Positions 1-64,000 of a DNA stretch of 64,000 nt are shown here, piece after piece (the first letter of the stretch is position 1; each line of letters begins with the position of its first letter). Location of the stretch: positions 256,001 through 320,000 of the forward strand of contig JBCCHT010000004.1 of NCBI GenBank assembly GCA_039028615.1, read 5' to 3'. The stretch is from Myxococcota bacterium (GTDB lineage Bacteria > Myxococcota_A > Polyangia > Nannocystales > Nannocystaceae). The notes beneath the pieces are model-generated. The model saw only the letters and a list, made by a program, of their open reading frames with translations, was not told the DNA's origin and ran no database searches. Both the position numbers and the translations under genes were made by a program.

Positions 1-1265
1 TCGCCCGCGACCGGAGTCTGCTGGCGACCGGCGGGAGTCTGCTGGCGCCCCGCGGGAGCCTGCTGACGACCGACGCGAGGGGCCGAGATCAGCGACTCGG
101 CGGGTGCGCTCGCGTTGGCGTTGGAGTTCGAGTTCATGTTGGTGAACAGACCCGTCTGTCGCTGCGGCACGGCAGCGGGACGCGTGTGCAGCTCGGCGTG
201 GCCATTGGGGCCCATGGTCCCGGTGGCGAAGACCTGCTGCGACTGACGACGACGCCCGGAGTGGGTCTTGATCGCCTCTTCGATGATGTCCTCGGCCGGC
301 TCGTGCTGATCGAAGCCAGTGGCGATCACCGTGATGCGCAGCGCCTCGCCCATGTTGTGGTCGATGACCGCGCCGAAGATGATGTTGCAGTCCTCGTGGG
401 CGGCCTCTTGGATGAGAGAGGCGGCCTCCTCGACCTCGTGAAGCTTGAGATCGGGGCCCGAGGTGATGTTGATGAGGATGCCCTTGGCGCCCTCGATGGT
501 GACGTCCTCGAGCAGCGGGCTGTTGATGGCCTGCTGCGCCGCGGCGACCGCTCGCCCCTCTTCGGTGGCGAAGCCCATGCCCATCAGCGCGCGGCCCTGG
601 TCGGCCATGATCGTGCGCACGTCGGCAAAGTCGACGTTGATGATGCCGGGAATGGTGATGAGGTCGGACACGCCCTGCGTGGCGTGCTGGAGCACCTCGT
701 CCGCGAGCTTGAAGGACTCGAGCAGGCTGGTGCTGTTGCTCGTGACGTCGAGCAGTCGATCGTTGGGAATGGTGATCAGGGTGTCGACGGCCTGCTCGAG
801 GATCTCGATGCCCTTGCCAGCCACTCGACCCCGTCGGCGCCCCTCGAAGCGGAAGGGCTTGGTCACGACGCCCACGCACAGCGCTCCGCACTCACGGGCC
901 ACCTGAGCCACGATGGGAGCCGCTCCGGTCCCGGTACCGCCGCCCATGCCCGCGGTCACGAAGACCATGTCTGCGCCCTTGAGGGCCTCGGTGAGCTCCG
1001 AGATGCTCTCGAGCGCCGCCTCGCGGCCTCGGTCCGGGTTCGCGCCCGCTCCCAGGCCGCGGGTCACCGCTCCGCCCAGCTGGATGCGAATCGGCGCGGC
1101 GTTCTTGTCGAGGGCCTGAACGTCGGTGTTGGCGGCCACGAAGTCGACGCCCTCGACGTGGTGTTCGATCATCGTGTTGACCGCGTTGCCGCCGGCTCCA
1201 CCGACGCCAATGACGATGATTTTGGCCTGGTCCGGGAAACAGTCGTCGAGCTCGAAGTGCGCCAT
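1..1265 (-). CDS. ftsZ: Cell division protein FtsZ (3' end runs off the window)
   Basis: Not in the ORF track; translated by hand from ATG at 1265: [32 protein letters not shown]...[10 protein letters not shown]...[10 protein letters not shown]...[11 protein letters not shown]...[10 protein letters not shown]. Tubulin signature and T7 loop are intact; a low-complexity linker follows. Confidence 0.97.
11..72 (-). repeat. Three imperfect 21-bp tandem repeats encoding GRQQ(A/T)P(A/V) in the FtsZ linker
   Basis: ccggagtctgctggcgaccgg / cgggagtctgctggcgccccg / cgggagcctgctgacgaccga. Confidence 0.8.
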
Positions 1266-1429
1266 GATTCCGCTCCTGCCCTGGCTCGAGCGACGGATCT
1301 GCCGTCGCGAGAAAGGGGCGTGGATCGGGCCTATCCGAGCTGATCCGCCGACGCAAAAAATCGGGGATTTGATCAAAGACGCTCGCTCGGGTGGCCGAAA
1401 ATACTGCACACCCGAGCAGCCAGCGACCG

Positions 1430-2401
1430 CTACAGCATCCCCGCGAGGCGCTGCCGGATCAGCGACTCGGCCTCGGTCATGATCCGCCCGATGAGCTCGG
1501 CGCAGGTGGGGATGTCGTTGATGAGCCCCGCCACCATCCCGCACGACCACGCCCCAGAGTCCATCTCTCCCTCCATCATGATCTTCGGGTAGACGCCCGC
1601 GACCTCCTCGATGATGTCGTTGATCCCCAGCTTGGGACCGAGCGTGCGCTCCTTGTCGAGCAGCCGCTCCACCGCCTTGTTGTTGAGCACCCGCTCCGTG
1701 TTGCGCAAAGGTCGCATGATGAGCCGGGTATCCAGCTCCGACGCGGCCACGATGGCCTGCTTCACGTTGTCGTGAACCGGCGCCTCCTGGGTCGCGATGA
1801 AGCGCGTGCCCATGTTCATCCCGTCGGCGCCCATGGAAAGCGCCGCCACCAGCGAGCGCGCGTCCGCCATGCCGCCGGAGGCCACGAAGGGAATCTCGAG
1901 CTCGTCTGCCGCCCGGGGCAGCAGGATCATATTGGGGATGTCGTCCTCGCCCGGGTGCCCGCCGCACTCGAAGCCGTCGACCGAGACCGCGTCACAGCCG
2001 ATCTTCTGGGCCTTGAGCGCGTGGCGAACCGACGTGCACTTGTGGATGACCTTGACCCCCGCCTCCTTGAGCTTGGGCAGGTAGGGCTGAGGGTTGCGCC
2101 CCGCCGTCTCCACGATGCGAATGCCCCCGTCGATGATCGCGTCCACGTAGCCGGGGTAGTCGGGCGAGCTGAGCGTGGGCAAAAACGTCAGGTTCACGCC
2201 GAAGGGGCGTGAGGTCATCTCGCGACACTTGACGATCTCCTCGGACAGCGCCTGCGGGCTCTTTTGCGTCAGCCCGGTGATGAGCCCCAGGCCGCCCGCG
2301 TTGGAGACCGCCGCCGCCAGCTCGGCGAAGCCCACGTAGTGCATGCCGCCTTGGATGATGGGGTGCTCGATGCCAAACAGTTCGGTGATTCGCGTCTTCA
2401 T
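1430..2401 (-). CDS. Nitronate monooxygenase / FabK-like flavin oxidoreductase
   Basis: [55 protein letters not shown] motifs. Confidence 0.92.
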
Positions 2402-2523
2402 GGACCGGGGGTGATGATGCCTGCAATTGGCAGGCGGCGCTTCACTCGAACACGGCCTCTCAGGGCCTCGGCCCGGGGATCCATTGGCCGAATTCCGCCG
2501 CCAGCGCTAAGGCCAGGGGCACC

Positions 2524-4053
2524 GTGGCCGAACGCGCCTTCCTCGTCCTGGGAGACCAGCTCTTTGCGCCGTCGCTGCTTCCCGTGCCCTCGGGCACCCG
2601 GGTGTTCATGCGCGAGGACGTGGGCTTGTGCACGGATGTCGCTCACCACCAGCAGAAGATCGCGCTGTTTCTGGCCGCCATGCGCTCCCACCGAGATGTG
2701 CTGCGCGAGCGTGGCTTTGCGGTCGAGTACCAGGCCCTCGAGGAGCCCCGGGCCGAGGAGCCCTACGAAGAGGCCCTCGGTCGATTCGTCCGCGACCACC
2801 GCGTCGAGCGACTGGAGACCTTCGAGATCGGTGACCGAGGGTTCGAGGCGCGCATGCTCGCATTCGCCACCAGTCATGGCGTGACTTTGGTGCAGCACCC
2901 GAGCCCGATGTTCATTACGCCGACCGCAGCGCTCGACGCATGGATGGCCGAGCAGCGGCCCCATATGGCGGCGTTCTATCGGTGGCAGCGGCGACGCCTG
3001 GGCGTGTTGCTCGAGCCCGATGGCACGCCACGTGGGGGGCAGTGGTCCTTCGACGCCGACAACCGCAAGCCGCTGCCGCGAGGCGTCGAGCTACCCGGGC
3101 TGCAGCCGGCCCGACCCACGGCTCACGTGGAGGCCGTGGTCCCGCTCGTGGCCGAGCGCTTCGGCGAGCACCCCGGAGAGCTGTCGGTGGAAGGCTGGTG
3201 GCTGCCGACGACGCGCCCGCAGGCCCTGCGATGGCTACGGAACTTCCTCGCGCGGCGCTTCACCGACTTCGGTCCCTACGAGGACGCGCTCAGCCAGCGA
3301 GATCCACACCTGTTTCATGCCGTGCTCACCCCCGCACTGAACATGGGCCTGCTGACCCCGGCCGAGGTGCTCGGCCGAGCTCTCACCCACGCAGCCGAGC
3401 ACGAGACGCCGCTGCAATCGGTGGAGGGATTCGTGCGGCAGCTGGTGGGCTGGCGGGAGTTCATTCGCGGCATCGATCGTCACTACGGCCCCCAACAACA
3501 CACCCGCAATTTCTTCGGTCACCGACGCGGGCTCACCCGGCACTGGACCGAAGGCACCACCGGGCTACCGCCCCTGGACGCGGCGATCGCCAAGACCCAT
3601 CGATGGGGCTGGGCGCACCACATCGAGCGGCTGATGGTCACCAGCAACCTGATGACCCTATGCGAGATCGAGCCGCGCCAGGCCTACGGTTGGTTCATGG
3701 AGCGCTTCGTCGACTCCGCCCATTGGGTGATGGGGCCCAACGTGTACGGCATGGGCCTATTCGCGGATGGAGGCGTCTTCGCCACGAAGCCCTATATCTG
3801 CGGTAGCAACTACGTGCGCAAGATGAGCGACTTTTCCAAGGGCCCCTGGTGTGACGTGATGGACGGCCTGTACTGGCGCTTCATCGCGCGCAACCGGGAG
3901 TTCTTTCGTCGCCAAGCGCGACTGTCTCGGGTCGTCGGCAACCTCGACCGCATGTCGGTGTCGAGAAAAGAGACCATCTTTGCCGCCGCCGAGACCTTCA
4001 TCGAACGTACGACCCTGGCCCCGCCAGGCCCGCAACGGAAGCCAACGACATGA
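2524..4053 (+). CDS. Bacterial (6-4) photolyase / cryptochrome (PhrB-like clade, apparently Fe-S-free)
   Basis: LVLGDQL, HHQQKI, GGQWSFDADNRK, FGPYEDA, VEGFVRQLVGWREF, HHIERLMV, FVDSAHWVMGPNVYGMG, TKPY motifs. Confidence 0.9.
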   Translation: MAERAFLVLGDQLFAPSLLPVPSGTRVFMREDVGLCTDVAHHQQKIALFLAAMRSHRDVLRERGFAVEYQALEEPRAEEPYEEALGRFVRDHRVERLETFEIGDRGFEARMLAFATSHGVTLVQHPSPMFITPTAALDAWMAEQRPHMAAFYRWQRRRLGVLLEPDGTPRGGQWSFDADNRKPLPRGVELPGLQPARPTAHVEAVVPLVAERFGEHPGELSVEGWWLPTTRPQALRWLRNFLARRFTDFGPYEDALSQRDPHLFHAVLTPALNMGLLTPAEVLGRALTHAAEHETPLQSVEGFVRQLVGWREFIRGIDRHYGPQQHTRNFFGHRRGLTRHWTEGTTGLPPLDAAIAKTHRWGWAHHIERLMVTSNLMTLCEIEPRQAYGWFMERFVDSAHWVMGPNVYGMGLFADGGVFATKPYICGSNYVRKMSDFSKGPWCDVMDGLYWRFIARNREFFRRQARLSRVVGNLDRMSVSRKETIFAAAETFIERTTLAPPGPQRKPTT

Positions 4054-5042
4054 GCGAATCTCGAGTTGCAATCATTGGAGCGGGCATCTGCGGCCTGAGC
4101 TGTGCGCAGTGGCTGCAGCGCCGAGGGGTCTCGGTGCGCCTGTTCGACAAGGCCCGCAAAGCGGGCGGGCGCATGTCGACTCGCCGTGGCCCGGAGGTCA
4201 CCTTCGATCACGGAGCCCAGTACTTCACGGTGCGCAGCGACGCGCTCGGCGAGGTCGTGCAGACGTGGGCCGACGCGGGCGTGGCGAAGCCGTGGACAGG
4301 CCGCATTGCGGTGGCGCGGCACGGGTCGGTGACGGCGAAGGGCGACGGCGTCACTCGCTGGGTCGGTACCCCCACGATGTCGGCCATCCCCCGGCATCTC
4401 GCCGCGGGCCTCGACGTCGCGGCGCAGACCCGCGTAGGGGCGGTGGAGCGAGACCATGACGGGTGGCGACTCATCGATACCGACGGGGTGACCCTCGGTA
4501 CCGCGTCCACCGTGCTGCTCACGACCCCCGCGGGGCAAGCGGTCGACTTGCTGGCCGCCGCACCACAGCTGGCCGAGCGTGTCGCGGCGGTGGAGATGGA
4601 GCCCTGCTGGGCGGTGATGGTGAGCCTGGAGCGACCGTGGGAGATTCCGGCGGACGGCGTGTTCGTGGACGACAGCCCCGTCGCCTGGGCGGCGCGCGAC
4701 GGCAGCAAACCGGGCCGAGGCGCGCGCGAGACCTGGGTGCTGCATGCGACCCCCGCCTGGACCCGAGCGCACTGGGACGACGACGCCGCGACGGTGGTGC
4801 AGACACTGACCGCCGCGCTGGCCGAGGCCTCGGGTGTGGAGCGGCCCTCGCTCGCCCACGCCGACACCCAACGCTGGCGCTACGCCCGGGCCGACGCCCC
4901 ACTGCCCGAGCGAGCGCTGTGGGATCCCGAGCTTCGGATCGGCGTCGCGGGCGATTGGTGCGGCGGACCCCGGGTCGAGGGGGCCTGGCTAGGCGGTCGA
5001 GCCCTCGCCGAGCGGGTGCTGGCCGACGCCCCGAACACGTGA
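4050..5042 (+). CDS. Renalase-like NAD(P)/FAD-dependent oxidoreductase
   Basis: IIGAGICG, GGRMSTRR, FDHGAQYF, RWRYA, GDWCGGPRVEGA; ATGA overlap with the photolyase stop. Confidence 0.9.
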   Translation: MSESRVAIIGAGICGLSCAQWLQRRGVSVRLFDKARKAGGRMSTRRGPEVTFDHGAQYFTVRSDALGEVVQTWADAGVAKPWTGRIAVARHGSVTAKGDGVTRWVGTPTMSAIPRHLAAGLDVAAQTRVGAVERDHDGWRLIDTDGVTLGTASTVLLTTPAGQAVDLLAAAPQLAERVAAVEMEPCWAVMVSLERPWEIPADGVFVDDSPVAWAARDGSKPGRGARETWVLHATPAWTRAHWDDDAATVVQTLTAALAEASGVERPSLAHADTQRWRYARADAPLPERALWDPELRIGVAGDWCGGPRVEGAWLGGRALAERVLADAPNT

Positions 5043-5057
5043 AGGGCCGCCGATGGT

Positions 5058-6656
5058 TCAACCCCGGCGGCGGGTGATCTCCGCGGCCTCCCCCACCAAG
5101 TCGACGAACTCCCGGCGAACCTCTCGCGGGTCGCGGCCCAGGGCGCCCTTGGCCAGCGTGCGGACCTTCCGATAGCTGACGTCGCCCTTGTGCTCGCTGT
5201 CGCGGAGCAGCATGCCGAAGCCGGCGACGGCGGCCGAGAAGCGAAAGTCGTCGCTGGTGTCGGCGAGCGGCAGGGTGGGCAAGTCGACCGCCTGCTCCAC
5301 GAGCTGGCTGTTGGCCTCCCCCGGGTTCTTGTAGCGAATCTTGACGAACATCGTCTCGCTCGACGCCGTGGCCGCAGCGGTGGTGGTGCTGTCGGTCTGG
5401 TAGCGCGAGGGATCGACGCTCCCCTCGAACTCCCCTGCCCCAGCCGGCACGACCTCGTACAGCGCGGTCACGGAGTGCCCCGCCCCGATCTCGCCCGCAT
5501 CCTTGCGATCGTCGTTGAAGTCCTGAGCATCGAGCGCTCGGTTCTCGTACCCGACCAGGCGATAGGCCTCGACCTTGGCCGGGTTGAACTCCACCTGGAG
5601 CTTCACGTCGGCGGCGATGGGCACCAGGGTGGCATTGACCTGCTCCACGAGCACGCGCCGTGCCTCCTTCTCGCTGTCGATATAGGCATAGTGGCCGTTG
5701 CCGTGGTCGGCGACCTGCTCCATCAATGCGTCGTTCAGGTTACCGCTGCCGTAGCCGAGGATGGAGAGGAAGACCCCGGACTCCCGGTACTCTTCGATCA
5801 AGTCCACCAGCTCGCCCTGGCTCGAGGGGCCGACGTTCAGGTCGCCGTCGCTGGCCATGATCACGCGGTTGATGGCGCCGTCTTCGAAGTTGCGTCGGGC
5901 GACCTGGTAGGCCAACGCGAGCCCGGCCGCGCCCGCGGTGGAGCCCCCCGCATCGAGGCGCCGCAACGCTTTCTTGATCTGTCGCTTGTCGTTGGTGGGC
6001 GGCAGCACCAAGCCGCTGGCCCCCGCGTAGACGACGATGGCCACGCTGTCCTGTGGGCGCAGCTGGTCGGCGAGCATCGACAAGCTCTTCTTGAGCAGCC
6101 CGAGCTTGTCCTCCGAGTCCATCGAGCCCGAGACGTCGATGAGGAACACCAGGTTGCGCGAGGGCACCTCGTCCAGCTCGACGTGCTTGCCCTGGATGCC
6201 CACGTGAACGAGCTGATGCGCCTCGTTCCACGGGCAGGTGCCGATCTCCGCGGTGACCGAGAACGGGTGTGGTCCGGCCGGCTCCGCGTAGTCGTACTCG
6301 AAGTAGTTGATCATCTCCTCGATCCGCACCGCGTCCGCGGGTGGCAGCTGCCGTCGGCTCAGGAAGCGCCGCGCGTTGCTATACGACGCCGTGTCCACGT
6401 CCACGCTGAAGGTCGAGAGCGGGAAGTCGGCGGCGACGAAGAAATCGCTCTCCTCGATATGGTTGTAGTCCTCGCGGTCCGTGGGAAACGGCTCCATGCG
6501 CCGGGGCGCGAAGCCGTCGGCCGACATCATCTCGACCGAGGACCCGCTCACCTTGTAGGCGTTGGCTCCCGCCGAGTAGCACCCTGCCCCTAGCCCCACG
6601 ACGAGGGTGCATAGAGCAAACGGGCGGGCGAGAGGCGGGGGGACGAGGCGTGCCAT
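5058..6656 (-). CDS. YfbK-like VWA-domain lipoprotein (vWF_A + VWA + DUF3520-like)
   Basis: PLSTFSVDVDTASY, RIEEMINYF, MIDAS DVSGSM, GYENRAL, DFNDDRKDAGEIGAGH; lipobox-like GAGC. Start could be 6677. Confidence 0.9.
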   Translation of the reverse strand: MARLVPPPLARPFALCTLVVGLGAGCYSAGANAYKVSGSSVEMMSADGFAPRRMEPFPTDREDYNHIEESDFFVAADFPLSTFSVDVDTASYSNARRFLSRRQLPPADAVRIEEMINYFEYDYAEPAGPHPFSVTAEIGTCPWNEAHQLVHVGIQGKHVELDEVPSRNLVFLIDVSGSMDSEDKLGLLKKSLSMLADQLRPQDSVAIVVYAGASGLVLPPTNDKRQIKKALRRLDAGGSTAGAAGLALAYQVARRNFEDGAINRVIMASDGDLNVGPSSQGELVDLIEEYRESGVFLSILGYGSGNLNDALMEQVADHGNGHYAYIDSEKEARRVLVEQVNATLVPIAADVKLQVEFNPAKVEAYRLVGYENRALDAQDFNDDRKDAGEIGAGHSVTALYEVVPAGAGEFEGSVDPSRYQTDSTTTAAATASSETMFVKIRYKNPGEANSQLVEQAVDLPTLPLADTSDDFRFSAAVAGFGMLLRDSEHKGDVSYRKVRTLAKGALGRDPREVRREFVDLVGEAAEITRRRG

Positions 6657-6746
6657 CGGTGACTCCGAACGCACCAACCTACCGCGTCATTACGCTTCGG
6701 TTCGGCGAATCGGGAACACAAATCGGGACCGAACCGTGGAAGGACG

Positions 6747-7570
6747 TCACTCGTTGCGGGTCGATCCAATGGCCGCCCGCATGGCGTCCACGACCTCGCG
6801 CGGCAGCGTCATCGCCAACCACTCTTCGAGCGCACGCACGCCCTGCCACAGCAGCATGGGCAGGCCGTCTTGGTGGGGTAGCCCCGCCTCCGCGGCCGCA
6901 TCGAGCAGCCCTCCGCTCGGTCGCGGATAGACGAGGTCGGCCACCCGGGCCCCCGACTCCAGTTTCGACAGCGGCAGCGCAGCGGGGAAATCGGTGGGGC
7001 CGCCCTTCATGCCCACCGTGGTCGCATTGACCAGCAGGTCGGCCCCGCGCAGCGCCTCGTCGATCGCGTCCCAGCCGACGCCACGATGAGGGCCGGCCGG
7101 CAACGCCTCGGGACGACGGGTCACCCAGCACAGGTCCGCTCCGGCCCGATGCAGCAGCGCATCGACGACGGCCCGCGACGCACCACCCGAGCCGAGCACG
7201 ACGGCACGACGCGGGGTTCCCCCCGGCAGCTCCTCGAGGCCGGCCAAGAACCCCCGGCCGTCGGTGTTGTGGCCGATCATGCGATCGCCATCGAAGCCCA
7301 CGGTGTTGACCGCCCCGATGCGCTCCGCCTCCGGGCTCAATTCGTCCATGAGGGGCACCGCGGCCTGCTTGTGCGGCACGGTGAGGTTGAGGCCGCCGAG
7401 CCCCAGCGCCCGTGCCCCGGCCAGTGCCGCAGGCAGACCTTCGGGTCGCACGTGAAACGCGAAGTAGCGGTGCGGCAGCCCGAGGACGTCGAACGCCGCA
7501 CAGTGCATGGCCGGGGAGCGCGAGTGCCCCACCGGATCGCCCAGCACCCCGAACGCACGCGCCGAGTTGG

Positions 7571-7574
<4 letters not shown>
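6747..7574 (-). CDS. aroE: Shikimate dehydrogenase
   Basis: HSRSPAMH, NLTVPHK, IGAVNT, NTDG, LGSGGA, NATTVGM, DGLPMLLWQG. Confidence 0.95.
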
Positions 7575-8347
<773 letters not shown>

Positions 8348-8375
8348 GGCGCTGGAGTGGAGGCTAGCAGCTTCG

Positions 8376-9752
8376 TCACTCCTCGGACTCGGCCGTGGTC
8401 ACCCGCGCCCGTAGCCGGCCCTTGTGGAGCCGCAGTCCGATCTCGTCGCCTTCGCTCAGCCGCGATGCATCGGTGATCGCTTGCCCGTGCTCGTCGGTCG
8501 CGACCGCATAGCCCCGCTCGAGGACACCGAGCGGCGACAAGGCCTGCAGCGCGCCCGCGGCCCGAGCCAGCCGTAGCCGAGCCCCGCGAGGCGCTCGCTG
8601 ACCGGCGGCGACGAGTCGATGGTCGAGCTTCACCAAGCGCCGCCTCGCGCGGGGCACCAGCTCGAGCGCGGCTTGTCGCAGCCGAGCTTCGAGGGCATCG
8701 AGCCGACGGCGATCTCGCTCGACCCGACGCTGCGGATGATGAGCCTCGAGCCGACGTCGCAGCGCCTCGAGCCGCTCGCGCGGGCGTACCGAAAAGCGAT
8801 GACCCAAGCGAAGCAGGCGAGCCCGCGCCCCCTCGAGCCGCGCCCGCTCGTCCAGCGTGCTGCGCTCGAGCGCACGGGCCAGGCGACGGCCGAGCCCGTC
8901 GAGCCGCTGCTCCACTGCGTACAGATCGGGCACGACGAGCTCGGCCGCGTGCGAGGGCGTCGCCGCCCGCAGATCCGCCACCAGATCGGTGATGGAGATG
9001 TCGACCTCATGCCCCACTGCCGACACGACCGGCACGGGGCAAGCCGCGACGGCGCGCGCGAGGTTCTCGTCGTTGAAGCCCCACAAGTCCTCGAGCGAGC
9101 CACCACCGCGACCGATGATCACCACCGACACGCCGGGCTGGCGCTGCACCCGTTGCAGCGCGCGAATGAGCGAGCGCGGGCTCTCGGGCCCCTGCACCAC
9201 GGCGGGCGAGATGAGGATCCGGCTCGGGCAGCGGCGGCGCGCGACCTCGATGATGTCGTGCACGGCCGCGCCCTGGGCCGAGGTGACCACGCCGATCACC
9301 CCGGGCCAGCGCGGCAGCGGACGCTTGCGTTGCTCGTCGAACAAGCCCTCGGCCGCGAGCCGCCCCTTGCGGCGCTCGAGCTCTTGCATGAGCGCCCCGA
9401 GCCCGGCCGGCTCGGCTTGCTCGGCGTACATCTGAAAGCGCCCCTGCTTGGCAAAGATGCCCAGCCGCCCCTGCACGCGTACCCGCTGGCCGTTGTCGAG
9501 CCGGAAGCGCAATCGCTCGACGCTCGACCGCCACATCGCGACGGGCAGCGACGCGCCCGCGTCCTTGAGGCTGAAGAAGGCGTGACCGCTGGCGGCGATC
9601 TTGAGGTTGATGAGCTCGCCCTCCACCCACAGCATGGAGAAGCGCTCCTCGAGCGCTCGGTTGGCACCGCGCACCACCTGGCTCACCGTCCAGGCATTGG
9701 GCTGGGCTCGCGTGCGCGCGGGCGCACCGAAGGTCAGCTTGGTCTGCGCCAC
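8376..9752 (-). CDS. xseA: Exodeoxyribonuclease VII large subunit
   Basis: VEGELINL, SGHAFFSLKD, GVVTSAQGAA, RGGGSLEDLWGFN, SAVGHEVD, ATPS, LSPLGVLERGY. Confidence 0.96.
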   Translation of the reverse strand: MAQTKLTFGAPARTRAQPNAWTVSQVVRGANRALEERFSMLWVEGELINLKIAASGHAFFSLKDAGASLPVAMWRSSVERLRFRLDNGQRVRVQGRLGIFAKQGRFQMYAEQAEPAGLGALMQELERRKGRLAAEGLFDEQRKRPLPRWPGVIGVVTSAQGAAVHDIIEVARRRCPSRILISPAVVQGPESPRSLIRALQRVQRQPGVSVVIIGRGGGSLEDLWGFNDENLARAVAACPVPVVSAVGHEVDISITDLVADLRAATPSHAAELVVPDLYAVEQRLDGLGRRLARALERSTLDERARLEGARARLLRLGHRFSVRPRERLEALRRRLEAHHPQRRVERDRRRLDALEARLRQAALELVPRARRRLVKLDHRLVAAGQRAPRGARLRLARAAGALQALSPLGVLERGYAVATDEHGQAITDASRLSEGDEIGLRLHKGRLRARVTTAESEE

Positions 9753-9847
9753 GGCTCGGGCACGCTAGCAGGCTTGGATCGGACGCCGAAGCGGGCCCAC
9801 CCCGCGACCCAAGCCCCTAGATTTACTGAGCAAAATTCACCCCACGC

Positions 9848-11542
9848 TCAGCCGGCCGGAGTACACACTCCACCGTCCGCCTGGATCTGGGCCTGCGTTC
9901 GGAACGTGTTGAGGCTCGACCAGTGCGGAGGCTGAACGGTTGGGATCGTTCCGTCTTCTCGAACATTGGTGACGAAGTACGCGTGCTGGTTCCAGATCCG
10001 CCGCGCGGCCGTCCACCCCGAGTCGGCGTCGCCGATGACCTGTACCGCGGGGGCCGTGCCGCTCGGGTCGGCCGAGACCACGATGATCTCCGCGGACTGA
10101 TCGTTGTCGACGTCGGCGACCACCGGGTAGTCCGTGCCCGTCGGGCTGCTGCGCGGAGCAGTGAGCAGCGCGGTGCCGTCAGCGTCGAAGACGTAGAGCT
10201 GATCGTCGTCGCCGAACATCGCTTCGGCGCTGCCGTCCCCGAGAAAGTCGAAGGCCGTGCCCGAGGCGCAGCACCCTCCCAGGACGGGCAGCGACCAGTC
10301 GGACGCCAACCCCTCCGTCCTCGGGTCGTAGCGCAGCACGCCGAAGTTCGGAGTCACGTACGAGCCGTTGCCGACCACCAGATCGGCCGCACCGTCGCCA
10401 TCGATGTCGTGGACCGCGGCTGGCAGCCCCGACAGCGAGGGCATGGCGTCCTCGAACTTCACCGTGCCGTCGTGCTCGACCACGGTGAGCCCCCGCAGCC
10501 CCGCGTCGTCCCGCGTACTGATGATGACCTCGGGCAAGGAGTCGCCGTCGATGTCCGCGACGTGGGCGAAGTGCAGCTCATCGGGATCGTTGGGCAGCGC
10601 GAAGTAGGTCGACCCGTCGTGGTGGTAGGCGTAGTTGCCGTAGATGATCTCGAGGTCGCCGTCGTCATCGAGATCGGCCGCGACCGGGGTGACCCCCGCT
10701 CCGCTGCCCGGCTCGTTGCTGCCGATCTGGGCGCCCAGATGCGTGGCGACGACCTCGTCGACCATGATCTCCACATCGCCGTCGGCATCGAGGTCGGCCA
10801 GCGTGATGTGCCCCAGCCCTCGAAATCCATCGACTGCGGACCCCCACGCGACGCTCCCGTCGTGTTCGAACGCGATGATCTCTCCCGGCCCCCCGAAGTC
10901 CAGCTCGCGGACGGCCAGGATCTCGACCTGCCCGTCGCCGTCGATGTCCCCCAGCGCCGGGTTGGTGAGAAAGTCGAGGGTGAAGCCGCTCGCCCAGTGC
11001 AAGGCACCCGTGGCCCCGTCGAGCACGTAGAGCCGGGCCTCGCTGGTGCCGGCCGGAGCGGCCAAGACCACCACGTCCGGGATGTCGCACAGGGTGACCT
11101 CGCCGTCGCCATCGTCGTCGGTGAGGTTGGCGACCAGCGGAGTGGTGAGGACCTGGAGGTCGCCCGAATCCCCCGACCACGACCACTCCACGTTCGGCTG
11201 GAAACTCTCGGCCAGAGGCGGCGCATCGCAGCCACCGATGCCCGTGATGTCGTCGTCCGCGACGAAGCACAGCTCGGACGGACCGCCGAGGTCGAGCCCT
11301 CCGCCCACGTCGAGCACGGGCGTGTCGTCGCCCCCCGTCGAATCGCCTCGGGTGCCCTCGGCGGTGGAGTCCGCCACGTCCGTGCTCGAGCCCGGCGTCG
11401 GACCGGAAGTCATCGTGCCGGATGTCGCCTGGCCCGACTCGGCGCCGGCCGACGACGCGGAGTCCTCACCGGGGTCTGGATCGCCGCACCCGACCAGCGC
11501 CGTCACGGCGACGGTCACCTCCAAGAGCCGATGGTTCCGCAT
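9848..11542 (-). CDS. FG-GAP/VCBS repeat lipoprotein
   Basis: Lipobox LVGC, Ser/Thr/Gly linker, repeated DxDxDGxxE/D motifs, RRIWNQHAY near the C-terminus; ATG 11542 lies 7 nt after TACGGT. Confidence 0.85.
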   Translation of the reverse strand: MRNHRLLEVTVAVTALVGCGDPDPGEDSASSAGAESGQATSGTMTSGPTPGSSTDVADSTAEGTRGDSTGGDDTPVLDVGGGLDLGGPSELCFVADDDITGIGGCDAPPLAESFQPNVEWSWSGDSGDLQVLTTPLVANLTDDDGDGEVTLCDIPDVVVLAAPAGTSEARLYVLDGATGALHWASGFTLDFLTNPALGDIDGDGQVEILAVRELDFGGPGEIIAFEHDGSVAWGSAVDGFRGLGHITLADLDADGDVEIMVDEVVATHLGAQIGSNEPGSGAGVTPVAADLDDDGDLEIIYGNYAYHHDGSTYFALPNDPDELHFAHVADIDGDSLPEVIISTRDDAGLRGLTVVEHDGTVKFEDAMPSLSGLPAAVHDIDGDGAADLVVGNGSYVTPNFGVLRYDPRTEGLASDWSLPVLGGCCASGTAFDFLGDGSAEAMFGDDDQLYVFDADGTALLTAPRSSPTGTDYPVVADVDNDQSAEIIVVSADPSGTAPAVQVIGDADSGWTAARRIWNQHAYFVTNVREDGTIPTVQPPHWSSLNTFRTQAQIQADGGVCTPAG

Positions 11543-11615
11543 GACAACCACCGTACCCGTTGGGCGCGGACGTTCGCCGCGGCTTCGCGGTTGCGAACCC
11601 GAGCCCTCGAGCGCT

Positions 11616-11852
11616 TTAGTGCGCGGGGTCGAGCTGCAGATCGCCGTCGCTGAGGGACTCGAGCTGAGCCCGCAGCTCCTTGAGTTCCGTCTCCAGGCGG
11701 GTCACGCGCTCGGCGAATTCGCGCACGACCTCGTCCAGGTCCTCTACGCTGCGCTGCTGAAACTGCGCCTGCATCTCGAGCTCTCCGAGCCTCGCGTCGA
11801 CCTCGCTGCCTCCCGGCTGTGCGCCGTGGGAGCCCTCCGCGTCGGGAATCAC
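11616..11852 (-). CDS. slyX: SlyX family protein
   Basis: RLGELEMQAQFQQRSVEDLDEVV coiled coil ending ...DPAH; GTG 11852 lies 6 nt after TACACT. Confidence 0.75.
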   Translation of the reverse strand: MIPDAEGSHGAQPGGSEVDARLGELEMQAQFQQRSVEDLDEVVREFAERVTRLETELKELRAQLESLSDGDLQLDPAH

Positions 11853-11953
11853 GGTCGGAGTGTAGCCGCTTTTGGGCCCCGTCGGCCAAATCCGGCCATG
11901 CGGGGTCGCGAGAAATTTGGGCCACACCCGGTTTCGTCGTTCTACTGGGCCTG

Positions 11954-12598
11954 ATGCGCCCCGTGGCCCACTGCCGACCGTTTCTCACGCTCTGCCAAAT
12001 CTTCGTCTTGGCGGCGTTTGGCGGGGGTTGCGACTTCTTTCAGGAGCTGGAGTCAGAGCCGGGCGCGGGCGAATCCGGGGCCGAAGAGAGCACGGGCGCG
12101 GACGAAGGTACGGGAGACACTGACGACGGCCCGTGCACCCTGGCGGAGGACGATCGCTGCCTGGACCAGGACACGGTGCAAAGTTGCAGTGTCGAGGACG
12201 GCACCGTCTCCGAGCTCGACTGCGGAGCGCTGTGCGGGGGCTTCACGAATTTCTCCTGCGTCGCGACGGGCACGGGGCAGCACGCCTGCTGGTGCGTCGA
12301 GCCGGGGCCGACCAAGGTCTACACCTGCCGCGAGCTCGAGGACTGCATGGAGGGCTGCCCTCCCGCGGCCGACTTCTCGTGCCCCGACCAATGCTTCGCG
12401 CGCACCGACGCGATGACGATCCGAATCTTCGGAGCCCTGCTGCACTGCGCCGAGGCGACCTGCGAGCAGCAGTGCATCGATGCCCCGCAGACCTGCAACG
12501 CATGCATCGAAGCCGCGCGCATCGAGGGCAGCGGCGGCTGTAGCTTGCCGCGAGCGATCTGCGACGACGATCGCAACCCCGAAGATCCCTGGCCCTGA
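11954..12598 (+). CDS. Cys-rich myxobacterial lipoprotein, unknown function
   Basis: Signal/lipobox FGGGC, acidic linker, many paired cysteines. Confidence 0.75.
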   Translation: MRPVAHCRPFLTLCQIFVLAAFGGGCDFFQELESEPGAGESGAEESTGADEGTGDTDDGPCTLAEDDRCLDQDTVQSCSVEDGTVSELDCGALCGGFTNFSCVATGTGQHACWCVEPGPTKVYTCRELEDCMEGCPPAADFSCPDQCFARTDAMTIRIFGALLHCAEATCEQQCIDAPQTCNACIEAARIEGSGGCSLPRAICDDDRNPEDPWP

Positions 12599-12695
12599 TC
12601 GCGCTCGCCACGGGGTGCCACGCCGCGTGAGCCAGACCGCGTGGGCCAGGCACATTGCGGGTCGAAACTCGGGGGTTTCGTGGTAGCTCGACTCC

Positions 12696-13538
12696 GTGCC
12701 CGCCTTCGTCGACGTGCCCGATCCCGTCGCTGGACCCGACGCCACCGGTCGCATTCGCTACGACCTGCGTCAGCCCAAAGACGCCAGCCCGCACCCTCCC
12801 CTGGTGTTGCTCGGCGGCATGACCCAGACCCTGTCCAGCTGGGGCGGCCAGCTGCGGCCGCTGTCCAAGACCCGCACGGTGCTCGCCTACGAAGCCCGTG
12901 GCCAGGGGTCGACCGAGCTCGACCCCTCCGAGGCCGGGCTCGCCCGCCACGCCGAGGACTTCGCCGCGTTCGTGCAGGCGCTGGGGTTGCCCACGCCGCT
13001 GGATCTCTGCGGGTTTTCGTTCGGCGCGCGCGTGAGCATGTCCGTGGCTGCGACTCACCCCCACCTGATTCGACGGCTGGTGCTGTCGGGGGTGGGCAGC
13101 GGGCGCGGCATCGTCGGGCAGCTCATCGTCGAGGGGTGGATCGCCTCGCTGAAGACGGGTGACCTCGAGACGCTCGCGCGGATCAGCCTCCCGGACATCG
13201 TGGGGCCGCGATATCTGGAGAAGCACGCCCACCTGGTGGAGCCGATGGTGCGCGCGGTGATCGAGCGCAACTCCTTCGAGGGAATCCGGTCCCTGTTCGA
13301 GCAGACCCTGCGCTCCGATCCGGATAGCCCGTGGGCCATGGACGCCCTGGCTGCGCGCGTGCAGTGCCCGGCGTTGGTCATGGGCGGCGCCCTCGACCGG
13401 CTGGCGCCCCCCGAGGAAGTGCAGGGCCTCGCCGCCCGCATGGGTGCACAGACGCGGCGCTTCGAGGATGCCGGCCACACCATCCCCATCGAGGCGGCCG
13501 AGCCGTGGCGTGAAGCGGTGGTCGAGTTTCTCGGCTGA
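12696..13538 (+). CDS. Alpha/beta fold hydrolase
   Basis: YEARGQG, nucleophile elbow GFSFG, catalytic D (GALD) and H (AGH). Confidence 0.88.
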   Translation: MPAFVDVPDPVAGPDATGRIRYDLRQPKDASPHPPLVLLGGMTQTLSSWGGQLRPLSKTRTVLAYEARGQGSTELDPSEAGLARHAEDFAAFVQALGLPTPLDLCGFSFGARVSMSVAATHPHLIRRLVLSGVGSGRGIVGQLIVEGWIASLKTGDLETLARISLPDIVGPRYLEKHAHLVEPMVRAVIERNSFEGIRSLFEQTLRSDPDSPWAMDALAARVQCPALVMGGALDRLAPPEEVQGLAARMGAQTRRFEDAGHTIPIEAAEPWREAVVEFLG

Positions 13539-13541
13539 CGC

Positions 13542-13760
13542 TCAGGCGTCGGCCACCTCGGGCTCCCACTGCAAGATGTCGCCGGGCTGGCAATCGAGCG
13601 CCCGACAGATGGCGTCGAGGGTGGTGAAGCGCACCGCCTTGGCGCGACCGCTCTTGAGCACCGAGAGGTTCTGAGCGGTCACCCCCACCGCCTCAGCCAG
13701 GTCGTTGAGCCGCATCTTGCGGCGCGCGAGCATCACGTCGAGTCGGATCACGATCGGCAT
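13542..13760 (-). CDS. XRE/Cro (YozG-like, HTH_26) transcriptional regulator
   Basis: MPIVIRLDVMLARRKM...NLSVLKSGRAKAVRFTTLDAICRALDCQPGDIL. Confidence 0.93.
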   Translation of the reverse strand: MPIVIRLDVMLARRKMRLNDLAEAVGVTAQNLSVLKSGRAKAVRFTTLDAICRALDCQPGDILQWEPEVADA

Positions 13761-13776
13761 GGCGAAACTCCCGAGG

Positions 13777-14223
13777 TCAGATGGTGAGCCCGTGCTCTTC
13801 GTCGAGCTTGCGGGCCTCGTCCATGACCCAGGACATGAAGATCAGCACCAGACCCGCGACGAACGAGCCGGGACCGAAGCCGACTCCGGTCGTAAACTCG
13901 GCGGCGGCCTGGTCGTAGTCGACGCTGACCTGCGCTGCGGTGAGCACGATGAGCCAGCCGATGACCCGCAGGTGGCGAACGTTGGCGAGCCCGAACAGCT
14001 CGCCGCTCTCGTAGCGCTCGGCCAGGCGGGCGACCTGGTGAAACACCACCGTCATCACCAGCGCGAGCGCCCCGCTGTACAGCATGATGACCGAGTACGA
14101 GGGCGGCTCCTGCTGGGCTCGAGCGAGCACGAAGCCCATGAGCGCGGCCGAGATCAGCGACACCACCGAAAGGGCGTACGCGAGGAGCTTGACGACTTTG
14201 CTGACTCGTTGGATGCGGCGCAT
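13777..14223 (-). CDS. DUF2975-like membrane protein
   Basis: Four hydrophobic segments, GELF..NV..LR.IG, C-terminal EARKLDEEHGLTI; usual position upstream of a YozG-like HTH gene. Confidence 0.85.
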   Translation of the reverse strand: MRRIQRVSKVVKLLAYALSVVSLISAALMGFVLARAQQEPPSYSVIMLYSGALALVMTVVFHQVARLAERYESGELFGLANVRHLRVIGWLIVLTAAQVSVDYDQAAAEFTTGVGFGPGSFVAGLVLIFMSWVMDEARKLDEEHGLTI

Positions 14224-14279
14224 CGGCGACTTCTCTCGATTCCCAACCTACGGGACGCCTCTCGATTTTCAACCATTTT

Positions 14280-14296
14280 TTACCGAAAAACGATAA
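14280..14296. promoter_or_regulatory. Putative operator of the XRE regulator
   Basis: Near-palindrome TTACCG-AAAAA-CGATAA in an AT-rich island upstream of the DUF2975-HTH operon. Confidence 0.6.
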
Positions 14297-14386
14297 ATAA
14301 ATCTCGATTACCGTGATGCGCGCCGGTTGGCGGGCGGCTTTTTCCCGCTCCGGGTCACGCGGTGCGGCCGGGTGCCTACCGTGGAC

Positions 14387-14497
14387 ATGAAGACCATGAC
14401 CAAGTGGCTCGTCGGCGCCTCCATCCTCCTTCTGCCTGCCGCCGCGTGGGCCGGAGAAGCCCTCGGCGCAGGCTGCATCTGCCCGTTGTGCTGCTGA
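14387..14497 (+). CDS. Small secreted Cys-rich peptide (36 aa), unannotated
   Basis: MKTMTKWLVGASILLLPAAAWA-GEALGAGCICPLCC*; signal peptide with AWA site; below the ORF-track size cutoff; GC-rich third positions. Confidence 0.7.
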   Translation: MKTMTKWLVGASILLLPAAAWAGEALGAGCICPLCC

Positions 14498-14537
14498 GAC
14501 GAAGACTCTTCGAACTCGTGACGTTGTCTCCCCGGGT

Positions 14538-15077
14538 ATGCACGCATCGACGCGTCGGCGACTTCAGCAGGGCCTCACCGCGCTGGCAGCGGGTGACCGG
14601 CAGGCCTTCGACGGCGTGTACGCCTCGAGCTGGCCGGTCATGCACTCGCTCGCGGTGCGGCTGCTCGGCGACTCCGCCGAGGCCGAAGACGCGGCCCAGC
14701 GTGCCCTCCTCAAGCTCTTTTCCAATGCCTCTCGCTTCGATCCGGAGCGGGAGGCATTGCCGTGGATCCTCACCTTCGTGATCAACGAATGCCGAACGGT
14801 GCGCGCGCGGTGGCGACGTCGACCCCTGCAATCGCTGACGGTCGAGCCGTCCTCGGACGCAGGGTCGCAGGCGCTACCCGAGGACATCCTGGTCCGGGCC
14901 GATCTGGCCGAGGCGCTGCAGTCCGTGGTCGGCACGCTCACACAGGACGATCGAGTCGCGCTGGGACTGGAAGACGGGGCCGACGACACGGTCGCCCCGG
15001 CCACCCGACGAAAGCGAAAACAGCGGGCGCTCGTTCGCCTGCGCAGCGCGTGGAGGAGGATCCATGGACTCGCATGA
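14538..15077 (+). CDS. ECF-type RNA polymerase sigma factor
   Basis: GDRQAFDGVY, LLGDSAEAEDAAQ, FDP...PWILTFVINEC (region 2); ATRRKRKQRALVRLR (region 4). Confidence 0.88.
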   Translation: MHASTRRRLQQGLTALAAGDRQAFDGVYASSWPVMHSLAVRLLGDSAEAEDAAQRALLKLFSNASRFDPEREALPWILTFVINECRTVRARWRRRPLQSLTVEPSSDAGSQALPEDILVRADLAEALQSVVGTLTQDDRVALGLEDGADDTVAPATRRKRKQRALVRLRSAWRRIHGLA

Positions 15078-15591
15078 GCTCGCCGCCCGGGCCCGCCGGG
15101 CCTACGAACTCGGACGACTGCGTCGGGCCGCATGGGCGTGGTGGCCCGTGTCGCCCGTCGTGGTCGTCGCCCTGCTCATGGGCCACACCGCCACCGCCGT
15201 CGCCCTGGCCGTGCCGCTGGTGCTGATGTGCGTGTGGTGCTCGTATCGCGGCCAGGGCCTCGAGCGAGCGATCACCCCCGGGGCAGTGGCCGGGCTGCTG
15301 CCCGCCATGGTCGCCATGGGCACGATGCAGCACTTCGGCTGTGCCTCGAACTCGTGCGCCGAGTTGTGTGCCCCCTTGTGTGCCGCGACCGGGCTGGTGG
15401 TAGGTGCGTGGCTGGGCACCAAGACGGCGGCACGCGAGACGCCACGGGTCACCGCGGCCTCGCTGGCGATCGCGGCCGTGTCCGCTTCGCTCGGCTGTGC
15501 ACCGATCGGCCTGGGCACCCTGGTCGGTGCCATCGTGGGCATGGCCGTCGGCGTGGTGCCCCTGTGGGTCGTGCGGCACGCGGCCGACTAG
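15064..15591 (+). CDS. Putative membrane anti-sigma factor with Cys motifs
   Basis: Overlaps the sigma factor stop; several TM segments; CxxC, C-x4-C-x3-C-x3-C (GCASNSCAELCAPLC) and LGC. Confidence 0.72.
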   Translation: MDSHELAARARRAYELGRLRRAAWAWWPVSPVVVVALLMGHTATAVALAVPLVLMCVWCSYRGQGLERAITPGAVAGLLPAMVAMGTMQHFGCASNSCAELCAPLCAATGLVVGAWLGTKTAARETPRVTAASLAIAAVSASLGCAPIGLGTLVGAIVGMAVGVVPLWVVRHAAD

Positions 15592-15595
15592 AAGT

Positions 15596-16759
15596 TCATG
15601 GCGACTCGGGCAGGTCTGCGCCGTCTCTAATCACGTGCCGGGGCACGGCGTCGAGCCCTTCGAAGGCGGCGTCGAGGCGTGCCTGAAGCCCGGGCGTGCC
15701 GCCGGGTCTCGGGTCTCGCAGGTAGACGCTGCGAACTCGTCCCGGAAACTGCCGCGCGATCGCGGCGTAGATCTCGGGGTCGTGCTCGCCCGTGTCGCCG
15801 ATGAGCACGAACTGGCGTGTGGAGAACGAGCGGATGATGGTGGCGATGGTGGTCTTTTTGTAGGCCTCGGACGGCGCGAGCAGGTCGATCATCTCGCCCG
15901 CGCGCCAGCGGAAAGGCCGGAGCGCGAAGCTTCCGCGCGGGAAGCCCTCGTCGCGGGCGAACTCGGCCATTGCGTCGAGCAAGGGCAGCGGAGACGCGGA
16001 GACGTAGTGGAACGCGACGTCCTGCTCGGCCCAGCGCTCGTAGACCGCGGCCATCTTCGGCACCGCCACCGGGTCGCGCAGGAACGTGTTCTCGAACATC
16101 GCCTTGCGGTCGTGCACCTCGGTGACCTTGATCGTGTCGTCGACGTCGGAGATGACCGAGACGCCCTCGTCCGCCAATAGCTGCGCCCAGGCCGAGAAGC
16201 GTCGCGTGTCGCCTTCGCGCACCACGACCTCGAGCTCGACCCACGAGCGCTCGCCGTGCGGCACGGGGGTGTCGACGGGCAGCTCGAACGCACCGCGGGC
16301 CCGGCCGCTGGGGGTCGTGGGCCCGACCCGCGCGGCATGAGGACCCCGACGCAACGCCAGATACTCGCCGCGCTCGTTGTCGACGACGAAGGGCTGCAGC
16401 CGCGCCCGGACCTTCGCATCGGCCGACCACCCGTCGGGGACCGAGATGGCGTCCCCAAAAAGCTCCAGCACCACGCGACGGGAGAGGCTGTCGTACTCGG
16501 GCTCGAACACCCAGGCCTCGATGGGGATGTCCCAGGTGCTCCCTCGGAGAACGCCGAAGGTGGGCAAGAAGCGGACGACTTCGTCGCTGGCCAGGGTGCT
16601 GGGGTCGACCTGGGCAAGCTCGTATTCGGGCATCGGAGGCGGGGATGCGGGCGCAGGGGATTCCGGCTCACCGTTGGCACAGCCCAGACCCACTACGGAC
16701 ACGGCGAGCACCCAGGACGGCAGGCGTAGCGACGAGGTCACGGCCTTCGAGCGTGGCAT
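15596..16759 (-). CDS. App1-like phosphatidate phosphatase (DUF2183) lipoprotein
   Basis: VISDVDDTIK, FHYVSASP, GFPRG, FVLIGDTGEHDPEIY; lipobox LGC; start uncertain. Confidence 0.87.
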   Translation of the reverse strand: MPRSKAVTSSLRLPSWVLAVSVVGLGCANGEPESPAPASPPPMPEYELAQVDPSTLASDEVVRFLPTFGVLRGSTWDIPIEAWVFEPEYDSLSRRVVLELFGDAISVPDGWSADAKVRARLQPFVVDNERGEYLALRRGPHAARVGPTTPSGRARGAFELPVDTPVPHGERSWVELEVVVREGDTRRFSAWAQLLADEGVSVISDVDDTIKVTEVHDRKAMFENTFLRDPVAVPKMAAVYERWAEQDVAFHYVSASPLPLLDAMAEFARDEGFPRGSFALRPFRWRAGEMIDLLAPSEAYKKTTIATIIRSFSTRQFVLIGDTGEHDPEIYAAIARQFPGRVRSVYLRDPRPGGTPGLQARLDAAFEGLDAVPRHVIRDGADLPESP

Positions 16760-16883
16760 CGTCGTCACGACGATCACAAGCACGTCGAACATCGATTCAC
16801 GCGAGCCCAGCAGGCCCCGATGCGGCCGCGCCTACGCTTGCCGGCCATGGGGCCCTATGCCACGATGCGAGCGCGGAACCGAG

Positions 16884-19016
16884 ATGCTCGACGCTGGTAG
16901 TGCTCCCCGAAGAATCGGTGGTCTGACGATCTTCGAGGACCACGCCGATCCACTGCTGTTCTACGTGCTGCCCGAGATTCCGCGGGTCGTCGCCAACCCC
17001 AGCCCTGCGCTGTCCCTGTTGCTGTTTCGCGGCGACCAGGCGGGCGCGATGCTGCACTTCGAATCGCAGCTCGCCCCCACGCAAGAGCAGCTCGACCTCG
17101 TCCGAGACGAGCTCACCGAGCAAGGGCAGGCGCCACGATTGCATCGGCCGGATTGGCGCGACGGCACGGTTCGGGTCGCCGGGTGGCTCGATGCGGACGA
17201 ACTCGGTCCCGTCAGCCTGAACGTGGGCACGCCGTCGCTCATCGGCGATCCGTCGTCCATCGTGGCCGCCCGGCTCGATCAGCACGGAGCCGCGCTGGCC
17301 GAGCAAGCGCTTCGGGGCGGCGATGCTCTGCCCACGGTGCTCCTCTTTCAGCTCGAGTTCCTCGGCTTGGGCGGGCCTCTGGGCATCGAGGCCGAGGCCG
17401 ACGTCCAGTCCATCTTCGACCACTTCTCCGTCGAGGGCGCGGCCAAGGCCCCCTTCGGCAAGGCCCGCCTCGCCAAGAGCTGGGAAGAGCTGGTCAACAA
17501 CGGCCTCATCCGTCTCGAGGTCATCGACGAGAGCGGCGAGCTCGAGGGTCGACGCGCCGAGGCCCTCAGTCGGGTGGGTCAGGAGCTGGTGAGCAACATG
17601 TTCACCCCCATGCCGCCCGTGCAGATGCCCCGGGTGCGTGAAGACGGCACGGCGCCTCCCTACGAGCTGAGCTTTCGCCTCGTCGACCGCCGCGAAGAGC
17701 TGACCACCACTGCCCGCTGGAGCTTTCGCGAGCGCGCCGCGCGTCGCATCACGCATCACGCCGCGGCGAGCCTCATCGGCATCCTCGGCGACAGCCCCGT
17801 CGACGATCACATCTCCTATGTCGATCTGGGCACGCCGAGCCGCGAGATCGTGGTGAGGGCCGAGCCCGAGCTGGCCGAGCTGGCGATCGCCACCCTCGAT
17901 GTCGAGCTGCGCCTCGAAGAGCCGGAGGCCCCGCCGAGCGAGGAACCAACCGATGAGCCCGAGGCCACGCCGGAGCCCGAGCCGGCCGAGGAAGAGGCCG
18001 AGTTCGCGGTCATGCTCGACCCCGAGACGCTCGAAGCCACCCTGGCCCTGCAGCGCGATCCGGGACAGCCGCTGTGGTACCGCGTGCGGGCGCGCTTCGA
18101 CCCCGAGCGCACCCGCGCCGACGATCGCCAGACCGAGTGGACCCTCGCCCACGGCGGCCTCGTCGTCGTGTCACCGCGCCGCCTGTTCCCGCAGCGCGAA
18201 CTCACCGTGGTGGCCGGTCATCTCGAGCTCGACTGGCTCGATCACATCGAGGTCGTCGTCCAGCCGCCCGACCCCGAAGAGCCGCCGCGCTCGGTGATGT
18301 TGTCGGGCGAGCAACGCACGGGTCGGGCCTCGTTCCCGGCCGCGGGCGAGCAGCCCCTGACCCTCACCACGCACTATCGCGGCCGCGAAGGCGAGCCCTC
18401 GCGCTCCGACGAGCCCTTCACCGTGCCCGCGAGCGAAGAACTGGCCGTCATCGATGGGCCCTTCGGCCCCTCACTCCGAGTGCTGGTGGCTCGGCTGCCG
18501 CGCCCGGGCCTGTTGTCGGCCGTCACCGAGTTCGAGCTGTCGCACGAAGACTGGACGCAGACGGCCTCGGTGAGCTTCGACGATCCCAGCCCCACCACGG
18601 CCACGCAGACCGTCGTCCTCCGTCGGCTACGCGACACCCCCGACGAGTATCGCCACCGCACCACGCTCATCTTCGACGATGGCCGCACCGAGGTCGGCAC
18701 GTGGGCGAGCAGCGACAAACCGAGCCTGGTCATCGGTGCCGACGGGCCCTCCGCCGTCCATCGCACCCAGGTCCTCGTGCTCGGCGGTGGTCCCAACGCC
18801 CGCGGCAGCTTCCTCATCGAGCTGGTGCTGAGCGCAGGCAATGTCACCACCAGCGCCCTGATCGAAGGCGACGCCACCCAGGCCGAGCTCGTGCTGGTCG
18901 CCCCCGAGGGCTCCGCCGCAGTGCTCACGGTCCGCGAGATCACGAACACCGGCCACACCCACGAGCAACAGTTCTCCCCCCCGCCCGCGATGACCGTTCT
19001 TCCCCCGAAACCGTAG
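16884..19016 (+). CDS. Large hypothetical protein, paralog A of the 19032 gene
   Basis: ATG 16884 chosen by alignment with the paralog (IGGLTIFEDHADPLLFYVLP vs IGGLEIFRDFSNPNTFYFLP); strong GC3 bias; no signal peptide. Confidence 0.85.
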   Translation: MLDAGSAPRRIGGLTIFEDHADPLLFYVLPEIPRVVANPSPALSLLLFRGDQAGAMLHFESQLAPTQEQLDLVRDELTEQGQAPRLHRPDWRDGTVRVAGWLDADELGPVSLNVGTPSLIGDPSSIVAARLDQHGAALAEQALRGGDALPTVLLFQLEFLGLGGPLGIEAEADVQSIFDHFSVEGAAKAPFGKARLAKSWEELVNNGLIRLEVIDESGELEGRRAEALSRVGQELVSNMFTPMPPVQMPRVREDGTAPPYELSFRLVDRREELTTTARWSFRERAARRITHHAAASLIGILGDSPVDDHISYVDLGTPSREIVVRAEPELAELAIATLDVELRLEEPEAPPSEEPTDEPEATPEPEPAEEEAEFAVMLDPETLEATLALQRDPGQPLWYRVRARFDPERTRADDRQTEWTLAHGGLVVVSPRRLFPQRELTVVAGHLELDWLDHIEVVVQPPDPEEPPRSVMLSGEQRTGRASFPAAGEQPLTLTTHYRGREGEPSRSDEPFTVPASEELAVIDGPFGPSLRVLVARLPRPGLLSAVTEFELSHEDWTQTASVSFDDPSPTTATQTVVLRRLRDTPDEYRHRTTLIFDDGRTEVGTWASSDKPSLVIGADGPSAVHRTQVLVLGGGPNARGSFLIELVLSAGNVTTSALIEGDATQAELVLVAPEGSAAVLTVREITNTGHTHEQQFSPPPAMTVLPPKP

Positions 19017-19031
19017 CGAGTCCACCACGCC

Positions 19032-21533
19032 ATGATCTACGACGAGCCCGTCGACTACATCGGTGGTCTGGAGATCTTCCGAGACTTCTCCAACCCCAAC
19101 ACGTTTTACTTCCTGCCGCCCACCGGTCCCCGTGTCGCCCGCGTTGCCGGCGGAGGCGAAGATGGTGACTACGCGCTGCGGCTGGTGCTCTTTCGCCCCG
19201 ATCCCAACGCTACGCCGCCGCAGGGCATGGAAGACGGCGGCGGCTTCCTCAACCTCGACGTCGATCTGAACGTGACCGAGGCCCAGCTCAACAGCATCGA
19301 GGAAGAGCTGCGCAGCAAATTCGGAGACGAGGCCAACCTCGTGCCCGTGCCCTTCACCGAAGGCAGCGTCGAGCTCGTGCTGCTCGGCGTCGGCCGAGGC
19401 GACGAGGGCCAGCCCTTCGTGCGCAAGGTCGCCGGCTCGGCCGTGCCCTCGCTGTACGGCTCGCAGCGCGCGGCCTTCAGCGTGGTCCTCGATCGCCATG
19501 GCGCCGCGCTGATGCGCCAGGTCATCGCCGAGGGCGGCCTGACCATGGCCCTGGCCATCTATCACCTCAAGTACGCGGCCATCGGTCCCGCCTACAACCT
19601 CGAGATCACCATCGACTACTCGAAGTCTCGCGAGCTGATGGACCTGCGGCTCAACGCGGGCGTCGGCGTGGCCAGCGGCAACACCAAGTTCGTGGGCAAG
19701 GCCGGCTTCCACATGCTCATGGAGGAGCTCCAGGAAAACCGCGCCATCGTGGTCCGGGAGCTCGACCCCATTCCGGGTGAAGGCGGGCGCGACGAGACCA
19801 ACCAGGAGCAGATCAACGAGATCATCGGCAATCTCATGGGCTCCACCTGGTTCCGCCCCTCGCTGAGCCAGATGTCGCAGCTGACCCAGGTGCAGCCGTC
19901 GGGCAGCAACACGACGACCACCACCAACGCCACGACGGCGCCGACCACCGCTCCCACCACCGCTCCCACCACGCGACCGAGCCCGAGCCCTTCGCCGAGC
20001 CCGAGTCCCAGCCCCTCGCCCAGCCCCAGCCCGAGTCCCAGCCCCTCGCCGAGCCCCAGCCCGAGTCCCAGTCCCTCGGCCAGCCCGACGCCGAGCACCG
20101 CGCCCGGCACCTCGGCGCCCAACTCGGGCGGCTCCGGGGGCGCGACCGTCGAGGCGAGCTTCGAGATCAACTTCGAGATGATCGAGCGGACCGAGCAGAC
20201 CACGGCGAGCTACAACCTCAGCCGCCGCGAGGCCCGAATCCACGAGATCCATCCGCAGGGGCAGCTGTCCTTCGACGTCGACAATCCCGAGGACTACATC
20301 ATCGAGGCCGACGGGGCGATCGACTTCTTCCAGAACCTGCAGCTGCGGGCCACCACCACCGCGGTCTGGGACCTCGACGGCATCGACTCCATCCAGATCC
20401 AGATCCGCTACGGCACCGATGGCCAGGGCGGCTTCCGACGTCGCGGCGAGATGATGCTGACCCCGACCCAGACCTCCGACACCTGGAAGGTCAACGTCCT
20501 CCACGAGGACGACGACCGCAGCAACCCCGTCGCGTACTGGTACGACTACAAGGTCACCATCCACTACCGACAGGGCGTGGCCCTGGGCAACCAACGCGGG
20601 GCCATGGACAGCGTGGGGGCCGAGGGCGCCGACGCCGAGGGCTGGATCCGCAGCCACTCGCGCAACCTGGTCATCCACCCGCGCGACGTCACCCCCGGCC
20701 TGACCGTCAACGTGATGACCGGCATCGTGAAGTACGAGCTGCTGGCCCATGCCAACCTCGTGCTCAGCTACGGGCCCTACCGGCAGAACCTCAAGCTCTC
20801 TGCCGAGCAACCCGAGCACCGCCTGGTCATCCGTCCCGAGCGCGACCTCGCCGACGAGCCCATCCGCACCGAGGGCATGCTCTTTTACAAGGACGGGGCC
20901 CAGGTCCCGCTGCCCGCGGGCGAGTGGTCGCCGCAAGAGCTGGTAGTCGTCAACGAGGCCCGCGAGAACATGCTGCGGGTGCGGGTGATCATGGCCGACC
21001 CGGGCGACGAGTACAGCAAGATCGCCGTCCGCCTGCGCTACCAGCACGGCAACCGCAACGTCGAACAGACCTACGAGCTGACCGACCACGCGCAGCTCGA
21101 GGAGTGGACGGTGCGGCTCGAAGACCCCGAGGCCCGCGCGTGGCAGTACCAGGCCACCATGGTGAAATCCGCGGGCGCCATCGAGACCACCGACTGGATC
21201 GACGGCGAGGACGACCAGCTCATCTTGGGCATCGAGGTGGTCGACGTCATCCCCGTGCAGATCAACTGGCTCGTGCCGCTGCCCATGGGCGACCTGATGG
21301 CGGTGAAGATCGACCTGGCCTACGACGACGACCGCGAGGACGTGCACTGGGCTCACTCCGAGGTCATCAACCAGGGGCACGCGGGTGCGTTCCGCTGGCC
21401 CATCGCGATCAAGAACCGCGAGAACCGAAGCTATCGCTATCGGGTCACCGAGTTCCGCACCACGGGCACGGTGACCGAAGGCGAGTGGCGCACCACCGAC
21501 ACCCGCGCGCTCGTGCTGATGCCGGGCATGTAG
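19032..21533 (+). CDS. Large hypothetical protein, paralog B, with Thr/Pro/Ser linker and beta-rich C-terminal repeats
   Basis: 833-aa ORF 15 nt after paralog A; strong GC3 bias; repeated W/Y-x-Y-x-V/A-T strands. Confidence 0.9.
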   Translation: MIYDEPVDYIGGLEIFRDFSNPNTFYFLPPTGPRVARVAGGGEDGDYALRLVLFRPDPNATPPQGMEDGGGFLNLDVDLNVTEAQLNSIEEELRSKFGDEANLVPVPFTEGSVELVLLGVGRGDEGQPFVRKVAGSAVPSLYGSQRAAFSVVLDRHGAALMRQVIAEGGLTMALAIYHLKYAAIGPAYNLEITIDYSKSRELMDLRLNAGVGVASGNTKFVGKAGFHMLMEELQENRAIVVRELDPIPGEGGRDETNQEQINEIIGNLMGSTWFRPSLSQMSQLTQVQPSGSNTTTTTNATTAPTTAPTTAPTTRPSPSPSPSPSPSPSPSPSPSPSPSPSPSPSPSPSASPTPSTAPGTSAPNSGGSGGATVEASFEINFEMIERTEQTTASYNLSRREARIHEIHPQGQLSFDVDNPEDYIIEADGAIDFFQNLQLRATTTAVWDLDGIDSIQIQIRYGTDGQGGFRRRGEMMLTPTQTSDTWKVNVLHEDDDRSNPVAYWYDYKVTIHYRQGVALGNQRGAMDSVGAEGADAEGWIRSHSRNLVIHPRDVTPGLTVNVMTGIVKYELLAHANLVLSYGPYRQNLKLSAEQPEHRLVIRPERDLADEPIRTEGMLFYKDGAQVPLPAGEWSPQELVVVNEARENMLRVRVIMADPGDEYSKIAVRLRYQHGNRNVEQTYELTDHAQLEEWTVRLEDPEARAWQYQATMVKSAGAIETTDWIDGEDDQLILGIEVVDVIPVQINWLVPLPMGDLMAVKIDLAYDDDREDVHWAHSEVINQGHAGAFRWPIAIKNRENRSYRYRVTEFRTTGTVTEGEWRTTDTRALVLMPGM
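19911..20110 (+). repeat. Low-complexity coding repeat: poly-T, (TTAP)x3 and a long (PS)n tract
   Basis: accaccgctccc repeats then ccgagc/cccagc/ccctcg hexamers encoding PSPSPS... Confidence 0.9.
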
Positions 21534-21576
21534 CTCCCACCTGCGAGTGCTCCCCGCGCGTGGGACCCCAGCGGGC

Positions 21577-22197
21577 TCACGCGTAGGGGACGACGGCGAC
21601 CGCCGCGTCGGCCAGCTGCTCCAGCTGCGACCGCTCGGCACCCGCCCGGGCGCGCACCGACAGGCTGTGGGTCACGCCCGCCAAGACCGAGGCGAGCGCT
21701 TCGACGTCGGCGTCGGGATCGAGCTCGCCGTGCTCTCGGCCGCGCTGCAGCACCTGCGCGAAGCGGGCGTCGATCCCATCGAGCAGCCGACCGAGCTCTT
21801 CCCGAATCCGCTCGCTGCCCGACGCCTCGGTGGCCGCGGTGCTCATGATGAGACACCCCCGCGCGATGTCCTCGTGATCGACATAGAGCTCGATCAGCAC
21901 CTCGAAGATGCCGCGGAGGCTCTCGTCGAGCGAGGCCGCCTCTTCGAGGACGGGCGAGATCGAGGCATCGATGCGACCGAAGAAGTTGCGCAGCCCGGCC
22001 AGGTACATCTGTTCTTTGTCGCCGAAGGTGGCGTAGAGGCTGGGACGAGCGACCCCCGTGGCCGCCGATAGGGCGTCGAGGGACGTCCCCGACAATCCGC
22101 GCTGCCAGAACAGATCGGTGATGGCATCGAGGACCTCCGACTCGTCGAACTTGCGGGGTCGACCCCGGGATCGGGTGCTCTTGCTGCGCTTCGCCAT
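21577..22197 (-). CDS. TetR/AcrR family regulator (ComR/NemR-like)
   Basis: RGRPRKFD, FWQRGLSGTS, GVARPSLYATFGDKEQ, RGCL. Confidence 0.93.
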   Translation of the reverse strand: MAKRSKSTRSRGRPRKFDESEVLDAITDLFWQRGLSGTSLDALSAATGVARPSLYATFGDKEQMYLAGLRNFFGRIDASISPVLEEAASLDESLRGIFEVLIELYVDHEDIARGCLIMSTAATEASGSERIREELGRLLDGIDARFAQVLQRGREHGELDPDADVEALASVLAGVTHSLSVRARAGAERSQLEQLADAAVAVVPYA

Positions 22198-22220
22198 GCC
22201 GCGTGCGGGACTCTCGAGAC

Positions 22221-22244
22221 ATTATATGCCAATCGGTACAAAAT
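22221..22244 (-). promoter_or_regulatory. -10 box (TATAAT) overlapped by an imperfect palindrome, probable TetR auto-operator
   Basis: attatatgccaatcggtacaaaat; the minus strand reads TATAAT at 22226-22221; 16 of 24 positions are self-complementary. Confidence 0.6.
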
Positions 22245-22567
22245 CTAACGCGTCGGGCCGCTCGAGCGCGTGGCCGCGATGCATCGCGGCTGCATCCTCG
22301 GTGCCTGTTCGTCAAGCGCAGCGATGCGGAGCCGTCGCGAGCTCGGCGAACGATCGTCGGTGCAAACCCGCGTCGATCGCCGGGACTCTCGCTCCGTCTG
22401 CCGCGGAAGTCGCGCTGAGCCGGTCCGCGGCGGGAGCCCGTTCGTCCGCCGTGCTCGCTCAAATCGCCGCCCCCCTGCCGCTACCCACCGCCCTGCCCTC
22501 GCCCGCGACCGGGCCTGCTCGTACCGCGGTGGTGGCCCCGGTTCGCCCCTGCTAGCCTCGCGACGAA

Positions 22568-23698
22568 ATGGCGGGCAATGCCTTTGGCGAGCGCTTTCGG
22601 GTGACGACCTTCGGTGAGTCCCACGGCGGAGTCGTGGGCGTGGTGGTGGACGGCTGCCCCGCCGGGCACCCCTTCCCGCTCGAGCGCATCGGGGCCCAGC
22701 TGGCGCGACGGCGCCCCGGGCAGGGAAAACTCAGCTCGGCGCGCAAAGAGCCGGACGAGATCGAGGTGGGCAGCGGGGTCGACCCCGACTCGGGCCGCAC
22801 GCTTGGCACGCCGATCTCCATGTGGGTTCGCAATCGCGACGCCAAGTCCCACCACTACGGCGAGCTCCGCGACCTGTATCGCCCCTCGCATGCCGACTAC
22901 ACCTACGACGCCCGCTACGGCCTGCGCTTCGTGGCCGGCGGCGGGCGAGCGTCGGCACGCGAGACGGTCGGGCGCGTGGCCGCGGGGGCCCTCGCCGAGG
23001 ATCTGCTCGAAGCGGCGCTCGGCATCTCCATCGTGGCCTGGGTCGACCAGGTGACGGACGTCTCGTGCCCGACCATCGATCCGGCCACGGTCACGCGTGA
23101 GCAGGTCGATGCGGCGGAAGTGCGCTGCCCCGATCCCGAGGCCGCCGCCCGCATGACCGAGGTCATCGACGCCGCCCGCTCCGACCGCGACACCGTGGGC
23201 GGCGTGCTGCGCTGTGTCGCCCGGGGCGTCCCGCCCGGACTCGGCGAGCCGGTCTTCGACAAGCTCAGCGCGGCCCTGGCCGGGGCGATGATGAGCCTGC
23301 CCGCGACCCGTGGGTTCGAGCTGGGCGAAGGCTTCGCCGCCACGCGCATGCGAGGCTCGGAGCACAACGACGCGTTCGTGCCCGACCCCGAGCGCGCGGC
23401 GAGTACCGACGGCATCCGCACCCGCACCAACCGCAGCGGCGGCATCCAGGGCGGGCTGAGCAACGGCGAGCTGATTCGTTTCGCCGTCGCGTTCAAGCCG
23501 GTCGCCACGATCTTCAAGCCGCAGGACACCGTCGATCGCGAGGGCAAGGCCGCGACCTACACCGCCCGCGGCCGCCACGACCCCTGCGTGCTGCCCCGCG
23601 CGGTGCCGATGGTCGAAGCGATGACCGCGCTGGTGCTCTGCGATCACCTCATGCGTCGCCTCGGCGCACGGGTCGAGGATCTGAAGCAATGTCGCTGA
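22568..23698 (+). CDS. aroC: Chorismate synthase
   Basis: TTFGESHG, RPSHADY, GGGRASARET, GLGEPVFDKL, NRSGGIQGG, RGRHDPCV. Confidence 0.97.
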   Translation: MAGNAFGERFRVTTFGESHGGVVGVVVDGCPAGHPFPLERIGAQLARRRPGQGKLSSARKEPDEIEVGSGVDPDSGRTLGTPISMWVRNRDAKSHHYGELRDLYRPSHADYTYDARYGLRFVAGGGRASARETVGRVAAGALAEDLLEAALGISIVAWVDQVTDVSCPTIDPATVTREQVDAAEVRCPDPEAAARMTEVIDAARSDRDTVGGVLRCVARGVPPGLGEPVFDKLSAALAGAMMSLPATRGFELGEGFAATRMRGSEHNDAFVPDPERAASTDGIRTRTNRSGGIQGGLSNGELIRFAVAFKPVATIFKPQDTVDREGKAATYTARGRHDPCVLPRAVPMVEAMTALVLCDHLMRRLGARVEDLKQCR

Positions 23699-24279
23699 AG
23701 GTCGTCTCCAGCTCGCCGGGCCCCGAAGGCGGCGGCGGAGGCCCACGCATCCTCGCCCCGGGGGCTCCGCCCTCGTCGGGCCCGATCCCCAACGAGCTGG
23801 CCCGGCACCTGGTGCACGGCGAGGCGCTCGTATGGTGGGGCGACAAGGACTCCATCCGCTTCGGACCGGTCCTGATGATCCTCGGCGTGGCCCTGGCCGT
23901 GCTGGCCGTCGTCACCCTGCTCGCCCCCGAGTTCTGGCAGCAACCGCCCAAGGAGCTGGCCAAGCCCATCGGCGTGCTGCTCTCCCCCGCGGCGTTCGTG
24001 CTCGTTCGCGAGCGCATCAACCGACGTGCCGTGCTGGTCACCGACGCCAGCATCACCAGCATCGACATGCGAGGCCGCGTGCAGCGACTGCCGCTGGGGG
24101 GCATCGCCAAGGTCCGCCGCGATCCGCTGCGCGGCGGGATGGTGCTCGAGGGTCGCCAGGGCCAGGTCCGCCTGCCCCCTTCGCTGCTCGACGACACCCG
24201 CCAGGCCATCGCCAGTCAGCGTCGTCACAGCGTGCGAGGCTCGGCCTCGGTCGACGACCCCCAGGGGTGGCTGCCATGA
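23689..24279 (+). CDS. Hypothetical two-TM membrane protein (PH-like C-terminus possible)
   Basis: Overlaps both the aroC stop and the proB start; GE.L.W.G motif, two hydrophobic segments, VLVTD. Confidence 0.7.
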   Translation: MSLKVVSSSPGPEGGGGGPRILAPGAPPSSGPIPNELARHLVHGEALVWWGDKDSIRFGPVLMILGVALAVLAVVTLLAPEFWQQPPKELAKPIGVLLSPAAFVLVRERINRRAVLVTDASITSIDMRGRVQRLPLGGIAKVRRDPLRGGMVLEGRQGQVRLPPSLLDDTRQAIASQRRHSVRGSASVDDPQGWLP

Positions 24280-25448
24280 ACCAGCCCCAACGCCGCGACC
24301 TCGCCGATGCGCGGCGTATCGTGGTGAAGCTGGGGACGGCCGTGGTCACTCACGACGGTTTCGAACTCGCGCTCGGCCGCCTGCATAGCGTGGTCGAGGA
24401 GCTCGGCCGGCTGCACCGCGACGGCCGCGAGCTGATGCTGGTCTCGAGCGGCGCGGTGGGCATGGGCACCCGCGCGCTGGGTCTGTCCGAGCGCCCTACT
24501 TCGCTGGGCCTGCGCCAGGCCTGCGCCGCGGTGGGGCAAGGGCACCTCATGACGCTGTACACCCAGGCCTTGGCGCAGCTGGGCCTGGTGGCGGGGCAGG
24601 TGCTGCTGACCCAGAGCGACTTTGCCGATCGCGATCGCGCGCTGTGCCTGCGCACCACCCTGCTGCGACTGCTCGAGCTGCGCACGCTGCCCATCCTCAA
24701 CGAAAACGACAGCGTCAGCGTCCGCGAGCTGGTCGAGCATCGCCAAGCCGAGCAGGAGGCCACCGCCGCCCCTGCCTTTGGCGACAACGACGGACTCTCC
24801 GCCCGGCTGGCGGTCGCGCTCGATGCCGACCTCCTGGTCCTGATGACCAACGTCGACGGGCTGTTCACCGCCAACCCGGCGCTCGATCGCGACGCGAAGC
24901 GGATCCCGGAGCGAGTGGGCGTGGATGCCGAGCTCGATGCACTGGCCAGCGGCCGCTCTACCGGGGGCACGGGCGGCATGGCGTCCAAGCTCGAGGCGGC
25001 TCGACTCGCGACCGAGTCCGGCTGCTCGGTGCTCATCATCGACGGCACGAACCCGGGGGCGCTTTCGCGGGCGCTCTCGGGAGAAGACCTCGGCACCGTG
25101 CTGTGGCCTCGCAGTCCACACCGCGCCCGTCGCCAGCACATCGCCATGGGGCGCGAGCGACAGGGGGCGTTGGTGGTCAACGACGGCGCGATCGCGGCCC
25201 TGCGCGGGCGCAAGGCCTCGCTGCTGCCCATCGGCGTGATTCGCGTGGAAGGCGAATTCTCCCGGGGTGACGTGGTGGAAGTGCGCGACGCCAGCGGGCG
25301 CGTCCACGGGCGCGGGATCGTCAACTATCACGCCGATGCCTGCCGGGCGCTCGTCGGGCGTCACAGCTCGGAGATCGACCGCATCCTGGGCTGGCGGGGC
25401 TACGATGCAGTGGTCACCCGCGACAACCTCGTGCTCTCGGAGGTCTGA
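24276..25448 (+). CDS. proB: Glutamate 5-kinase with PUA domain
   Basis: RIVVKLGT, LVSSGAVG, AAVGQ, PILNEND, FGDNDGL, GTGGMASKLEAA, SLLPIG; ATG 24276. Confidence 0.96.
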   Translation: MNQPQRRDLADARRIVVKLGTAVVTHDGFELALGRLHSVVEELGRLHRDGRELMLVSSGAVGMGTRALGLSERPTSLGLRQACAAVGQGHLMTLYTQALAQLGLVAGQVLLTQSDFADRDRALCLRTTLLRLLELRTLPILNENDSVSVRELVEHRQAEQEATAAPAFGDNDGLSARLAVALDADLLVLMTNVDGLFTANPALDRDAKRIPERVGVDAELDALASGRSTGGTGGMASKLEAARLATESGCSVLIIDGTNPGALSRALSGEDLGTVLWPRSPHRARRQHIAMGRERQGALVVNDGAIAALRGRKASLLPIGVIRVEGEFSRGDVVEVRDASGRVHGRGIVNYHADACRALVGRHSSEIDRILGWRGYDAVVTRDNLVLSEV

Positions 25449-25474
25449 GCACGCGCGACCAAGGAGCTTCGCCG

Positions 25475-26794
25475 ATGACAACCTCTCCCGATCACGTCCG
25501 ACAGCTCGCTCGTAAGGCCCGCCAGGCGGGGTCGCACCTCGCCCGCGCCAGCGGCCCCGACCGCCGCTCCATCCTGCTCGCCATGGCCGACGAGCTGGCC
25601 CGCTCCGATGCCCGCGCCGGGATCCTGGCCGCCAACGCCGAGGACCTCGAGGACGCCAACGCCATGCGCGAGCGCGGCGAGCTGGCCCAGGCCCTGGTCG
25701 ACCGACTCGTGCTCACGGACAAGAAGCTCGACGGGCTCTGCGACGGCCTCGGTCAGCTCGCGGACCAAGTCGACTTGATCGGCCGCACCGACCTCGAGCG
25801 CGAGCTCGACGATGGCCTCGTGCTACGCCGCGTCAGCTGCCCGCTCGGCGTGCTGGGCGTGGTGTTCGAGGCCCGCCCCGACGCGGTGCCGCAGATCGCC
25901 GGGCTCGCCCTGCGCACGGGCAACGCGGTGATCCTCAAGGGCGGTCGGGAAGCGCGTCGCAGCAACGCCGCCCTCGTTCGCCACCTGCAGGGCATCCTGC
26001 ACGCCCAGGGCTTCGACCCCCACGCCGTCGCCCTACTCGAGGGCCGCTCCGAGGTCGATGCGCTGCTGGGCCTCGAGCGCGACGTCGACCTGATCATCGC
26101 GCGGGGCTCGACGTCCTTCGTTCGCTACGTGCAGAACAACACCTCGATCCCCGTGCTCGGTCACGCCGAGGGTCTGTGCCACCTGTACCTGCACCACTCC
26201 GCGTCCCCGCCGATGGCGGCCCGGATCGCGGTGGACGCCAAGACGGGCTACCCCGCGGCCTGCAACGCCATCGAGACCATGCTGTGGGAGCCCGGGGCCG
26301 AGCCGGCCCTGTTCGCCGCGGTGGAGGCGTTACAGCGGCAGCAGGTCGAGCTGCGAGGCTGCGAGCACACCCGCGGCAAGTACCCCGAGATGGTCGCCGC
26401 CACGGACGAGGACTGGTCCACCGAGTACGGCGACCGCGTGCTGTCCATTCGCCGCGTCGACCACCTCGACGCGGCCATCGACCACATCGAGCGCTACGGG
26501 TCGCGCCACACCGAGACGATCATCAGCGAGGACGACATGGCCGCGGCCACCTTCCTCGCCGCGGTCGACTCGGCCGGGGTGTTCCACAACGCCAGCTCGC
26601 GCTTCGCCGACGGCTATCGCTACGGGCTCGGGGCCGAGGTCGGCATCAGCACGGGCAAGCTGCACGCGCGCGGCCCGGTGGGCGTGGAAGGCCTGGTCAC
26701 CTATCGCTGGCTGCTCCGCGGTCAGGGCCAGGTCGCAGGCGACTACGGGCCGGGCAAGCGGGCCTTCAAGCACCGCACGCGCTCGAGCTCCTGA
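25475..26794 (+). CDS. proA: Gamma-glutamyl phosphate reductase
   Basis: PLGVLGVVFEARP, GNAVILKGG, YPAACNAIET, NASSRFADG, GAEVGISTGKLHARGPVG. Confidence 0.96.
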   Translation: MTTSPDHVRQLARKARQAGSHLARASGPDRRSILLAMADELARSDARAGILAANAEDLEDANAMRERGELAQALVDRLVLTDKKLDGLCDGLGQLADQVDLIGRTDLERELDDGLVLRRVSCPLGVLGVVFEARPDAVPQIAGLALRTGNAVILKGGREARRSNAALVRHLQGILHAQGFDPHAVALLEGRSEVDALLGLERDVDLIIARGSTSFVRYVQNNTSIPVLGHAEGLCHLYLHHSASPPMAARIAVDAKTGYPAACNAIETMLWEPGAEPALFAAVEALQRQQVELRGCEHTRGKYPEMVAATDEDWSTEYGDRVLSIRRVDHLDAAIDHIERYGSRHTETIISEDDMAAATFLAAVDSAGVFHNASSRFADGYRYGLGAEVGISTGKLHARGPVGVEGLVTYRWLLRGQGQVAGDYGPGKRAFKHRTRSSS

Positions 26795-26874
26795 TGCGAC
26801 GAGACCGACGGGGCATCCTGCCGCCGTCGGTCTCGGTACGCCCGATGCCGTGCATCGGACAAGTCTACGCTTCG

Positions 26875-27243
26875 CTAAGGTCCGACGACTTCCGAGATCC
26901 TCAGGTGTGAACCAGAGCGATTCGGATTGCTGCGGTCGGAGTAGGCCTGCAGCTGTCGTTGCGCCGCGTTGAACGAGTCGCGCAGCGCGACCCCGAGGTC
27001 GCTGTGCTCGGGTTTCGGCTTCTCGTGACTCACGACGATCTCGTCGCCGGGCACGCTGAGCTCGATGCGTACGTGGTAGGGATTGCCCTTTTGGTGGTGA
27101 TTATGATTGGCCTCGACCACTACTCGGCAGCCGGTAATCCGATCGTAGAGGCGATCGAGCTTGGCAGCCTTCGATCGAATGCGTTCTTCGATCGCTTCCG
27201 TTCGCACGACGTTGCGAAACGTGATCTCCAATGGGAGCTTCAT
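26875..27243 (-). CDS. HPF/RaiA family ribosome hibernation protein (sigma54 modulation/S30EA domain)
   Basis: MKLPLEITFRN, ITGCRVVVE, HHQKG, YHVRIEL.VPG, ALRDSF.AA.RQL; SD AAGGAAGG upstream of ATG 27243. Confidence 0.88.
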   Translation of the reverse strand: MKLPLEITFRNVVRTEAIEERIRSKAAKLDRLYDRITGCRVVVEANHNHHQKGNPYHVRIELSVPGDEIVVSHEKPKPEHSDLGVALRDSFNAAQRQLQAYSDRSNPNRSGSHLRISEVVGP

Positions 27244-27581
27244 GGGCCTTCCTTGATGTAAGCCGCGCCGAGAGTTCCAACTGTTACTCGCATCGGCTCG
27301 GCGCCGCTGGTGGGAATTTTCCGATACGAAGAGCAACACCATCATTGTGACAGGCGAGCCCGCCAAAGTGCCAACGGAAGTTACGGTACGAAGGGGTACT
27401 CCCCCGTCGGTAGGAAGCCAGTTTCGTGGGCCAGGACCGCTGTTAGGTGGCCCAATTCTCCTCAATTCGGGCTCGTGTACGACATCCCACGACCTGAACA
27501 CGCGCCGAGGGCGGGATTCGCTCACCGCACGCAAGATCGGCACCCCGAGGGGTCGATCGACCGGGGCTCAATACGCCAGTG

Positions 27582-28172
27582 CTACAGCACGCGTCGCTCG
27601 ACCAATGCGCGCCGCAATGCGCTGGCATCGGTGAACACGACCGCGTCCATGCCTTCGTCGCGCGCCGCCTCGCAATTGTCTTCGCGATCGTCGACGAATA
27701 GGCACGCGGAGGTCGGCACGCCGAGCTCGGCGGCCACGTGCTGGTAGATCTTCGGGTCGGGCTTGCGCATGCCGACCAGGCACGACACGAAGCTCCAGCG
27801 CAGGTAACGAGACAGCTCGAGCCGCTCTTCGATGAGCTGATACCAGCTCGGGTAATTCGACAGCGCGTGCATGGGCACGCCGTGCGAATAAAGCTCGTGC
27901 AGCAACGACTCGATGCCGGGCAAGAGCCGGTACGACTGGCTCATCTTGCGCTTGAGGCCGACCCCGTCGACGGCTCGACCATCGGCGAAGTAGCGGCTCA
28001 GCATCGTGCGCTCGTCGATGGTGCCGAGCTCGAACTCCACCCAGGTCGACGGGTGCTTGGCCTCGAGCAGCTCGGGCAAGCTCATCCCGAAGAACTCGGG
28101 GATCTCGACGTAGAAGGGGTCGTACGTCAGCGTGCCCAATACGTCGAGCAACAGGACCCGGGGCACCTTCAC
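27582..28172 (-). CDS. HAD-superfamily hydrolase (YihX-like)
   Basis: LLDVLGTL, ALSNY, RKPDPKIY, LFVDDREDN; GTG 28172 lies 6 nt after TATCGT. Confidence 0.88.
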   Translation of the reverse strand: MKVPRVLLLDVLGTLTYDPFYVEIPEFFGMSLPELLEAKHPSTWVEFELGTIDERTMLSRYFADGRAVDGVGLKRKMSQSYRLLPGIESLLHELYSHGVPMHALSNYPSWYQLIEERLELSRYLRWSFVSCLVGMRKPDPKIYQHVAAELGVPTSACLFVDDREDNCEAARDEGMDAVVFTDASALRRALVERRVL

Positions 28173-28213
28173 CCTCGAACGATAGCAGCCAGCGACCGCG
28201 GTGTCGCGATCGC

Positions 28214-28241
28214 GGGTGGGGTGCGCGGACCTGCCCCACCC
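28214..28241 (-). terminator. GC-rich hairpin downstream of the diiron gene
   Basis: gggtgggg-N12-ccccaccc. Confidence 0.45.
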
Positions 28242-28266
28242 CACGCGCGGCCCCGCGCCGCCTCGA

Positions 28267-29412
28267 CTACAGCAGCTGCGCCTCGGCGTCCTTCGGATCG
28301 CACTCGAGCAAGTCGATGGCGGTCAGCTCCGTGGAGGGCTTCTCGTTTTCGTAGACGAGCAAGCCGAGCGCGTCGTAGTGCGGCCGCACCCGGTCGGAGA
28401 GCAGGTGAATCTTCTTCAGATTGGGGATCAGGCGTCGGAACAGGGTATTCCGAAAACGGCCCATGAAGTGGGAGTTCAGCACCGTTTCGTTCCATTGCCG
28501 CCGCGACATGCTGTGCGCGTAGTACTCGTCGTAGAACTCGTGGGCCAAGAAGCGATTTCGAAGCAGGACTGAAATCTCGTAGGCCCAGTCCTCGCGATCG
28601 CGTCGTTCGCTCTCGGGCAACGCCTCATAGTAGTCGCGCAGCGCCACCACCCCGAAGGTCACGTGCCGCGCCTCGTCGGTGATGACGTACTTGAGCAGCT
28701 CGCGGAGCAGGGGCTCCTTGGTCGACTGGCGCATCGTGCCGAAGGCCCCGAGCGCGAGCCCCTCGATCATGATCTGCATGCCCAGGAACTTGAGGTCCCA
28801 GCGGCCATCGGTCATCAGCGCATCGATGATCGTGTACAGGTTGTCGTTGATCTCGTAGACGCGCCCGAGCTTCTCCTCGAGGTAGCGGTGGAAGACCTCG
28901 ACGTGGCGGCCCTCGTCCACGACCTGCGTGGAGCCGTAGAGCTTGCCGTCCATCCAGTGCACCGCCTCGGTGACCTGGCACGCGGCGAACAGAGCCCCCT
29001 GCTCCCCGTGCAGGAACTGCGACAGGAGCCAGGCGGTGAGCGCCGCCCGCTGCTCCTGCTGCCGCCGCTTGGGCAAGGTGCGATAGGCCCGGACGTCGAT
29101 GAGCGGCAGGGTGTGGTCGGGCATGAGATCGAACTCCTCGTTGTGAGGGTCGACCGTCGTGGACCAGTCGAGGGTGGTGTCGGCGTCCCACTGCGAGCGC
29201 TTGGCCGCGGAGTAGAGCTTCTGCAGCTGGGGCCGGGTGCGCTCGTAGTTCCAGTCGAAGTGAGCCTCGTGGGTCGCCCGCATCTGGGCGGTGTCGCCCT
29301 GCTTGCCCCGCTTGAGCAGCAGCCCGCGCACGGCCGGGCCGGCGAGATCGAGAAAGACCCGGGGGTTGCGACTGCGACCCATGGGGCCGAACACGGAGTT
29401 CTGGGCGTTCAT
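28267..29412 (-). CDS. Ferritin-like diiron enzyme (AurF-like/diiron oxygenase family)
   Basis: QFLHGEQGA, QVVDEGRH, IEGLA, DEARH (two E...DExxH sets); ATGA-coupled to the TetR gene. Confidence 0.85.
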   Translation of the reverse strand: MNAQNSVFGPMGRSRNPRVFLDLAGPAVRGLLLKRGKQGDTAQMRATHEAHFDWNYERTRPQLQKLYSAAKRSQWDADTTLDWSTTVDPHNEEFDLMPDHTLPLIDVRAYRTLPKRRQQEQRAALTAWLLSQFLHGEQGALFAACQVTEAVHWMDGKLYGSTQVVDEGRHVEVFHRYLEEKLGRVYEINDNLYTIIDALMTDGRWDLKFLGMQIMIEGLALGAFGTMRQSTKEPLLRELLKYVITDEARHVTFGVVALRDYYEALPESERRDREDWAYEISVLLRNRFLAHEFYDEYYAHSMSRRQWNETVLNSHFMGRFRNTLFRRLIPNLKKIHLLSDRVRPHYDALGLLVYENEKPSTELTAIDLLECDPKDAEAQLL

Positions 29413-30038
29413 GACGGGCTCCTGACGGTGGACGTTGAGCAAGGGGGAGGATCGCGAAGCAACAAGCGACGCGCGAGGTCTCGGCTGTGGTCGACGGCGC
29501 CCCACAGGGGTTCGCGCAACGAGCCCGCCGCGGCCCGCAGCAGGGCTCCCGAGCCCACCTGCATCACCGCGGCGCGCACGGGGAGATCGGGCGGCACCTG
29601 GCCGTCGCCGTGGACCTCGATGAAGCGCTCGACGGTGTCGAGCAGGCGCGCGAGCTGACGCAGCAGAATGGGTCGACCGGGGCCGTTTTCGTCGAGCAGC
29701 TCGCGCAGCACGATGCGGGCGAGCTGGGGCTCGGCGTCGAGGAACTCGACGTAGCGAGCGACCGTGCGATCGATGCGCTGCACGAAGTCACCGTCGGCGC
29801 CCATCGTCTCGGTCAGGGCGACGCTCAGGCGTTCGAAGCAGCGCTCGACCGTGCGCTCGTACAGCGCCTCCTTGCTGCCGAAGTGATAGAGCAGCGAGGG
29901 GCGACGAATGCCGGCCCGGTTGGCGATGTCGGCGAGCTTGGCCGCCCCGTAGCCCACGGTGGCGAACGCCAGCTCGGCAGCCACCAGGACCCGCTCGGGG
30001 GTCGCGATGGGGTTAGCGCTCGCAGGAGGGCGGCCCAT
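29409..30038 (-). CDS. TetR/AcrR family regulator
   Basis: ERVLVAAELAFATVGY, IANRAGIRRPSLLYHFGSKEAL. Confidence 0.92.
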   Translation of the reverse strand: MGRPPASANPIATPERVLVAAELAFATVGYGAAKLADIANRAGIRRPSLLYHFGSKEALYERTVERCFERLSVALTETMGADGDFVQRIDRTVARYVEFLDAEPQLARIVLRELLDENGPGRPILLRQLARLLDTVERFIEVHGDGQVPPDLPVRAAVMQVGSGALLRAAAGSLREPLWGAVDHSRDLARRLLLRDPPPCSTSTVRSPS

Positions 30039-30054
30039 GATGAATTACAGACTT

Positions 30055-30102
30055 ATCGACTCACGAGTAGATTGCAAGGATTTTATCGACTCGTGAGTCG
30101 AT
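30055..30102. promoter_or_regulatory. Twin 18-bp palindromic operators, probably for the adjacent TetR
   Basis: ATCGACTC-ac-GAGTAGAT (30055-30072) and ATCGACTC-gt-GAGTCGAT (30085-30102), 30-bp period. Confidence 0.8.
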
Positions 30103-30134
30103 TACTGTCGGAACCGTGTCATGGTGAGCAGAAC

Positions 30135-30572
30135 GTGCGTCGCTGGATTCGCAAGCTGATGGCGCTCAACGGCAGCCCGCGGGGAATCGCGGGCGGCTTT
30201 GCGTTGGGCCTATCGCTGTCGCTGGTGCCGATCCCGGTGGCGGGCATGCTGGTCTCGCTCGCCCTCGCCCCCCGCCTGCGCTGCAACCTGCCCGCGACCT
30301 ACCTCGGCACGGCGGTGGTCAACCCGATCACCGGTCCTTTCATCTACTTCAGCAAGCTGTGGCTCGGCCTCGCCCTGCTCGGCCGCGAGCTGCCCACGTG
30401 GAGCCTCATGCGGAGCCTCGACGCCGCGGGCTGGTGGCAGGTGCTCACCGACGCGCTGCTGCCCTTCGGGCTCGGGGCGCTCGTGGTCGCGTCGGTGTCC
30501 TTCGCCCTGAGCTTCCCGTTGCTGTCGTGGCTCGTCCGGCGTTGGCAGGCCCGAGCATCCGCGGCGGACTGA
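30135..30572 (+). CDS. DUF2062 family membrane protein
   Basis: SPRGIAGGFALG, RCNLPA.YLGT.V.NP.T; GTG start inferred. Confidence 0.8.
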   Translation: MRRWIRKLMALNGSPRGIAGGFALGLSLSLVPIPVAGMLVSLALAPRLRCNLPATYLGTAVVNPITGPFIYFSKLWLGLALLGRELPTWSLMRSLDAAGWWQVLTDALLPFGLGALVVASVSFALSFPLLSWLVRRWQARASAAD

Positions 30573-30586
30573 AGTGCGAGCACGAA

Positions 30587-30621
30587 GAAGGCGCGACCCC
30601 CATGCGGGATGTCGCGCCTTC
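30587..30621. terminator. Hairpin between convergent genes
   Basis: gaaggcgcgac-N13-gtcgcgccttc (11-bp stem). Confidence 0.65.
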
Positions 30622-30657
30622 GAGGCCCCGATGATTCAGGGCCGGGGTCGTCGCTGG

Positions 30658-32007
30658 TTACCAGCGGCGACGCATGGCACCGAGGCCCATGAGGCCGAGC
30701 AGCATCAGCGCCGGAGCGGCGGGGGTGCTGTCGCCCGTGGTGCAGGCGCAGCCGCCAGTGTCGTCGCCGTCGTCGCCCGCGGGGGTGGTGTCGCCGCCCT
30801 CGCTCGCGTCGGTGGCACCCTCGGAGAGCACGCCGCCGCCTTCGCCGGCCGTCTCGTCGCCGCCCTCGCCCGCGGTCTCGTCACCCGCGGTCTCGTCACC
30901 GCCACCGCTGCCCTCGATGGTGACGTTGATGCTCACCATCTCGGACACGTTGCCGTGGTAGTCCGAGGCCTCGAGGGTGATGGCGTAGGCGCCCGCGGGC
31001 AGACCACCGAGGGTCACGATCCAGTCGCTCTCGGTCGCCTTGAGGGGCGCGGCGTCTTCCCAGTTCACGTTGCAGACGTCGTTGGTGCACTGCGAGATGG
31101 TCCCGTCGGGGAACATGTCGCTGACGATGGCGTCGGACTGGATGATCCAGCGCAGGCCCACGACGGGGTCGGAGTCGGCCACGTCGACGTCGAGCACCAG
31201 GTCGTCGCCCTCCATGAGGATCGCGCCGTCCTCGGGGACGATGTTGGTCAGCTCGGGGGGATCGGTGTCCTCGACCACGTCGCCGTAGAACTCGACCATG
31301 TCGAGGTGGCTGTTCTGGCCGGGGTCACCGTTGGTGCCGTCGGGGCACTCGACGTGGTCGACGCTGGTGCACTCGAGCGGGAGCTCGATCTGCATGTCGC
31401 GGTCGTTGAAGCCGAACTGGTTGAGGCGGTCCGAGCACGAGTCCTGGAAGCCCATGGGCAGGGTCGTGTAGTCGGGCGGGTAGTTCATCCAGTCCTCGGG
31501 GTTGTCGATACCCTCGAGGCCGGAGTTCCGACCGAACGCGTACAGGGCCGCGTGAAGAACGTCGGGGTCGGTGCAGTTGTCGGTCGAGCCGGAGGTCGAC
31601 ACGATGTCGTTGCGACCACGCGCGGCGCAGTTGATGCCACCGAAGGCGCAGGTGAAGCTGCGGATGCCCGCCGACTTGGGGTCGAGGGGCTCGTCACCCG
31701 GGAGCAGCATCGTGTACGAGATGTACTCGGGGGGACGGGTGTTGGTGACGTGGACGTCGTACGCGGCCAGGGCATCGGCCATCCCCGTGGTGAGGTCGGC
31801 AGCGCCAGCGAAGGGAGGCTCTTCGACCTCCATCGAGGCACCACCACAACCGGTGGCCGAGTTCACGCCGCTGCCACACGGGGCCACGCCGGTCGGACGC
31901 AGGGTCACGGGATCGGTGGGGATGTAGAGGACGCCGGGCTCAGCCGAAGCCGTCGAGGGGGCAAGGACGGCCGCGAGGGCACAGGTGGTCAAGAAAATCC
32001 GCTTCAT
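30658..32007 (-). CDS. MYXO-CTERM surface protein with a degenerate zincin-like domain and an Ig-like domain
   Basis: Signal peptide MKRIFLTTCALAAVLAPSTASA; C-terminal GGCAC...PALMLLGLMGLGAMRRRW; GDETAG repeats. Confidence 0.85.
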   Translation of the reverse strand: MKRIFLTTCALAAVLAPSTASAEPGVLYIPTDPVTLRPTGVAPCGSGVNSATGCGGASMEVEEPPFAGAADLTTGMADALAAYDVHVTNTRPPEYISYTMLLPGDEPLDPKSAGIRSFTCAFGGINCAARGRNDIVSTSGSTDNCTDPDVLHAALYAFGRNSGLEGIDNPEDWMNYPPDYTTLPMGFQDSCSDRLNQFGFNDRDMQIELPLECTSVDHVECPDGTNGDPGQNSHLDMVEFYGDVVEDTDPPELTNIVPEDGAILMEGDDLVLDVDVADSDPVVGLRWIIQSDAIVSDMFPDGTISQCTNDVCNVNWEDAAPLKATESDWIVTLGGLPAGAYAITLEASDYHGNVSEMVSINVTIEGSGGGDETAGDETAGEGGDETAGEGGGVLSEGATDASEGGDTTPAGDDGDDTGGCACTTGDSTPAAPALMLLGLMGLGAMRRRW

Positions 32008-32257
32008 GGTCACGTTCTCCAGGTAACGAGAATCTCCGGGACGTTTGCCCGCGGCCGACTTGATGTCAACCCGACAAGGCTTCCCCAGGCCGTGACCCAA
32101 CGGCGATCGAAGACGTCCCTTGCGTCTGATTGCCGTGTGTTGGCTCAACCGTTCCGCATCGTGCCGCGTTGCCTCCAGGTCGTCAGTCGACGGCGTGGAG
32201 CCAAGGACGTCGTTCTCCGTTTTCGTCCGATCGAAACCGAACTGGAGCGAGCGATTT

Positions 32258-33319
32258 TTAGTTGGCCTGGCACACCGCGGGGATCGCCAGCCGAGGTCCG
32301 GCTTCGACCTGCAGCTCGCTCAGCCCGAAGAACAGCTCGCCATCGATCACCGGATCGAGTGCATCCCCTGGGTACGCGACCGCGCGGAGGTGCCGGGCCG
32401 GCCCGTCGTAGACCTTGTCTCCCCAGATCGGGGTCCCCAGCACGATATTCGGCAGGTTCGCGGTCACGCCCCAGCGCGACATGCTGATCGCCTGCGCGTG
32501 CATGATCCCGGGCGCGGCGGCGTGACGGAAGGTTCGCACCACCCCGCCGAGGTTGATGTCGATGGAGCCGACCTGGAGCGAAGCGAAGTCGTCGTAGGCG
32601 AGCGGCTGACCGTCGAGCTCGACCCGCGCCCGCGTGGGCTCGAACAGCTCGTCGGCGAAACGGAGCAGAGGCTCGGGCACGAAGTCTCGCAGCAACTTCG
32701 GCGCAGTGCCGGCCACCGCTCCCGCGAACGAGTTGCCCAACACGGTGACGATCGCCTTCGCGTCGATGACTTTGTGTTGGTACAGCTTCTCGAAGAAACG
32801 CTGGGCGACCCCACCGATCGCGCTGGCGAAGCCCAGCCGTTCGAAGCTCTGATCGCCGCTCGGTTTCGGGTCGCGGTATTGGCCGCGCATGCGGAAGGTA
32901 TCGAGCTCGACCGCTCGCGGGACCTCGCCGCGTTCGAAGCACTCGACCAGCTGTCCGAGCACCTGGGTGGCCTGGCCGCGGATGCCCGCCTTGTGGGCCA
33001 CGAAGTCGATGCTGCCGCCGTTGGCGGGCGCGATGCGGGGCAGCACCGGGCTCATGCCGCTGCGGGCTCGCTCGCGCGCCACCTCCCAGCCCACGCTGAG
33101 CATCCAGTGCAGGGTGCCGTCGCCACCGTCGCTCACCCAATAGTCACAGCCCGCGTCGTAGAACTCCTGCAGCACGGTGCGGAGTTCGTCGAGATCCTGG
33201 GTCTGCCGGACGAGACCATGCCGACCGACGGCACGCTCCAGCTCGAGCTTCCGATCGCCTCCCCGCCTCCGGTTTTTGCCGGAATTCGGGTTCGTGACCA
33301 CTCCAATCAGGCTCGACAT
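32258..33319 (-). CDS. Diacylglycerol/lipid kinase family protein
   Basis: NPNSG, DGGDGT, PANGGSIDFVA, IDGE motifs. Confidence 0.8.
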   Translation of the reverse strand: MSSLIGVVTNPNSGKNRRRGGDRKLELERAVGRHGLVRQTQDLDELRTVLQEFYDAGCDYWVSDGGDGTLHWMLSVGWEVARERARSGMSPVLPRIAPANGGSIDFVAHKAGIRGQATQVLGQLVECFERGEVPRAVELDTFRMRGQYRDPKPSGDQSFERLGFASAIGGVAQRFFEKLYQHKVIDAKAIVTVLGNSFAGAVAGTAPKLLRDFVPEPLLRFADELFEPTRARVELDGQPLAYDDFASLQVGSIDINLGGVVRTFRHAAAPGIMHAQAISMSRWGVTANLPNIVLGTPIWGDKVYDGPARHLRAVAYPGDALDPVIDGELFFGLSELQVEAGPRLAIPAVCQAN

Positions 33320-33628
33320 GGGTGGCGGCGGTGTACCACGTCACACTGATGCGTCACGGTTACGCCTACAGTGCGCACCTACTTGCACACCCGGCGCGGC
33401 CGGAGGTTCGGGAGCGACGGGGGCGGGAATCGGGCGTTCGGCGCCAAACTGCGCAGCGGAGCACGCACCTGGGCCCCACGAGCGTCCAAGCGCACCGACC
33501 CGCGCGCGCGTGGTGCGACCGAGCGGTAGACGCCGATCTCGCGGGTGAAGCGCAGCGCGGAGAAGCGCACCCAGCCGCCCAGCCTCTTTTTGCCCGAGTT
33601 CCGTTAGGCTGCGCGCCGCGAGCCCGGC

Positions 33629-34645
33629 ATGCGCTTCCATAACGTTTCGATCGGCAGCGTCGTGCATGTCGACCCGCCGCAGCGGGTGACGTCGGCCGAG
33701 ATCGAGGATCGACTGGCGCCGACGATGAAGCGTCTGCGGGTGCCCTCGGGTTTGCTCGAAGGACTGAGCGGAATCGTGGCACGCCGCATGTGGCCGGCCG
33801 GGACCTCGCCGTCGGACGCGGCCACCATCGCCGCCAAGCGGGCCATCGCGGCCGCGGGCATCGACCGCCGCAAGCTGGGCATCCTGATCAACACCTCGGT
33901 GTGCCGCGACTACGTCGAGCCTTCGACCGCCAGCATCGTGCACGGCAAGCTCGGGCTCCGCTCCGACTGCCTGAACTTCGACATCGGCAACGCGTGCCTC
34001 GGCTTCCTCAGCGGCATGGAGGTCATCGCCACCATGATCGAGCAGGGGCACCTCGACTACGGCATCGTGGTCGCAGGCGAGGACAGCCGCTTCATCGTCG
34101 ATCAGACCATCGCGCGCCTGAGCCAGCCGGGGGCCGACCACGCCGCGTTCTGGGGCAGCTTCGCCACCCTGACCCTGGGCTCGGCCGGCGTGGCGATGGT
34201 GCTGACCCGCCGCGACCTCGCCCCGCAGGGACCACGGTTCTTGGGCGGGGTCACGGTGGCCGCCAGCGAGCACCGCGACCTGTGCAAGGGGCACGTCGAC
34301 CGCATGGAGACGGACTCGACCAAGCTCCTGACCATGGGCCTGAAGGTCGCGCGACAGGCCTTCACCGCCGCCCAGCGCGAGCTGGGGTGGTCGCCGGGCG
34401 TGCTCGACGAGTACGTGATCCATCAGGTCAGCAAGGCGCATACCGACAAGTTCCGGGCGACCTTCGAGATCGACCCCCAAAAGCTCCTGGCGACCTATCC
34501 CGAATACGGCAACGTGGGCCCGGCCGGGATCCCCATGGTGCTCTCCAAGGCCGCACAGGCGGGCCGCCTCACCCGAGGCGATCGCGTGGCCTTGATGGGC
34601 ATCGGCTCCGGCCTCAACTGCGCCATGGCTGAAGTGGTTTGGTGA
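33629..34645 (+). CDS. oleA: OleA acyl-CoA condensing thiolase (3-oxoacyl-ACP synthase III-like)
   Basis: SVCRDYVEPSTA (Glu), NACLGF (Cys), FATLTLGS, HQVS (His), GNVGPA (Asn), GIGSGLNC; first gene of an intact ole operon. Confidence 0.92.
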   Translation: MRFHNVSIGSVVHVDPPQRVTSAEIEDRLAPTMKRLRVPSGLLEGLSGIVARRMWPAGTSPSDAATIAAKRAIAAAGIDRRKLGILINTSVCRDYVEPSTASIVHGKLGLRSDCLNFDIGNACLGFLSGMEVIATMIEQGHLDYGIVVAGEDSRFIVDQTIARLSQPGADHAAFWGSFATLTLGSAGVAMVLTRRDLAPQGPRFLGGVTVAASEHRDLCKGHVDRMETDSTKLLTMGLKVARQAFTAAQRELGWSPGVLDEYVIHQVSKAHTDKFRATFEIDPQKLLATYPEYGNVGPAGIPMVLSKAAQAGRLTRGDRVALMGIGSGLNCAMAEVVW

Positions 34646-34647
34646 CC

Positions 34648-35534
34648 ATGCAGGTATCGAAACAGCTCTATCCCTTCGCCGAGCACTGGTTCGAGCTCGA
34701 ACCGGGTGTCCGCATGCACTACGTCGACGAGGGGCCGGCAGACGCCCCCGTCGTGCTCATGCTGCACGGCAACCCGACCTGGTCCTTCTACTGGCGGCGG
34801 CTCATCAAGGCGCTGTCGCCCACCCACCGGGTCATCGCTCCCGACCACATCGGCTGCGGCAAGTCCGACAAGCCCGACGACGCGCGCTACCCCTATCGGC
34901 TCGACCGGCGCATCAGCGACATCGAGCGGCTGGTGGAGGAGCTCGGGCTCCGCGACGTCACTCTGATGGTGCACGACTGGGGCGGGATGATCGGCATGGG
35001 CTGGGCCCACCGCCACCCCGAGCTGGTGTCGCGCCTGGTGCTGCTCAACACCGCCGCCTTCGGGCTGCCCGACACCAAGCGCATGCCCGCGAGCCTCTGG
35101 CTGGCCCGCAACACCAAGGTCGGCTCGGTGCTCGTGCGCGGCTTCAATGCCTTCTCGCGCGGCGCCACCCGGCTATGCGTCACGCGGCGACCGCTGACCA
35201 CCGAGGTCCGCAACGCGCTGTGTGCCCCCTACGACAGCTGGAACAACCGCCGCGCCGTCCTGCGCTTCGTGCAGGACATCCCGCTGACCAAGAGCGACCC
35301 CAGCTTCGCCATCCTCACCGAGGTCAGCAACGAGCTGTCGCAATTCGACGATCGCCCCACCATGATCTGCTGGGGTGACCGCGACTTCGTGTTCGACCAC
35401 CACTTCCTGCGCGTGTGGGAGGACAAGCTGCCCAGCGCCGACGTGCACCGGTTCCCCGACTGTGGGCACTACGTGCTCGAGGACGCGGGGGAAGAGATCG
35501 AGCAGCTCGTGCGAGAGTTTCTGGGAGTCGCGGC

Positions 35535-35538
<4 letters not shown>
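34648..35538 (+). CDS. oleB: OleB beta-lactone decarboxylase (haloalkane dehalogenase-like)
   Basis: MHYVDEG, HGNPTWSF, HDWGG (Asp nucleophile), FVQDIPL, GHYVLED. Confidence 0.9.
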
Positions 35539-37208
<1,670 letters not shown>

Positions 37209-38201
37209 ATGACCATCCTCGTTACCGGTGCCGGAGGCTTCCTCGGTCGCTCCATCACTCGCGCCCTGCTGGACCGAGGGCTGTCCGTGCGCAGCTTCTG
37301 TCGCGGCGACTACCCCTGGATGAGCGAAGCAGGCGTCGAGATCGTCCGCGGTGACGTCGGGGATGCCGAGGCGGTCTCCAAGGCGGTGGAGGGCTGCGAG
37401 GCCGTGTTCCACACCGCGGCGCGTATCGACATCTGGGGGCCCTACGACGACTTCTTCCGCACCAACACCCTGGGCACGCGCCACGTCATCGAGGCCTGCC
37501 AGACCCATGGTGTCGGCAAGCTCGTGTACACCAGCACGCCGAGCGTGGTGCACGGCGGGGACGCGGTCAGCGGCGTCGACGAGTCGGCGCCCTACCCCGA
37601 TCACTTCGAGGCGCACTACCCCGCGACCAAGGCCATCGCCGAGCGCGAGGTCCTGGCGGCGAACTCCGACACGCTGGCCACGGTGGCGATTCGGCCCCAC
37701 CTGGTCTGGGGGCCCGGCGACACCTCGATGATGCCGCGGGTCATCGCCAAGGCGCGGACGGGGCGGGTGCGCAACATCGGCGAGCCGCAGAAGATCGACA
37801 CCGTGTACATCGACAATGCCGTCGATGCTCACCTCGCCGCCTACGACCGGCTCGAGCCCGGCTCGGCCGCGGCCGGCAAGGCCTACTTCATCACCCAGGG
37901 CGAGCCCATGCCCGGGCCCGCGTTCCTCGACGATCTGCTGGGCGCGGCCGGCCTGCCTCCGGTCAGCAAGAGCATCTCCGTGGGCAAGGCCCGGGCGGCG
38001 GCGACGGTCATCGAGTGGATCTGGCGGACCTTCGGGATCGAGCGAGAGCCCCCGGTCACCCGCTTCGTGGTCAGTCAGCTGAGCACCGCCCACTGGTACG
38101 ACATCTCGGCCGCACGACGGGACCTCGGCTACGACCCCCGCGTGTCCTATGCCGAGGGCATGGAAAGGCTGCGGGCGTGGGTTCGCGAGCACCCCATGTA
38201 G
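37209..38201 (+). CDS. oleD: OleD 2-alkyl-3-oxoalkanoate reductase (extended SDR)
   Basis: TGAGGFLG, YTSTPSVVH, YPATK, RPHLVWGPGD, IDNA, ARRDLGY. Confidence 0.9.
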   Translation: MTILVTGAGGFLGRSITRALLDRGLSVRSFCRGDYPWMSEAGVEIVRGDVGDAEAVSKAVEGCEAVFHTAARIDIWGPYDDFFRTNTLGTRHVIEACQTHGVGKLVYTSTPSVVHGGDAVSGVDESAPYPDHFEAHYPATKAIAEREVLAANSDTLATVAIRPHLVWGPGDTSMMPRVIAKARTGRVRNIGEPQKIDTVYIDNAVDAHLAAYDRLEPGSAAAGKAYFITQGEPMPGPAFLDDLLGAAGLPPVSKSISVGKARAAATVIEWIWRTFGIEREPPVTRFVVSQLSTAHWYDISAARRDLGYDPRVSYAEGMERLRAWVREHPM

Positions 38202-39385
38202 GCACGGACGAGGCCGAGACGCTCGAGGTCGACCTCGACGCGTTCGCCCGCGATCTCGACGCGCTGCGCCGCGAGCTGAACGCCGAGGTCGGACCCGAGG
38301 ACCTGCGGCACCTCACCAAGATCGAGCGCATCGGTCGGGCCTGCGCCGCGCTCGGCTACGCCACCGCCTGGATCGCCCCCAACCCGCTGTCCATCTTCGC
38401 CATGTCCACCGCCCGGTTCCTGCGGTGGGCCGCCGTCGGCCATCACGTGTGCCATCGCGGCTACGACCGCATCGACGGGGTGGCCCCCGCCCGAAAGGGC
38501 TCCGTCTTTGCCCGCGGCTGGCGACGCGTCCTCGATTGGCTCGACTGGATGCACCCGGATGCATGGCACGAGGAACACAACATCCAGCATCACTACCGAC
38601 TCAACGAAGGGGCCGACCCCGACCTCGTCCAGCGCAACCTGGCGTGGCTGCGGGAGTCCAGGCTCCCCCGGTGGTTGCGACTCGCGGTCGTGCCGCTCAT
38701 GGCGATGAGCTGGAAGTTCGTCTACTACGCGCCCAGCACCCTCGAGGCCCTCGAGCGCGCCGAACGACGCCGGGCGGGCGACGCCACCGTCGATGCGGGC
38801 CGCGAGCTCGAGGAGCGCTGGTCGCAGGGCGGCCTGCGCAGCTTCATCCCGCGTGTCACCGCTCGGCTATGGCTGCGCAGCTGGGGGCCCTACCTGCTGC
38901 TCTACTTCGTGCTCCTGCCCCTGCTGTTCCTGCCGCTGGGGGCCTGGGCAGCCATGAGCGTGCTGCTCAACTCCCTGCTCGCAGAGCTGGTGACCAACGT
39001 GCACGCGTTCGTGACCATCGTGCCCAACCACGCGGGCAAGGACCTCTACCGCTTCTCCACCCCGACCCGCCGCCGGGCCGAGTTCTATCTGCGCCAGGTG
39101 ATCGGGAGCGCCAACTTCAACTCGGGCGGCGACCTGCGCGATCTGATGCACGGGTGGCTCAACTATCAGATCGAGCACCACCTGTGGCCCGACATGTCGA
39201 TGCTCCAGTACCGGCGAGCGCAGCCTCGCGTACGGGAGATCTGCGAGCGACACGGCGTGCCCTACGTACGGGAGTCGGTGTGGCTGCGATGCTGGCGGGC
39301 GGTGGAGATCATCGTCGGCGACGCGTCGATGCCCCTGCTGGAAGTGGTGGACCGGAGATCAAAAAGGGTCGACCAGGCGAGCTGA
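38177..39385 (+). CDS. Membrane fatty-acid desaturase (DesA3-like)
   Basis: Three His boxes: GHHVCH, HEEHNIQHH, QIEHHLWP; GTG 38177 with GGAAAGG upstream, overlapping the oleD 3' end. Confidence 0.88.
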   Translation: MGSRAPHVGTDEAETLEVDLDAFARDLDALRRELNAEVGPEDLRHLTKIERIGRACAALGYATAWIAPNPLSIFAMSTARFLRWAAVGHHVCHRGYDRIDGVAPARKGSVFARGWRRVLDWLDWMHPDAWHEEHNIQHHYRLNEGADPDLVQRNLAWLRESRLPRWLRLAVVPLMAMSWKFVYYAPSTLEALERAERRRAGDATVDAGRELEERWSQGGLRSFIPRVTARLWLRSWGPYLLLYFVLLPLLFLPLGAWAAMSVLLNSLLAELVTNVHAFVTIVPNHAGKDLYRFSTPTRRRAEFYLRQVIGSANFNSGGDLRDLMHGWLNYQIEHHLWPDMSMLQYRRAQPRVREICERHGVPYVRESVWLRCWRAVEIIVGDASMPLLEVVDRRSKRVDQAS

Positions 39386-39659
39386 CGCTCACCCGATCGA
39401 CCCCGCGTTCCCCCCAAGACTTCGAGGCTCGCCCCCGGTCCCCTTTCGTGGGCGAGCTTCTCGCCCCCTCGTGATTGGTCGGTGTCCCTCCGAGCGTGGT
39501 TCGGAGCGACCTCTCGACAACGTAGGTCCGCAAGGCCGCTTTCGGATTGCTCTGCGGCCGGATTTTTCGCGTCACCGAGGTCGGTCATGACCAAACGATG
39601 ACGGTTCCATCACGGAGCGATGACCTCCAAACAGGGTTCCGATCGTCCAATGGGGCACG

Positions 39660-41561
39660 ATGCGAACGACTCGTGCTCCCATCCTCGCCGGCCTCGGCAG
39701 CCTGCTCCTCCTGGCCTGTGAAGCGTCCGGGCCGTTCCACGAATCCGAGAGTCGGAAGGAAGAAGCCCCGGCCGTGGCGTCATCGAAGGCCCCCGGCTAT
39801 CCCGCCCCGAGCGCGGACAAGGCCGCCGCCATGCCTCGCGGCGAAGATGCGCGCGCGGCCGAGCCTGCCGCGCGGTCCGATCTCATGCCGCTCGACGGGG
39901 CGCCTGAGGCTCGCGACGAGCGCGCCCACTACGACGACCGGGCGCGTCAACAACCCGCGCCCGGGCCCGGACGCCTGACGGCGGGGCAGTGGTCGGACCG
40001 CGACGACTGGCCCCGCTGGCAACGGCTGCTCGCCCCCGGCTCCATCCACCACCAGGCGCTCGGTGAATGGAGCATCCCGCACCGCGATCGAGTCAGCGTG
40101 ACGCTCCGGGGCGACGACTTCGTTCCCGCCGACACCCTGGTCGTGCTGCAGGACCCGAGCGGGCGTTCACTGTGGCAAGCGCGGACGGACAACGAAGGGC
40201 GCGTCGACCTGTTCCTGCCCGCGGGGCAGAGCGGTCAGGTCTTCGTCGCCGGCCCCGGTCGCGTCGCGACGCGCAACGTGAAGGCGGGCGAGGACCACGT
40301 ACTCCGCGTCGAGACCCCGACCTCGGTCGTGTCCGCGCTCGACCTGATGTTCGTCGTCGACACCACGGGCTCGATGAGCGACGAGCTCCAGTACCTCCAG
40401 GCCGAGCTGTCGTCCATCGTGCAGCGCGTTCGCCATGGCGCGGCGCAGGACTACGAGGTGCGCACGAGCGTGAACTTCTTCCGCGACAACGGCGACGAGT
40501 ATCGGCTCCGCAGCTTCCCGTTCACCGCCGACACCTCGCGCAGCCTCTCGCAGCTTCGAGCCCAGACCACCGGGGGCGGCGGAGACTATCCCGAGGCCCT
40601 CGCCGCGGCGTTGGCCGATGGCGTCGACCGGCACCGATGGAGTCGCTCGGCCGTCGCGCGCATCATGTTCGTGATCACCGATGCCCCGCCCCACCCGGGC
40701 TCGAGGGTGGGACGCCAGCTGGAGAGCACCATCGCCCACGCGGCGGACAAGGGCATCCGCATCGTGCCCATCGCCAGCAGCGGCGTGAACAAGCCCACCG
40801 AGTTCATCCTGCGGCACCTGGCGGTGAGCACGGGTGGGCGCTACGTGTTCCTCACCGATCACAGCGGCATCGGGAACTCCCACATCGAGCCCACGGTCGG
40901 TCCTCACACGATCGAGCCCCTCGACGACCTGCTGGTGGAGCTCATCGAGGACTACACCGACCACGATCAGCTGTCGCTCATCGACCCGCGCACGGTCGAC
41001 AATCACCCGGCCGAGGCTCGAGCGCCTCACGCCATGGCGTATGCCCGCCACGACGGACCGAGCCCGTGGTGGCTGCTGGGGCTCGGCTTGCTGGTCCCCG
41101 GGTTCGTGGCGGGCCGACGCTGGGCTCGGGTGACACGGGTGCCGGCCGTCAGCGATCCGCGGGTCGCCCGAGCGCGACGCATGCTCCGCGAGCTGAACCG
41201 CCACGACCGGGGGGCCTCCACCACCGACGCCGGATCCTGGCACGCGCAAATGCAGGAAGTGGTCGAGGGCATGGAACAGCTCGTCCGTCAGCAGCAGGCC
41301 ATCTCGACGTCGCTCCGCGTGGCGGGGGCGCTGCCCGAGGAGGCCGGCTCCGAGGGGGTCCGCTCCTCGCTCCGCAGCGAGGTCGAGCGACGACGCACCG
41401 CCATCGACTCGGAGATCGACGCCGGCCTGGTCTCGGTCGAAGCCGCGTACCTGCACGTCATCAGCGGCGTGGGTGAGTCGTCCGCGACTCAGGCCAGCCT
41501 GGATGCTGCTCGCGAGGCGCTCCAGACCCGCATCGACGTCGACCGTGAGCTCCGCGGTTGA
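39660..41561 (+). CDS. VWA-domain lipoprotein with a C-terminal TM segment and helical tail
   Basis: Lipobox LLAC, LTAGQW.D, MIDAS DTTGSM, GGGDYPE, TDAPPH, TGGRYVFLTDHSG; TM WWLLGLGLLVPGFVAG. Confidence 0.85.
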   Translation: MRTTRAPILAGLGSLLLLACEASGPFHESESRKEEAPAVASSKAPGYPAPSADKAAAMPRGEDARAAEPAARSDLMPLDGAPEARDERAHYDDRARQQPAPGPGRLTAGQWSDRDDWPRWQRLLAPGSIHHQALGEWSIPHRDRVSVTLRGDDFVPADTLVVLQDPSGRSLWQARTDNEGRVDLFLPAGQSGQVFVAGPGRVATRNVKAGEDHVLRVETPTSVVSALDLMFVVDTTGSMSDELQYLQAELSSIVQRVRHGAAQDYEVRTSVNFFRDNGDEYRLRSFPFTADTSRSLSQLRAQTTGGGGDYPEALAAALADGVDRHRWSRSAVARIMFVITDAPPHPGSRVGRQLESTIAHAADKGIRIVPIASSGVNKPTEFILRHLAVSTGGRYVFLTDHSGIGNSHIEPTVGPHTIEPLDDLLVELIEDYTDHDQLSLIDPRTVDNHPAEARAPHAMAYARHDGPSPWWLLGLGLLVPGFVAGRRWARVTRVPAVSDPRVARARRMLRELNRHDRGASTTDAGSWHAQMQEVVEGMEQLVRQQQAISTSLRVAGALPEEAGSEGVRSSLRSEVERRRTAIDSEIDAGLVSVEAAYLHVISGVGESSATQASLDAAREALQTRIDVDRELRG

Positions 41562-41591
41562 TCGCGGCGCTCGCTCGGCGGCGGCGGCGAT

Positions 41592-41948
41592 TCACCGCCG
41601 CCGTCGAGGCGTGTTGGGGACCGCCAGGCCGAGCACGATGGGCGCGGCGACGAATACGAACGCAGAGGCGAGGAACGGCCCGAATGAGCGCCACAGCTCC
41701 GCTCCCTTCGAGAACAGGTCGGCGGGGTCCAAGAACGCGAGATACACCGCCATCCCGACGCGGTGAATCACGAACGAAATCGCCATCGTCGCCGCCGACC
41801 AACGCAGCGGCGGCTGTCCGCTCGCCCGCGCGAACGTCCACGCCCACGCCGAGACCCCGACCGTGACCACCGTCTCGATCATGATGGCGGCCGGCAGCTC
41901 GAGGGGCGCAGGAGCAGCAGGCTCGATGGGCACGGGGGGCTGGAACAA
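41592..41948 (-). CDS. Small hypothetical membrane protein
   Basis: Three hydrophobic segments; fills the gap between + strand genes; start uncertain. Confidence 0.5.
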   Translation of the reverse strand: MFQPPVPIEPAAPAPLELPAAIMIETVVTVGVSAWAWTFARASGQPPLRWSAATMAISFVIHRVGMAVYLAFLDPADLFSKGAELWRSFGPFLASAFVFVAAPIVLGLAVPNTPRRRR

Positions 41949-42058
41949 GCCTCGATGCTCCCACGACCTCGCGATTTCGAGGAGAGTCGTGGGACCGTTC
42001 CCTTTCGGTGCTGCTCGGCCCGCGCGTCGACGGCCGCGACCGGTCTATCATGGCGCAA

Positions 42059-42757
42059 ATGCGACGCTCTTGGCTCCCGCTCGCCGTCTTGTTCGCCTGC
42101 AATCCGAAGACAGAGGCACCCCCCACGGTGGCGCCCGAGCCCGAGGCGGTCGCCGAAGCCCCCGAAGCCGACGGCGAGGACGAGGTCGATCCAGAGGCCG
42201 CGGCCGCGGCCGCGCGTGAAAAGGAGCTCCAGCGCAAACGCAACGAGCCGCCCCCCGCGGGCCTGTCCGCCGGCTTGGTCTCCGACTTCGAGAGCGGCGA
42301 GCTGCGCTCGGAGTTCGGCGCGGGCTGGACCAAGGCCAGCGACGAAATGGAGGACGGCGCGTCCACGGCCGAGCTGGAGGTGGTGGCGGACGGCCCCGAC
42401 GGCTCCCCCAACGCCTTGAAGATCCGCGCGACCATCGACGGGAGCTCGGCCAATCCCTGGGCCGGCGCAATGTTCTTCCCGGGTAATCGTGCGATGGCCC
42501 CGGCCAACCTCATCAGCAAACCCACCGTCACCTTCCACGCGCGCGGCGACGGGCCGCTGGTGGTGATGGTCTTCGCCGAGCAGCTCGAGGGCACCCCCGC
42601 CCGCACCACCGTCGAGATCGGCGAGGAGTGGGGGCGCTACGAGGTCGACATGCGGACCCTCGTGCCCGAGCCCTACGACATCACGGCCATCGTGTTCGGG
42701 GCTCCGCCCACCGCCGGCACCTGGGAGCAGTGGGTCGACGACGTCCGCCTCAAGTGA
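42059..42757 (+). CDS. Lipoprotein with a CIA30/CBM11-like beta-sandwich domain
   Basis: Lipobox LFAC; SDFE, GW...SD, WAG..FFP, F.ARGDG, VDDVRL; ATG 7 nt after TATCAT. Confidence 0.75.
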   Translation: MRRSWLPLAVLFACNPKTEAPPTVAPEPEAVAEAPEADGEDEVDPEAAAAAAREKELQRKRNEPPPAGLSAGLVSDFESGELRSEFGAGWTKASDEMEDGASTAELEVVADGPDGSPNALKIRATIDGSSANPWAGAMFFPGNRAMAPANLISKPTVTFHARGDGPLVVMVFAEQLEGTPARTTVEIGEEWGRYEVDMRTLVPEPYDITAIVFGAPPTAGTWEQWVDDVRLK

Positions 42758-42764
42758 GGCCAGG

Positions 42765-45700
42765 TCAGCCGTCGAGCAAGGGGTCGCAGATCTCCGCCGC
42801 CTCGGGATAGTGGCGCCGAAACACGCGCAGGCGCTCACATCCGATCCGGGTCAGCTCGGCGGGCGGCACGGGCCAGAGGACGCCCCCGCCCTCCTTGACC
42901 ATGCCGATGCGCTCGCGGGTGAGGTTGTCGCCCGTGGCCGTGTCCCAGACGTGGAGCGCGTCGTTGGAGCGCGTGGTGAGGCGGGCGCCGTCGGGTGAGA
43001 ACACGAAGCGGCGAACGACCCCCGGATGGTCGATGTAGGTGACGAGCGCGCCCGACTTGCGATCGAAGATCCGCACCACCTCCAGCCCGGCGATGGCGAG
43101 CCAGCGTCCATCGGGCGAGTAGCCCAGGTGGACCATGCGAGGTTGGTGCAGGTCGGGTCCGATGCGGCGCAGCACCGCGCCCGTCTCGACGTCCCATACC
43201 CACACGCCCAGCACGTGATGACCCCCCGCGACCTCGGAGCCGTCGGGGGAGAAGGCCAGGTACTGCACGGGCTGCGACCCGGCGAGGGTCACCCGGGGCA
43301 CGAGCGTGTGGGCGTCCCACAGCTGAAGGTCGCCGCGCTCGCCCGCCGCCACGAGCTCGGTGCCGTCCGGGGAGAACACGACGCCGAAGCGGCGCCCCTG
43401 GGGAACCTCGGATGGCAGCGGTAGCTCGGCCCGCAGCGCTCCCGTCTGCGTGTCCCGCAGCTGCACCATCGAGCTGCCGGCTTCGATGGCGAGCTGGGTG
43501 TCGTCGGGCGAAAAGAGCAGGCTCCGCGTCCGCACCCGCGACTCGATCTGCGTGAGCGGCCCCCGGGTGTGGGCATCGTAGATCGTGACGTCCGCCTCGC
43601 CGACCACCACCAGCTGGGTGCCCGATGGCGAGAAGCGTAGGTCTCGGATGTGCGGCACGACGTCCGTGGTCGAACGCAGCTGGCCCGTCTCGGCGTCCCA
43701 GACCCGCATCCGACCGGCATGCGCCACCACCAGTTCGGGCGTGTCGGGCACGAACGCCATGAACACGCCGCCATGGGATTCCGCCTCGTCGAGGGTGTGC
43801 AGCACGGTGCCCGTCTCGTTGTTCCACAGCCGCAGCCGACCATCGCTGGACACCGTGGCCAGGCGGCGATGATCGGTCGAGTACGCGAACCGACGGACGT
43901 CCGCATACGGCCCCTCGAGCACGGTGATCTCCACGTGGTCGAGATCCCAGATCCGCGCCGTCCGATCGACGCTCGCAGTGGCGAGGTGACGACCGTCGGG
44001 GGCGAAGGCCAAGCTCCACACGTCGGCCCCATGCCCGCGTAGCTGCGATTTTTGGCGGCCGTGCTCCGGGCTCCACACCGAGACGTTGCCGTCGTAGCTG
44101 CCCATCGCCACGCTCGATCCGTCGCGGGCATAGGCCACGCTGTCGATCCCCGAGCCCTCTCGATCGCTGGCGAGCACCGCCAACGGCTTGCCGGACGCAG
44201 GGTCGAAGATCCGCCCCGTCGCATCCCACGAGACCGTCGCCAGGCGAGCGCCATCGGCCGAGTACGCCAGGTCCTTGACCCGATCGCGGTGGCCCGGCAA
44301 CACCGCGACCGGCTCCCCTGTCTCCAAGGCCCAGGTACGCGCGGTGCCATCGTCGCTGGCCGTGGCCACCTGCGTGCCGTCGGGGGCAATGGCGACGACG
44401 GTGATCTCCTGCTCATGGCCGAGCATGCTCGCCACCCGCTGCCCCGTGCTCACGTCCCAGACCTTGCCCGCCGCGTCGGCCCCCACCGTCACCAGCCGCG
44501 CCCCATCGGGCGAGTACGCGAGGTCGTATACGACGCCCTGAGCATCGGCCGAGAGCGTGGACGACAGCGTCCCCGCGGGCACCTCCCAGATCCGAACCTC
44601 GGCGCCCTGCCCCGCGGTGGCCAGCCGCGTCCCGTCGGGGGAAAAGGCGAGCGAAGACAGGGCCCCCTCGGAGCCGCCGAGGGTGGCGAGTCGCTCGCCC
44701 GACGCGACGTTCCACAGCTGCGCTCGCCCCTCCATCGTCGCCGTGGCCAGGCGAGTGCCGTCGGGTGAAAACGCCAGCGTCCAGATCTGCCCCGCATCGC
44801 CGGCCAGGGTCCGCCCCGGCTGCCCCCGTGCCGAGTCCCACAGGCGCGCGCTGCCGTCGTAGCTGCCCGTGGCCAGCCAGCGCCCGTCGGGCGAGTACGC
44901 GAGACACGAGACGTAGTCCTCGTGACCCCGCAGCACGTGCCGAGCCTGCATGACGACCGGTTCGTGGGCGAGCACCTGCTCGAGCCCGGTCACTGCTTCG
45001 CCGGGCGCCTCCCCCCACGCGTCCGCGTAGGTGCCGACGGCCTGCACCCCGAGCAAGAGCGCCTCCGCCTCACGGCCCATGCCCACGAGCGCCCGCGCTC
45101 GAAGCCCCCGCTGGACCGCGAGCTGCTGCACGAGCTCGGCGTTCTGGAGCTCGAGCGTGCCCGCTTGCTCCTCGATGACCGCGTCGCGCTCGGCCACTTC
45201 CCCCGACAACGACAGCACGCCCCACGAGCCGCCCACGAAGGCGGCCGCGACCGCGAACCGGGCCAGCAACCGACGACGACGTGCGACCGGATCGGCCGCG
45301 AGCGCGTCGAGGAGGTGCTGCATCGACTCGAAGCGCTCGCCGGGCTCCTTCGCCAGGCCCTGGACGATGACCGCGCGAACCCACGCGGGCACGGGGATGC
45401 CGGGCGGCGCCCCGCGGACCACCCCGTTGTCGAGCGCGTTGACCAGCTCGCCCACCGTCTCGCCCTGGAAGGGGCGCTCGCCGTAGAGCGCCTCGTACAG
45501 CGCCACACAAAACGCGAACTGATCGCTGCGCGCATCGACGGGCTCCGCCCCGAACTGCTCGAGCGCCATATAGGCCGGCGTGCCCATCATCGAGCCCGTC
45601 TGCGTCAGCGAAGTGGCCGAAGCATCGGGGTCGACCGCTTCGGTCGTCTCGCCGTCCTCCACCCGCACGAGGCCGAAGTCCATGACCCGGACCCGGCCGT

Positions 45701-46274
45701 CCTCGCTCAGCATCACGTTTTCCGGCTTGAAGTCGCGATGCACCAGCCCGGCCTCGTGGGCCGCGGCCAGCCCTTCTCCCGCCCGCGTGAACACCTCCAG
45801 CACCTCGCGCCAGGGCCAGACGCGCGGGGCACCGTCTTCGCCGACGAGGACATCCGGGCTCACCACCGCCGCGCTTTCGGGCACCGACTCCATCCACTCC
45901 GCCAGGTTGCGGCCGCCCACGAACTCCATCGCCACGAAGACCTGCTCTTCGTGCACCCCCACGTCGTGCACCGACACGACGTTGGGGTGGTCGAGCTTCG
46001 CCAGCGCCTGTGCCTCGCGATGCAGTCGCTTCTGCGAGCGAGACAGTGACCCGCCTCGCGGCCGCAGGAGCTTCAGGGCGACCTTGCGATCGAGCTGCGG
46101 ATCGTACGCCGCGAACACCATGCCCATCGCGCCCGCGCCCACCTGGGAGAGCAGGACGTAACGCCCGATGGTCGCACCCGCGGCGAAGCCCGCGGTGGAC
46201 TCGGAGCCCTCGCCGACGCCGCTTTGGGCCCGACTCGTGGCGTCGACGTTGGCGTCGTGGGAAGACCCGAGCAT
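42765..46274 (-). CDS. Ser/Thr protein kinase with TM segment and WD40 repeats
   Basis: GAGAMG, VALK, HRDFKPEN, DFG, GTPAYMALE; many GH...FSPDG...ATxS.D...RxWD repeats. Confidence 0.93.
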   Translation of the reverse strand: MLGSSHDANVDATSRAQSGVGEGSESTAGFAAGATIGRYVLLSQVGAGAMGMVFAAYDPQLDRKVALKLLRPRGGSLSRSQKRLHREAQALAKLDHPNVVSVHDVGVHEEQVFVAMEFVGGRNLAEWMESVPESAAVVSPDVLVGEDGAPRVWPWREVLEVFTRAGEGLAAAHEAGLVHRDFKPENVMLSEDGRVRVMDFGLVRVEDGETTEAVDPDASATSLTQTGSMMGTPAYMALEQFGAEPVDARSDQFAFCVALYEALYGERPFQGETVGELVNALDNGVVRGAPPGIPVPAWVRAVIVQGLAKEPGERFESMQHLLDALAADPVARRRRLLARFAVAAAFVGGSWGVLSLSGEVAERDAVIEEQAGTLELQNAELVQQLAVQRGLRARALVGMGREAEALLLGVQAVGTYADAWGEAPGEAVTGLEQVLAHEPVVMQARHVLRGHEDYVSCLAYSPDGRWLATGSYDGSARLWDSARGQPGRTLAGDAGQIWTLAFSPDGTRLATATMEGRAQLWNVASGERLATLGGSEGALSSLAFSPDGTRLATAGQGAEVRIWEVPAGTLSSTLSADAQGVVYDLAYSPDGARLVTVGADAAGKVWDVSTGQRVASMLGHEQEITVVAIAPDGTQVATASDDGTARTWALETGEPVAVLPGHRDRVKDLAYSADGARLATVSWDATGRIFDPASGKPLAVLASDREGSGIDSVAYARDGSSVAMGSYDGNVSVWSPEHGRQKSQLRGHGADVWSLAFAPDGRHLATASVDRTARIWDLDHVEITVLEGPYADVRRFAYSTDHRRLATVSSDGRLRLWNNETGTVLHTLDEAESHGGVFMAFVPDTPELVVAHAGRMRVWDAETGQLRSTTDVVPHIRDLRFSPSGTQLVVVGEADVTIYDAHTRGPLTQIESRVRTRSLLFSPDDTQLAIEAGSSMVQLRDTQTGALRAELPLPSEVPQGRRFGVVFSPDGTELVAAGERGDLQLWDAHTLVPRVTLAGSQPVQYLAFSPDGSEVAGGHHVLGVWVWDVETGAVLRRIGPDLHQPRMVHLGYSPDGRWLAIAGLEVVRIFDRKSGALVTYIDHPGVVRRFVFSPDGARLTTRSNDALHVWDTATGDNLTRERIGMVKEGGGVLWPVPPAELTRIGCERLRVFRRHYPEAAEICDPLLDG

Positions 46275-46436
46275 CGGTCGACCCGAATCCTAACGCGAAA
46301 CCCACTGCCAGGTTACGGGACCCACGCGGCCCAGGCTGGCGCTACCGGGCCCTGGGTGGGCCCTGGGCGGGCTCCGGGGTGTGAGCGGGATTGCCGTCTT
46401 CCATCCCGGTCGGTCCGGCGTTATGCACGAGTCACC

Positions 46437-47771
46437 GTGACCGACCTCGCTTCCCTCGGAATCGCCGTCCCCGAGATCCTGCTGCCCCGCGCCGACGTGG
46501 ATCCCACGCGCTGGGCCGTCGTCGCGTGCGACCAGTACACCTCCGAGCCGGAGTACTGGCAGCGCGTCGCGGATACGGTGGGTGACGCCCCCTCCACCCT
46601 GCGGCTCATCTACCCCGAGGTGTTCCTCGATGAAGCCGAGCCTCAGCGACGCATCACCGCCATCCGCGAGGCGATGCAGGGCTACCTCGACGACGGCGTG
46701 CTCACCAAGCAGGCGGGTTTCATCTACGTCGAGCGGCAGATCGGCGAGACGGTGCGCCGCGGCCTGATGGTCGCGATGGATCTCGAGGCCTACGACTTCA
46801 ACAAGGGCTCGTCGTCGCTGGTGCGAGCGACGGAGGGCACCATCCTCGATCGCCTGCCGCCGCGGATCCGGATCCGCGAGGGTGCGCCCATCGAGCTGCC
46901 CCACATCATGGTGCTCATCGACGATCCCGAAAAGCGGGTGATCGAGCCGCTGGGCGAGGCCAAGGATCAGCTGGAGACGCGCTACGACTTCGACCTGATG
47001 CTGGGCGCCGGCCACATCGCGGGCTACGCCGTCGGACCGGAGCAACAAGCGGGCGTCACCGCAGGCCTGGCGGCCCTCGCCGACGCGGACGCGTTCGCCG
47101 AGCGCTACGACCTCGACCCGGGCACGGCCGTGCTCCTGTTCGCGATGGGCGACGGCAACCACTCGCTGGCCACCGCCAAGGCGATCTGGGAGCAAGCCAA
47201 AAAGGACGCCGACGATCCGAAGGCGCTCGAGGGCGACCCGCGTCGCTTCGCCCTGGTGGAGCTGACCAACCTGCACGACGAGTCGCTGGTCTTCGAGCCC
47301 ATCCACCGCGTGCTCTTCGAGCTGGGCGAGGGCGTCGACATCGGTGCCCGCATGCAGGCCTACTTCGGGGACCGGCTCACGGTGGAGAGCGTCGCGGACT
47401 TCGACGCGATGACGACCGCCGTCGAGGGCTCCACCGCCGCCAGCCAGCGCTGGGGCGTGGTGACTCCGCAGGGGCACGCCGTCGCCACCCTGACCCAGCC
47501 CGAGGCCAACCTCCCCGTGGGCTCGCTCCAGGCGTTCCTGGACGCGTTCATGGGAGAAAACGGGGCCCGCGAGCTCGACTACGTGCACGGCAGCGAGCCG
47601 GTGGCTCGGCTCGGCGCCGCCGCGGGCAATGCCGGGTTCTTCCTGCCCGGCATGGACAAGCACGACCTGTTCAAGACGGTGATCGTCGACGGGGCGCTGC
47701 CGCGGAAGACCTTCTCGATGGGCGAGGCCGAGGAAAAGCGCTTCTACCTCGAGTGCCGCGCGCTCGGCTGA
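46437..47771 (+). CDS. DUF1015 family protein
   Basis: WAVVACDQYTS, RATEGTI.DRLPPR, ELPHIMVL, GDGNHSLATAK, EPIHR, LPRKTFSMGEA.EKRFYLE. Confidence 0.9.
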   Translation: MTDLASLGIAVPEILLPRADVDPTRWAVVACDQYTSEPEYWQRVADTVGDAPSTLRLIYPEVFLDEAEPQRRITAIREAMQGYLDDGVLTKQAGFIYVERQIGETVRRGLMVAMDLEAYDFNKGSSSLVRATEGTILDRLPPRIRIREGAPIELPHIMVLIDDPEKRVIEPLGEAKDQLETRYDFDLMLGAGHIAGYAVGPEQQAGVTAGLAALADADAFAERYDLDPGTAVLLFAMGDGNHSLATAKAIWEQAKKDADDPKALEGDPRRFALVELTNLHDESLVFEPIHRVLFELGEGVDIGARMQAYFGDRLTVESVADFDAMTTAVEGSTAASQRWGVVTPQGHAVATLTQPEANLPVGSLQAFLDAFMGENGARELDYVHGSEPVARLGAAAGNAGFFLPGMDKHDLFKTVIVDGALPRKTFSMGEAEEKRFYLECRALG

Positions 47772-47813
47772 GCGCTCCACCGGGGTCCGGCTGCGGTCGG
47801 GCCCGCGGTTTCG

Positions 47814-48947
47814 TCAGCACTCGGTGGCACCGCGGGACCGCAGCAGCGCCGCGACTTCGTCCCGACCCCCGAGTTCGGCCATGAACAGCGCGGTCCGACC
47901 GTCGGGCGCGGCGCTGTCGACCGGGACCTGTTCCTCGTCGAGCAAGCGCCGAACATCGTCGACAAAGCCGCGGTAGGCGGCCCACAGCAGCGAGGACGTG
48001 CGCGGGTGGAGGTCGGTCCGACGCCGCGCTCGCTCGCGCCCCTCGGGGAGCAGGCGCTCCGCCTCGCGGCGTTGCTCGGCATCGACGTGCTCGAGTAGCA
48101 ACTCGACGATTCGCTCGTAGCCTTCGCGAGCCGCGACCTCGATGGGGCTTTGGCCGCGGCGATCGACGACGGAAGCGTCGCAGCCCCGGGCCAGGAGGAT
48201 CTCGACGATCGGGACGGACTCGATCGCCACCGCTTCGTGCAGCGGAGTGCGATCGTGAATGCCGAGACCATTGATGCCCGCTCCGTTGTCGAGCAACAGA
48301 CAGACGATGTCCGCATGGCCGAAGCGGCACGCGGTGTGGAGCGGAGCCCCGTCCTTGTCGGAGTAGAAAAGCCGGACGCCCGTCGTCAGCAGCAACTCGA
48401 TGGTCTCGGTGGAACCGCTCGGCACCGAGGAGTTCAGCAGATGAGGATTGACGAGGATCCCCGCGCCCTTGTCGAGCAGCGCGCGAACCTCTTCCGTGCA
48501 CCCTCTCTGCGCTGCGTCGAAGAGCGCGGCCAAGTGTTTTTCGCGAAAGGCTCGACCGCGCGTGATGCCCCGGTAGCGACGCATCTCGGCCACGAGTTCG
48601 GGAGTACAGCTCGGCAAGTCGACCCCGAGCAGGTGGTGCTCCACGCGGCGACAGGTCCACGACGGAGTTCGCTCGGACGTGGTGGCCAGCACCCAACCGT
48701 CGCGATGCCAGCTCTCCATGAGGCCCCGACAGACACCGCGCGCTTGTTCGGTCGTGGACCGAATGTCGTCGTAATCGTCATACGCCGTGGGGTCGCCGAG
48801 ATTCAGCCCCGAGATGTCACCGCTGCCCTGCCGGATGAGACTGCCCCCGAGGCAAAGCACTCGGTAGTGCACCGCGTCGCCGTGCTCGCGCAGCCATAGC
48901 CAGTGGCCTTCGAGCGTTTCGTCATCCGGCGGCACGCTGATGCCCAC
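47814..48947 (-). CDS. Ankyrin-repeat protein with an unknown (WGR-like?) N-terminal domain, copy 1
   Basis: About 7 ankyrin repeats (PLHTACRFGH, TPLHEAV, SPIEVAAREG, LLWAAYRG, TALFMA). Confidence 0.88.
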   Translation of the reverse strand: MGISVPPDDETLEGHWLWLREHGDAVHYRVLCLGGSLIRQGSGDISGLNLGDPTAYDDYDDIRSTTEQARGVCRGLMESWHRDGWVLATTSERTPSWTCRRVEHHLLGVDLPSCTPELVAEMRRYRGITRGRAFREKHLAALFDAAQRGCTEEVRALLDKGAGILVNPHLLNSSVPSGSTETIELLLTTGVRLFYSDKDGAPLHTACRFGHADIVCLLLDNGAGINGLGIHDRTPLHEAVAIESVPIVEILLARGCDASVVDRRGQSPIEVAAREGYERIVELLLEHVDAEQRREAERLLPEGRERARRRTDLHPRTSSLLWAAYRGFVDDVRRLLDEEQVPVDSAAPDGRTALFMAELGGRDEVAALLRSRGATEC

Positions 48948-48953
48948 GCGACG

Positions 48954-48963
48954 ATGGTACCGT
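48954..48963. promoter_or_regulatory. Overlapping bidirectional -10 boxes, module 1
   Basis: ATGGTACCGT: TACCAT on - (6 nt before GTG 48947) and TACCGT on + (9 nt before GTG 48973). Confidence 0.55.
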
Positions 48964-48972
48964 CATCGGGTC

Positions 48973-49386
48973 GTGTCCGCCGATCCGATGAGCGCTCTCG
49001 AGATTCGGACACGCAAAGGGTGGCAGATTCCCACGCTTCGCTTCTATCGCGAGTCGGGGGTGAGAGACATCGACCTGGAACGATACTCGGCGCTCCACCT
49101 GCTCGGCGCCTTCGACTACCGGATCGACCCCCGCGACCTCCCCGAGCCCATCGTCGACACGCCACGAGGAAGGCCGACCGACTGCTCGAAGAAGCTCTAC
49201 GAGATGACGGCCGAGTACGCGGGGCCAATCAGCTGGCTCACGGTAGAGGAGCTGTTGCTGCACGACTGGGAGCCCGCGCTGGATCACCCCAACGGGCCCG
49301 CCGATTGGCTGCTGCCCATGCTCGACACGCTCTTTGCCCTGGGTGCACCGAGGGACCACCGCTTGGTGTTCTGGCTGGGATGGTGA
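48973..49386 (+). CDS. Small conserved hypothetical protein, copy 1
   Basis: PIVDTPRGRPTDC, ISWLTVEELLLHDWE, RLVFW; homologous to the 50568 gene; GTG start chosen by alignment (ATG 48988 is an alternative). Confidence 0.8.
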   Translation: MSADPMSALEIRTRKGWQIPTLRFYRESGVRDIDLERYSALHLLGAFDYRIDPRDLPEPIVDTPRGRPTDCSKKLYEMTAEYAGPISWLTVEELLLHDWEPALDHPNGPADWLLPMLDTLFALGAPRDHRLVFWLGW

Positions 49387-49400
49387 GGACGCAACCCGGC

Positions 49401-50537
49401 TCAGGGCTCGACCGCACCTCGGGCTCGTAGCAGCGCCTCGAGCTCTTCGTGTTCCCCCATCACCGCCATGTACAGGGCGTTGCGCCCGTCGGGGGCGGCG
49501 GTATTGACCGGCACCCCCTCCTCGTCGAGCAAGCGCAGCACGGAATCGGTGAAGCCCCGGTACGCGGCCCAGAGCAGGGGGCCGGTGTAGGGGTGCATCT
49601 GCGCACGCCGCAGGGCCCGGGCTCGGCCCTCGTCCCGGGACGCCAGGGCCTGCTGGTACTGCGAAGGGGGCACCTCGGACGCGAGGACGTCGAAGATTTC
49701 GTCGAGGCCCTCGCGCGCCGCCAGCTCGATCGGGCTGACGCCGTTGGCATCCCGGGGATCGGTCTTGCAGCCGTGCCGTACCAGGATGCGCACCACCCGT
49801 GTCGCACCGACCGCGACCGCCTGGTGCAGCGGGGTCCGCCGAAGCCCGTCGGTTCGCTCGGTCGATGACCCATGGTCGAGCAATAGCGACACGAGCGTCG
49901 GGCGATCGAGACGACACGCCAGCGCGAGGGGCCCGTCTTCATGCTCCCACTCTTCAATGGGCCCTTGTCGGTCGAAGAGCAGCGCGGCGATGTCGACGTC
50001 ACCGCGTTGCACGGCCGTCGTCACGTGACGCTCCCAGACGTCGCCCGCCTCCATGCGCTCCAACACCAGCTGGATCTCGTCGAGCGTGCCCGTGCGCACC
50101 GCAGCATCGAGTTCGTCCCGCCGCTGTTCACACTCGTACTCGGCACGCTGGGCAACCTGATGTCCATGCATCCGAGCGATGAAGGACGGCGAGCAGCCCT
50201 CGATGCCGATACCGAGCAAGTCGTTGTCCAGCGTGTACGACGACATCCACTCCGTCTTCTCGGTGTAGGTCGCCAAGACCCATCCGTCGCGCTGCCACCC
50301 GTCCATCACGGCTCGACAATCGCGTCGCGCGGCCTGGGGGTTGGAGTGGGTCTGCCAGGGTCCGCTCAGCGGGGGCAGCTCGTCCCAGTCGTCCAGCTCG
50401 GATGCCGGTCCATCGCCCTGCTGCACGCGCGCATCCTCGAGACGAATCGACCGGTATCGCACTGCGTGGTCCTGCACACCCAACCACAACCACTGCCCGG
50501 CGAGGGTCTCGTCGTTGGGCGGCATCCAGGACCCCAC
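49401..50537 (-). CDS. Ankyrin-repeat protein with an unknown (WGR-like?) N-terminal domain, copy 2
   Basis: MGSWMPPNDETLAGQWLWL aligns with MGISVPPDDETLEGHWLWL; TPLHQAV, SPIELAAREG, LLWAAYRGF, AAPDGRNAL. Confidence 0.88.
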   Translation of the reverse strand: MGSWMPPNDETLAGQWLWLGVQDHAVRYRSIRLEDARVQQGDGPASELDDWDELPPLSGPWQTHSNPQAARRDCRAVMDGWQRDGWVLATYTEKTEWMSSYTLDNDLLGIGIEGCSPSFIARMHGHQVAQRAEYECEQRRDELDAAVRTGTLDEIQLVLERMEAGDVWERHVTTAVQRGDVDIAALLFDRQGPIEEWEHEDGPLALACRLDRPTLVSLLLDHGSSTERTDGLRRTPLHQAVAVGATRVVRILVRHGCKTDPRDANGVSPIELAAREGLDEIFDVLASEVPPSQYQQALASRDEGRARALRRAQMHPYTGPLLWAAYRGFTDSVLRLLDEEGVPVNTAAPDGRNALYMAVMGEHEELEALLRARGAVEP

Positions 50538-50544
50538 ATCCCCC

Positions 50545-50554
50545 ATGGTAACTT
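50545..50554. promoter_or_regulatory. Overlapping bidirectional -10 boxes, module 2
   Basis: ATGGTAACTT: TACCAT on - (7 nt before GTG 50537) and TAACTT on + (13 nt before ATG 50568). Confidence 0.5.
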
Positions 50555-50567
50555 TGCGTCTTCGCTC

Positions 50568-50981
50568 ATGACCATCGACTTCGGCAGCGAGCTCGAGCAC
50601 CGTACCCCGCAGGGGTGGGTCGTCCCGACGAAGCGATACTGGGAGGAGATCGGGTTCGAGTTCTGGCCCGACTTCGACGAAAACTACCACGCGCTGTACG
50701 TGCTCACGGCCGATGCGTATCGGCTGCGCGGGGCAAAGCTGCCGGCCCCCATCGTCGATGCGCCGCGTGGCCGAGCCCACGACTGCCCGGCCGAGCTCAT
50801 CGACCGGGGCCACTCCGCCATCAGCTGGCTGACGGTCGAGGAACTGTTGCTCTACGACTGGGAGTACGCGTTGCAGCACCGCTCCGAACCCGCGGGCTAT
50901 TGGCTGGTGCCGTTGCTCGACTCGCTGTACCAACTACGACCGCCGAGCGACTATCGAATCTCGTTTTGGGCGATGGTGTAA
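50568..50981 (+). CDS. Small conserved hypothetical protein, copy 2
   Basis: PIVDAPRGRAHDC, HSAISWLTVEELLLYDWE, RISFW. Confidence 0.8.
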   Translation: MTIDFGSELEHRTPQGWVVPTKRYWEEIGFEFWPDFDENYHALYVLTADAYRLRGAKLPAPIVDAPRGRAHDCPAELIDRGHSAISWLTVEELLLYDWEYALQHRSEPAGYWLVPLLDSLYQLRPPSDYRISFWAMV

Positions 50982-51147
50982 CGACGCGGTCGGGCACATT
51001 TCGCGAGAGGCCCGTAATCGCGGGAAATCTCTTACATACGCGGTGAACTGCGGTCATAGGCTGTCATGGTGACTCGGCTGGCTGCCCCCTAGGTTGGGTT
51101 CGCAGCCCCGGCATTTCGCGGGGCCCCCCAACACGGAGATCAGCCCA

Positions 51148-53085
51148 ATGCCTCAGATCCATGACCTTCGCGGCCTTTTCCTCTCTCGCGCCTGGACCCT
51201 CGCCGAACACCGTCCCGCTTCCATCGCGGCGTCACGGGCTCGGCTCACCGTAGCGGGTGCGCTAGGCCTGCTGCTCGCGGGATGCCCGAGCGACGACGGC
51301 ATGGTCATTGCCGACGCAGGGGGTGAGACCGAGGGCAGTGGCGAGACCGACGACGCCGTGACGGACGACGGCATGGCCGAGGCCGGCACCCCGATGGCGA
51401 CCACCGACGCCGCCACCGGGACCGGTGGTGAAGAGGAGACCGAGGGCGTCGACGAGTCGAGCGGCGACGAGTCCACCACCGATGACGTGGACCCGAGCTG
51501 CGGCGACGGCATTCTCGACGATGGCGAAGAGTGCGACGACCACGGCGAGTCCGCGCTGTGCAACGCCGACTGCACCGTGTCCTCCTGCGGTGACGGGACG
51601 GTCAACATCCTCGCCGGGGAAGAGTGCGACGACGAGGGTGAGTCCTCGGGCTGCAACGACGACTGCACCGAGGCGATGTGCGGCGACGGGATCCTCAACG
51701 CCAGCGCGGGCGAAGACTGCGATGGCGATGGCGAGTCCGCCGAGTGCAACGCCGACTGCACCCCGACTCAGTGTGGCGACGGCATCATCAACGAGACGGC
51801 CGGGGAAGAGTGCGACGACAGCAACATGGAGGATCTCGACTTCTGCTCGAGCACCTGCCTGGCCGCACCGTCCCCCGTGCTCGATGCCGACCACGTGTTC
51901 GACACCGACACGGGCGAGCTCGATGGCGTGCCTCAGTTCTGGGATGCGGCCACCAGCACCTGGTTCCTCAACGGGCTCGAGATCCAGGAGACCGGCGTGC
52001 TCACCGTGGTCGGTAGCAACTCGCTGACCATCGTCGCCGACGGACCCGTGTTGGTCGCGGGCACCATCGACGGCTCGGGCCAGGACGGAGGCACCCCCAA
52101 TATCGACTCACCCAACTGCGATACCGCTGGGCTCGGCGGCATCCCGGGGCCCGGTGGATTCGCGGGTGGCGACGGAGCGGGTAACGGCGGCACCGGTACG
52201 GAGGATGGCGCGCCGGGACAGGGACCCGGCATGTCGCCCGCACAGGGCGGGGTCGCTTCGACGGTCACCGAATCTCTTTTCGCGGGCGCGGGTGGAGGCG
52301 GCGGCGGCCACCTCGTCGCCGGTTCACCCGGCTCGGCAGATCCAGCCACGGGCGCGCAGGCGGGCGCCGGAGGCGAGGCACACATGAGCGTGCCTCCGCT
52401 CATCGGCGGAGGCGGAGGCGGAGGCGGTTCGGTCGAAAAGGACGCATCGATTGGCGAAGGGACGCTCAGCAGCCTCGACGATGATGGCGCAGGCGGGGGC
52501 GGAGGCGGAGGTGCCATCGCGATCGACTCCGCCGTGGCCATCGTGGTGACGGGGACCATCAACGTCTCGGGGGGCGCCGGGGGCAACAACGATGGGGCCG
52601 GCTGTGCCGATCAAGGTCTCGGGGGCGGCGGCGCGGGGGGAGCGATCCACCTGCTCTCTCCGTCGACGGATATCGGCGGAGCAACCCTCGACGTCAGCGG
52701 TGGCTTGGGTGGCGTGACCGACAGTGCGGACCCCGCCGCCGTGGTCTTGAACGGCGGAGACGGATCCGAAGGGCGCATCGTCGCGCCGCCCACCGGCTAT
52801 GGCATGTGCACGCCGGGTGGTGGCCCGACCGAGTGCATCATGGGAGAGGGCTGCCTGACGGACGACGTCGACACCCCGACCTTCGGCATCTGCGTCACCA
52901 TCGGATGTGCCGTCGATGCCGACTGCCCTGCCGCCCCGGGCTCGGGGACCGCGGCTGCGCTGTGCGTCGACATCACGGGAGACGGCGTCGCCGAGGAATG
53001 CGTGCTCGACTGTTCGGCGGGCGAAACCTGCCCCGCCGGGATGGACTGCTTCAACGACAACATCTGCGTGCACACCCTCGAGTAG
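51148..53085 (+). CDS. Myxobacterial Cys-rich repeat (DUF4215-like) lipoprotein with Gly-rich region
   Basis: Lipobox LAGC; four CGDG...GEECD repeats; GGGGGG tracts; Cys-rich C-terminus. Confidence 0.85.
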   Translation: MPQIHDLRGLFLSRAWTLAEHRPASIAASRARLTVAGALGLLLAGCPSDDGMVIADAGGETEGSGETDDAVTDDGMAEAGTPMATTDAATGTGGEEETEGVDESSGDESTTDDVDPSCGDGILDDGEECDDHGESALCNADCTVSSCGDGTVNILAGEECDDEGESSGCNDDCTEAMCGDGILNASAGEDCDGDGESAECNADCTPTQCGDGIINETAGEECDDSNMEDLDFCSSTCLAAPSPVLDADHVFDTDTGELDGVPQFWDAATSTWFLNGLEIQETGVLTVVGSNSLTIVADGPVLVAGTIDGSGQDGGTPNIDSPNCDTAGLGGIPGPGGFAGGDGAGNGGTGTEDGAPGQGPGMSPAQGGVASTVTESLFAGAGGGGGGHLVAGSPGSADPATGAQAGAGGEAHMSVPPLIGGGGGGGGSVEKDASIGEGTLSSLDDDGAGGGGGGGAIAIDSAVAIVVTGTINVSGGAGGNNDGAGCADQGLGGGGAGGAIHLLSPSTDIGGATLDVSGGLGGVTDSADPAAVVLNGGDGSEGRIVAPPTGYGMCTPGGGPTECIMGEGCLTDDVDTPTFGICVTIGCAVDADCPAAPGSGTAAALCVDITGDGVAEECVLDCSAGETCPAGMDCFNDNICVHTLE

Positions 53086-53113
53086 CGAACGGGAGAGACC
53101 GCGCTTCGTCACC

Positions 53114-53150
53114 GAGCCGAGCGGCCCTGCGCCGCTCGGCTCTCTTTCGT
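53114..53150. terminator. Intrinsic terminator between convergent genes
   Basis: gagccgagcgg-N7-ccgctcggctc followed by tctttcgt. Confidence 0.7.
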
Positions 53151-54281
53151 TCAGGGCGCAGTGGCGCCGCGGTCGAGGTAGCCGATCGACACGCGAAACC
53201 CGAGGTGGTCATCCGCGCTGCGCGGGTCGTCGCCCTGCCGAGAGTCGGCGCGAATGTTGTGACCGAACTCGACCTCGTCCGGCGAGACCCCGATGCGCCC
53301 GGCCGAGCCCGCCCAGAACCCGCCCTTTTGCGCTCGAATGTCCCCACCGATCGCGCCGATGGGATCGTCGATGGCCTCGGCCGAGAACATGCTCAGGTGG
53401 TCGTGCACCCACTCGGTGAGGTTGCCCGCCATGTCGAGCGCACCGACCGGTGAGGCCCCCGCAGGGAACAGACCCACCGGGCTGGTGATGGGATAGCCGT
53501 CGTCGACCCCCCGATGCACGATGGACTGCTCTGTTCCGGGAAAGAGCCGATCGAAGGATTCGTCGGCGTAGTTGGCCCGGGTGCCATCGGGCGGGGCGTC
53601 CCCCCAGGGATAGGCCCGGCCATCGGTGCCCCGCGCCGCGTACTCCCACTGCGCCTCGGTGGGCAGCCGAAACGGCAATCCGGTCTGCTCCTCGAGCCAT
53701 TGTGCGTACGCGACACCGTCGTACCAGCTCACGCAGTTGACGGGGTGCTCGTCGGTCACGATCGCTTCGGGGAAACGCTCGGTCACCCGCTCGAATGCGT
53801 TGCGCCAGTCGTAGCCGGGCGTGGGCGTGAACCCCTGGGCGCCGAACTCGTAGACCCAGCAGCCATCGTGACCCGGCTGCTCCACGTCGGTGACGAATCC
53901 GGTCTCCTCCACGAACGCCCGAAACTGCCCGCGCGTGACCGGAGTCTTGGCGATCCAGTAGTGCGACAGCCGGACCTCGTGCGCGGGCGAGGACGGGTAC
54001 GACTCGGTCACCACCCCCGAGTGCAGCGCGTCATTGCCCGATACGAAGCTCCCCTCCGGTACGTAGATCATCACGATCCCGTGATCGAAGGTCGCCTCCC
54101 AGAAGCCCTGCTCGTTGAGCTCCAGGCTCGAGGCTCGCGCCCGCACGAACTCGAGTTCGTCCTCCATGGTACGAAGCTCGGCGATCGGCTCACCGGGGGT
54201 GTTGGGGCCGAGGTCGGCTCCGCGACAATTGAACAGGCCAAGGGCGACGATGAATGCGGGAAGAGTTCTGCCGGGCATCAT
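53151..54281 (-). CDS. FGE-sulfatase (SUMF1/EgtB-like) domain lipoprotein
   Basis: PAHEV, TPVT..QF, HPVNCVSWYD, RLPTEAQWEYAARG, YPWG, DMAGNL.EW, LGFR; lipobox LFNC. Confidence 0.9.
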   Translation of the reverse strand: MMPGRTLPAFIVALGLFNCRGADLGPNTPGEPIAELRTMEDELEFVRARASSLELNEQGFWEATFDHGIVMIYVPEGSFVSGNDALHSGVVTESYPSSPAHEVRLSHYWIAKTPVTRGQFRAFVEETGFVTDVEQPGHDGCWVYEFGAQGFTPTPGYDWRNAFERVTERFPEAIVTDEHPVNCVSWYDGVAYAQWLEEQTGLPFRLPTEAQWEYAARGTDGRAYPWGDAPPDGTRANYADESFDRLFPGTEQSIVHRGVDDGYPITSPVGLFPAGASPVGALDMAGNLTEWVHDHLSMFSAEAIDDPIGAIGGDIRAQKGGFWAGSAGRIGVSPDEVEFGHNIRADSRQGDDPRSADDHLGFRVSIGYLDRGATAP

Positions 54282-54464
54282 GAGGGTCGTAATTCCAGGC
54301 TAGGAGCGAACCCCGGCCCGGACGAGGGCGGTGCGACGAGCGGTCGGGCTCGGTCGACTAGCGGTGAACGGCGGACGCCCCGCCAAACCGAGTTCCCCTC
54401 CCCGATCGTCTTTTTTCTCCCGTCCGCGTCAGATCGACGGCCGTCGGCGGCGAGGGCCACAGCG

Positions 54465-55589
54465 ATGCCCCACCGCCCCCTCCACCAGCACGAGCCCCTG
54501 CGCTGGCTCGTGTCCGTCCTGAGCCTGTCCACCCTCGCGTGCGACGTCGCCGACGATCGCGACGATCTCGAGTTCCGCTCCGAGCGAGCTCCCGTCCGCT
54601 CGCTCGATCCCGCACCCGAGCCCGAGCCCGAGCCCGAGCCCGAACCCGAGCCCGAGCCGGATCCCGATCCCGTCAGCGCCGAGGAGCTCGTCGGCATGTC
54701 CCTCGACGAGTTCTTCTCGGTCTCGCCGTGGACCGCGGTCTACGAGATGAGCGCTCCGCCTTCGCCGACCCACCCCTACGGCGGAAGCCCGGTCAACAGC
54801 TACGACCGGGGCTGGCCCGCCCACGCGATGCAGTGGAAGGACTACGTCGCCCCCGCCAGCTACACCCTGGACATGAACGCGGCGACGACGGCCATCGCCG
54901 GCGTCTCCGGGCTGGGGCTGAACGTCAACCCCACCGACAACACCCACCTCGATGGTTTCGAGTCGGGCGGCGCGGTGTTCAGCAATGATCCGCCCGGCAC
55001 CTGGATGACCGCGAACTTCCTCGATCCCGCGGTCGGCCTGGTCTACGCCGCGATGGTCATGCACCTGTGGGGGAGCCCGGTCTACGTCGATGCCACCCAC
55101 AACTACCAGGCGGGCTCGGGCGCGCTCGGTTCCTTCAGCCACACCATCGCGCTGCAGCGCCTCGAGTTCACGCTGACCAGCGCGCCGAACCTCCACGCCG
55201 CGTGCGGCCTGCCCACCAACGCCGCCCCCAACGTGGCGCTGACCGTCGTGCCCAACTGCACCCACGGCGCTCTGCTGTCGGCCGAGCGCGTGACGCTGTG
55301 GAACGACTACCTGTGCCCGGGGTGCCCCACCGGAAACTGGGTGCCGTACCACCCCGACACCTCGATCGGCACCAGCGAGCTCGTAGCCGCCTGGGCGGGC
55401 AGCCTCGCCTTCAAGGGGCAGATGGTCTTCGATCCACCCGCGGACACCACCGAGGAGGACCTGACGGGCCTGGCGGTGTTCGCCGATGCGATGGCCGACC
55501 AGGTGCTGATCGAAGGCGACGACGGCACGCTGGTGCGGCTGCGCGACTACGTGGCCAACTTGGAGCACTCCGAGCCCAGCGAGGGCTGA
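54465..55589 (+). CDS. Hypothetical lipoprotein with a (PE)n linker
   Basis: LSLSTLAC lipobox, DDLEFR, PEPEPE tract; strong GC3 bias. Confidence 0.75.
   Translation: MPHRPLHQHEPLRWLVSVLSLSTLACDVADDRDDLEFRSERAPVRSLDPAPEPEPEPEPEPEPEPDPDPVSAEELVGMSLDEFFSVSPWTAVYEMSAPPSPTHPYGGSPVNSYDRGWPAHAMQWKDYVAPASYTLDMNAATTAIAGVSGLGLNVNPTDNTHLDGFESGGAVFSNDPPGTWMTANFLDPAVGLVYAAMVMHLWGSPVYVDATHNYQAGSGALGSFSHTIALQRLEFTLTSAPNLHAACGLPTNAAPNVALTVVPNCTHGALLSAERVTLWNDYLCPGCPTGNWVPYHPDTSIGTSELVAAWAGSLAFKGQMVFDPPADTTEEDLTGLAVFADAMADQVLIEGDDGTLVRLRDYVANLEHSEPSEG
54615..54671 (+). repeat. (CCCGAG)n hexamer repeat encoding a PE/PD linker
   Basis: cccgagcccgagcccgagcccgagcccgaacccgagcccgagccggatcccgatccc. Confidence 0.9.
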
Positions 55590-55601
55590 GCCCGAGTCCC
55601 G

Positions 55602-55650
55602 ACGCGCTCGCCCCTCGGGGCGAGCCGCGTGCGTCCGATCTGCGGACGCA
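55602..55650. terminator. Tandem hairpins between convergent genes
   Basis: gctcgccc-ctcg-gggcgagc and tgcgtccg-atctg-cggacgca. Confidence 0.55.
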
Positions 55651-55651
55651 G

Positions 55652-56770
55652 CTAGGCGCGGTACTGCCGGGATCTCGACACGCTCATCAAGATCCCGAGG
55701 CCGACCATCATCGTCAGCACGTTCGATCCGCCCGCGCTGAAGAACGGCAGCGTAATGCCGGAGACGGGCACCAGCTGGAGCACCATGCCCATGTTGATCG
55801 CCACGTGCCAGAAGAACAGCGCGGCCACGCCCGTGCACAGCAGCGCGCCGAAGCGATCGCGGGCCTGGCTGGCGATGTTGATCGACCACAGCGTGAGCCC
55901 GAGATAGAGCGCCAGCGCCATCGCCCCGCCCACGAAGCCCCACTCCTCCGCGTACACGGCGAAGGGGAAGTCGGTGAAGGGCTCGGGCAGAAAGCCGAGC
56001 ACGTTCTGCGTGCCCTGGTCGACGCCGCGGCCGAAGAACCCGCCGTTGCCCACGCTGATGATGGCCTGGATCGTCTGGTAGCCCTCGTCGTCGGCGTACA
56101 GCTCGGGGTTGAGCCACACGTCGATGCGCTTGCGCTGGTAGTCGGCCATGTAGCGCCAGCCCAGCGCCACCGCGACCAGGGCGGCGAAGCCCGCCCCCAG
56201 CATGCTGCGCAGGTGCAGCCGCGTCACCGACAGCACGGGGAACGCGACCAGCAAGATCATCACCCCGGTACCCAAGTCGGGCTGGTTGATGATGAGCGCC
56301 GCGGGCAACAGCACCATGGCGAAGGGGATGACCAGCGTCCGAAAGCTCTGGGTCTTGCGGGTCGACGCGTCGTGCAGATAGCGAGCGAGCGCCACCACCA
56401 GCAGGACCTTCATGACCTCGGAGGGCTGCAAGCGGTAGTCCTGCGTGCCCAGCCACCGTCGAGCGTTGTTGACCTTGATCCCGATGAGCGGCACCAACAC
56501 CAACAGGCCCACCCCCGCGGCATAAGCCGCGTACGCCAGCCGGTAGATCACCCGGTAGTCGATGGCGGTGACCACGAACATGACCACCGTGCCCAGCGCG
56601 ACCCACCGCAGCTGGGTCGCCACGCGGCCGGTCCAGTCGCCCTTGCCCGCGCTGTTGAGGTTGATGAGGGCCAGCGCGATGACGCCGAAGGCCAGCAGCA
56701 CCACCACCCAGTCGATGGACTGACGCAGGCGTCCCCACAGGTCGCGCGGCTGGCCGAGGAGGTCGCTCAT
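55652..56770 (-). CDS. rodA: Rod shape-determining protein RodA (SEDS)
   Basis: ARRWL, LQPSE.MK, QPDLGT, YQRKRI, GYQ..QA, FLPE..TDF, EEWGF, GITLPF.S.GGS; ATG 56770. Confidence 0.95.
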   Translation of the reverse strand: MSDLLGQPRDLWGRLRQSIDWVVVLLAFGVIALALINLNSAGKGDWTGRVATQLRWVALGTVVMFVVTAIDYRVIYRLAYAAYAAGVGLLVLVPLIGIKVNNARRWLGTQDYRLQPSEVMKVLLVVALARYLHDASTRKTQSFRTLVIPFAMVLLPAALIINQPDLGTGVMILLVAFPVLSVTRLHLRSMLGAGFAALVAVALGWRYMADYQRKRIDVWLNPELYADDEGYQTIQAIISVGNGGFFGRGVDQGTQNVLGFLPEPFTDFPFAVYAEEWGFVGGAMALALYLGLTLWSINIASQARDRFGALLCTGVAALFFWHVAINMGMVLQLVPVSGITLPFFSAGGSNVLTMMVGLGILMSVSRSRQYRA

Positions 56771-58818
56771 GGCGCGGCTCCGGTGGGGGTGCTGCCCCCG
56801 GCGCGAGGGAGCTTGGCCTTGGCCTGGCCCGGCAGCGGCGGCGGCACGCCGTAGGGCCGCGGCGCCGCCTTGGTCTCGGACACGCTCTGGCCGATGTAGT
56901 GGTTGACCACCTTCATCACGATGGGCGCGGCCGCGTCGGCACCGATGCCGCCGTGCTCGACCATGGCCACCACCACGATGGAGGGGTTCTCGGCCGGGGC
57001 ATAGGCGGCGAACCAGGCGTGGTCCTGCGAGGTATCCCAGCCCTCGATCTGCTCTTCGTCCTCGTCGTCGTCGGTGCGCCGCCGCTTCTCGCGACCGACC
57101 TGCGCGGTGCCGGTCTTGCCCGCCACGACGATGTTGGGCAGCCGCTCGGAGTACGCGGTGCCATCCTCGTTGTTGACCACGCCGACCAGGCCCCGGTGGA
57201 TGCGCTCGCGGTCGACCGGATCGATGACCGGCTGATCGTTGCGCCGCTGGGGCTGGCTGGTGAACACCAGCTTGCCCTCGTTGGTCTCGATGTGATCGAC
57301 CAGGTACGGCGTCATGACGTAGCCACCGTTGGCGATGGCGGCGTAGAGCACCGCCAGCTGGAGCACGGTGGCCTTCACGTTGCCCTGCCCGATGGCGCTG
57401 TTGAGACGCACACCACCTTGGTACGTGCCCTCGCGCGCCTCGAACTCCTCGGTGGGAATCGTGCCCCGCACCTCGCCGTTGAGGCCCAGGCCCGAGCGCT
57501 CGCCCAGGCCGAGCGAGCGCGCCACCTGCTCCATGCGATCGAGGCTGAGGATGTTGTCGACCGCGAGCTGATAGAAGTAGGTGTTGCAGGACTCGACGAT
57601 GGCCGTCTCGAGGTTCATCGGCCCGTGCACGTGGGTGTCGCGGAAGGTCCGGCCACCGAACTTGAGGTAGCCCTCGCACTCGAGCTCTTCGTCGGGGTCG
57701 AACTCGGGGTGGGACAGCGCCGCGATGGCGGACACGACCTTGTAGGTCGAGCCGGGGAAGAAGTGCTCCTGGACCGTCTTGTCGATGAAGGGCTGGAGCG
57801 GGCTGTTGGCCCAGGCCTGATAGGTGGCCGAAGAGATCGGCTGCTCGTACAGGTTGGGATCGATGCCCGGCACCGAGACCATGGCGATGATCTTGCCCGT
57901 CTTGATCTCCATGGCCACGACGCCGCCCGCCAGCTTCTCGGACAGCGCGTCGTAGCCCACCCGCTGCAGGTCGAGATCGAGGGTGAGGTAGATGTCCTGG
58001 CCGGGGATCGGGTCGGTGTCTTCGGGCAGGGCCTCGACCGCTTCGTGCGGGGGCTCGTCGACCTCGCGCCGACGGGCGTCCACCACCCGCGCGCGCCGAC
58101 CCAGACGCCCCCGCAGGTAGTTCTCCCACTGCCGCTCGATGCCGGTCTTACCCGTGCGATCGCCCGGCCGGTACCCGAGGTGCTTCGAGCGCTCGAGCCC
58201 GCGCGGGCCGATGTTGCCCATGTGCCCGGTGAGGAAGCCGATGAGCACGCCCTCGGGGTAGTAGCGCTTGGAGCTCTCGCGAATCTCCACCCACGGGTCG
58301 ATGGTGTCGAGCCGCGCTTGGATGCGGGCGAACTCCTCCCAGTCGAGGTTGCGGCGCACGACCTGCGGGTACTTCCCCACCGCCTCGTCGGACCGCAGCT
58401 CCTCGATGCGCGCGACCACGGTGTCGCGGTCTTCGTCGTCGACCACGTCGATGAGCGAGACGATGAGGTTGCGGGTCTCATCGTCCATGACCATGCGCTT
58501 GCCCTCGGGGCTGGGCACCACGCCCGCCTCGCCGTCACGCGTGAACCGGGCCCACGCGGTGATGTACAGGGTGTAGGCCGGTCGGTTGGTGGCGACGGGC
58601 CGGCCCTCGGCATCGAAGATGCGCCCGCGCGGGGCCTCGACGTCGACCACGTCGAGGAAGTTGCGCTCGGCCCGACGGGTGTAGTGGTCACCCTCGAGGA
58701 TCTGGATCTGGCACAAGCGACCGAGCAAGCCCAGGAACACCAGGCAGACGATGAACACCATCGCCTGGAACCGGGGTCGGAGCTCCCGCAGATCGTCGCG
58801 TTGGCGCAGGTTGATCAT
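56767..58818 (-). CDS. mrdA: Penicillin-binding protein 2
   Basis: APRGRIFD, GKTGIE, PGSTYK (SxxK), SCN, IGQG, GKTGTAQ, DHAWF. Confidence 0.95.
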   Translation of the reverse strand: MINLRQRDDLRELRPRFQAMVFIVCLVFLGLLGRLCQIQILEGDHYTRRAERNFLDVVDVEAPRGRIFDAEGRPVATNRPAYTLYITAWARFTRDGEAGVVPSPEGKRMVMDDETRNLIVSLIDVVDDEDRDTVVARIEELRSDEAVGKYPQVVRRNLDWEEFARIQARLDTIDPWVEIRESSKRYYPEGVLIGFLTGHMGNIGPRGLERSKHLGYRPGDRTGKTGIERQWENYLRGRLGRRARVVDARRREVDEPPHEAVEALPEDTDPIPGQDIYLTLDLDLQRVGYDALSEKLAGGVVAMEIKTGKIIAMVSVPGIDPNLYEQPISSATYQAWANSPLQPFIDKTVQEHFFPGSTYKVVSAIAALSHPEFDPDEELECEGYLKFGGRTFRDTHVHGPMNLETAIVESCNTYFYQLAVDNILSLDRMEQVARSLGLGERSGLGLNGEVRGTIPTEEFEAREGTYQGGVRLNSAIGQGNVKATVLQLAVLYAAIANGGYVMTPYLVDHIETNEGKLVFTSQPQRRNDQPVIDPVDRERIHRGLVGVVNNEDGTAYSERLPNIVVAGKTGTAQVGREKRRRTDDDEDEEQIEGWDTSQDHAWFAAYAPAENPSIVVVAMVEHGGIGADAAAPIVMKVVNHYIGQSVSETKAAPRPYGVPPPLPGQAKAKLPRAGGSTPTGAAP

Positions 58819-58825
58819 GGCCGCG

Positions 58826-59371
58826 TCACTTGCCCGTCCAGTAAGCCTGCTGCGGGGGCCTGTCGTCCAGCCTCAACGCGACCAAGAGCCGATCGACGCC
58901 CGACCACAGCGGCGGCGCGACCAGCAGGGTGGCCAGCGCATGCCAGTGCAGCACCCGCGTAGCGTTGAGCAGCGCCTCGCGCGGCACCTCGAGCGGCTCG
59001 GCCAGCGCCAGCAAGATGGCCAAGGTCAGCGCATCGACGAGCAGCGCGGCCAGCAGCCCCGCCGCCGCCCGCGTGACCCACCCGGTGATGGCGAAGCGCC
59101 CCGAGACCCAGCGCAGCACGAGAAAGCCGAGCCCGTGCGCCAGCGACAGCACCCCGGTGGGCGCGCCCTGGTGGAGGTCTTCGAGGTAGCCGAGCGCGAT
59201 GGCCAGCGCCAGGCCGAAGTGAACGGAGGTCCCGGCGGAAAACGCCGCGTGCGTGATGATCACCGCCGAGGTGGCGGGGAGCATGATCGTCAGCGACAGG
59301 ACGTCGGCCAGCCCGCCCACCACCGCGATGAGCACCCAGCCGAGCATCAAGTAGACGAAGGTCCGCAGCAC
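58826..59371 (-). CDS. mreD: Rod shape-determining protein MreD
   Basis: Multi-TM protein with LGYLEDL motif between mreC and mrdA; GTG 59371 with upstream SD. Confidence 0.8.
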   Translation of the reverse strand: MLRTFVYLMLGWVLIAVVGGLADVLSLTIMLPATSAVIITHAAFSAGTSVHFGLALAIALGYLEDLHQGAPTGVLSLAHGLGFLVLRWVSGRFAITGWVTRAAAGLLAALLVDALTLAILLALAEPLEVPREALLNATRVLHWHALATLLVAPPLWSGVDRLLVALRLDDRPPQQAYWTGK

Positions 59372-59385
59372 GGTCGGTTCCTTCC

Positions 59386-60270
59386 CTACTGTACGGGCTG
59401 AACCCCGCGGGCCTGGACGATGGGTCCGGTTCGCTCGCCGCGGGGATCGGGCCGCGGCGCATTGGCCAGCACCACCCACACCACGTCGATGCGGTCGAAG
59501 CGGACGGAGGGCACCACGTGCAGGCGCTGCTGATCGCCGACCAGCGGCTCGATCTCCACGACCTGCCCCACCGGGTGACCCTTGGGAAACAGCTCGTCCA
59601 CGCCGCTGGTCTGCACGAGCTCGCCGACCTCGACGTCGTAGTCCTTGGAGACCTCGAGCGAGCAGCTGTCCTCGGTGCGCCCGACCAAGATGCCCTGGGC
59701 CTTGGTGCGCGCCAGCTCGACCGCGATCTTGGAACGCGGGTCGGTGATGAGCATGACGTCGCTGTAGTCGTCGAAGGACTTGTCGATGCGGCCGACCACG
59801 CCGTCGGGCGAGATCACGGCCATGCCGGGGCGCGCGTACTCGGAGCCGCGATCGACCCGGATGTTGACCACGCGGAAGAAGGGTGACTGGTCGACGCCCA
59901 CGCGCTCGGCGGGGATCATGTCCTCGGGCACCTTCTCCCGCATCTGCAGGGCGCGCCGCAGCTGCTGGTTCTCCTCTTGGAGATGGATCAGCTCCCGCAT
60001 GCGCTGGCGGAGCTCGCGGTTTTCTCCCGATAGTCGCTCGTTGGTGTCCTGCACCCGCGCTTGCAGCAGCCAGCGTTCGAAGAACGCCCCCAGCATGCCC
60101 GCGCTATAGGAGACGCCCGCCTCGAGCGGCGCACCGATCCGCCGCACCGCTCGATCGAAGCCGCTCATCTCGTGCGGGTCTTGAGCCGTGCTGCGCAGCA
60201 GCAGCACGGGGATCCCCAACAGCACCACGATGAGTGCGACGTTGCGGATGTTGCGGAGCGAAAGGTCCAT
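59386..60270 (-). CDS. mreC: Rod shape-determining protein MreC
   Basis: N-terminal TM, coiled coil ENRELR/EENQQLR, DRGS, GVVGR, LITD, TSG.D.LFPKG.PVG. Confidence 0.92.
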   Translation of the reverse strand: MDLSLRNIRNVALIVVLLGIPVLLLRSTAQDPHEMSGFDRAVRRIGAPLEAGVSYSAGMLGAFFERWLLQARVQDTNERLSGENRELRQRMRELIHLQEENQQLRRALQMREKVPEDMIPAERVGVDQSPFFRVVNIRVDRGSEYARPGMAVISPDGVVGRIDKSFDDYSDVMLITDPRSKIAVELARTKAQGILVGRTEDSCSLEVSKDYDVEVGELVQTSGVDELFPKGHPVGQVVEIEPLVGDQQRLHVVPSVRFDRIDVVWVVLANAPRPDPRGERTGPIVQARGVQPVQ

Positions 60271-60557
60271 GGCGGAGCGGCGAACAACGGCCCAGGCACT
60301 TCCCTTGTTCCAGGAGCCTGTGGGGGCCGCGTCGACCAACCGTGCCAGCTTTGGGCAATTTCGCAAACGGCGCGGCCCGCCGGGGTGCGTGAACCTCGCG
60401 ACCGCTGCGCGCCCGGTCCGGCCGGCCGCTCGGAACTCGCCAACCGCGCAGATCTGGGCGGACCTCGATCACGAAACGCGCGCCGCAGACCGCCGGGCAC
60501 CGCTCCGAACGGGCGCAGGGCGCCTCGACGCGGTTCGCGGCGTGCGTTTTGCGCGAC

Positions 60558-61589
60558 TCAGCTGAGCGCAACTTCGCGCAAAAGATCGAGTTCGTCGAGG
60601 GCGGCGCCGGACCCCAGCACCACCGCGAACTCCGGCTCGTCGGACAGGAACACGGGCAGCCCCGTCTCCTCGGACAGCAGCGTGTCGAGGTTGGCGAGCT
60701 GCGAGCCGCCGCCCGTGAGCACGATGCCCTTGTCGACGATGTCGGCGCACAGCTCGGGGGGCGCTCGCTCGAGCACCTGCCGCACCGCGTCGACGATGGC
60801 GGAGACCGGCTCGGAGAGCGCCTCGCGAATCTCGTCGGAATCGATGGCCACCGTCTTGGGAATCCCGGCGACGAGGTCGCGGCCTTTGACCTCCATGGTC
60901 ATGACCACCTCGGTCGGGGCCGCGGTGCCGATCTCGATCTTCACCTTCTCGGCGGTGCGCTCACCGATGAGCAAGTTGTACTTGCGCTTGATGTGCTGGA
61001 TGATCGCTTCATCCATCTTGTCGCCGCCGACGCGGGCGCTCTTGCAGGCCACGATGCCGGCCAACGAGATGACCGCGACCTCGGCCGTGCCGCCACCGAT
61101 GTCGACGACCATATTGCCGCCGGGCTCCGTAATTGGCAGCCCAGCGCCGATCGCCGCCGCCATGGGCTCCTCGATGAGGAACACCTCGCGGGCCCCGGCC
61201 GCCAGCGCAGAGTCTCGAACCGCACGCTTTTCCACCTCGGTGATCCCCGAGGGCACGCAGATGATGATCCGCGGCTTCACCAGGGTCTGGCGGTTGTGCG
61301 CGCGGGTGATGAAGTAACGCATCATCGCCTCGGTCACCTCGAAGTCGGCGATGACGCCTTCCTTCATGGGACGAATGGCGCCGATGTTGCCGGGCGTTCG
61401 CCCGACCATTTCCTTGGCCTCTTTGCCGACCGCCAACACGCGCTTGGTGTTGGCGTGCTTCTGCACTGCAACCACGGAAGGCTCGTGCGCGACGATGCCC
61501 TTGCCCTTCACATAGGTGAGCGTCGTGGCGGTGCCGAGATCGATGGCCAGATCGTTGGAGAAGAGGCCGTATACCCAGTCGAAGAGCAT
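60558..61589 (-). CDS. mreB: Rod shape-determining protein MreB
   Basis: [47 protein letters not shown]. Confidence 0.98.
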
Positions 61590-61902
61590 GAAAGGCCCGC
61601 TGCGGCGGGAGTCGGCGGAAGCCGGCGGGTGGGCCAGCCTCGCCCCGTTCCGGGCTTGGCAGCCGTTGTCATTTACACGGCGGTCGTGCGGCGGGCAAGC
61701 ACCGTGGCCGAGCCCAACGCGGGAGGCCGGCCGGGCATTCCGTGATCGGCCAGAAGAATGGACCCAGATCGTGCATCTTGCGCAACCCCACGCGAGGCCC
61801 CGACCGGCTCATTTCGCGCCTGCCCCGCACCCTCGTTCCCCGGCCGCGAAGTGGTCCGCGCGAGATTGATGTCGGGCAGACCGAGGGCTAAGGTCCCGCC
61901 CC

Positions 61903-63711
61903 ATGCTCGAGTTCATCCGGCGCCAGTCCAGGAGCTTCATGTCCTGGCTCATCCTGGGCGCCATCGCAGTCGCCATGGGCATCACGTTCGGCGGACCGAG
62001 CGACATGCTCTCCGGCAGCGGAGTGTCCGGCGTCGCCGAGGTTTACGGCGAGGACGTCCGCCAAGAGGATTATCGCCTCCAGTTGGCCATGGCGACGCGT
62101 TTCGGCCTGATGCCCAAGGGTAGTGCAGGACGCAAAGCCCTCGGCGCGAACGAGGAGCTCATCGACGGCGCCATCGAGCGGCTATTGCTCGTGCACGAGG
62201 CGGAAAAGATGGGCCTGGCCTCCACCTCCACGCAGGCGGAAGACATCGTCATCGATGGCCACGTGATGCTCTTCGGGTTCCGCCTCGACCGGCTCGCGCC
62301 CGAGGACGCGTTCAGCAACGACCTGTTCCAAAACAGCTGGCTCAAGTCGCTCGGCGTCGTCGAGAAGAATTACCTCGAGCACCAGAGTGATGAATTCTTG
62401 GCGCAGACCGTGCGGGACCTCGTCTCGGCCAGCGTGGTCGTGCCCGAGTCCGCGTTGTGGAAGCAGTACGAGAAGACGGCGAACACCATCTCGCTGCGCT
62501 ATGCCCGCTACGAGATCGCGGCATTCGCGGATCTCGCCGAGCCCAGCACCGAGCGCATCGACGCGTATGTGGCCGACAACGGCGACAAGCTCGACAAGCG
62601 CTACGAGTCGCAGAAGAGCCGCTTTACCGGGCTGCCCCGCCAAGTGCGGCTTTCGCTCATTCAGGTCGAGGGCGGCGAGGAAGCCAAGACCGCCCTGCAA
62701 GCCACCCGCGCCACGCTCACCGACGCGGACACCTTTGCCGCCGCCGCCCGGGCCCAGTCCACGCACGAGACCTCCGGCCGCGGGGGTGACTACGGCTGGA
62801 TCGACGAGAAGAGCGACACCCCCTCCGACCTGCCCGAGGCCGTGACCGCGGCGCTGCCCGGCCTCGCCGACGGAGCCGTCTCCGAGATCGTCGAGGCCGA
62901 CGGCTCGCTGTGGCTGCTCCGCGCCGAGGCCCACCGCGAGGGCGACGTGCCCAAAGAGGATGCGCTGCGCGAGCTCGCCTCCGAGGATCTGCGCGACGAG
63001 ATCGCCAAGGAGCTCGCGATGCGAGCCGCGGCCGAGGACCAAAACGCGGTGACGGCCGGCAACGCGATCACCGACGTGTTCTCGCAGCCCGGAGCGCTGG
63101 GCGAGACCACGCTGTTCGGCGGCGCGCCGATCGAGAACCTCCCCGTCGAGGGCGAGGAAGAGAAGAAAGACGGACCCGCGAAGGAAGGCGACGAGGCCAC
63201 CCCCGAGGCGCCAGCCGATCCGATGGCTGGCCGTGCTCGCCCCAAGGCCGAGATGCAGAGCACGGGACCGGTCCCCAAGGGTCAGCAGATCCGCGGGCTC
63301 GGCCTCGTGCCCGACCTCATGGACGACGCCTGGGCCTACGAAGGTGAAGACGAGCTGCTCGGCAACATCTACGAGGTCCCCGGCGCCGTCGTGCTGGCCG
63401 GCGTCGAGAGCAAGAAGAAGGCGAGCAAGGAAGACTTCGCCGAGCAACGCGAGCTGCTCGAGTCCAACATGCGCCGCCTCAAGTCCCGCGACGTCGTCCA
63501 GGCCTGGATCAAGCGCCGCTGCACCGAGGCCGTCGCCCGCAAGGACATCAAGGTCTCCGACGAGACGGTCACGCGGCTGACCACCTACGACGTGTCCGAC
63601 GAGACCAAAGAAGGTGAAGAGGCGCCGAAGCCCGAGTCGACCTACACGGTCTGCAGCCGGGTCGGCACGCGCGGGGGTCTGCTGACCCGCCGCCTCGGCC
63701 TGCCCTTCTGA
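61903..63711 (+). CDS. PpiD-like periplasmic chaperone (SurA N-terminal + parvulin domain)
   Basis: MLEFIRRQS + TM, VAEVYGE, SGRGGDYGW, GAVSEIV; divergent from mreB. Confidence 0.8.
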   Translation: MLEFIRRQSRSFMSWLILGAIAVAMGITFGGPSDMLSGSGVSGVAEVYGEDVRQEDYRLQLAMATRFGLMPKGSAGRKALGANEELIDGAIERLLLVHEAEKMGLASTSTQAEDIVIDGHVMLFGFRLDRLAPEDAFSNDLFQNSWLKSLGVVEKNYLEHQSDEFLAQTVRDLVSASVVVPESALWKQYEKTANTISLRYARYEIAAFADLAEPSTERIDAYVADNGDKLDKRYESQKSRFTGLPRQVRLSLIQVEGGEEAKTALQATRATLTDADTFAAAARAQSTHETSGRGGDYGWIDEKSDTPSDLPEAVTAALPGLADGAVSEIVEADGSLWLLRAEAHREGDVPKEDALRELASEDLRDEIAKELAMRAAAEDQNAVTAGNAITDVFSQPGALGETTLFGGAPIENLPVEGEEEKKDGPAKEGDEATPEAPADPMAGRARPKAEMQSTGPVPKGQQIRGLGLVPDLMDDAWAYEGEDELLGNIYEVPGAVVLAGVESKKKASKEDFAEQRELLESNMRRLKSRDVVQAWIKRRCTEAVARKDIKVSDETVTRLTTYDVSDETKEGEEAPKPESTYTVCSRVGTRGGLLTRRLGLPF

Positions 63712-63738
63712 GCCCGAGCGCCAGCCCGGCGCCGAGCG

Positions 63739-63770
63739 ACGCCGCCCCGAGCAATCGCGGGCGGCGTTTT
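63739..63770 (+). terminator. Rho-independent terminator
   Basis: acgccgccc...gggcggcgt followed by ttt. Confidence 0.7.
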
Positions 63771-63795
63771 CATATCCGTCGAGCGGGTGTCGGGT

Positions 63796-64000
63796 TCACT
63801 CGTCGTCCGGCATCCACCGCAGCGCGTAGATGGGCATCGTCTCGATCTTGGCCTTGCGAATGGTCTTGCCGGGATGGATGCCCTTCATCTTCGTGGCGTC
63901 GTAGATCACCTGCACGTAGTACACGTCCTTGATCCCACACAGGACATGGGCCTCTCCCTCCACCTCGACGTCACAACCGCTGACGACATCGGCCTTGCCC
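63796..64000 (-). CDS. Partial hypothetical protein (C-terminus only)
   Basis: Open frame ...HVLCGIKDVYYVQVIYDATKMKGIHPGKTIRKAKIETMPIYALRWMPDDE* with GC3 bias. Confidence 0.6.
   Translation of the reverse strand, partial: GKADVVSGCDVEVEGEAHVLCGIKDVYYVQVIYDATKMKGIHPGKTIRKAKIETMPIYALRWMPDDE

Follow-up and report, generated by a model that had tools for sequence, protein, structure and literature searches.

A tandem gene pair of a Myxococcota bacterium belongs to a cross-phylum multi-paralog system, possibly a pore or translocase for enzymes

The window (the whole 64,000-nt stretch of DNA that was analysed, from a Myxococcota bacterium) contains two co-oriented genes, A and B, which are separated by 15 nt, as the first-pass annotation had described. 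The genes and the domains of their products are arranged as follows.

16884..19016, + strand: gene A (P0001, 710 aa), subunit class A of a multi-paralog system, from its open reading frame and ortholog clade
16884..17828, + strand: A N-terminal domain (aa 1-315), a predicted beta-sandwich core with an inserted hairpin subdomain; weak structural likeness to the lumenal (LEA-2) domain of TMEM106B
17400..17510, + strand: A helix-hairpin-helix segment D173-I209 (37-residue class), a predicted membrane-inserting beta-hairpin, from its length class and two-faced pattern
17841..19013, + strand: A four tandem beta-sandwich domains (Ig/FnIII/transthyretin-like; aa ~318-710), with an acidic Pro/Glu loop at aa ~345-372, from fold matches
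19017..19031, + strand: A-B intergenic spacer, 15 nt; the adjacency of A and B is conserved
19032..21533, + strand: gene B (P0002, 833 aa), subunit class B, short form without the OmpA-like insert
19032..19868, + strand: B N-terminal domain, part one (aa 1-279), AF2 model at pLDDT 84.6
19614..19748, + strand: B helix-hairpin-helix segment D195-I239, in the 45-residue class (longest of the common ones); pLDDT <50 for its tip in the model
19869..20153, + strand: B Thr/Pro/Ser low-complexity linker in the variable slot of the family, with tandem repeats at 19944-20086
20154..20321, + strand: B returning strands (aa 375-430; FxLxxxxQxE and PQG motifs), from the model; the equivalent strands of A lie inside the TMEM106B-aligned range
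20325..21530, + strand: B four tandem beta-sandwich domains (aa 432-553, 555-642, 643-736 and 738-833), from fold matches

The start of gene A is backed by orthologs beginning MLD(A/S/I)G, and full-length orthologs of A show 44-60% identity. BLASTP aligned A11-242 with B10-276 over 267 columns (28% identity, E 7e-15), which bears out the N-terminal similarity that had been noticed at first. The motifs quoted with it are present, as are the linkers of both proteins, the alternating stretch in B, and a second common segment (A261-276 and B378-393) with the family consensus FxLxxxxQxE. A crude hydropathy check found no signal peptide, TM helix or strong hydrophobic stretch in A or B (best 19-residue Kyte-Doolittle means of 1.46 and 1.76, respectively), in agreement with the first-pass annotation. 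Searches of both proteins against Pfam, NCBIfam, PADLOC and PDB sequences gave low-complexity matches only, and their placement outside any characterised family stands. Promoters and terminators were scanned for, and none was found. The pair is flanked by a divergent gene for an App1-type phosphatidate phosphatase (window 15596-16792, - strand; Pfam E 3.5e-44) and a convergent TetR regulator gene (window 21577-22197, - strand). Both are probably unrelated to A and B because neither was seen beside other A-B loci.

Each monomer is predicted to consist of a LEA-2-like core, a helix-hairpin-helix insert, a variable slot and four Ig-like arms. In the model of B, the returning strands (aa 375-430) likely complete the N-terminal domain. 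The sole structural match listed for the N-domain was TMEM106B/LEA-2 (PDB 8b7d), a lipid-transfer-type fold, with an unremarkable Z score for the full-length query. MACPF/CDC, aerolysin, protective antigen (PA) and tube/sheath folds were absent from the best 50 matches listed for the full-length queries, which does not exclude them because the Ig-like arms filled these whole-protein lists. Viral entries in the fold search reached a TM score by query of at most 0.17. In the ESM Atlas, the matches were unnamed clusters only, including a mostly Bacteroidota cluster of 2,122 members (TM 0.71). The Ig-like domains of A and B resemble modules of pilins, adhesins and S-layer proteins. The AF2 models and fold matches thus support the early suggestion that A and B share a domain for assembly or membrane insertion at the N-terminus, with modules of the Ig/Fn3 type behind it.

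An A ortholog lies directly upstream of a B ortholog in 11 of the 13 B loci, two of the 11 being near-identical, and both exceptions belong to one myxobacterial genome. The 13 loci are spread over cyanobacteria, a planctomycete, an acidobacterium, alpha- and betaproteobacteria, and myxobacteria. A further A-B pair was found in G014, and in G004 the A ortholog is inside the main cluster. In five genomes read whole (G041-G045), nearly all family matches lie in one 30-45 kb cluster, which holds 8-10 family genes and two more divergent conserved genes in a conserved order. A quickly built tree of 78 N-domains, for which 9 of the 87 rows were set aside as too short, separated A (8 rows, 100% SH-aLRT) and B (3 rows, 100%) into distinct cross-phylum classes. 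The fixed order of 8-10-gene clusters and the separate A and B classes argue for a multi-subunit rather than a two-component unit. Within this conserved set of 8-10 paralogs, A and B are constant subunits. Homologs do occur in multi-paralog operons, a point for which the first-pass annotation had proposed a gene-neighbourhood survey, but the two-component assembly initially proposed gives way to a unit of 8-10 paralogs with cargo and accessory genes, and a two-component toxin was rejected for the same reason.

The A-B pair represents two of the 18 family genes that an iterated profile search found in this 12.3-Mb genome (G000) and is no self-contained duo. Ten others form one cluster (G000:C4:97673-133291; L001, L002) on the same contig, ~140 kb upstream of the pair, and six are single genes on other contigs; A is the only class-A gene. 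The main cluster, which is conserved in G004, also contains a divergent 934-aa member (115981-118785), with a kinase and other genes interspersed. The N-domain profile matched 2,864 representatives at 50% identity, 662 of them at E<=1e-30. The family is present in 4 of 41 relatives, in 9 of 151 genomes of a cyanobacterial order, on three plasmids and, with scoring confined to 8 candidates in each genome, in 7 of 301 members of the phylum. Close relatives carry the label Nannocystaceae, and the host is likely a myxobacterium of this kind. A tblastn search found no match in phages, and a genome scan with the A N-domain alone found no relative among 600 stretches. A sister branch has signal-like N-terminal sequences (judged by eye) and arrays of 3-5 paralogs, suggesting that the fold is placed outside the cytoplasm there. 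Signal-bearing relatives of 630-1,310 aa carry TPRs. In the signal-bearing branch (L066-L068, L098-L118), conserved genes of ~400-500 aa precede the arrays, some with TIG or NPCBM domains. A minimal version in G005 (L039:10030-17127) comprises two family-like genes followed by a caspase-domain gene.

A conserved gene of ~305 aa usually follows B (L041:13507-14418, L075:17290-18204 and L076:29313-31409) and was not found in this genome. Its motifs resemble those of ABBA-type (aromatic) prenyltransferase-barrel proteins, and it may presumably be one of them. It had no PDB or Pfam match, and a Trp_DMAT search was silent, as were its controls. A Paracoccus cluster has a terpene-cyclase-like fusion (weak Pfam match, E 0.076).

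The variable slot distinguishes B of the window from most of its orthologs, in which the slot spans ~330-400 aa and contains beta-rich repeats and a module that we take to be OmpA-like. No Pfam support was obtained for this module in long B; its best two PDB matches, 6u83 (E 0.053) and 1r1m (E 0.075), are both outer-membrane-associated proteins. It has the NxxLSxRR motif, with ASxE at the position where the usual OmpA_C binding motif has TD. The module was found again in another subunit class at three cyanobacterial loci. This genome has a second B of 1076 aa on contig C2 (G000:C2:561786-565016; L003:8786-12013), which keeps the OmpA-like insert. The two B genes share 82-84% nucleotide identity, above the identity of either to the C-terminal half of a relative's B, suggesting a recent duplication or gene conversion. 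The left flank of the window B matches L052 (short-linker B) and its right flank L050 (long B), and the right flank of the C2 copy matches L052, an exchange relative to a related genome. These crossed matches suggest that the two copies either swapped flanks in one lineage or were mis-joined. A shared 33-nt block at window 20157-20189, where assembled contigs break, is a possible mis-join point; either join there yields a B whose linker is short and whose C-terminus is complete. A contig from run X1, which possibly has the same source and is not independent, covers the left flank, the whole of A and the start of B. Misassembly as the origin of the A-B adjacency was rejected because the junction lies inside one contig and the adjacency is repeated in other loci. 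The short B of a relative (L052) has frameshifts. The dN/dS ratio was 0.27 for B against its C2 paralog and 0.47 for A against A of G004, with dS likely underestimated at high GC; B is thus under purifying selection relative to its paralog, and A relative to A of G004.

The likeness to an amphipathic beta-hairpin that the first-pass annotation had noted in one stretch extends across the family. Between the anchors (D195 and I239 in B), the segment is 37 residues long in 110 sequences, 41 in 17 and 45 in 6, accounting for 133 of 147 sequences. Control segments vary in single-residue steps, whereas the hairpin segment has few out-of-phase lengths. The four-residue steps, which were found again in several subunit classes, fit a hairpin because each adds two residues per strand and keeps the faces. 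Alternate positions average +0.79 and -0.70 on the Eisenberg scale in all 133 in-phase sequences, and 114 of these 133 have an aromatic residue at the tip. For B203-211, a helix in the model, the hydrophobic moment is of the beta type in 96% of the 150 sequences, compared with 10% for helix 155-167; helix 83-97 also scored beta over alpha in 55%, so this test is not clean. Because the 151 sequences are related, such counts overstate independence. The sequence pattern is compatible with a helix-to-beta-hairpin switch of the MACPF/CDC type. Two-faced hairpins also build water-soluble barrels and tubes, and the three lengths fit a uniform barrel imperfectly. Two conserved subunit classes have a polar, cysteine-bearing segment in place of the two-faced hairpin, and some members lack the segment. 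Two adjacent classes (L054:951-6656, L056:15926-20000 and orthologs) have one cysteine each at the polar tip, from which an inter-subunit disulfide is conceivable.

Complex prediction for A1-320 with B1-432 gave ipSAE values of 0.24, 0.49 and 0.65 (median 0.49), compared with 0.00 for three controls. The pair passes weakly: at least 0% of the contacts are common to the runs, and the pLDDT of the partners is at least 75. In the calibration, 18 of 157 solved complexes passed with an ipSAE of at most 0.60, as did both of the mismatched pairs that passed (2 of 215).

One subunit class is followed by a gene for a protein with a common N-terminal domain of ~300 aa and a variable C-terminus, which we call cargo. 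The C-terminus is an S8 peptidase, a peptidoglycan (PG)-binding domain with S8, an OmpA-like region, an M74 murein peptidase, or nothing. The cargo genes thus have the conserved N-terminal domain fused to variable C-terminal effectors that characterises polymorphic toxins. Cargo of the S8 type occurs at four cross-phylum loci and in G004 and is ~65% identical across phyla, a degree of conservation unlike that of a fast-diversifying toxin, to judge from the sequences. By eye, no signal peptide was found on the cargo proteins, and no immunity gene was evident after the cargo genes. A profile of the cargo N-domain matched five genes of this genome, of which two had been part of the seed and the M74 gene scored weakly (E 2.5e-4); four of the five lie within 3 kb of that subunit class. 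The unnamed domain (~200-300 aa) is located on contigs C14, C35, C6, C30 and C8 (L004, L007, L008 and L006); no family gene is close to the copy on C8, which overlaps a gene of 636 aa. In a Paracoccus plasmid cluster, a PLD gene occupies the cargo position, alongside two trypsin-like genes, an EAD1 protein and a STAND-like ATPase. A caspase gene (G005) and a CHAT gene (G041) abut other clusters.

From these features we propose that A, B and their paralogs form a hetero-oligomeric beta-barrel pore or translocase for cargo enzymes, a reading to which we give slightly less than an even chance. Eight to ten paralogs would co-assemble side by side into a ring, packing through their cores. In most subunits the hairpin segment would switch from helix to strand and donate one amphipathic beta-hairpin to a membrane-spanning barrel, which may act as a pore or translocase for interchangeable cargo enzymes. 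Each cargo would dock, by its N-terminal domain, on the subunit class whose gene immediately precedes its own. The Ig arms may bind target surfaces and the usual OmpA-like insert of B peptidoglycan, while neighbouring proteases could activate the complex and may trigger insertion. The signal-less proteins would leave the cell by lysis or another route, and the target would be the envelope of a competitor or prey. The pair in the window is a satellite of the main cluster, and its linker-only B would fill the B position without the OmpA-like module. The fullest version, in which ~10 LEA-2-core paralogs in fixed order build an asymmetric, complement-like translocase that docks polymorphic effectors and is triggered by proteases, and which would make this a new cross-phylum delivery system and a new class of pore former with signal-less and signal-bearing branches, is more doubtful, and we put it forward tentatively.

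In MACPF/CDC proteins, helical bundles refold into membrane hairpins, and YGR and GG motifs mark the MACPF/CDC/CDCL proteins (PMC11169675). These proteins, including the complement MAC and the two-component CDC-like (CDCL) toxins, have twin helical bundles (TMH1 and TMH2) on a bent sheet of four strands, whereas the models of the A/B family have one helix-hairpin-helix segment. The family consensus at the comparable place, YxLxFxGLRPA...GxIxIE, contains neither motif. The family further differs in its predicted LEA-2-type core sandwich, its 8-10 classes with cargo, and the absence of a lipoprotein signal in the window branch. No MACPF or Thiol_cytolysin Pfam match was obtained in A, B or 53 members, and HHalign against two PF01289 CDC-like proteins, a shallow template, gave a probability of at most 0.2%. 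No Pfam or PDB sequence match to aerolysin- or PA-type pore formers was found, nor any sequence-profile link to a pore former; profiles A1 and A9 gave nothing under E 0.2 against the PDB. The same holds for LEA-2/WHy proteins, with no Pfam LEA_2 (PF03168) match in the 53 members and HHalign values <1% against 21 LEA_2 sequences. Compared with them, the family adds a large hairpin insert, the variable slot and four Ig-like domains, without a TM anchor.

Binary AB toxins of the anthrax protective antigen type have a single hairpin in each subunit and Ig-like binding domains at the C-terminus; they are activated by proteases, and their cargo enzymes combine a common N-terminal docking domain with variable catalytic ends. 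In these features the A/B system may be a works-like analog, but there is no sequence match and no fold match among those listed, the A/B system would be a hetero-oligomer of many paralogs, and its cargoes (murein peptidase, PG-binding, PLD) point to bacterial envelopes. By analogy, then, the system might work like the complement MAC/CDCL or binary AB toxins, as far as genes and models indicate.

T6SS VgrG/MIX islands are orphan carrier-effector cassettes of polymorphic toxins. The A/B system resembles them, and the Streptomyces umbrella particles (PMC11062931), in combining a core cluster with scattered subunit-cargo cassettes and a conserved N-domain with a variable C-terminus. In contrast to both, the clusters read hold no T6SS, eCIS or Umb component, the carrier fold is unrelated and immunity genes are not evident. 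Neither phage tail tube/sheath, eCIS nor T6SS structural or baseplate genes were recognised in these clusters, and PHROG matches were single and weak in 87 family members. With bacterial gasdermins (10.1101/2021.06.07.447441) the A/B family shares signal-less, putative beta-pore subunits encoded beside caspase, CHAT, trypsin or subtilase genes; it differs in being multi-domain and multi-paralog with cargo. No gasdermin profile of Pfam matched A, B or the 53 members, and PADLOC gave 0 matches for 5 subunit-type proteins.

The same observations can be read in other ways. The subunits may build a water-soluble filament, tube, cage or surface appendage, in which the hairpins pack against protein and the Ig arms and docked hydrolases are displayed while no membrane is pierced. 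The mixed hairpin lengths, the polar cysteine-bearing classes, the pilin-, adhesin- and S-layer-like domains, the conserved S8 partner and the lack of evident immunity genes would all suit such an assembly. We nevertheless regard it as unlikely, though a serious contender: hairpin arms of ~9 residues, aromatic at the tip and hydrophobic all along one face, match the thickness of a bilayer, no tail, tube or pilin profile matched, and no sortase, pilin leader or TM anchor was seen. A pore that inserts in the producer's own membrane upon phage attack or stress, as a protease-triggered, gasdermin-like suicide or lysis device freeing signal-less wall hydrolases, would account for the signal-less window branch (by the crude hydropathy check), the abutting caspase, CHAT and EAD1-trypsin-STAND ATPase genes, and the patchy distribution. 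It is harder to reconcile with the model, which would place the OmpA-like module on the protein-body side and hence peptidoglycan out of reach from the cytoplasm, with the signal-like N-termini of the sister branch and with the silent PADLOC search; a 30-45 kb multi-subunit locus with Ig arms is also elaborate for suicide. We consider it quite improbable.

A slimmer chance still attaches to an envelope lipid-handling or remodelling device, whose LEA-2-like cores would bind lipid and whose hairpins would line a tunnel or anchor the ring in the producer membrane, the OmpA-like module tying it to the cell's own wall. TMEM106B/LEA-2 is the only fold match listed for the N-domain, lipid carriage in the groove of this fold is proposed in 10.1101/2021.03.12.435176, and a signal-bearing branch exists. 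Against it, no LEA_2 profile similarity was detected (HHalign probability 0.2-0.3%), a role in conflict suits the sporadic distribution and the polymorphic cargo better than a housekeeping one does, no way for the signal-less branch to reach its own periplasm is evident, and the clusters read contain no transporter genes. The pair in the window might also be a decaying or redundant offshoot that lost the B insert and its neighbours. This is the least probable alternative: the insert kept by the C2 paralog, the ~305-aa gene missing from the genome and the frameshifted short B of the relative agree with it, but both frames are intact, A is the sole class-A gene, and the dN/dS ratios, although dS is likely underestimated, argue against decay.

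No description of the family was found in the full-text literature, covering open-access main texts and, by term look-up, PMC12419801 and PMC7159879. If the pore or translocase reading is true, a new fold would join the few beta-pore formers, with a new route for enzyme delivery between cells; a bacterial pore assembled from ~10 distinct paralogs, each in its set place, would be the prokaryotic counterpart of the complement MAC, and the LEA-2/TMEM106B fold would be linked to membrane attack. The family occurs in thousands of sequence clusters, yet Pfam, NCBIfam and PADLOC have no entry for it. Should one of the rival readings hold instead, it would still be a large conserved machine with a new cargo-marking domain, a candidate tag by which effectors could be mined. 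Its cultured carriers Paracoccus sp. SMMA_5, Pararhizobium qamdonense and Leptolyngbya sp. CCNP1308 make the system testable. In two Nannocystaceae (L049:6264-7871 and L051:6183-7883), a protein of ~540 aa with no Pfam match is encoded directly upstream of A; its C-terminal half is long, Ser/Thr-rich and alternating, and it might be another beta-pore-type protein.

Follow-up and report, generated by a model that had tools for sequence, protein, structure and literature searches.

Where an ankyrin-repeat gene and a short gene start head-to-head on opposite strands, and the whole arrangement recurs directly beside itself, the question arises whether the two genes belong together and what such a pair would do for the cell. 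The window (the whole 64,000-nucleotide stretch of a marine myxobacterium analysed here) contains this arrangement at 47814..50981, as two tandem units that each consist of an ankyrin gene (ank) on the reverse strand and a small gene (small) on the forward strand. A preliminary description, made from the letters alone, had proposed the twofold arrangement, and all four open frames are intact. The motifs it quoted are likewise all present, both in the ankyrin proteins (PP.DETL.G.WLWL, W.RDGWVLAT, EGR.RA.RR...HP) and in the small proteins (PIVD.PRGR..DC, ISWLTVEELLL.DWE, R..FW). The features are as follows.

47814-48947, reverse strand: ank1, 377 aa from a GTG start; predicted WGR-like N-terminal domain and seven ankyrin repeats with a helical insert (fold assigned by homology to the ank2 model)
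48948..48972: unit-1 spacer, 25 bp; bidirectional promoter predicted from sequence
48954-48959, reverse strand: TACCAT, 6 nt before the ank1 start
48958-48963, forward strand: hexamer of TG-N-TACCGT, 9 nt before the small1 start
48973-49386, forward strand: small1, 137 aa from GTG (an alternative ATG at 48988 gives 132 aa); diverged member of a phage family related to PHROG 10141
49401-50537, reverse strand: ank2, 378 aa from GTG (alternative ATG at 50546); architecture as in ank1, with the WGR-like domain at about residues 9-96 (about 50250-50513) and repeats at about residues 136-290 and 315-375
50538..50567: unit-2 spacer, 30 bp; likewise a predicted bidirectional promoter
50545-50550, reverse strand: TACCAT, 7 nt before the ank2 GTG
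50549-50554, forward strand: hexamer of TG-N-TAACTT, 13 nt before the small2 ATG
50568-50981, forward strand: small2, 137 aa from ATG; related to PHROG 10141, alpha/beta fold that begins and ends in strands

The frames fit the composition of real coding frames (GC3 0.82-0.87, GC2 0.44-0.49), and a single contig of the likely source run covers the whole stretch with 0 differences, although it is not independent of the assembly. Between the units, the ankyrin proteins share 152 of 385 positions (39%, E 9e-86, BLASTP) and the small proteins 66 of 132 (50%, E 3e-37, BLASTP).

Linkage of the two genes and their common spacer

Among 73 genomes of the family, the ankyrin protein is encoded in three, all of one genus in which three of six genomes carry it, with six copies at five loci. 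A small gene lies head-to-head with every one of these six copies, as found by matches to the N-terminal domain, so that the linkage supposed in the preliminary description extends to other genomes. Conversely, an ankyrin gene is present at six of the seven small-gene matches; the small gene was found without an ankyrin neighbour at two places (G000:C42 and G083), while the ankyrin gene was in no case found without the small gene. The five neighbourhoods around the units all differ, indicating duplication and relocation as a unit, and the trees of the two proteins agree in grouping the two window copies (with G001a) and G001b with G002. The pairing is hence not a matter of local chance: it is a linked two-gene cassette, present in several divergent copies in a marine myxobacterium. 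A scan of metagenomes returned 21 loci that matched the ankyrin repeat region only, and a weak N-domain match on contig G000:C7 was set aside as noise.

The starts of the two genes are separated by 25, 30, 38, 25, 30 and 25 bp in the six units. TACCAT followed by 6 or 7 nt and the ankyrin start occurs in four of them, an extended -10 element on the small-gene side also in four, and both hexamers together in the two window units and in G001a. Overlapping -10 elements at the preferred spacing are thus seen in the sequence, and a genome-wide peak in spacing supports the layout, which occurs in 13 distinct divergent pairs, 11 of them formed by other genes. The spacer is therefore predicted to have the shape of a bidirectional leaderless promoter, of a layout common in this genome. 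A 23-bp class of prokaryotic bidirectional promoters has been described in earlier work (10.1101/2020.01.31.928960; PMC12825309), and as in that class the -10 hexamers overlap and share TA, with predicted start sites 23 bp apart; in contrast to that class, the present elements would serve two protein genes, each transcribed into a near-leaderless mRNA.

The ankyrin protein and its N-terminal domain

Membership of the ankyrin proteins in the repeat family is clear (Pfam Ank_2, 100 and 72.7 bits against a cut-off of 27.3). The AlphaFold2 model of ank2 (pLDDT 88.5) contains seven helix pairs and a two-helix insert at residues 291-312 that ends at HP, in agreement with the approximately seven repeats and helical insert proposed earlier, and its repeats match DARPins in a VIA structure search (Z about 20, rmsd 1.9, 157 residues aligned). 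Searches with the whole model are filled by the repeats and do not test the N-terminal domain.

Ankyrin paralogues usually have variable binding faces. Here, among six related sequences, identity of the binding face is 0.09, 0.30 and 0.13 in repeats 3-5, which are hypervariable, against 0.82 in repeat 6, whose face is nearly invariant (H/D-P-x-T...W..Y/F-R). The earlier suggestion of selection for diversified variants thus finds a counterpart in the face of repeats 3-5; however, whole-gene dN/dS stays below 1, at about 0.5 in the tandem pair, where dS is near saturation, and at 0.26 and 0.40 in the closest cross-species pair, values that do not in themselves indicate positive selection. The latter shares 59% and 54% identity, and the neighbouring DUF1015 protein 73-76% in other species pairs.

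The resemblance of the N-terminal domain to a WGR fold, also suggested from the letters, holds in part. In the Atlas structure search two WGR clusters were the top matches, with TM 0.68/0.69 by target and 0.45/0.46 by query, values that lie under the Atlas naming bar and come from the ank2 model, not from the isolated domain. As in WGR-domain proteins (PF05406), the model has the order of four strands, helix and strand, and a G-W/G-Y turn follows the helix; unlike in them, strands 3 and 4 are separated by a long insertion, and the domain is acidic. The signature itself is missing, however: none of five N-domains matched PF05406 at E up to 10, the W-G-R motif is absent apart from an invariant glycine (G43) in strand 3, and profile similarity is marginal (hhalign probability 3.6%). 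The domain is net acidic in five of the six copies and neutral in one, and since both ank and small proteins are net acidic or neutral, DNA binding by it is doubtful.

The small protein and its phage relatives

The small protein had been likened in the preliminary description to phage-associated proteins, and this likeness is supported. Direct matches to PHROG 10141 are weak (four of six small proteins, best E 6e-4), but a profile built from all six reached 552 proteins, with a best E of 4e-11 outside the clade; 107 of 117 aligned rows matched phrog_10141, and the homology runs over the whole length. The nearest Atlas clusters (score 0.93-0.94) are 62-90% viral, the predicted fold compares with viral clusters at TM 0.61-0.63, and a scan by alignment placed the family in 187 confirmed viral stretches. 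The viral scan with one protein as query gave 0 matches, and a word-based search with small2 recovered only small2 itself; two family-profile matches (P0011 and P0038) were dropped as repeat artefacts. The small proteins have no common Pfam family, and the annotated family records among the 40 matches listed are all hypothetical.

Comparison with members such as Enterobacter phage EcP1 gp28, Paenibacillus phage Tripp gp38 and Caulobacter phage CcrColossus gp397 shows that the small proteins keep the core E, W, R-G-x-P-x-D, W, E, DW and R (E10, W17, R67, G68, W87, E92 and R130 in 11 of 11 clade rows). Unlike the phage proteins, they are chromosomal and ankyrin-paired, and they have lost the signature of D-I-H, R-N-Y-x-L-F, H-x-x-S-W and terminal F-D. 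H6, H83, F135 and D136 occur in none of the 11 clade rows, against 61, 65, 97 and 73 of 106 relatives, and R38 in 3/11 against 93/106. In turn, Y44 (8/11 vs 2/106), P59 (11/11 vs 12/106) and D118 (11/11 vs 14/106) were gained, and P61 is a further new residue fixed in the small proteins. The clade has support 92 (not starred). By these alignments the small protein is a divergent side branch of a widely distributed phage family; passage from phage to bacterium is inferred from abundance and not from a rooted tree. All 80 viral loci of phage relatives lack an ankyrin, N-domain or WGR gene, and the pairing therefore likely arose in the bacterium.

Sequence searches of the PDB gave no matches, Foldseek against the PDB gave nothing at E 0.001, and the best VIA hit reached Z 3.4. 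Weak alpha-beta neighbours, namely DMP12 (Z 2.8, rmsd 3.8, 95 aligned), CdiI E479 (Z 2.7), YfbM (2.1), Imm40 (TM 0.35, Atlas) and HycH-like folds, reach no more than Z 2.1-2.8 and TM 0.35-0.52, which does not suffice to assign a fold or a function. A solved relative is thus absent from these searches, which does not make the fold new.

Possible roles of the pair

We tentatively favour, at a probability of about 0.35, the reading that the two proteins are a co-expressed receptor and a domesticated phage protein that serves as its partner or bait in phage surveillance. One overlapping promoter would likely co-transcribe both genes, and near-leaderless divergent transcripts would give joint expression. 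The near-invariant face of repeat 6 may bind an unchanging ligand, the simplest candidate being the small protein with its fixed new residues Y44, P59, P61 and D118, and the hypervariable face of repeats 3-5 may sample a changing one; the pair would survey phage or other foreign proteins. Because a catalytic domain is absent, the WGR-like domain could be the output, through nucleic-acid or protein contact. That ank always accompanies a small gene, which is sometimes alone, would fit a small protein that restrains or primes ank. A narrower guard-and-decoy form of this proposal, in which a captured phage accessory protein, stripped of its putative active residues, sits beside a diversifying receptor that detects the incoming phage homologue or its targeter and signals via the WGR-like domain, seems quite improbable to us; if true, it would offer a first clue to what this widespread family of phage proteins does.

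A bacterial chromosome has apparently acquired a member of a widespread, uncharacterised phage family here, which was then remodelled and retained beside one specific ankyrin partner through repeated duplication, and this partner could reveal what the family binds. The six natural pairs make cognate against non-cognate specificity directly testable. If defensive, the pair would represent a minimal receptor-and-bait design absent from the defence libraries tested, although its narrow range (three genomes, one genus) limits the weight of the case. Defence models (PADLOC 2.0, NCBIfam) matched ank only through its repeats and the small proteins not at all. The repeats score against PDC-M72A (PADLOC) and MzaA (MZA system) at E 1e-11 to 1e-20, but unlike those proteins only the repeats match (43 bits against an NCBIfam cut-off of 800), and their other domains and partner genes are absent. 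The absence of an enzymatic effector domain and of defence genes among the neighbours likewise speaks against the favoured reading. Titles and abstract beginnings in the literature yielded nothing on the WGR domain with ankyrin and myxobacteria, on the WGR domain in anti-phage defense, or on this pair.

The setting bears on a second, rather doubtful reading, a cognate binding pair with a role unrelated to phage, such as adaptor and regulator in a Ser/Thr-kinase network, for which a phage-like gene was raw material. Neighbours of the units are kinases, DUF1015, YggS/Maf, glyoxalase II and TetR, and genes for Ser/Thr kinases are found at a distance of a few kb in five of the six modules' loci examined (window, C44, G001a, G001b, G002), although kinases of this kind abound in these genomes. 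Neither an integrase nor a defence cluster was seen beside the window and sister units, whose loci hold cellular genes and not a phage or prophage setting, and transmembrane and signal segments are absent (19-residue hydropathy at most 1.53). Against an internal role, the patchy presence in the genus, the fast divergence and the recurrent change of locus are more in keeping with conflict genes. The order of genes around DUF1015 is conserved in neither G001 nor G002, and one phage-type neighbour gene occurs at G002. A prophage origin of the window was rejected, as phage genes were not seen and GC falls no lower than 0.665-0.675, against a level of about 0.69-0.70. A mobile element was considered for the 10-bp direct repeat that flanks the tandem (47793-47802 / 50986-50995), and target-site duplication was rejected because 13 of 1495 random pairs reach at least 10 bp and the other loci lack a repeat.

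A gene that occurs alone while its partner never does is the pattern expected of an antidote, and this pattern, together with the linkage of two small genes whose copies have diverged after duplication and faint fold echoes of CdiI E479, DMP12 and Imm40, would suit a toxin-antitoxin or orphan-immunity pair, in which one product would harm the cell on its own, the other would neutralise it, and divergence would preserve a separate specificity for each copy. We consider this unlikely: Pfam revealed no effector or toxin domain in either protein, the fold scores are too low to carry meaning, the acidity of the small protein does not exceed that of its phage relatives, and the layout is divergent, not operonic. 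It is unlikely, too, that the genes are functionally independent and held together only by each promoter overlapping the neighbour's 5′ end, as the shared layout of the 11 other pairs and the solitary small genes might suggest, for keeping a promoter would need only the neighbour's first few codons, whereas both frames are full length in six of six units at five loci with synonymous sites near saturation, and each ankyrin copy has kept its partner, neither lost nor swapped.

A two-gene unit confined to one genus

Two tandem head-to-head units, each consisting of an ankyrin gene with a predicted WGR-like N-terminal domain (N-domain) back-to-back with a small gene, were located in the window as described preliminarily, and coding DNA is supported for all four frames by codon-position GC.

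Tandem units in the window (starts set by alignment)
47814-48947, minus strand, ankyrin protein ank1
48973-49386, plus strand, small partner small1
49401-50537, minus strand, ankyrin protein ank2
50568-50981, plus strand, small partner small2

The ankyrin proteins share 39% identity over 385 columns and the small proteins 50% over 132. The same 12.3-Mb genome also carries a third unit (C44) and a lone small gene (C42); overlapping the 5' part of the latter is a 32-codon frame (L002:8231-8329) that begins like a small protein, probably a remnant of partial tandem duplication. Across a set of 73 genomes from the family, the small-gene profile found seven places and the N-domain profile six, in the same three genomes; all three belong to one genus, which is represented by six genomes. 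The linkage first noted from the window holds in further genomes: every ankyrin gene (6/6, three genomes) is head-to-head with a small gene, and six of the seven small genes have an ankyrin gene alongside. A wider small-gene profile added one stand-alone gene in another genus (G083), giving 4/73 genomes; this chromosomal family member follows a methyltransferase gene and lacks an ankyrin gene on its upstream side (C473, L089:10502-11071). A sample of 400 other genomes from the phylum yielded no small gene (only nine candidates scored per genome). When all GTDB representatives were scanned with a pattern, 3 of the 12 stretches obtained were confirmed, and these were the loci already known in two other genomes of the genus (G001, G002), and an N-domain protein search returned five proteins, every one an ankyrin protein of 374-381 aa. 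The unit is real and restricted to one genus, with a probably phage-derived partner; no prior description was found in the literature searched (titles and abstract starts).

The six units are related to one another, not independent events, and occupy five loci with differing neighbours. Trees of both proteins concur in grouping the two window units (with G001a) and G001b with G002, and this agreement indicates that the unit was copied whole and that the window pair arose by tandem duplication. At the G002 locus a second phage-type gene comes immediately after the unit (C7, L077:9726-10709); its match is to phrog_24943, a phage family labelled DNA polymerase (E 1.8e-27).

A phage-type protein and its ankyrin partner

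The suspected phage association of the small protein holds. A profile from six copies matched 552 representatives, and in an alignment of 117 rows (7 genome copies and 110 of the 150 matches listed, with two repeat artefacts, one fragment, own duplicates and the longest or partial sequences excluded), 107 rows match phrog_10141, which carries a function-less annotation. The nearest clusters in the Atlas of protein models (score 0.93-0.94) are 62-90% viral. Member P0021 matches 53 phage records, the annotated ones all hypothetical among the 40 matches listed, and three phage loci inspected lay amid small hypothetical genes or adjoined a repressor/antirepressor region. The confident small2 model (pLDDT 89.3) best matched an uncharacterised phage protein in BFVD (E 2.8e-3, TM 0.54) and nothing in the PDB beyond Z 3.4. 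Of 187 viral loci, the best 80 were inspected with flanks of up to 3 kb, and none has an ankyrin, N-domain or WGR gene. The eleven module-type small proteins group as a single branch apart from 58 others (support 92, not starred). They have kept core residues and fixed new ones; the residues they lost are those that most resemble an active site or a ligand site. Many phage members (L090-L169, P0014-P0152) are 200-260 aa long, against about 140, with a long insertion past the DW motif. Five closer relatives of the small protein come from other assemblies (P0008-P0010, P0012, P0013), two on 45- and 64-kb contigs.

The ank2 model, built on a 6-row alignment (pLDDT 88.5, pTM 0.68), places strands at 11-22, 25-34, 37-44 and 61-63, a helix at 67-83 and a strand at 87-95, after which a long helix serves as linker to five repeats, and a helical hairpin separates these from the last two. 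For the less confident Atlas model (pLDDT 0.63), WGR-domain clusters rank first, with TM 0.68 and 0.69 by target and 0.45-0.46 by query, below the Atlas naming bar. Pfam gave no match to the N-domain, and an hhalign comparison with 20 WGR domains of relatives gave a probability of 3.6% over 31 columns, with a score of 18.1 against at most 16.2 for 60 shuffles, a marginal similarity. The proposed WGR likeness lies in element order and predicted structure: the modelled N-domain appears WGR-like in fold and is no WGR member. WGR domains bind nucleic acid; this N-domain is acidic or neutral. No membrane or signal segment was found.

Binding-face positions, which we take to be those of the DARPin consensus plus position 10, show pairwise identities among six copies of 0.09 (repeat 3), 0.30 (repeat 4) and 0.13 (repeat 5), where the framework reaches 0.37-0.61; the corresponding values for repeats 6 and 7 are 0.82 and 0.57. 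Both tandem pairs give a dN/dS of about 0.53, their dS being close to saturation, and G001b/G002 gives 0.26 and 0.40. Diversification, as suggested preliminarily, is seen in the variable face of repeats 3-5; taken whole, the genes evolve fast under purifying selection, with ratios that give no sign of positive selection.

The spacer and candidate functions

Start codons lie 25, 30, 38, 25, 30 and 25 bp apart in the six units. TACCAT stands 6-7 nt ahead of the ankyrin start in four, and TG-N-TANNNT on the opposite strand in four, the TA being common to both elements in three; the C44 unit departs from leaderless spacing. Transcription start sites are thereby predicted 23 bp apart, a spacing described for a known class of bidirectional promoters (10.1101/2020.01.31.928960; PMC12825309), and joint expression of the two genes is predicted. 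Genome-wide, TANNNT is most frequent 6-7 nt ahead of coding-like starts (547 and 563, versus 115-240 at 3-5 and 11-17 nt), so that leaderless-type spacing is enriched, while control hexamers with final G or C show codon periodicity only. The two-sided pattern has 61 matches, 17 with coding-like frames on both sides; these represent 13 distinct divergent pairs, 11 being other genes, and the overlapping -10 spacer of the 23-bp class thus serves at least 13 pairs. Given the spacing peak and the 11 other pairs, the tight layout is the organism's normal grammar and no oddity.

The most economical reading, to which we give roughly one chance in three, is a co-expressed pair acting in phage surveillance, in which the conserved end of the ankyrin protein would bind the remodelled phage protein, the middle repeats vary, and the WGR-like domain would serve as output. 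A role in defence of any kind is disfavoured: the unit has no recognised effector domain, PADLOC and NCBIfam gave generic ankyrin matches only, and the neighbours are ordinary. An adaptor pair in host signalling is a somewhat less likely rival. A toxin-antitoxin or immunity pair, which would also suit two linked genes, is unlikely. Linkage through promoter overlap only, which the commonness of the layout would allow, is likewise improbable.

A marine metagenome was the sole sequencing run with window DNA. The tandem sits between the two copies of a 10-bp direct repeat (47793-47802 and 50986-50995; about 1% by chance), which is absent at sister loci. The probable lipoprotein encoded directly past the tandem (51094-53085) has a glycine-rich tail and three cysteine-rich, DUF4215-like repeats of 93 bp.
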